Below are positions 1-21,374 of a DNA stretch of 21,374 nt, piece by piece (positions within the stretch are counted from its first letter, which is position 1; every line of letters begins with the position of its first letter). The stretch is from positions 1 through 21,374 of the forward strand of contig JANOTL010000217.1 in the NCBI GenBank assembly GCA_031416315.1, given 5' to 3'. The notes beneath the pieces are model-generated. The model was not told the origin of the DNA, made no database searches, and saw nothing but the letters and a program-made list of their open reading frames with translations. Origin of the DNA: Pseudomonadota bacterium. Its GTDB lineage: Bacteria; Bdellovibrionota_B; Oligoflexia; Oligoflexales; CAIYRB01. Both the position numbers and the translations under genes were made by a program.

Positions 1-2
1 CG

Positions 3-2612
3 AACGGCGTCACTGGCGCAATGGGCGTGACGGGACCAACCGGCCCTTCGGGCGCCGATGGAACGAACGGAACGAACGGCGCGAACGGCGCAAACGGCGT
101 GACCGGTGCAACCGGCGTAACGGGACCAACCGGACCTTCGGGCGCCGATGGAACGAACGGAACGAACGGAACGAACGGAACGAACGGAACGAACGGCGCG
201 AACGGCGCAACGGGCGTGACGGGACCCACCGGACCTTCGGGCGCCGAAGGACCGAACGGAACGAACTGCGCGAACGTCGTCACAGGCGCAAAGGGCGTGA
301 CGGGACCAACCGGACCTTCGGGCGCCGATGGAACGAACGGAACGAACGGCGCGAACGGTGTCACCGGCGCAACGGGCGTGACGGGACCAACCGGACCTTC
401 GGGCGCAGATGGAACGAACGGAACGAACGGCGCGAACGGCGTCACCGGCGCAACGGGCGTAACGGGACCAACCGGACCTTCGGGCGCCGATGGAACGAAC
501 GGCGCGAACGGCGTCACTGGCGCAATGGGCGTGACGGGACCAACCGGACCTTCGGGCGCCGATGGTACGAACGGAGCGAACGGCGTGACCGGCGCAACGG
601 GCGTAACGGGACCCACCGGACCCACTGGTCTGACCGGCGCGATCGGCGTGACGGGCGCAATCGGCGTGACGGGACCCACCGGACCCACTGGTCTGACCGG
701 CGCGATCGGCGTGACGGGCGCAATCGGCGTGACGGGACCAACCGGACCTTCGGGCGCCGATGGTACGAACGGCACAAACGGAGCCATCGGCGTCACCGGC
801 GCAACCGGTCCGACGGGCGCCATCGGCACGACCGGCCTCACGGGCGCGACCGGCCCGACGGGCGCGACGGGCGCCACCGGCCCGAGCGACTGGAGCGCCC
901 CCGGAACCATTGGATCGACCACCCCAAGCGCTGCTAACTTCACGGTCGTGACGTCCGCAACCGAGTCCCGTCACCTCGAGCTCGGCGTCAACGGCGCACA
1001 GTACGTCGGATTCAAAGCGCCGGACGCGATCACGACCTCGGTCGTGTGGAAACTGCCGAGCGCCGATGGCACCAGCGGCCAAGTGCTGACGACGAACGGT
1101 ACCCGCGATCTCGCGTGGGGCGACATCGCCGCGACGAGCATTGCCAACGACACCGTCTCCAGCGCGAAGATCGCTGACGGCACCGTCGGCACGCTCGACC
1201 TCGCCGATAGCGCCATCACGACCGGGAAGCTCGCCGACGGCACCATCGCCACGGTGGACCTCGCCGACAGCGCCATCACGACTGCAAAGCTCGCCGACGG
1301 CACCATCGCCACCGCTGACCTCGCCGACAGCGCCATCACGACCGGCAAGATCGCCGACGGCACCATCGCCACGGCCGACCTTGCCGACAGCGCCATCACG
1401 ACTGGCAAGATCGCCGACGCCACCATCGCCACGGCCGACCTCGCCGACAGCGCCATCACGACCGGCAAGATCGCCGACGCCACCATCGCCACGGCCGACG
1501 TTGCCGACAGCGCTATCACGACCGGCAAGATCGCCGACGCCACCATCGCCACGGCCGACCTCGCCGACAGCGCGATCACGACCGCGAAGATCGCCGACGA
1601 CACCATCGGCAATGCGGACATCGCCTCCGCCGCCGCCATCGCCAGAACGAAGTTGGCGAGCGGGACCGCCAGCCATGTCCTTGTCAACGACGGCTCGGGC
1701 GTCTTGTCCAGCGAAGCTCAGCTCGCCCTCAGCCGAGGCGGCACCGGAGCGGCCTCGCTGACGACGAACGGCGTCATCCTCGGCGGTGCGTCGAGCCTGG
1801 CTGCGACCTCGGCCGGCACGGCGAACCAAGTTCTGAGAGTCCCGGGCGCAGGTGGTGCCCCGGCGTTCGGCGCCATCGATCTCGCTTCGACCGCAGCCGT
1901 GACCGGAGCCCTGCCGTTCGCGTCCGTGCCGGATCCCAAGCTCGGATACTGGTTTCATGACGAGTTTTTGCTTGGAACGATGGGTGCCACCGCGACGGGC
2001 GGTAACGGCATGAGCGGTTGGCAGTACTCGTTTAACACGGCGACCGTTGCCCCGGTATCTGCGACCTCGTCGACGCGCCCCGGTCTCGCCCGCTTTAGCG
2101 GTGGTGCCGCAAACACCCGCTACGCCTCTCTTGCCATGGGAACGACCGCCGCTCCCACTGTGCTCATTGATGCCAACTCAGGGACCATCACCATCGAATT
2201 CGCAGCGTCTGTCGCCGGGACCGCCGGCGCCGACATGAGAGCCGGTCTCTGCGCCACCGTCAGCGCTGCGGGAACGTGTACGAACGGCGTCTACTTCCTC
2301 CTGACGAGCGCCGCGACCAATACCAGCGTCAAGGCCGAGGTCATGAGCGGAGGGACCGCCTACGGCCCTGCCGCAAACACCGGAACCTACGCTGCAGCGA
2401 CGTTTCACACCTACAAGATCATAATCACGAACGCCTCGGAGGCCGCCTACTACGTCAATGGCACGTTGCTTACGACCATAACGACTGCCACTCCGGCGAC
2501 GTTCCCGACGCTCGGCATGTCGCCGACGCTGAAGTACTCATACGTGACGGCGTCCCAAAACATCGACGTCGACTACTTCGACTATCGCCAGGCATTTAAC
2601 TCGGCCCGCTGA
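3..2612 (+). CDS. Collagen-like / tail-fibre-like surface fibre protein (5'-partial): G-X-Y stalk, fibre modules, decapeptide repeats, C-terminal ConA/LamG-like beta-sandwich
   Basis: The frame is open from base 3 (NGVTGA precedes the Met at 21), so the true start lies upstream. G-X-Y register runs 6-887. Fibre-type motif [37 protein letters not shown] repeats, LSRGGTGA, and a C-terminal domain with FHTYKI..YYVNG..IDVDYF. Stop TGA at 2610-2612. Confidence 0.85.
6..887 (+). repeat. Collagen-coding tandem repeat: 98 triplet positions built from [18 protein letters not shown](GTN)n(GAN)n units, with nested 9-nt GGAACGAAC arrays
   Basis: Near-identical DNA units seen directly. GGAACGAAC occurs five times in tandem at 150-194 and once or twice in other units. 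Confidence 0.95.
1141..1620 (+). repeat. Eight tandem 60-nt (20-aa; 2x10-aa) repeats, consensus [20 protein letters not shown]
   Basis: Consecutive 60-base lines 1201-1620 align almost perfectly. The unit at 1141 is more diverged. Confidence 0.95.
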
Positions 2613-2648
2613 TCGATGCGTCGACTCCGTCGAACGCCGGCCGCGGCG

Positions 2649-4241
2649 CTACCAGACGACCGCGAGCCCGAAACCAGCGTAAGTCATGACGTAGCTGACC
2701 TGGAATCCCGAAGTGCGGATCTCCACGTCCTCGCGTTGCAAGACGCCACCCTGATTCCCCGTGATCGCCATGCTCTCGCGCAAGACGAAAGCGAGCGGCG
2801 AGAGGAAGGTCAAAGACCTCCTACCGCCGAGCTTCTTTGCATTGAAGACCGCGTCGAGGCCGAGCCGAGTGCCAACGACGCTGTTCGCGACTTTGTTCTC
2901 GCCGCCGAGCGTCGCGTCGCGGCTCGCCCAGCCGCGCACGACGAACCAAGGGCCCGAGAACTCGGCGCCCGCCTCGAGGCCTGCGCCCCAAGCGCGGTGG
3001 AGTCGCACGGGGACCGTATAAGTTTTGCCCGCTTCGATCGGGTCCGCGAGGACGATCGTCGATTCGACGTTCCAAAGGCCGGCCTTCGGGGTGAGGTCGA
3101 CGTGGTCCAAGATCGCGGGCATTTTGAGCCGAAACGACCACCCTAGCTGCAGGCGTCGGACGCCGAACGCGAGCTGGGTTCGATCGTTGCGCAAGGTAGG
3201 AATGATCTCGTAGCGTGCCTGCAATCCGTCGAGAACGCCCCACCGCGATTCGGCGACCGCGCTGACGAGCGTCGCCGCGCGCCCGAACTGAACCTCGCTC
3301 CCCTGAACATCCACGCCGTAACGCACGCCGACGACGAAGGGCGCGACAAAGGTAGACGTGACGTAGTTGGTCAAGGTCGCACCCGCGCCGTCGAAGCGGT
3401 CGAGTGCGTAAGAGTCGACAGATTCGATCGCGCTGCGATAGGCGGCCAGCGCGCACGACTCCAAGCCCTTGCGCACGCCCGGCGCGTCGTCCGAAACGAT
3501 CAGCATAGCGCCCGCAGCCAAGCCCGCACGCGGTTCCGAAAACTTCCAGGTCTCGCCTTTGGGATCGGCCTTGAGGTCGCCGCGGGCGACCGGTGCCCCG
3601 TTCACCTCGGCGGCGATCGCCACCTGCCGGGGCGGTACCGGGGTTTGGAGGCAAGCCTCGAACGCCTCGGAACGCACCGGGCGCGAGCGCGCCGCGAATT
3701 CCTGCGGCTGCAGACGGCCGGCCGCGGGTAAGGAAAAGAGGATCGTTCCGGCGAGCAGACGCACGTGTGCGTCGTCCTGCATGAACGTCTCGACCCACTG
3801 CGGCGGGGTCAGGCGTAGATCGTAGACCGGCTCGAGCGGCCCGATCGCCGCGCGGTCCTGGCCACCGGAGGTCTGGAGGACCGCGATCGAGAAGTCACGC
3901 GCTGAGGGCGTCAGCGCTACGAGCCAGGTGCTGGCGCCAGCCTTCCCCGCGATGAGGCGGCCTTCGATGTAGCAGCCGTAGCTTCGAAACGCGCCGAGGC
4001 CCCAGAGCCCGCCGCCGGCGACGAGGCTCTCGCCGAGCCGGGAGCAAGCCTCGGTCATTCCGGAGTCGCTCCAGGTCGCCGGCGCCGCGCCCGCCCAAGA
4101 AAGGGTGACGTGCGCCAGGCTCGAGCCGTCGCGGAGCGGCTCGGCGCGCGACGGCGAGGCCCCGCCGAAGAGCGCGGAGCTCACGAGACTCGCCGCGAAA
4201 AGGCGGCGAATTGGGCGAATGTTCCAAATGGGGGTGCGCAT
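2649..4241 (-). CDS. Secreted hypothetical protein, probable C-terminal outer-membrane beta-barrel
   Basis: 530-aa ORF with a signal peptide (RRLFAASLVSSALFGGASPSRA-E). The C-terminal ~230 aa are amphipathic strands (VVGVRYG, LQLGWSF, AGLEAGAEF, LGLDAVF) and end YAGFGLAVVW with a terminal aromatic residue. Confidence 0.75.
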   Translation of the reverse strand: MRTPIWNIRPIRRLFAASLVSSALFGGASPSRAEPLRDGSSLAHVTLSWAGAAPATWSDSGMTEACSRLGESLVAGGGLWGLGAFRSYGCYIEGRLIAGKAGASTWLVALTPSARDFSIAVLQTSGGQDRAAIGPLEPVYDLRLTPPQWVETFMQDDAHVRLLAGTILFSLPAAGRLQPQEFAARSRPVRSEAFEACLQTPVPPRQVAIAAEVNGAPVARGDLKADPKGETWKFSEPRAGLAAGAMLIVSDDAPGVRKGLESCALAAYRSAIESVDSYALDRFDGAGATLTNYVTSTFVAPFVVGVRYGVDVQGSEVQFGRAATLVSAVAESRWGVLDGLQARYEIIPTLRNDRTQLAFGVRRLQLGWSFRLKMPAILDHVDLTPKAGLWNVESTIVLADPIEAGKTYTVPVRLHRAWGAGLEAGAEFSGPWFVVRGWASRDATLGGENKVANSVVGTRLGLDAVFNAKKLGGRRSLTFLSPLAFVLRESMAITGNQGGVLQREDVEIRTSGFQVSYVMTYAGFGLAVVW

Positions 4242-4321
4242 GTGGCGACGGCCTCTAGAGCCGGGAAGCTGGCGGAGATATCCCTATTCTAAAGCATTTT
4301 CGGCGAGAACCCGAATCATGG

Positions 4322-5305
4322 GTGAGGTCTCTCGTCTTGCGCCAACTCTTCCTGCCCGTCCGTACCGTCGCCAGAGCTCACCCGACTTACGTCGTGGTCG
4401 CGCTCGCGCTCGTCGCGTCCGCATGCGTCGTCCGTAGTGACGAGCGCGCCGCGTTACCCGCAGCAGCCGCGGAATCTTGGATCGACGCCGGGGTCGGCAG
4501 CGGCGACGTTCCCCATGAGCCGGCCTTTCGCGAGCGCGCCACGAATCTGTTTTGGTCCGCAGGGCTTGGGCCGGACGCGGACGACGGCGAGCCTGCGCCG
4601 CGCGAGGCAAGCTGGGCCGAAGCCGACGCTCATTGCCGCTCGGTGCAGAGCTTCGCCGGCAGCTCGGCTTGGCGTCTTCCGACGGCCGACGAAGTGCGTC
4701 GCGCCACGGTCGACAATTCCGGACGCTATCGCGTCGACGGCCTCGCGTACGTGCTGGATGCAGAGCCGCGCGTTGGAGCGTGGACGCGCTTCACCTACCT
4801 CTGGACGAGCGACGGCGGAACTTCTGCTGCGACGCGCACCGCCCTTTTGCGCGCCGGGACGAGCTTGGAGCAAGTGTCGCTACGCGCCGACCGTCAAGTC
4901 TCGTGGTTGTGCGTGAGTGAAGGCGGCGCAGACGCGTCGATCGCCGATCTCGAAGGCTCGGCGACACGGCGTGAAGCCTTGATCCGCGCGACCGCGCATG
5001 TCGTGTCGAGCAGCGCGATCGGCGCGGACGGTCAGCTTGCGTTGCCTGATTTAAAGAGTGCTGATCGTCGCGAAATTCTGCGCAGCTACGTCGGCGCCGT
5101 GCGCCTCGTCGTCGGAACGCGTGCGTCTCTCGTCTGGACGGTCGCCGGGCGCGATGCCGATGACGTCCTGGCCGAGGTCCTCGAACTCGACGTCGGGACC
5201 CGGACGGGGGCCCAAAGGGAGGCTTGCACCGGTCCGAAATGCGCCGCATCCGCATTTTCGCAGATTTTTTTCGCCCTCGACCACCCCCGCAAGACCTCAA
5301 GGTGA
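4322..5305 (+). CDS. DUF1566/Lcl-type (C-type-lectin-like fold) domain protein, possible lipoprotein
   Basis: ERATNLFWS...SWAEADAHC...AWRLPTADEV...YLWTS...SWLCV matches the DUF1566 pattern. A hydrophobic stretch ends in VASA-C. GTG start is uncertain. Confidence 0.75.
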   Translation: MRSLVLRQLFLPVRTVARAHPTYVVVALALVASACVVRSDERAALPAAAAESWIDAGVGSGDVPHEPAFRERATNLFWSAGLGPDADDGEPAPREASWAEADAHCRSVQSFAGSSAWRLPTADEVRRATVDNSGRYRVDGLAYVLDAEPRVGAWTRFTYLWTSDGGTSAATRTALLRAGTSLEQVSLRADRQVSWLCVSEGGADASIADLEGSATRREALIRATAHVVSSSAIGADGQLALPDLKSADRREILRSYVGAVRLVVGTRASLVWTVAGRDADDVLAEVLELDVGTRTGAQREACTGPKCAASAFSQIFFALDHPRKTSR

Positions 5306-5411
5306 CGGGCGCGCTTTTTGCCGGATCGCCCAAATGCGGTCCGAGGCCGCGGTAAACGTTCCGCTCAGGAATTCTCCTTAAGATCCCGATTCCGGTAAGG
5401 AACATCGAGGA

Positions 5412-7292
5412 TTGATCTTGAGCTTTCGGACGCTGAAAATTTTGTTGCTCGTCATGGTCTCCCTGACCTTGTCGTCGACATCGGCCGTGCCCCCCGCGCG
5501 CGGACCAGCAATCCCGGCCGAGCGCAAAGTCTTGATCAAGAGCTACTACGAGATGCTCGTGCGCGACATCGTGCGCAACGAGATGGTCGGCGTGCTTCAC
5601 GGTGAGGAGGTCGAGGTGTGGGTGCAAACGCACTTCGACGAGCAGCGTTTTGCAGCTGACGTCGAGAGCGCGCGCGCGAAAATGGGCGATCTTCGCAAAC
5701 TAAGCGTCGCGCAACAAATCGAAGCGCAAAAGAAGCTGCTTCAGCAGCTCACGGCCGTCAAAGGCAAAGGCGCTCCCACCGACGGCGGCGCGACGGTGGA
5801 AGGCGGCGTCAACGCCCAAGCCGTGAAATCGTTCCCGAAGTTCGGCAAGCTCAACATCGATCTCGATTACGGGGTCGCGGCCGAGCTCGCCGAGCTGGAG
5901 CGCAAAAGGCGGCGTGCGACGAGCGAGGGCGACCGTCCTATCGTCGTCGTCGCCCCCGAGGCGGCAGTCTCGTCCGCCGACGGGCGCAATTCCTATGAAG
6001 GTGCGGCGGGTGACGTGTACGACGCTGAGGTCTACCTCGACGCCGTCGACGTGACGATTGCGATGCCGGCGGCACTCGTCGAGACGAAGGCCGAGCTCAT
6101 CCGCGAGCGTCTCTCGGCGCAGGCGGAGCTAGCGGCCTTGGACGCCATCGGACACTTTACGATTCGCATTGTGAGTCAGGTGGCAGCGCTGGATCCACGG
6201 GCGTCCGCGCTTAGTACTTCCATAGCTGCGATCGAGGCCCCCGTCGCTGCGGTGGAGGCGCCCGTTGCGAAGGTCGAGGCGCCCGTCACTGCGTTGGAGG
6301 CGCCCAGCGCCGTCTCGGTGCTCCCGCTCGTTTCCGTCACCGGCACTAAGCCGACGCCGACGCCGGCACCATCTGCCGTTGAGCCCCTTACCGTCCCATC
6401 GACCACGGGAGACCGCAGCCCGCTCCCTTCGGCGCTTCCTTCCGCCGAAGCCGCACCCTTTGGGCTCGCCACGAGCATCTGGGTCGCAGCCTTGGTTCTC
6501 GGCATCTTCCTCTTCCTTGCCGCGGCGATGATCTGGCACGGCTTGATGCGAGCGACACGCAAGGTCGAAGGTCAGAGCCCCGTCGCATCGGGCCTAGCCC
6601 CGACTTTGCGAGAGGCAATCGCAGACGACGGTCCGCGCGTCGAGGATCAAGTGACGACGGACCCCGATCATCCGCGTTATTCGGACGACACGATCTTGAG
6701 CTACGCGCGTCATGCCTCGCCGCACGAGATCTCCCATTTGGTCGCGATCCTGCCGCCGGCGAAGTTGGCGAAGGTGCTGCGCGCCTTGCCGCTGGAAACG
6801 GCCTGTCGGGCTTTGCAGTTGGCCGACGTCGCCATGGATTCCCCGGCTTCGAGGCTCGCGCTCGCCATCGAGTTGCGCGCGAGCGCCGGGTTCAACGATG
6901 CTTGGATCGACGTCATGCGGCTCCGATACGGATCTGCGCTTCTAGGTGAGCTCGTGTGCGCACGTGTCCTTCCGCAAGAGCTTCGGTTCGTGTCGAGCGA
7001 AATCTGGGAGGCTGTCTTGCCGGGTCTCCCCGACGAGGTGGTCGCGCACTTGCTACTCTCGAGCGATGACCGCCTGCGCCGTAGCGTCGAGATCGTACTG
7101 CCGCCTAAACGTGCGCGCCGCGTTCGGTCGACAGCAGTGGCGGCTTTGTCCGCCGAAACACGCGAGATCGCGCTCGATGCCGCGGGCGCGGCCGTGACTT
7201 TGCACGTCTCGCGCCACGAAGCGTCTCGCCGGGCGCTCGTCGCCGCGATGCAGGGCGAGCCCGTGCCACGGACGCTGCCGTCCGCAGGCTGA
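5412..7292 (+). CDS. Membrane protein with periplasmic FliF-RBM3-like region, Pro/Ala linker, TM helix and cytoplasmic FliG middle/C-terminal-like region
   Basis: 626-aa ORF with an N-terminal signal/anchor and TM IWVAALVLGIFLFLAAAMIW. ISHLVAILPPAKLAKVLRALP and LPDEVVAHLLLSSDDRLRRSVEIVLPPKRA resemble FliG armadillo motifs. The start may be TTG 5418 (GAGG at 5407-5410). The CDS is secure; the domain call is tentative. Confidence 0.6.
   Translation: MILSFRTLKILLLVMVSLTLSSTSAVPPARGPAIPAERKVLIKSYYEMLVRDIVRNEMVGVLHGEEVEVWVQTHFDEQRFAADVESARAKMGDLRKLSVAQQIEAQKKLLQQLTAVKGKGAPTDGGATVEGGVNAQAVKSFPKFGKLNIDLDYGVAAELAELERKRRRATSEGDRPIVVVAPEAAVSSADGRNSYEGAAGDVYDAEVYLDAVDVTIAMPAALVETKAELIRERLSAQAELAALDAIGHFTIRIVSQVAALDPRASALSTSIAAIEAPVAAVEAPVAKVEAPVTALEAPSAVSVLPLVSVTGTKPTPTPAPSAVEPLTVPSTTGDRSPLPSALPSAEAAPFGLATSIWVAALVLGIFLFLAAAMIWHGLMRATRKVEGQSPVASGLAPTLREAIADDGPRVEDQVTTDPDHPRYSDDTILSYARHASPHEISHLVAILPPAKLAKVLRALPLETACRALQLADVAMDSPASRLALAIELRASAGFNDAWIDVMRLRYGSALLGELVCARVLPQELRFVSSEIWEAVLPGLPDEVVAHLLLSSDDRLRRSVEIVLPPKRARRVRSTAVAALSAETREIALDAAGAAVTLHVSRHEASRRALVAAMQGEPVPRTLPSAG
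6231..6314 (+). repeat. Four 21-nt (7-aa) tandem repeats IEAPVAA/VEAPVAK/VEAPVTA/LEAPSAV in the periplasmic linker
   Basis: Units start at 6231, 6252, 6273 and 6294 and share GAGGC(G/C)CCC. Confidence 0.85.
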
Positions 7293-7294
7293 GC

Positions 7295-7888
7295 TCAGCG
7301 ATTGCGCGCGCCCGTCTCGAGTCGAGCTTCGATCAAGGTCAGCATGCCGCGTGCTTCGTCGTTGTCCGGCTCGAGTTCGATGACGCGAGCCCACGCGGCG
7401 CGGGCTTGAGCCATCTTGTCCGTCAGGTAGTAGACGGTGCCTTCGAGCTCGTACGCGCTCGCGACGTTCTCGCTCGCGCGGCGGATCTCGGCGGCGACTT
7501 TCATCGTCTCCTCGAAACGACGCTGCAAGAGAAGGCGCTGGCCCTTGAGCACTAGCCGAACATAGCGGTTGATTTCGGCGTAGTTGGCGGCGTCGGCGGC
7601 GAGCGCTGCGCGAATCGCCAGGTCTCCGCCCGTCTCCGGTACGAGGAAAGACTCGCTGCGGAACCCTTGCTTCCGGACGACGAGCCGCTTCGGCGCCGTG
7701 CCGGCCAGATCGCTCAAGGCGGTACCGGTCGTCTTGAACGGCGTATAGCCGAGCACGCGCGGCACGTCGTCGCCTTCGACCTCGAGCGCGATCTCGGCGC
7801 CGGCCGGGCTCGACTCCACTGCGATCGTCGGAGAGCAAGCCGTTGCCAGCGTTGCTAGGGTCGAGAAGGCTAGGATCGAAGCGCGCAT
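7295..7888 (-). CDS. PEGA-like + TPR lipoprotein
   Basis: MRASILAFSTLATLATA-C lipobox. VESSPAGAEI..LGYTP..LVVRKQGF is PEGA-like. AYELEGTVYYL..ARAAWARVIELEPDN is a TPR. ATG 7888 was chosen from the signal peptide; GTG at 7900 is an alternative. Confidence 0.8.
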   Translation of the reverse strand: MRASILAFSTLATLATACSPTIAVESSPAGAEIALEVEGDDVPRVLGYTPFKTTGTALSDLAGTAPKRLVVRKQGFRSESFLVPETGGDLAIRAALAADAANYAEINRYVRLVLKGQRLLLQRRFEETMKVAAEIRRASENVASAYELEGTVYYLTDKMAQARAAWARVIELEPDNDEARGMLTLIEARLETGARNR

Positions 7889-8008
7889 GCGAGCTTTCAC
7901 GAGGGGAGGTGTCCTCCTATTATGTGCCATTTTTGTTCCGCCCGCCGTCCGCCGGAACGCCGTGGAACAGAAAAACAACAATTTCATCTTTAATTCAAGC
8001 TAGTTACC

Positions 8009-10030
8009 TTAGCCCGATCGCGCCGCGCCGCGCATCGGCAATACGAGCGACAAGGGACTCTTCAGCACCTGCGCCATGATCGCCCGCCGCAGCATGCGGC
8101 GTTGCGCGCTCGGAATGTTGCGCGCTTTCGTGGCGACGACGATCGCGAGTCCGAAGCTCACGCCTAGGTTCAGCGCCCCGATCGCGACCAGGCCCGCCGC
8201 GACGGCGGCAATCGAGCCTGTGCTCATCGCGCGCCCGCCGCCGCAAAGAAAGGCGAGCGTCAAGCCGCCCGAGGCGAGCGTGATGTGGCGCGCTTCGAGC
8301 GGCAGGCCGAATCCAGAGACCAGGCGCGGCACGAAGGCCAAGAGGAGACCGAGACCGACGTTGCCCACCGCGGCCGGCGCCCCGTGCTCGAAGAGCTGGG
8401 CGAAGCGTTTTGCCTTCGTCTCGCCCAGCGCGATCCGGACCCGGCGGTGGTCTCCGATCGAGTCGGCGACGCGCCGAAATCGCAGGAGGTTTGCGGCCCA
8501 ACCGCTCATGATCGACGAGGCCCAGAGCGCCAAGCCGCAATAGGCCGCAAACAGCGGCGAAAGGCCGAAGATCGAATGGCTCTCGATCAAATGATGCGCG
8601 TCGTCCGCAGACATCGGCGTATGGCCGAGAAGCCGCGTCGAGATCGACCAAGCGAGGCTGACGCCGCAAGCGACGCCGAACAGGTTGCCGAAGATCGTCG
8701 CGATCTGCGTGCGAACGAGGTTCACGAGCTCTTTCGCGAACAAGACGATCCGAGCCGGCCCCGGATCTCCGTCGAGCGTACGCGCCAAGGTCGCCGCGGT
8801 CATCGCCGGCTGCTTCGTCGCGAGCGTGAAGTCGAACGCCTGGATCACGAGAAAACTAACGGCATAGATCATCGCCGTCGACAGGCCCTTGAGCAAGGGC
8901 GCCAGCTCGGAGTGCTCCGAGGCGATCTTGCCGAAAATCGTCACGACCGTGATCACGCCGCCGCCGAGCGCCGCGCCCAGGATGCGGAAGTAATCGCCGC
9001 GGCCCTTCGTGATGTAATGATCGCCGGTCTCCGCGTTCGCGTCCGCGATGCGGTGGGCGACGGTGCGAGTGACGTCGGTCCAGAGCGGCAGCATCTCGTG
9101 CCGCCTTGCCGCTTCGCCCGCGAGCTGCGCCAGAAGCGCCGGACGGGCCAACGGATTCTTCTCGACGTCGACCCAGTACGTCGCGAGCGTCCGAATACGC
9201 GCGAGAATCGCGGCGAGTCGGTGCGCCTGGTAGGTCAAAGAGAAGCTCGAGCCGCGCTCGCGAAACGTCGCTTCGAGATGCCGCAGCTCTTCGTCGCAGC
9301 GGCCCTGCGCCGCGGCGATGCGATCCCAATCCTCCGCGGTGGGGCGCGTCGACTCGCTCGTGATGCGCGCCGCGGCCGCGTCGAGGTCGTGGAACGCCGA
9401 GGCGGTCGGACGGCGCGACGGCAAGCGTAGGCGGATCTCTTCGAATGCCGCGATGACGCGCGCTTTGCTCGCGAGGACGCCGATCGCCTCGCGCAGGTCG
9501 CGACGCCATTCCTCGGGATCGACGGCGAGGATCGTGGCGATTTTCACCATGTCGGTCGCGGTGAGGGCGAGAAGCCAGGCCGAATCTTCCGGCGTCGGGA
9601 AGAGGCGATGCAGGAGGTCGCCGAAATCCTGCGGCACGCGCTGGCTCGGGAGGAGCTTGAACCAAAGCCGCTCGCTCAGCTCCGCGCCCAGGCCCATGTC
9701 TCCGGTCAAGCCGGCGGAGCTGAACAAGTCGACGGAATCGAGCTGCGCCAGGAGCGAGCGGAGGGCGGCGCCGACCGAGCGCGCGCGCTCCGGATTGCGC
9801 TCGAGGAGCGAGATGAGCATGCGAACGCGGCCGATGGCGCCTTCGCCGCTGCCGGCAGGGCGCGCGGCGCGCGGCGGCGTGCGAATGAAGGCCGACAGCT
9901 CTTCGAGCCAGCGCACGCGCGCGACGAGCGGCGCGTCCGGCTTCGGGGCGTCGAGCAGGTAGTCGAGGCCAGGCCGCGCGGTTCGAGAGGCGCGCCAGCG
10001 ACGGATGACGGATGTTTCGGACGTATGCAT
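8009..10030 (-). CDS. PF10136-family ('site-specific recombinase', Gcr-like) polytopic membrane protein
   Basis: 673 aa from ATG 10030. Family motifs ETGDHYIT, ALGGGVIT, FTLATKQPAMTAA, RTQIATIFGN, LGLLLAFVP, GLPLEARHITL, LNLGVSF. The ORF extension upstream of 10030 overlaps the neighbouring gene and was discarded. Confidence 0.85.
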   Translation of the reverse strand: MHTSETSVIRRWRASRTARPGLDYLLDAPKPDAPLVARVRWLEELSAFIRTPPRAARPAGSGEGAIGRVRMLISLLERNPERARSVGAALRSLLAQLDSVDLFSSAGLTGDMGLGAELSERLWFKLLPSQRVPQDFGDLLHRLFPTPEDSAWLLALTATDMVKIATILAVDPEEWRRDLREAIGVLASKARVIAAFEEIRLRLPSRRPTASAFHDLDAAAARITSESTRPTAEDWDRIAAAQGRCDEELRHLEATFRERGSSFSLTYQAHRLAAILARIRTLATYWVDVEKNPLARPALLAQLAGEAARRHEMLPLWTDVTRTVAHRIADANAETGDHYITKGRGDYFRILGAALGGGVITVVTIFGKIASEHSELAPLLKGLSTAMIYAVSFLVIQAFDFTLATKQPAMTAATLARTLDGDPGPARIVLFAKELVNLVRTQIATIFGNLFGVACGVSLAWSISTRLLGHTPMSADDAHHLIESHSIFGLSPLFAAYCGLALWASSIMSGWAANLLRFRRVADSIGDHRRVRIALGETKAKRFAQLFEHGAPAAVGNVGLGLLLAFVPRLVSGFGLPLEARHITLASGGLTLAFLCGGGRAMSTGSIAAVAAGLVAIGALNLGVSFGLAIVVATKARNIPSAQRRMLRRAIMAQVLKSPLSLVLPMRGAARSG

Positions 10031-10068
10031 AGGATGGGTACTTTGCGTTGGGCGTGCCGAAGTCGGCG

Positions 10069-10587
10069 TCAGCGTTCTCGGCGCAAGAAGGTTTGGACGT
10101 AGTCGACACCGGCGAAGGCGCTTATGGCGGCCGTGAAGTAGACGAGGGCTGGAAGGGGCTTTTTCAGCACGAAGAGCGCCAAGAGGAGCGAAAGCTGACA
10201 GAACGTCGCGAATTTTCCCGACCAGAGGGGGAGCATGCGCGTCAGCCCCGAGAAATCTTTGCGCGCGGTGGCCCACATCACGCCGCCGACCACCGTCAGG
10301 TCGCGCAAGATCACGAGGAAGAGGTCTAGCGGGCTCAAGAGGTCGTGCAGGGCGAGTGTGCACAGCGCGCTAAACACGAAAACCTTATCCGCGATTGGAT
10401 CGAGGTAGGTGCCGAGCGTGGTGACGGCACCGAGCCGCCGCGCAAGCGGGCCGTCGAGCGCCTCGCTGAGTGCCGCGGCGCCGGCTACGGGCAGCCACCA
10501 CTCTGACGGCAAAGCCGGGAAGGCTAGGCCGAAGAGGAGCCGGACCGAGGTCAAGGCGTTCGGAAGCTGGGCCAGGGCGCGGGTCAT
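10069..10587 (-). CDS. CDP-alcohol phosphatidyltransferase family protein (PgsA/Cls-like)
   Basis: LPNALTSVR, DGPLARRLGAVTTLGTYLDPIADK, ILRD and GKFAT motifs. GGAG lies just upstream of ATG 10587. Confidence 0.92.
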   Translation of the reverse strand: MTRALAQLPNALTSVRLLFGLAFPALPSEWWLPVAGAAALSEALDGPLARRLGAVTTLGTYLDPIADKVFVFSALCTLALHDLLSPLDLFLVILRDLTVVGGVMWATARKDFSGLTRMLPLWSGKFATFCQLSLLLALFVLKKPLPALVYFTAAISAFAGVDYVQTFLRRER

Positions 10588-10722
10588 GGTTTTCTCCGCT
10601 TCAAGTCTCGCCCCTGCCGGCTTTGGGCGCAACCGGACATCTCGCGTCCAGGCCTTCATGTCGCTCGCGCCGCGGGAGAGTGGGGCGTATCTCTGCCGCC
10701 GAACTCGAATTTGGAGGACGCG

Positions 10723-11112
10723 ATGCCGTCACTCAACAAGGTCATGATCATCGGGAATCTGGGGCGGGATCCGGTTCTGCGGCGGACGGAAGGCGGCGAA
10801 GCGGTGACGAAGCTTTTGCTCGCGACCACGCGCTTCCACAAAGACGTCGAAGGGATCACCAAGGCGCAGACCGACTGGCACGACGTCGTCGTGTTCGGGG
10901 CGCAGGCGGAGCGTTGCTCCGAGCATCTGGTGAAAGGCAAGAAGATCTACGTAGAGGGAAGGCTGCAGACGCGAAGTTGGGAAAAGCAGGGTGTGAAGCG
11001 GTACTCGACGGAGGTGGTCGCCTCGCAGGTGCACTTTCTCGGCGGGGGCAATCGGCTGCAAGGGACGGCGCCTGCGCCCCTCCTGGCGCAAGCCCCGGCA
11101 GAGGCCCACTGA
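10723..11112 (+). CDS. ssb: Single-stranded DNA-binding protein (short, no acidic tail)
   Basis: SLNKVMIIGNLGRDP, TDWHDVVVFG, KGKKIYVEGRLQTRSWE, RYSTEVVA. GGAGG at 10713-10717 precedes ATG 10723. Confidence 0.95.
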   Translation: MPSLNKVMIIGNLGRDPVLRRTEGGEAVTKLLLATTRFHKDVEGITKAQTDWHDVVVFGAQAERCSEHLVKGKKIYVEGRLQTRSWEKQGVKRYSTEVVASQVHFLGGGNRLQGTAPAPLLAQAPAEAH

Positions 11113-11118
11113 CCGGGC

Positions 11119-11883
11119 TCAGGCGTTGTCGGCCAATCCTCGGCCGGTCTCGCGCCCTGGCCTTCGCGCCGCGGTGGGCTCGCCGACGAGTTTCGCCGCG
11201 AGGCCTCGAACCTCGTTTTTCAAGGAGCCGAAGGTGACGTGATCCTTGCCCGCCATGAGCGCGGCGAACCCTTCGCGGGCGACGTTCTCGGAAGCCTCCT
11301 TTTCGGCGGCTCCGGTCGGTCCGGGCATCAGCGACGTGATGGTGACGCAAGCGTCCGAGAGCTCCGAGCGGAGCGCTTCCGCGAACGACTGAATGAAGGC
11401 ATTCGAGGCGGCGACGACGGCAAAACGAGGGCCGGGCGCCGTCACCGCGATCGATGCCGTGAGAAGGATGCGGCCGTGGCCTTGCTCGATCAACATCGGG
11501 ATCAGCTGCTGCGTCAGATGAACGGGCGAGATGACGTTGACGCGGATGAGGTCGAGCTCTTCCTTCAGGTCGGGCGTGCGCGAAGCGTCGCCGCGGATGC
11601 CGACGCCGGCATTCAGGGCGGCGGCGTCGAGGGGGCGGCCCGTCGCCTCGACGAGGTCGAGCAGCGTGTCGACGCCGTCGGACGTGGCAAGGTCAACGCG
11701 GATCGCCCGGACGAAAACATCAAACGTCTCGAATGCTTGCTTGGCCTCGACGATGCCGTTGTCCGCGGCGGCGACGATGAGATCGAAGCCCTTGCGGGCG
11801 AATTCCTTGGCCAGCTCGTAGCCAATCCCGCTGGAGGCACCGGTAATGAGAGCTAGGGGTCTTTGCTTGGCTTGGTTTTGCAT
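11119..11883 (-). CDS. Short-chain dehydrogenase/reductase homologue with degenerate active site
   Basis: TGASSGIG, LNAG and LMPGPT are present, but the YxxxK position reads VAASN. GGAGG lies upstream of the ATG. Confidence 0.9.
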   Translation of the reverse strand: MQNQAKQRPLALITGASSGIGYELAKEFARKGFDLIVAAADNGIVEAKQAFETFDVFVRAIRVDLATSDGVDTLLDLVEATGRPLDAAALNAGVGIRGDASRTPDLKEELDLIRVNVISPVHLTQQLIPMLIEQGHGRILLTASIAVTAPGPRFAVVAASNAFIQSFAEALRSELSDACVTITSLMPGPTGAAEKEASENVAREGFAALMAGKDHVTFGSLKNEVRGLAAKLVGEPTAARRPGRETGRGLADNA

Positions 11884-11983
11884 GGAAGCCTCCCTGCCTG
11901 CTGGTTCGCGCGGGGGATTGCAGGATGCTTGCCAGGCGGCCTGACGCCGACCAGTTTACGGCGCCATGAGTTAGAATGCCGGA

Positions 11984-12934
11984 ATGATACGCCCCGAGAT
12001 GACCGCCGTCGTTCCGGCCCATGCGGCCGAGGCCCACGTTGCTCGCGCCTTGCAAAGCCTGCTGGATCAGCATCTATCGCCCGGAGCGATGGAGATCATC
12101 GTTGTCGACGACGGCTCTCCCGATCGAACAGCTGAGATCGCGCGCGCAACGCTGCAGCGCTCTCCGTATGCGTGGCAGATCGTAGCAAATGCTCAGGCGA
12201 GGGGTGCTGCGGGAGCGCGCAACCAAGGTCTAAACCTTGCACGAGGCGAGTGGCTGCAATTTCTCGATGCCGACGACGAGCTCGTCCCCGGGAAGCTGCG
12301 GGCGCAGTTGGCGCAGGCGCGCGTCGCGCCGGACAAGACTGCCGTTATCTATTCCGAGTTCAGGCGCGAGCCCGGGCGCGCCGTGCATTTCCCAGCGGTC
12401 GCCGCCGCGGTCGATCCCCTGACGAGCCTTCTCGCGGGCGACGGCTTCATCCAGATCGGCGCGCAGCTGGTGCGCCGCCAAGCGGCGTTGGCGATCGGCG
12501 GCTTCGACCCGGCTTTCAAGCACATCGAGGACGTCGACTTCCTCCAACGCTTGCTGATGACGGGACATCGGCTCGAGGCTCTGGCTCTTGGCGCCCCCGG
12601 CCTGATCTTCCATCAGGGCGCGCAGACCGTGGCGAGACCCACGACACCCGCATTTCATGACGAGGTATCGCGGTCGCTAGCGACCGCGGAGACTATGTGG
12701 CGGCGCAACGGCCTGACCGCTCTTCAGGCTGAGGTGCTCGTCCAGGGCTATGCGATGTGCATTCGGAAGGCGCCTTCGGAAGACCTGGGAAAACGGCTCG
12801 ATGCTCTTGGTCCAACACGCGGCAAGCTTGGATGGCTCGCGCGACTCTTGGGTCACTACGACGCAGCCCGCGTGCTATCGCGGCTCAGGCCTACTTTCGC
12901 CCCGTCTGCGGCGGCTTCGCGCGCCGGATCGTGA
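11984..12934 (+). CDS. Glycosyltransferase family 2
   Basis: EIIVVDDGSPD, GAAGARNQGL, FLDADD and GGFD..IEDVDF motifs. Confidence 0.92.
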   Translation: MIRPEMTAVVPAHAAEAHVARALQSLLDQHLSPGAMEIIVVDDGSPDRTAEIARATLQRSPYAWQIVANAQARGAAGARNQGLNLARGEWLQFLDADDELVPGKLRAQLAQARVAPDKTAVIYSEFRREPGRAVHFPAVAAAVDPLTSLLAGDGFIQIGAQLVRRQAALAIGGFDPAFKHIEDVDFLQRLLMTGHRLEALALGAPGLIFHQGAQTVARPTTPAFHDEVSRSLATAETMWRRNGLTALQAEVLVQGYAMCIRKAPSEDLGKRLDALGPTRGKLGWLARLLGHYDAARVLSRLRPTFAPSAAASRAGS

Positions 12935-14399
12935 AGCCCAAGTGGCCGCCGAAGTTGAAGAGCTTCAGTCCAGGCTCGCCGAGAGAGGTCTGGCCGATAC
13001 TTTCATAGAGGACGTCCCAACCCAAGAACCAAGTGTCCGTGAGCCGTAGGTTGAACTCGGCGTTCAGCTGGTAGTAAGGACTGATCGTCGACAGCGAGAC
13101 CGCGCCGCGGATGCCTGCCCAGTAGTCGTCGTAGTCGGCGAGGGCGGTCGCGTAGAACGCGGGTCGAATCTTGTAGCTGCGCACGCCCTTGTAGTCGTCC
13201 TCGGTCTCACCCGTGACGGCGTCGACGAGCTTGATCGGGTCAAAGGGGATGTTCGCCTTGTCGATCATCAGTCCCACGCCGCCGGCGAGCGTATACTCGA
13301 GGAGCGAGTACCTTCCCCCGACGAAGCCTTCAGCTTGCGTGAGCTCGGACTTCTTGTCGTCGGTCCCATTGTATGGGGACGCAACGAGCGTCCGATAGAT
13401 CCGGCCGTCCACGTCGATGAAGTCGCCGATCTCGAGCTTGTTGTGCACGTAACCTGCGGCGAGCAACGGCACGGAAAGTCCGTTCGTGGTCTTGTAACCG
13501 CCGACGTAGAAGCCGGCGCGCTGGCGCACCATGTTGAGCTCGATCGATTCCTTCGACAGGAGGCCCGGATAGTTCATGCTGCCCGTGAGCAAGCTGCCTT
13601 GGCCCTCGCCGATACGCTCCTTGCATTTACGGACGTAGCGCTTCACCTGGCTGCCCTTAGCGTCGGGCGCTTGGATGCGGAAAAAGACCTTGTCAGCATC
13701 GGAGCTCCCCGCCTTCACGAAGGCTTCGCCGTCGACTTCGAAGGCGCGCGTGTCGACGATCAGGCCCTCGCCGATTTTGACGAACTTCGGGCGGCCCTTG
13801 TCGTTGAGCAAGGTGCCTAGGTCGAACGCGACGCAGTTGCCGATCGCCTCGCTCTCAAGATAGCCGACCGAGAGCGCCACGGCTTGCCTTTCGTATTTCG
13901 CTTTCGGCTCGCCCAAGATCAGCTCGCCCTGCTCCTTCGCGCGCTTGCCGAGGTTGCCGGAGGCGGCGACCTCGCCTTCCCAAGGAAGCTCGCGCAGCAG
14001 CTCTTTCACCGCCAGGAGGCCCAAGGCCTCAAAGTCGTTGGCGAGCTCGCCTTCGCGACGCAGCTTCAATCGACGCACGAGGAGGGGCGACATCTTCGCG
14101 CCCGCCTTCGCCTTCTTCGAGCGCGTCATGCTCACCCAAGAGAGGTTGACCGATGAGCCCACGCAGGAAACCGAGATTTTATGGTCGACCGCGGCCTTGG
14201 GGTCGTCCGTCAGCTCGAAGCGATGCCGCGAACGGATGTGGTAGCTCATCGAGTCCACGATCTTTTGGCAGTTGGCGCGATCGCTGGAATCGGGCGCGAC
14301 CGAGATCACGGTCACGTGCTTTGTGGCGCCCGCCCAAGCCGGACCGGCGGCGAGCGTCGCGAAGAGCGCGGCGAGAAGAAGGGGGAGGGCGCGGCTCAT
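12891..14399 (-). CDS. Secreted hypothetical protein, possible FlgT-like periplasmic domains plus C-terminal beta-barrel
   Basis: 502 aa from ATG 14399, which forms an ATGA overlap with the upstream stop and follows GGAGG. Signal peptide MSRALPLLLAALFATLAAGPAWA. ELPWEGEV..VALSVG..KIGEGLIV. C-terminal amphipathic aromatic-rich strands. Confidence 0.75.
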   Translation of the reverse strand: MSRALPLLLAALFATLAAGPAWAGATKHVTVISVAPDSSDRANCQKIVDSMSYHIRSRHRFELTDDPKAAVDHKISVSCVGSSVNLSWVSMTRSKKAKAGAKMSPLLVRRLKLRREGELANDFEALGLLAVKELLRELPWEGEVAASGNLGKRAKEQGELILGEPKAKYERQAVALSVGYLESEAIGNCVAFDLGTLLNDKGRPKFVKIGEGLIVDTRAFEVDGEAFVKAGSSDADKVFFRIQAPDAKGSQVKRYVRKCKERIGEGQGSLLTGSMNYPGLLSKESIELNMVRQRAGFYVGGYKTTNGLSVPLLAAGYVHNKLEIGDFIDVDGRIYRTLVASPYNGTDDKKSELTQAEGFVGGRYSLLEYTLAGGVGLMIDKANIPFDPIKLVDAVTGETEDDYKGVRSYKIRPAFYATALADYDDYWAGIRGAVSLSTISPYYQLNAEFNLRLTDTWFLGWDVLYESIGQTSLGEPGLKLFNFGGHLGFTIRRAKPPQTGRK

Positions 14400-16378
14400 C
14401 CGGCCTCCTCCTTCAGCAGATCCAGGTCGTCGACCGTCTCTTTCGCCGCCCATTCGCCGGAGAACTCCGCGACGACGACGGTGATGTCGTCGTTCGGCGG
14501 ATGGCCGTTGAAGTGGTTGTAGGCGGCCTTGACGATGCCGATCATGAACTCTTCGTGCGGCTGGTCGGCGTTCGCCTCGATCAGCCGCAAGAACTTGCCT
14601 TTACCCCACTGTACATCGTTCTTGTCGGTGCACTCGTAGAGACCGTCCGTATAAAGGAAGAGCTTGTCGCCCGGGTCGAGCTGCGCGGTCTTTTCCTGGT
14701 ACACGGAAGTCGGGTCGATGCCGAGCGGGTTGTTCAGCATCTGCAGCATCTCGCGCCGCTTGCCCTTCTTCTTGCGGCGCTCGTCGCGCTGCGTCTCCAG
14801 GTCGCGGCGGACGATGAGTGGGAAGTTGTGGCCGCCGTTGGCGTAGGTGATCCGCCCCGTGTCCATGTCGATCAGACAGGCGAAGCAGGTCATCGTGTGT
14901 TTTGTGCTGCCGGAGGCGCAGAGCGTGTGATTCAGCTCGGTGAGGAGGAAGCTCATCGAGCCTTCGGGCGATCCCGCCGCGGCGATCTGGCGCGCGACCG
15001 TCGAGGTTCCCGCGAAGACCATGGCCGTGACCAGGGCCGCCGGCACGCCGTGGCCGGTCGCGTCCGCGATCACGAGCAAGTGCAGACGCTCGCCGATGCG
15101 GTAGTGGCCCCACCAGTCGCCGCCGCACTCGGAAGCCGGCTGGAAGTAGCTTTTCACCCGGAAGAACTCGTCTTCGACGACGAGCTTGGGGAAGAACTGC
15201 TCTTGCACCATCTTCGCGGTCGCGAGCTCCGTCTCGAGGCGCGCCTTCTCGACGCGCTCGTGGAGCAGGCTTTCGATTTGCGCGCCCATGTGGTTGACGG
15301 CGCGCCCGAGGAGGCTGACCTCGTCGTTGCCGCTGATCTTGGCGCGCGACTTGAAGTCGCCGCTGGCGATCCGCACCGTCGCGTTGACGACGGCGCGGAT
15401 GTTCTGCGTCAGGCCGCGGGAGGCGATCCAAGTCAGAAGGGTCGCGACGAGCAGGAGGAGGGCAGCCCACAAGAGGGTCTTGACGACGATCAAGCGCACG
15501 GCGTCGTAAGCCGGCTTGCCGTCGGACTCGGTGATCGCGATCAGGTCGTATTTCGGGATGCGCGCGAAGGCGCCGAGCATCTTCTCGCCGTCGGCGTTGT
15601 CCCAGTCCTTGAAGCCGAAGGGGACGGTGTTCTTGCGCACCTCGAGCAAGACCGGATGCTCGCGGTCGAAGCTCCGGATCGGCAGGCGCTTCGGGTCGGA
15701 AGCGGAGATCAAGCCGCCGTCGATGTCGACGACGACCGCGTTCTCCATCGTGCCTTTTCCGAGCGCCGCGTAGAGCTTCGTCTGCCAGACGGTGAGGACG
15801 GCCCAGAGTCGCTCTTTCGAATCCTTGACGTTGAACGGCAAGGCGATCGCGAGCACCGGCACGCCGGCGTCCGGCGTCAAGTTGGTGACGACGACTTGGA
15901 TCTCGTTGCCGCGCGGCGCCACAGTCTTCATCCACTTGCGCGCGAGGTTGCGCACTTTGATCTGCGTGTCGACGGCTTGCTTGCCGCCGTAACGCTCGTC
16001 CTCGACGTAGGGCGAGCGCGCCGTCGCGAGCGTCGTGAGCTTGCCGTCGTCTTCCGCGGACGCGAGCTCGAAGGTCATGAACTCTTTGTTCGACGAGATC
16101 AGGGTGCCGATCATGTCGTTGTACTTCGCCTTCGGCATGCCGCTGATGCCGTTGGTGATGACGATGATCTGACTGACCCAAGACTCGACGACGGTGTCGA
16201 CGCTGTTCGCGGTCATGCGCGCGTTCTGCATCGTTTTTTCTTGAATGCGGAAGAACAGCTGTCCGTAAAAGCTCGAGGCGTTCTGCCACGAGTTCGCGGA
16301 AAGCGCAGCGATCAAGATCAAGCTGATCAGAGCGAACAGCTTGAAGAGGATTGATCTATGGATAGGGACGTTCTGCAA
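14396..16378 (-). CDS. Membrane sensor phosphatase: TM - periplasmic Cache-like domain - TM - HAMP - SpoIIE/RsbU PP2C domain
   Basis: Two TM helices, HAMP (IASGDF..NDEVSLLGRAVNHM), and PP2C motifs ELATAKMVQ, GGDWW, IADATGHGVPAAL, ANGGH, LYTDGL, DDIT. TTG start. Confidence 0.92.
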   Translation of the reverse strand: MQNVPIHRSILFKLFALISLILIAALSANSWQNASSFYGQLFFRIQEKTMQNARMTANSVDTVVESWVSQIIVITNGISGMPKAKYNDMIGTLISSNKEFMTFELASAEDDGKLTTLATARSPYVEDERYGGKQAVDTQIKVRNLARKWMKTVAPRGNEIQVVVTNLTPDAGVPVLAIALPFNVKDSKERLWAVLTVWQTKLYAALGKGTMENAVVVDIDGGLISASDPKRLPIRSFDREHPVLLEVRKNTVPFGFKDWDNADGEKMLGAFARIPKYDLIAITESDGKPAYDAVRLIVVKTLLWAALLLLVATLLTWIASRGLTQNIRAVVNATVRIASGDFKSRAKISGNDEVSLLGRAVNHMGAQIESLLHERVEKARLETELATAKMVQEQFFPKLVVEDEFFRVKSYFQPASECGGDWWGHYRIGERLHLLVIADATGHGVPAALVTAMVFAGTSTVARQIAAAGSPEGSMSFLLTELNHTLCASGSTKHTMTCFACLIDMDTGRITYANGGHNFPLIVRRDLETQRDERRKKKGKRREMLQMLNNPLGIDPTSVYQEKTAQLDPGDKLFLYTDGLYECTDKNDVQWGKGKFLRLIEANADQPHEEFMIGIVKAAYNHFNGHPPNDDITVVVAEFSGEWAAKETVDDLDLLKEEAG

Positions 16379-16523
16379 GACTCATTGACCCCACGGCCGA
16401 GTGCGAAAGTCTTATCGACTGATTTAGGGCGAAAATTTATGGTGAAAATTCGGAGCTTAGAGAAATTTTGGCAAAACCCTACAGTTTTCCGAGTGAAGTC
16501 CGAAGAGTGGAGCAGAGGCAACG
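16379..16523. promoter_or_regulatory. AT-rich divergent promoter region
   Basis: AT-rich gap between divergent starts, with GAAAATT at 16431 and 16444, GAAATTT at 16462, and AAAAC-N6-GTTTT at 16473-16488. Confidence 0.5.
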
Positions 16524-18428
16524 ATGAGCAACTGGCACGACAACCATACGACGGGTCAAGAGCTGCGCCTTTCGCAGCTGTCCCAACGCAGCAACCGAGC
16601 CTTCAAGGTCGGCGCGTTGGTCATCTGGGCGCTCCTGATGCTCGTCGTCGTCCGGGCGCTGGTGCGGGTCGACGATCAGGGCCTGCGCGCCGGTACGAAG
16701 ATTGCTTCGCTTTCCATCCAAAAGGGGAACGTCAAATTCCGCCCGGCGGAGTCGATTCTTTGGGTCGATGCGTCCCTCGATCAGGCTTTTCACGACGGCG
16801 ACACCATCGTTACCGCCTCGGGCGCGCGCGCCGTCATCCGCATCGGCGATGGCCAGCGGATCGAGCTCGGCGAGAACAGCATGGTCGGCCTCGACATGCA
16901 GGCCTTGAAAGCCGGCGGCAACGACGGCGTGAACCTGACCCTCTACAAAGGCAATCTCGTCGCCACGGCGAAGCGCCCGGCGCAGGTGAAGAAAGACAAC
17001 TTGCGCTCGATCTTGTCGAAGATCGGCTGGGACGACTTCGGCCTTCAGGCGCCGAAACAGCTGCCCCCGGACCCGCCCGTCACCATCAAATCGGACAAAA
17101 AGACGTTCAAGCTCAGCGAAGCCCCCGTGAAAATCGCCGCGCCGAAGCAGCTGCCCGCGCCGGTGAAAGCCGAGCCGGTCGCGACCCCCGCGCCGAAGCC
17201 GGAGGCCTTCTTGATCTCCCTCGATGAGACCGCGCCGGAGCCGGCCGTCGCGCCGCCCCCGCCGAAGCTCGTCGCCGTCGTGAAGCCGACCGGTCCGACG
17301 CCGGAGGAGCTCTTCGCCATCGAATCCGCCAAGCTCGCCGCCGCGCAAGCCGAAGCGAAGGCGAAAGCCGACAAAGCCGCCGAAGAGCTGGCGATGCAGG
17401 CCCTCCAGAAAGAAGTCTCGTTCGTCGACAACGCCTCGAGCACCGGCCCCGGCGCCGCGCTTGCCGAGCCGGTTCCCGGCCAGGAGCTGATCCCGGTCGT
17501 GACGTCGGGCCAAAATCTGACCCTTTATACCGGCGAGTCCTTGAAGGACGACAGCTGCGCCGCCGAGGACGTGCGCGTCGACGTCCAGCCGAGCATAGAC
17601 GGCATCAAAGCCTGGAAGGCCGGCAACAAGCCCAAGTCTTGGGTCGGTTTCCTCGATGTCGCCTCGTCCACGGACCCGGCGTCGAAGTTCCGCGTCTTCG
17701 CTGCGGCGACCCGCTTCGGCAAGCAAACGATCAAGATTCCGGCGCGAGAGATCTGCCGCCTGCCGCGCAGCCCGAACGCGGTCGGCGTCGCGCTCAACCT
17801 GACGCCCGGCGTCGTCTTCAAGGTCGGCGGTCCGGACTCGGTCGGCTCGGCGGCGACGCGCATGTTCGTCGGCTCGCTCGCGGACTTCCCGGCGATGCCC
17901 ATCACCGTCTACGTCACCAAGATCGGCAAGGCCAAGAAGTCGCGGCGCGGCTGGGTGCCGCAAGGCGCGGTGCCGACCGGCGGCTACGCGATTCGCCTAA
18001 AGACGGCGCAGGACCTTCCGGCGCTCTACGACCTGATCAAATCGAGCGGCAGCTTCAGCTATGCGAACGCCTCGGTCGACGCGATGGCCGAGAAGGTGCA
18101 CCTCGCCAGCAACGGCCTGATCCTCGCGACCGTCGGCGCCGCGAGCTATACGAAGGCAGACATCCGCGCGATCGCCGCGCGCCTCGACGCCAACGTCGCC
18201 TTCACCGGCCAGACCAGCTCGCTGATCGCCTTGCCCAAAGCGTCCATCAACCGCATCAACGCGCTCGAGACGGCGCTCGACAAGCAGGGCACCATCCGCG
18301 TGATGAGCCGGAACCGCATCGTGACCTTGCGTCGCGAGGATGCGCAGCTCAACGCCGATCAGATTCGCATGCTGGCTCGCTCTGCGACTGGAGCCCTGAC
18401 GAAGGACGCGAACGTCGTCGTCCCCTAA
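16524..18428 (+). CDS. Membrane-anchored FecR-domain protein with Pro/Ala-rich linker and unknown C-terminal domains
   Basis: N-terminal TM, then GNVKFRP..W..GDTIVTASGARAVIRIGDGQRIELGENSMV (FecR-like). GAGG precedes the ATG. Confidence 0.8.
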   Translation: MSNWHDNHTTGQELRLSQLSQRSNRAFKVGALVIWALLMLVVVRALVRVDDQGLRAGTKIASLSIQKGNVKFRPAESILWVDASLDQAFHDGDTIVTASGARAVIRIGDGQRIELGENSMVGLDMQALKAGGNDGVNLTLYKGNLVATAKRPAQVKKDNLRSILSKIGWDDFGLQAPKQLPPDPPVTIKSDKKTFKLSEAPVKIAAPKQLPAPVKAEPVATPAPKPEAFLISLDETAPEPAVAPPPPKLVAVVKPTGPTPEELFAIESAKLAAAQAEAKAKADKAAEELAMQALQKEVSFVDNASSTGPGAALAEPVPGQELIPVVTSGQNLTLYTGESLKDDSCAAEDVRVDVQPSIDGIKAWKAGNKPKSWVGFLDVASSTDPASKFRVFAAATRFGKQTIKIPAREICRLPRSPNAVGVALNLTPGVVFKVGGPDSVGSAATRMFVGSLADFPAMPITVYVTKIGKAKKSRRGWVPQGAVPTGGYAIRLKTAQDLPALYDLIKSSGSFSYANASVDAMAEKVHLASNGLILATVGAASYTKADIRAIAARLDANVAFTGQTSSLIALPKASINRINALETALDKQGTIRVMSRNRIVTLRREDAQLNADQIRMLARSATGALTKDANVVVP

Positions 18429-18569
18429 CCGGGATTCAGCTTGAGATAAAGGCAAACCCGGCTCGATTGCGGGGACGGCGCGCGCGGATACCCCGCCCGG
18501 GCCGCAATCCTTTATAATTGAGCTATCCCGCCTAGCCGTTCCGGCGCCCAACTCAGAGGCTCCCCCTCC

Positions 18570-20288
18570 ATGATTACGACGATGCTTGCCGCCCTGGCGG
18601 CGGCGACGCTCGCGCTCGCGAATCCGATGCGCTCGCCGATCGACGTCCATGTCGTCGCCCGCGACGTCGCGCACATCGAGGTCGAGATGAACGTCGACCC
18701 GAACGCCCTGCGCATCGAGGACGTCAGCGTCGGCGGCATCCCCTTCCAGAGGATCGACTTCGGCGAAGGCATGAACGTCAACACGGAGGACGTCGGACTT
18801 CCGGATTTGCCGACGATTCACCGGTTGGTCGCGGTGTCCCCGCTCCTCTATTACACCGTCGAGGTCCGAGCGGCCGCCCCGGTCGTCTACGATGCCGTCA
18901 CCTTGCAGCCGATCCAGCAGGAGCTGGCCGATCGCGGGGTGACCGCCCGCTTTCGCATGAATCGCAGCCTCTACGAGACCGACATGGAGATCGGTAGCGA
19001 GACCGTGCTCTTGCTCGACCGCGCGATCCTCGCGGGCGTCACCGTCCTACCGATCAAGCTTACGCCGATTCACTTCAATCCGGCGCATTCCCGCCTCACT
19101 ATCTGGACCAAGGTGCGCGCCACGATTCGTGGAGAGATGAAGACCGGAATCAAGCGTCCCGAGAACCTCCTCGAGCCCTACGCGGACTACCGCATGACGC
19201 CGTTCCGCTCGGCACAGATGCAGGCCCTAGTCGAGAACGCCAAGGATGTCGGGCCGCGTCAGGCTCGCCGCGCCGATCGTCTCGCCGCCCGCCTCCTCGT
19301 CCTGACCGGCGCCGATCTCGAGCCGACCGCTCGCGAGATCGCGAGCCTCGTCGCCGCCAACGGCCAGGAGATCGCGATCGAGGTCGTGCCGCCCGGTGCC
19401 ACCTCGGCCGCCGTACGCGCCATTGCCGATCGCCACTACCGAGAAAGCGCCCTCGACGAAGTGCTAATCGTCGGCGACGAGACCAAGGTACCGACTTACG
19501 TTTGGAACGGCGCCATCGTCGGTGACGCCTACTACGGCTTCCTCGACGGCGACGACTTCTACGCCGACGTCGGCCTGGGCCGCATCCCGGCGGCGACCGC
19601 CCTCGAGGCACAGACCTACCTGGCCAAGCTCCGCCGCTTCGACGAGCTGCGCCGCGCCGGGAGCGTCAACCGCGACGTCCTCCTCGTCGCGCACCGCGAG
19701 CTCTACCCGCAGAAATACACCGCCAACCAGGAGCGCATCCGCACCGGAAAAGCGGCCTCGCGCTTCACCTTCAGCACGCAGTATGGCGGCGCCGGCGCGA
19801 CCAACGACTCCGCCCTCGCCAGCCTGGCGCGAGGACCGGGAATCGTGGACTACCGCGGTCACGGCAACGCCACGGGCTGGTTCGGCTGGGACACGGCCGG
19901 GACCTCGTTCGACACCGCCGAGATCGCGCGTCTCGCGACGCCCGCCGACCGGCTCGGGATCTACTTCCAGATCGCGTGCGACAATGGCGCGTTCCAGCAT
20001 CCAGCCCGCTCGTTTGCCGAGTCCGTGCTCTTCATGCCGCCGAGCGGGGCCGGCGCGCAGATGGGCGCCGTGGCAGTCTATGCAGCGACTTACGACACCG
20101 CGCCGTCGGTCAACGACCGGCTGAATCGGTACTTGTTCGACGAGCTGGCCTCGGCCGCCGCGCCGCGGCTGGGCGACGTGACGCAGGCCGCGTCCAACCG
20201 GCTGGTCCGAGACAGCGGCGGCTCCGCCTCGACCAACGTCAAAACCTACGTCCTCTTCGCCCCGCCGGCCTTGCGGCCTTGGTTCTGA
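18570..20288 (+). CDS. Peptidase C25 (gingipain-like) with N-terminal propeptide
   Basis: Signal peptide, propeptide motif GLPDLPTIHRLVAV, VLIVGD, DAYY, DVGLGRIP, catalytic His in YRGHG and Cys in IACDNG, then FAE and GAVA. Confidence 0.9.
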   Translation: MITTMLAALAAATLALANPMRSPIDVHVVARDVAHIEVEMNVDPNALRIEDVSVGGIPFQRIDFGEGMNVNTEDVGLPDLPTIHRLVAVSPLLYYTVEVRAAAPVVYDAVTLQPIQQELADRGVTARFRMNRSLYETDMEIGSETVLLLDRAILAGVTVLPIKLTPIHFNPAHSRLTIWTKVRATIRGEMKTGIKRPENLLEPYADYRMTPFRSAQMQALVENAKDVGPRQARRADRLAARLLVLTGADLEPTAREIASLVAANGQEIAIEVVPPGATSAAVRAIADRHYRESALDEVLIVGDETKVPTYVWNGAIVGDAYYGFLDGDDFYADVGLGRIPAATALEAQTYLAKLRRFDELRRAGSVNRDVLLVAHRELYPQKYTANQERIRTGKAASRFTFSTQYGGAGATNDSALASLARGPGIVDYRGHGNATGWFGWDTAGTSFDTAEIARLATPADRLGIYFQIACDNGAFQHPARSFAESVLFMPPSGAGAQMGAVAVYAATYDTAPSVNDRLNRYLFDELASAAAPRLGDVTQAASNRLVRDSGGSASTNVKTYVLFAPPALRPWF

Positions 20289-20292
20289 AGGG

Positions 20293-20321
20293 TTGCGTCA
20301 CTAACTCTAACCAACTATAAC
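20293..20321 (+). promoter_or_regulatory. Candidate sigma70 promoter TTGCGT-N17-TATAAC for the amino-acid ABC operon
   Basis: Partial consensus match with 17-nt spacing in the intergenic gap, 33 nt before ATG 20355. Confidence 0.35.
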
Positions 20322-20354
20322 GAGAGGCAAACTCACGACGCGAGGCATGCCGCC

Positions 20355-21374
20355 ATGGCCGCAATCTGCACCCGAAGCCTCTTTCTCCTCTCAACACTGA
20401 GCCTTTCCGCGCTGAGCTTTTCGGGCGGCGCCGTCGCCGGCACCCTCGACAACGTCAAGAAGAAGGGATTCGTGCAGTGCGGCGTCAGCCAAGGGCTCGC
20501 CGGCTTCTCGTCTCCCGACGCGAAGAGCGAGTGGACCGGCATCGATGTCGACGTCTGTCGCGCCGTCGCCGCCGCCGTCTTCGGTGACGCGAAGAAGGTG
20601 AAGTTCACGCCGCTCTCCGCCAAAGAGCGCTTCACGGCCTTGCAGTCGGGGGAGATCGATTTCCTCTCGCGCAACACGACGTGGACCATGGTGCGCGACA
20701 CCTCGCTCGGCGTCGACTTCATCGGCGTCACGTACTTCGACGGCCAGGGCTTCATGGTCCGCGAGAAGTCGAAGATCAAGAGTGCAAAAGAGCTCAACGG
20801 CGCCACCATCTGCGTAAACACCGGGACGACGACCGAGCTCAACGTCGGCGACTACTTCCGCGCCAACAACCTCAAGTTCAAGCTGCTCGTCTTCGAGAAG
20901 AACGACGAGGTCGTCGCGGCTTACGACGCGGGCCGCTGCGACGCCATCTCGACGGACCAGTCGGGCCTCTACGCCGACCGGCTGAAGCTGAAGAATCCGG
21001 CCGAGCACTTCATCCTCCCCGAGGTGATCTCCAAGGAACCCCTCGGCCCGCTCGTGCGTCATGGCGACAACCAATGGGCCGACGTCGTGCGCTGGTCGCT
21101 TTTCGCCATGCTGCAAGCGGAGGAGCTCGGCATCTCCTCCAAAAACGTCGACGAGATGGCCAAGAGCACGAACCCGGAGATTCGCCGCTTCCTCGGTCTC
21201 GAGGGTGACATGGGCAAGGACCTCGGCGTTTCCACCGACTGGGCCGCGAAGATCGTCAAGCTCGTCGGCAACTACGCCGAAAGCTTCGACCGCAACCTCG
21301 GCGCCGACTCGGCCTTGAAGATCGCGCGCGGTCAGAACAAGCTGTGGAAAGACGGCGGCCTTCAGTACCCGATG
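20355..21374 (+). CDS. aapJ: General L-amino acid ABC transporter substrate-binding protein (AapJ/BztA family), 3'-truncated by the window edge
   Basis: Absent from the ORF track because there is no stop in the window. Manual translation gives MAAICTRSLF..GTLDNVKKKGFVQCGVSQGLAGFS..RFTALQSGEIDFLSRNTTWT..ISKEPLGP..VGNYAESFDRNLG..GGLQYPM. GAGG at 20342-20345. Confidence 0.92.
   Translation, partial: MAAICTRSLFLLSTLSLSALSFSGGAVAGTLDNVKKKGFVQCGVSQGLAGFSSPDAKSEWTGIDVDVCRAVAAAVFGDAKKVKFTPLSAKERFTALQSGEIDFLSRNTTWTMVRDTSLGVDFIGVTYFDGQGFMVREKSKIKSAKELNGATICVNTGTTTELNVGDYFRANNLKFKLLVFEKNDEVVAAYDAGRCDAISTDQSGLYADRLKLKNPAEHFILPEVISKEPLGPLVRHGDNQWADVVRWSLFAMLQAEELGISSKNVDEMAKSTNPEIRRFLGLEGDMGKDLGVSTDWAAKIVKLVGNYAESFDRNLGADSALKIARGQNKLWKDGGLQYPM

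Follow-up and report, generated by a model that had tools for sequence, protein, structure and literature searches.

A one-piece FliF/FliG-like gene from an uncultured member of the Oligoflexales, an eroded and probably stator-less form of the flagellar rotor core

What does a protein that joins a FliF-like ring module to FliG-like modules in a single chain do on a stretch of DNA that encodes no flagellum? This question is raised by a gene in the window, the whole stretch of DNA analyzed here, which is the entire 21,374-nucleotide contig C217 (JANOTL010000217.1) of a genome assembly of 6.36 Mb that is 93% complete. The GC content of the contig is 0.656, compared with 0.649 for the genome. A sequence-only reading had described the gene as an orphan fusion of MS-ring-like and C-ring-like modules that might form a repurposed, switch-less inner-membrane ring. 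Here, we describe an analysis of the domains, relatives and neighbors of this gene. We present evidence that it belongs to a family of one-piece rotor-like genes usually accompanied by their own stator genes, and that the window copy is an eroded, probably stator-less form of a flagellar rotor core.

Domain layout and predicted folds of the fusion protein

The open reading frame proposed for the fusion is present as described, with no stop codon inside its 626 codons, and the likelier start, judged from the sequence, is a TTG at 5418, six nucleotides 3' of a GAGGA at 5407-5411 (Table 1). Reads of one sequencing run (X1) cover 6257-8100 in one contig with zero differences, but this run is possibly the source of this DNA and not independent of it; three other runs (X2-X4) contain only short pieces of the locus. 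Because the two contigs of run X1 overlap by only 28 letters within the linker repeat, the number of 21-nucleotide repeats is provisional. A scan for promoters and terminators gave results at chance level and was discarded.

The signal, periplasmic region, Pro/Ala linker, transmembrane helix and helical cytoplasmic part claimed for the protein are all apparent from hydropathy and sequence. In the hydropathy profile, a signal-like stretch at the N-terminus is followed by a single membrane segment, which peaks at residues 356-374. Thus, where FliF has two transmembrane segments, the fusion protein has one clear segment and an N-terminal hydrophobic stretch that by eye appears cleavable, and the signals of its relatives likewise end in Ala-x-Ala-like sites. 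The linker that leads from the ring domain to the membrane helix is 21-54 residues long in 29/29 aligned relatives versus about 100 in the window copy. One relative left out of the alignment (L018, from genome G049; 469-2289) carries a Thr/Asn-rich insert of about 80 residues between these two elements, and since it sits where the window copy has its Pro/Ala expansion, linker growth alone is no sign of decay.

Table 1. Coordinates of the fusion gene, its predicted segments and the adjoining lipoprotein gene in the window
Feature	Position	Strand	Remarks
One-piece FliF-RBM3-like/transmembrane/FliG_M-FliG_C-like gene	5412..7292	+	626 residues; likely start 5418
Sec signal-like N-terminus	5412..5486	+	cleavage after residue 25 suggested by eye
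RBM3-like core, first half	5517..5636	+	helix 36-58, strand 68-75; AlphaFold model
Insert in beta-collar position	5637..6035	+	predicted helices 77-118 and 153-170, FG[RK]LN at 144-148; model
RBM3-like core, second half	6036..6176	+	strand-helix-strand, residues 209-255; AlphaFold model
Expanded Pro/Ala linker, about 100 residues	6177..6464	+	21-nucleotide tandem repeat at 6220-6305
Single transmembrane helix	6465..6545	+	hydropathy
Short cytoplasmic linker, about 47 residues	6546..6680	+	replaces the family's segment of 169-224 residues; conserved 100-residue block missing
FliG middle (ARM) domain-like	6675..6893	+	FliG_M = residues 422-494; ASPH in EHPQ position (6714-6725)
FliG C-terminal domain-like	6963..7226	+	FliG_C = residues 518-605
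PEGA-like/TPR lipoprotein, convergent with the fusion gene	7295..7987	-	lipobox Cys; likely start 7900 or 7888

An AlphaFold model of the fusion protein was built from an alignment of 30 sequences, the window protein and 29 relatives. Window residues 262-420, in the middle of this alignment (A3), are misaligned, and the model was disregarded there; a model from the single sequence, with a mean pLDDT of 45.7 and an unfolded periplasmic part, was set aside. The retained model predicts, in order, a helix (36-58), a strand (68-75), the insert, a strand (209-218), a helix (220-236) and a strand (249-255), with pLDDT of about 75-92. The two segments picked earlier as halves of a split RBM3 coincide with those modeled as alpha-beta and then beta-alpha-beta, and the insert between them, which contains the family motif FG[RK]LN, is predicted to be helical or disordered without a beta-collar, as had been proposed. 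This predicted split of an RBM3-like core matches that of FliF RBM3a (PMC11739650). There is no Pfam match to RBM1/RBM2 (PF01514) in the fusion protein, and the model has no room for these domains before residue 36; the sole PF01514 match of the genome is on contig C67.

It is the fold that leads us to predict an RBM3 domain. Comparison with a FliF sequence profile, itself shallow (16 sequences), gave 0.9% in hhalign, and a Foldseek search with the whole model listed no FliF chain, a result that does not exclude kinship with FliF; an ESM Atlas lead for the RBM3-like domain scored 0.85. In a structure search with the periplasmic domain, OsmC-like folds outscore FliF, and this domain could in principle be an unrelated OsmC/KH-II-type alpha/beta fold set on FliG-like helices, with no FliF component and no ring. 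OsmC/Ohr proteins possess two catalytic cysteines. Residues 1-460 of the fusion protein contain no cysteine, so the catalytic pair is absent, and we regard such an origin as very improbable.

For the cytoplasmic part, the structure search returned the FliG_M and FliG_C folds for the segments that had been called FliG-middle-like and FliG-C-like, which carry ASPH at residue 435 and PKRA at residue 565. Pfam and NCBIfam contain no significant family for the protein, and its only Pfam match, to MgtE_N (E 0.041), is below the cut-off. The sequence-only reading had been made contingent on an RBM fold in the periplasmic part and on more than MgtE-N-like repeats in the cytoplasmic part; FliG ranks far higher than MgtE in structure searches, and the RBM3-like fold stands as a prediction.

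Family membership and partner genes

A word search with the window protein returned only itself, and none of 121 pattern matches was confirmed in a metagenome scan. Of three other representative matches, two (P0003 and P0004) were discarded, their similarity being confined to the repeat linker. A distant relative, P0005, aligned to window residues 4-244, and a reciprocal search with P0005 recovered the fusion gene. From P0005 we collected 29 near-full-length relatives, excluding the incomplete L017 and L018 from the alignment. Strong family matches occur in 21/130 other genomes of the phylum. Within the organism's own family, 7/11 other genomes have short weak matches only and 0/11 a full-length one, and named records among the close relatives of one member are mostly Oligoflexales.

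The family profile matches the N-terminal half of the window protein at 97.2% and its C-terminal half at 43% (E 2.5e-4), where 30 shuffled sequences reached at most 0.9%; because the C-terminal alignment is weak, the register there is uncertain by one residue. Searching the PDB with the family profile returned FliG only, collinear over FliG_M and FliG_C. Profile comparisons gave 83% against FliG (a profile of two sequences) and 99.3% against a second fusion family of the same genome. In the ESM Atlas, unnamed clusters of 480-720 residues with FliG_M/FliG_C, some also with YscJ_FliF_C, are found in several phyla (0.84-0.90), as leads only. The window gene is thus a member of what we define here as the Oligoflexia-type FliF/FliG-like + MotAB cassette family.

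The composition of this cassette was determined from up to 20 kb of sequence around 20 of 21 relatives, and since several of these contigs are short, the counts are lower bounds. The neighborhoods contain motA (15/20), motB (14/20), a PEGA-like/TPR lipoprotein (10/20), a small outer-membrane barrel-like protein (10/20) and a HAMP-SpoIIE sensor (12/20), in an order that is frequently shuffled. The relatives' stator proteins have plug and OmpA domains; the ion-binding Asp is kept in 14/14 MotBs and a cytoplasmic Arg in the torque position in 15/15 MotAs, an Arg that we take, from our own alignment, to be the equivalent of E. coli Arg90. Where motA is absent (5/20 loci), three of the five contigs are shorter than 10 kb. 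In seven relatives (L074-L080), motA is inverted, convergent with the fusion gene and separate from motB, and in several the lipoprotein gene is far off or on another contig. DsbA-like thioredoxin genes, possibly by chance, are near three fusion loci (L006:5863-6861, L007:15894-17126 and L085:191-1315).

For the lipoproteins of the relatives, genome-wide comparison gave the window gene at 7295-7987 as the top match (10/10, E 1e-6 to 1e-33), and the fusion gene and its lipoprotein neighbor are therefore a remnant of the cassette. The earlier description of the gene as an orphan holds in that none of the 15 main open reading frames of the window belongs to a flagellar Pfam family and neither motA nor motB is present on the 21-kb contig, but the lipoprotein is a conserved partner of the family; orphan status is valid for motor genes only. 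Two other apparent partners were rejected. The HAMP-SpoIIE gene of the window (14396-16378) belongs to a profile with 42 matches in the genome and is the best match for only 1/12 of the relatives' sensors, and neither of the two barrel-like genes of the window matches the cassette barrel.

The remaining genes of the window are of mixed character. The gene at 3-2612 (+), open at the contig start, encodes a collagen-like protein of Gly-X-Y repeats in which a 10-residue unit recurs about 17 times. Two secreted proteins with C-termini that look barrel-like by eye and without a Pfam or NCBIfam family are encoded at 2649-4241 (-) and 12891-14453 (-), the latter after the HAMP-SpoIIE gene, which is itself divergent from a FecR-domain gene (16524-18428). 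A gene with an Lcl_C-like domain (4322-5305, +; E 2e-7) is co-oriented with the fusion gene and about 105 nucleotides upstream; no such gene was seen near the fetched relatives. Directly upstream of the lipoprotein gene is a membrane protein of the PF10136 'site-specific recombinase' family (8009-10363, -; E 6e-154).

Losses in the window copy and their interpretation

Several features of the relatives are missing from the window copy. Four motA-motB pairs are present in the genome, none with a MotA of the cassette type in this 93%-complete assembly: the best scores 199 bits, versus 353-470 for those of the relatives, and groups with a paralogous cassette. MotB scores do not discriminate (local best 147 versus 136-321 bits). 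The cassette outer-membrane barrel was likewise not found in the assembly. Within the protein, about 47 residues separate the membrane helix from FliG_M, versus 169-224 in 29/29 relatives. The missing post-membrane block of about 100 residues is the best conserved part of the family (mean column identity 0.55), and no remnant or frameshifted piece of it was detected at E<10 in the six frames of the window or the open reading frames of the genome. Its position, a weak collinear match to the last helices of FliF and a FliG_N Pfam match in a paralog suggest that it corresponds to FliF_C plus FliG_N; the fusion protein would accordingly be without the FliG_N that is co-folded with FliF_C.

Seventeen residues ahead of FliG_C are also absent, as is the MFXF-like hinge; the relatives have an aromatic-rich [FL][FL][FL]xD (D in 25/29) where the window copy has VLPQE. 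Arg281 and Asp289 are the MotA-facing residues of FliG (PMC6680979). At the position equivalent to Asp289, 29/29 relatives have Glu versus Ala575 in the window copy, and whichever register is chosen, residues 561-581 contain no acidic residue. The basic residue equivalent to Arg281 is retained (K566/R567; basic in 27/29 relatives). Divergence is graded: the ring core and the lipoprotein are near normal, and FliG_C is far more diverged, with about half the usual identity, the longest branch and the greatest divergence of the 30 rows. The FliM-binding motif EHPQR (PMC6680979) had been singled out as degenerate in the window copy. It does read ASPH there, but its loss is family-wide (His in 1/29 relatives, Gln in 1/29) and not special to this gene.

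With no motA or motB gene nearby and an eroded torque end, the window protein is likely an undriven ring. Our preferred explanation, to which we give close to but less than an even chance, is that it is a stator-uncoupled ring scaffold with an adjoining lipoprotein, derived from a one-piece FliF/FliG-MotAB motor. Intact members would polymerize through their RBM and FliG domains into a one-piece rotor, which dedicated MotA/MotB would turn against the lipoprotein and barrel, with coupling to the outer membrane running through these two proteins and FliM/FliN switching absent. Once the stator and barrel genes were lost, selection on the window copy would have maintained the ring in the periplasm, its membrane anchor and the contact with the lipoprotein while releasing the stator-facing surface. 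The window copy itself displays family membership, a retained lipoprotein, a missing block, a lost torque acid and accelerated change in FliG_C. The proposed repurposed, switch-less inner-membrane ring is partly supported, with RBM and FliG folds predicted as suggested and the EHPQ loss shared by the whole family. Several observations count against an undriven ring: cassettes are split and shuffled in intact carriers too, with motA missing at 5/20 loci and, in several carriers, the lipoprotein located elsewhere; the basic torque residue is kept; and a Salmonella fusion without FliF_C and FliG_N, described below, still turns. Single charge neutralizations in FliG are often tolerated. Additionally, since the genome is 93% complete, a cognate motAB could be unassembled.

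These observations bear on a second reading, in which the protein is a natural counterpart of the Salmonella deletion fusion and a rotor that continues to be driven, either by a cognate MotAB missing from the assembly or by the related MotAB of a paralogous cassette on contig C109. As had been stated, Salmonella FliF-FliG fusions can function: a deletion fusion without FliF's final 56 residues and the first 94 of FliG, and thus without FliF_C and FliG_N, still works and rotates with a smaller ring (PMC6445934, PMC6680979). The window copy retains a FliG_C fold as well as the basic residue, and the nearest local stator, the C109 MotA, is 38% identical and is placed in the same clade, with loose support. 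Against this reading, the Glu that is invariant in the family and the MFXF-like motif have been lost, FliG_C is the most diverged of the alignment, and no cognate MotA is in the assembly; we consider a driven rotor unlikely.

Alternatively, the gene could be a decaying relic, functionless since its stator disappeared and awaiting deletion. Its architecture is a singleton, with no second copy of the eroded form found by word, representative, phylum or metagenome searches; its partners are gone, its gene order is broken, and the 100-residue block and 17-residue helix are absent. Furthermore, its GC3 is 0.77 versus 0.87-0.90 in three paralogs, but in a crude gene set this value falls at the 22nd percentile and is no outlier. 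Against decay, 626 codons persist without stop or frameshift although the tip branches measure 1.6-2.3 changes per site, erosion differs by domain and has not reached the ring core, signal or membrane helix, and the partner lipoprotein is intact. A relic is, in our view, rather unlikely, and an undriven scaffold remains the reading that we prefer.

Paralogous fusion genes, the flagellum and known systems

Separate canonical genes, which the sequence-only reading had asked after, are present elsewhere in the genome: fliF, fliG, fliM and flagellins. Canonical fliF and flagellin occur in 22/22 carriers of the subfamily and fliM in 21/22, and none of the 22 carriers found in the genomes searched lacks a flagellum. 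The whole family might then serve the ordinary flagellum as an accessory or alternative rotor and not be a separate machine, with the window copy a spare part. We judge this improbable. In this phylum 77/86 near-complete genomes are flagellated anyway, whereas the subfamily is in only 21/130 others. Its members are without the RBM1/2, beta-collar and EHPQ that would hold the export gate, rod or FliM, the cassette stators form a group of their own apart from the C55 MotA (the inferred flagellar one), and no conserved neighbor cluster of the relatives is flagellar besides motA/motB. Since every carrier found has canonical fliF and flagellin genes, independence from the flagellum is inferred from this anatomy and the separate stator group.

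This genome contains four one-piece fusion genes, two with motAB within about 4 kb. Contig C109 (L007:6360-15827) carries a complete paralogous cassette around the fusion P0006, consisting of two TPR/PEGA-like lipoproteins, a barrel-like gene, a HAMP-SpoIIE gene and, by eye, a FecR-like gene, then P0006 with motA and motB directly downstream. A third fusion, P0007 on contig C130 (L006:9333-11897), has by eye two tandem RBM units and an EKPQ-like motif; its FliG_M and FliG_C exceed the Pfam cut-off, its best matches have E <1e-40 in 78/131 genomes, and no motAB lies within the 20 kb fetched around it. The fourth fusion-like gene is on contig C136 (L134:6392-8155 and 12390-13812); it encodes a membrane protein that matches FliG_C at E 7e-4, and a motA-motB pair in divergent orientation lies about 4 kb away. 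A second stand-alone fliG on contig C16 (L008:157-1239) is 39% identical to the canonical one and has no obvious flagellar neighbors on the stretch fetched, and contig C31 has a second weak FliM match. A bolder extension, which we hold to be possible but doubtful, is that these bacteria possess several flagellum-independent rotary machines and that the window protein is a naturally clutched-out member maintained by selection, either as a static ring of the envelope or as a brake or decoy subunit co-assembling with a driven paralog.

Four other genomes without fliF carry a FliG-like match of 330-365 residues and motB, and flagellin is absent from the three tested. In the one examined (G015, a single contig without fliF or flagellin), the 330-residue FliG-like gene (L138:7475-8467) stands alone, and motA-motB lies between coiled-coil and large helicase-like genes in a different cluster (L141:4734-11383) that by eye is Zorya-like; a flagellum-free motor is not supported in this genome.

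If our reading of the family is correct, its members would amount to a minimal motor of the flagellar type put to some other use, in which a rotor made of one chain has a dedicated stator, lipoprotein and barrel. The family would then directly test whether the torque module FliG-MotAB can operate without the flagellum, and perhaps also arose without it. The window copy would be a natural loss-of-drive experiment, in which the ring domain and lipoprotein persist as the stator-facing domain erodes, so that torque parts can be told apart from the likely structural core. For experiments it is less suitable than the intact relatives, being one eroded gene from an uncultured organism, and the C109 cassette is the best target in this genome. 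The full-text literature searched, in which few subscription papers are represented, contains fusions made in the laboratory and reviews of flagella, but no fusion of FliF and FliG that is natural and has a MotAB of its own. A MotAB phylogeny paper mentions FliG once in its text, and no such system appears in the passages considered here (PMC12505986).

The closest known system is the flagellar rotor, a FliF MS-ring with an RBM3 S-ring and FliG driven by MotA5B2. In common with it, the family has a split periplasmic domain (alpha-beta, insert, beta-alpha-beta) ahead of a membrane helix, and the folds of FliG_M and FliG_C; the relatives also have the charges of the torque helix, together with MotA/MotB proteins that carry plug and OmpA domains. 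In contrast to the flagellar rotor, it is one polypeptide with a signal-like N-terminus in place of RBM1/RBM2, a helical insert for the beta-collar, no EHPQ, and lipoprotein and barrel partners; missing from the window copy as well are the block resembling FliF_C/FliG_N, the acid of the torque helix and a stator. SpoIIIAG/SpoIIIAF and the ring-building proteins PrgK/EscJ have neither FliG-like domains nor an association with a stator. The N-terminal domain of MgtE has a short helical repeat related to the FliG ARM, but the fusion protein has no CBS pair or channel domain and a single membrane helix. Finally, laboratory fusions, including the FliFG rings of Vibrio (PMC10941966, PMC11481574), likewise place a FliF-type ring and FliG in one chain, and the Salmonella deletion fusion is without the region that the window copy is also missing. 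These fusions are reported to be mutants or engineered constructs in which RBM1-3 and the collar are retained, and the one from Salmonella acts in a flagellum with FliM/FliN, whereas the window gene is natural, deeply diverged and outside flagellar clusters.
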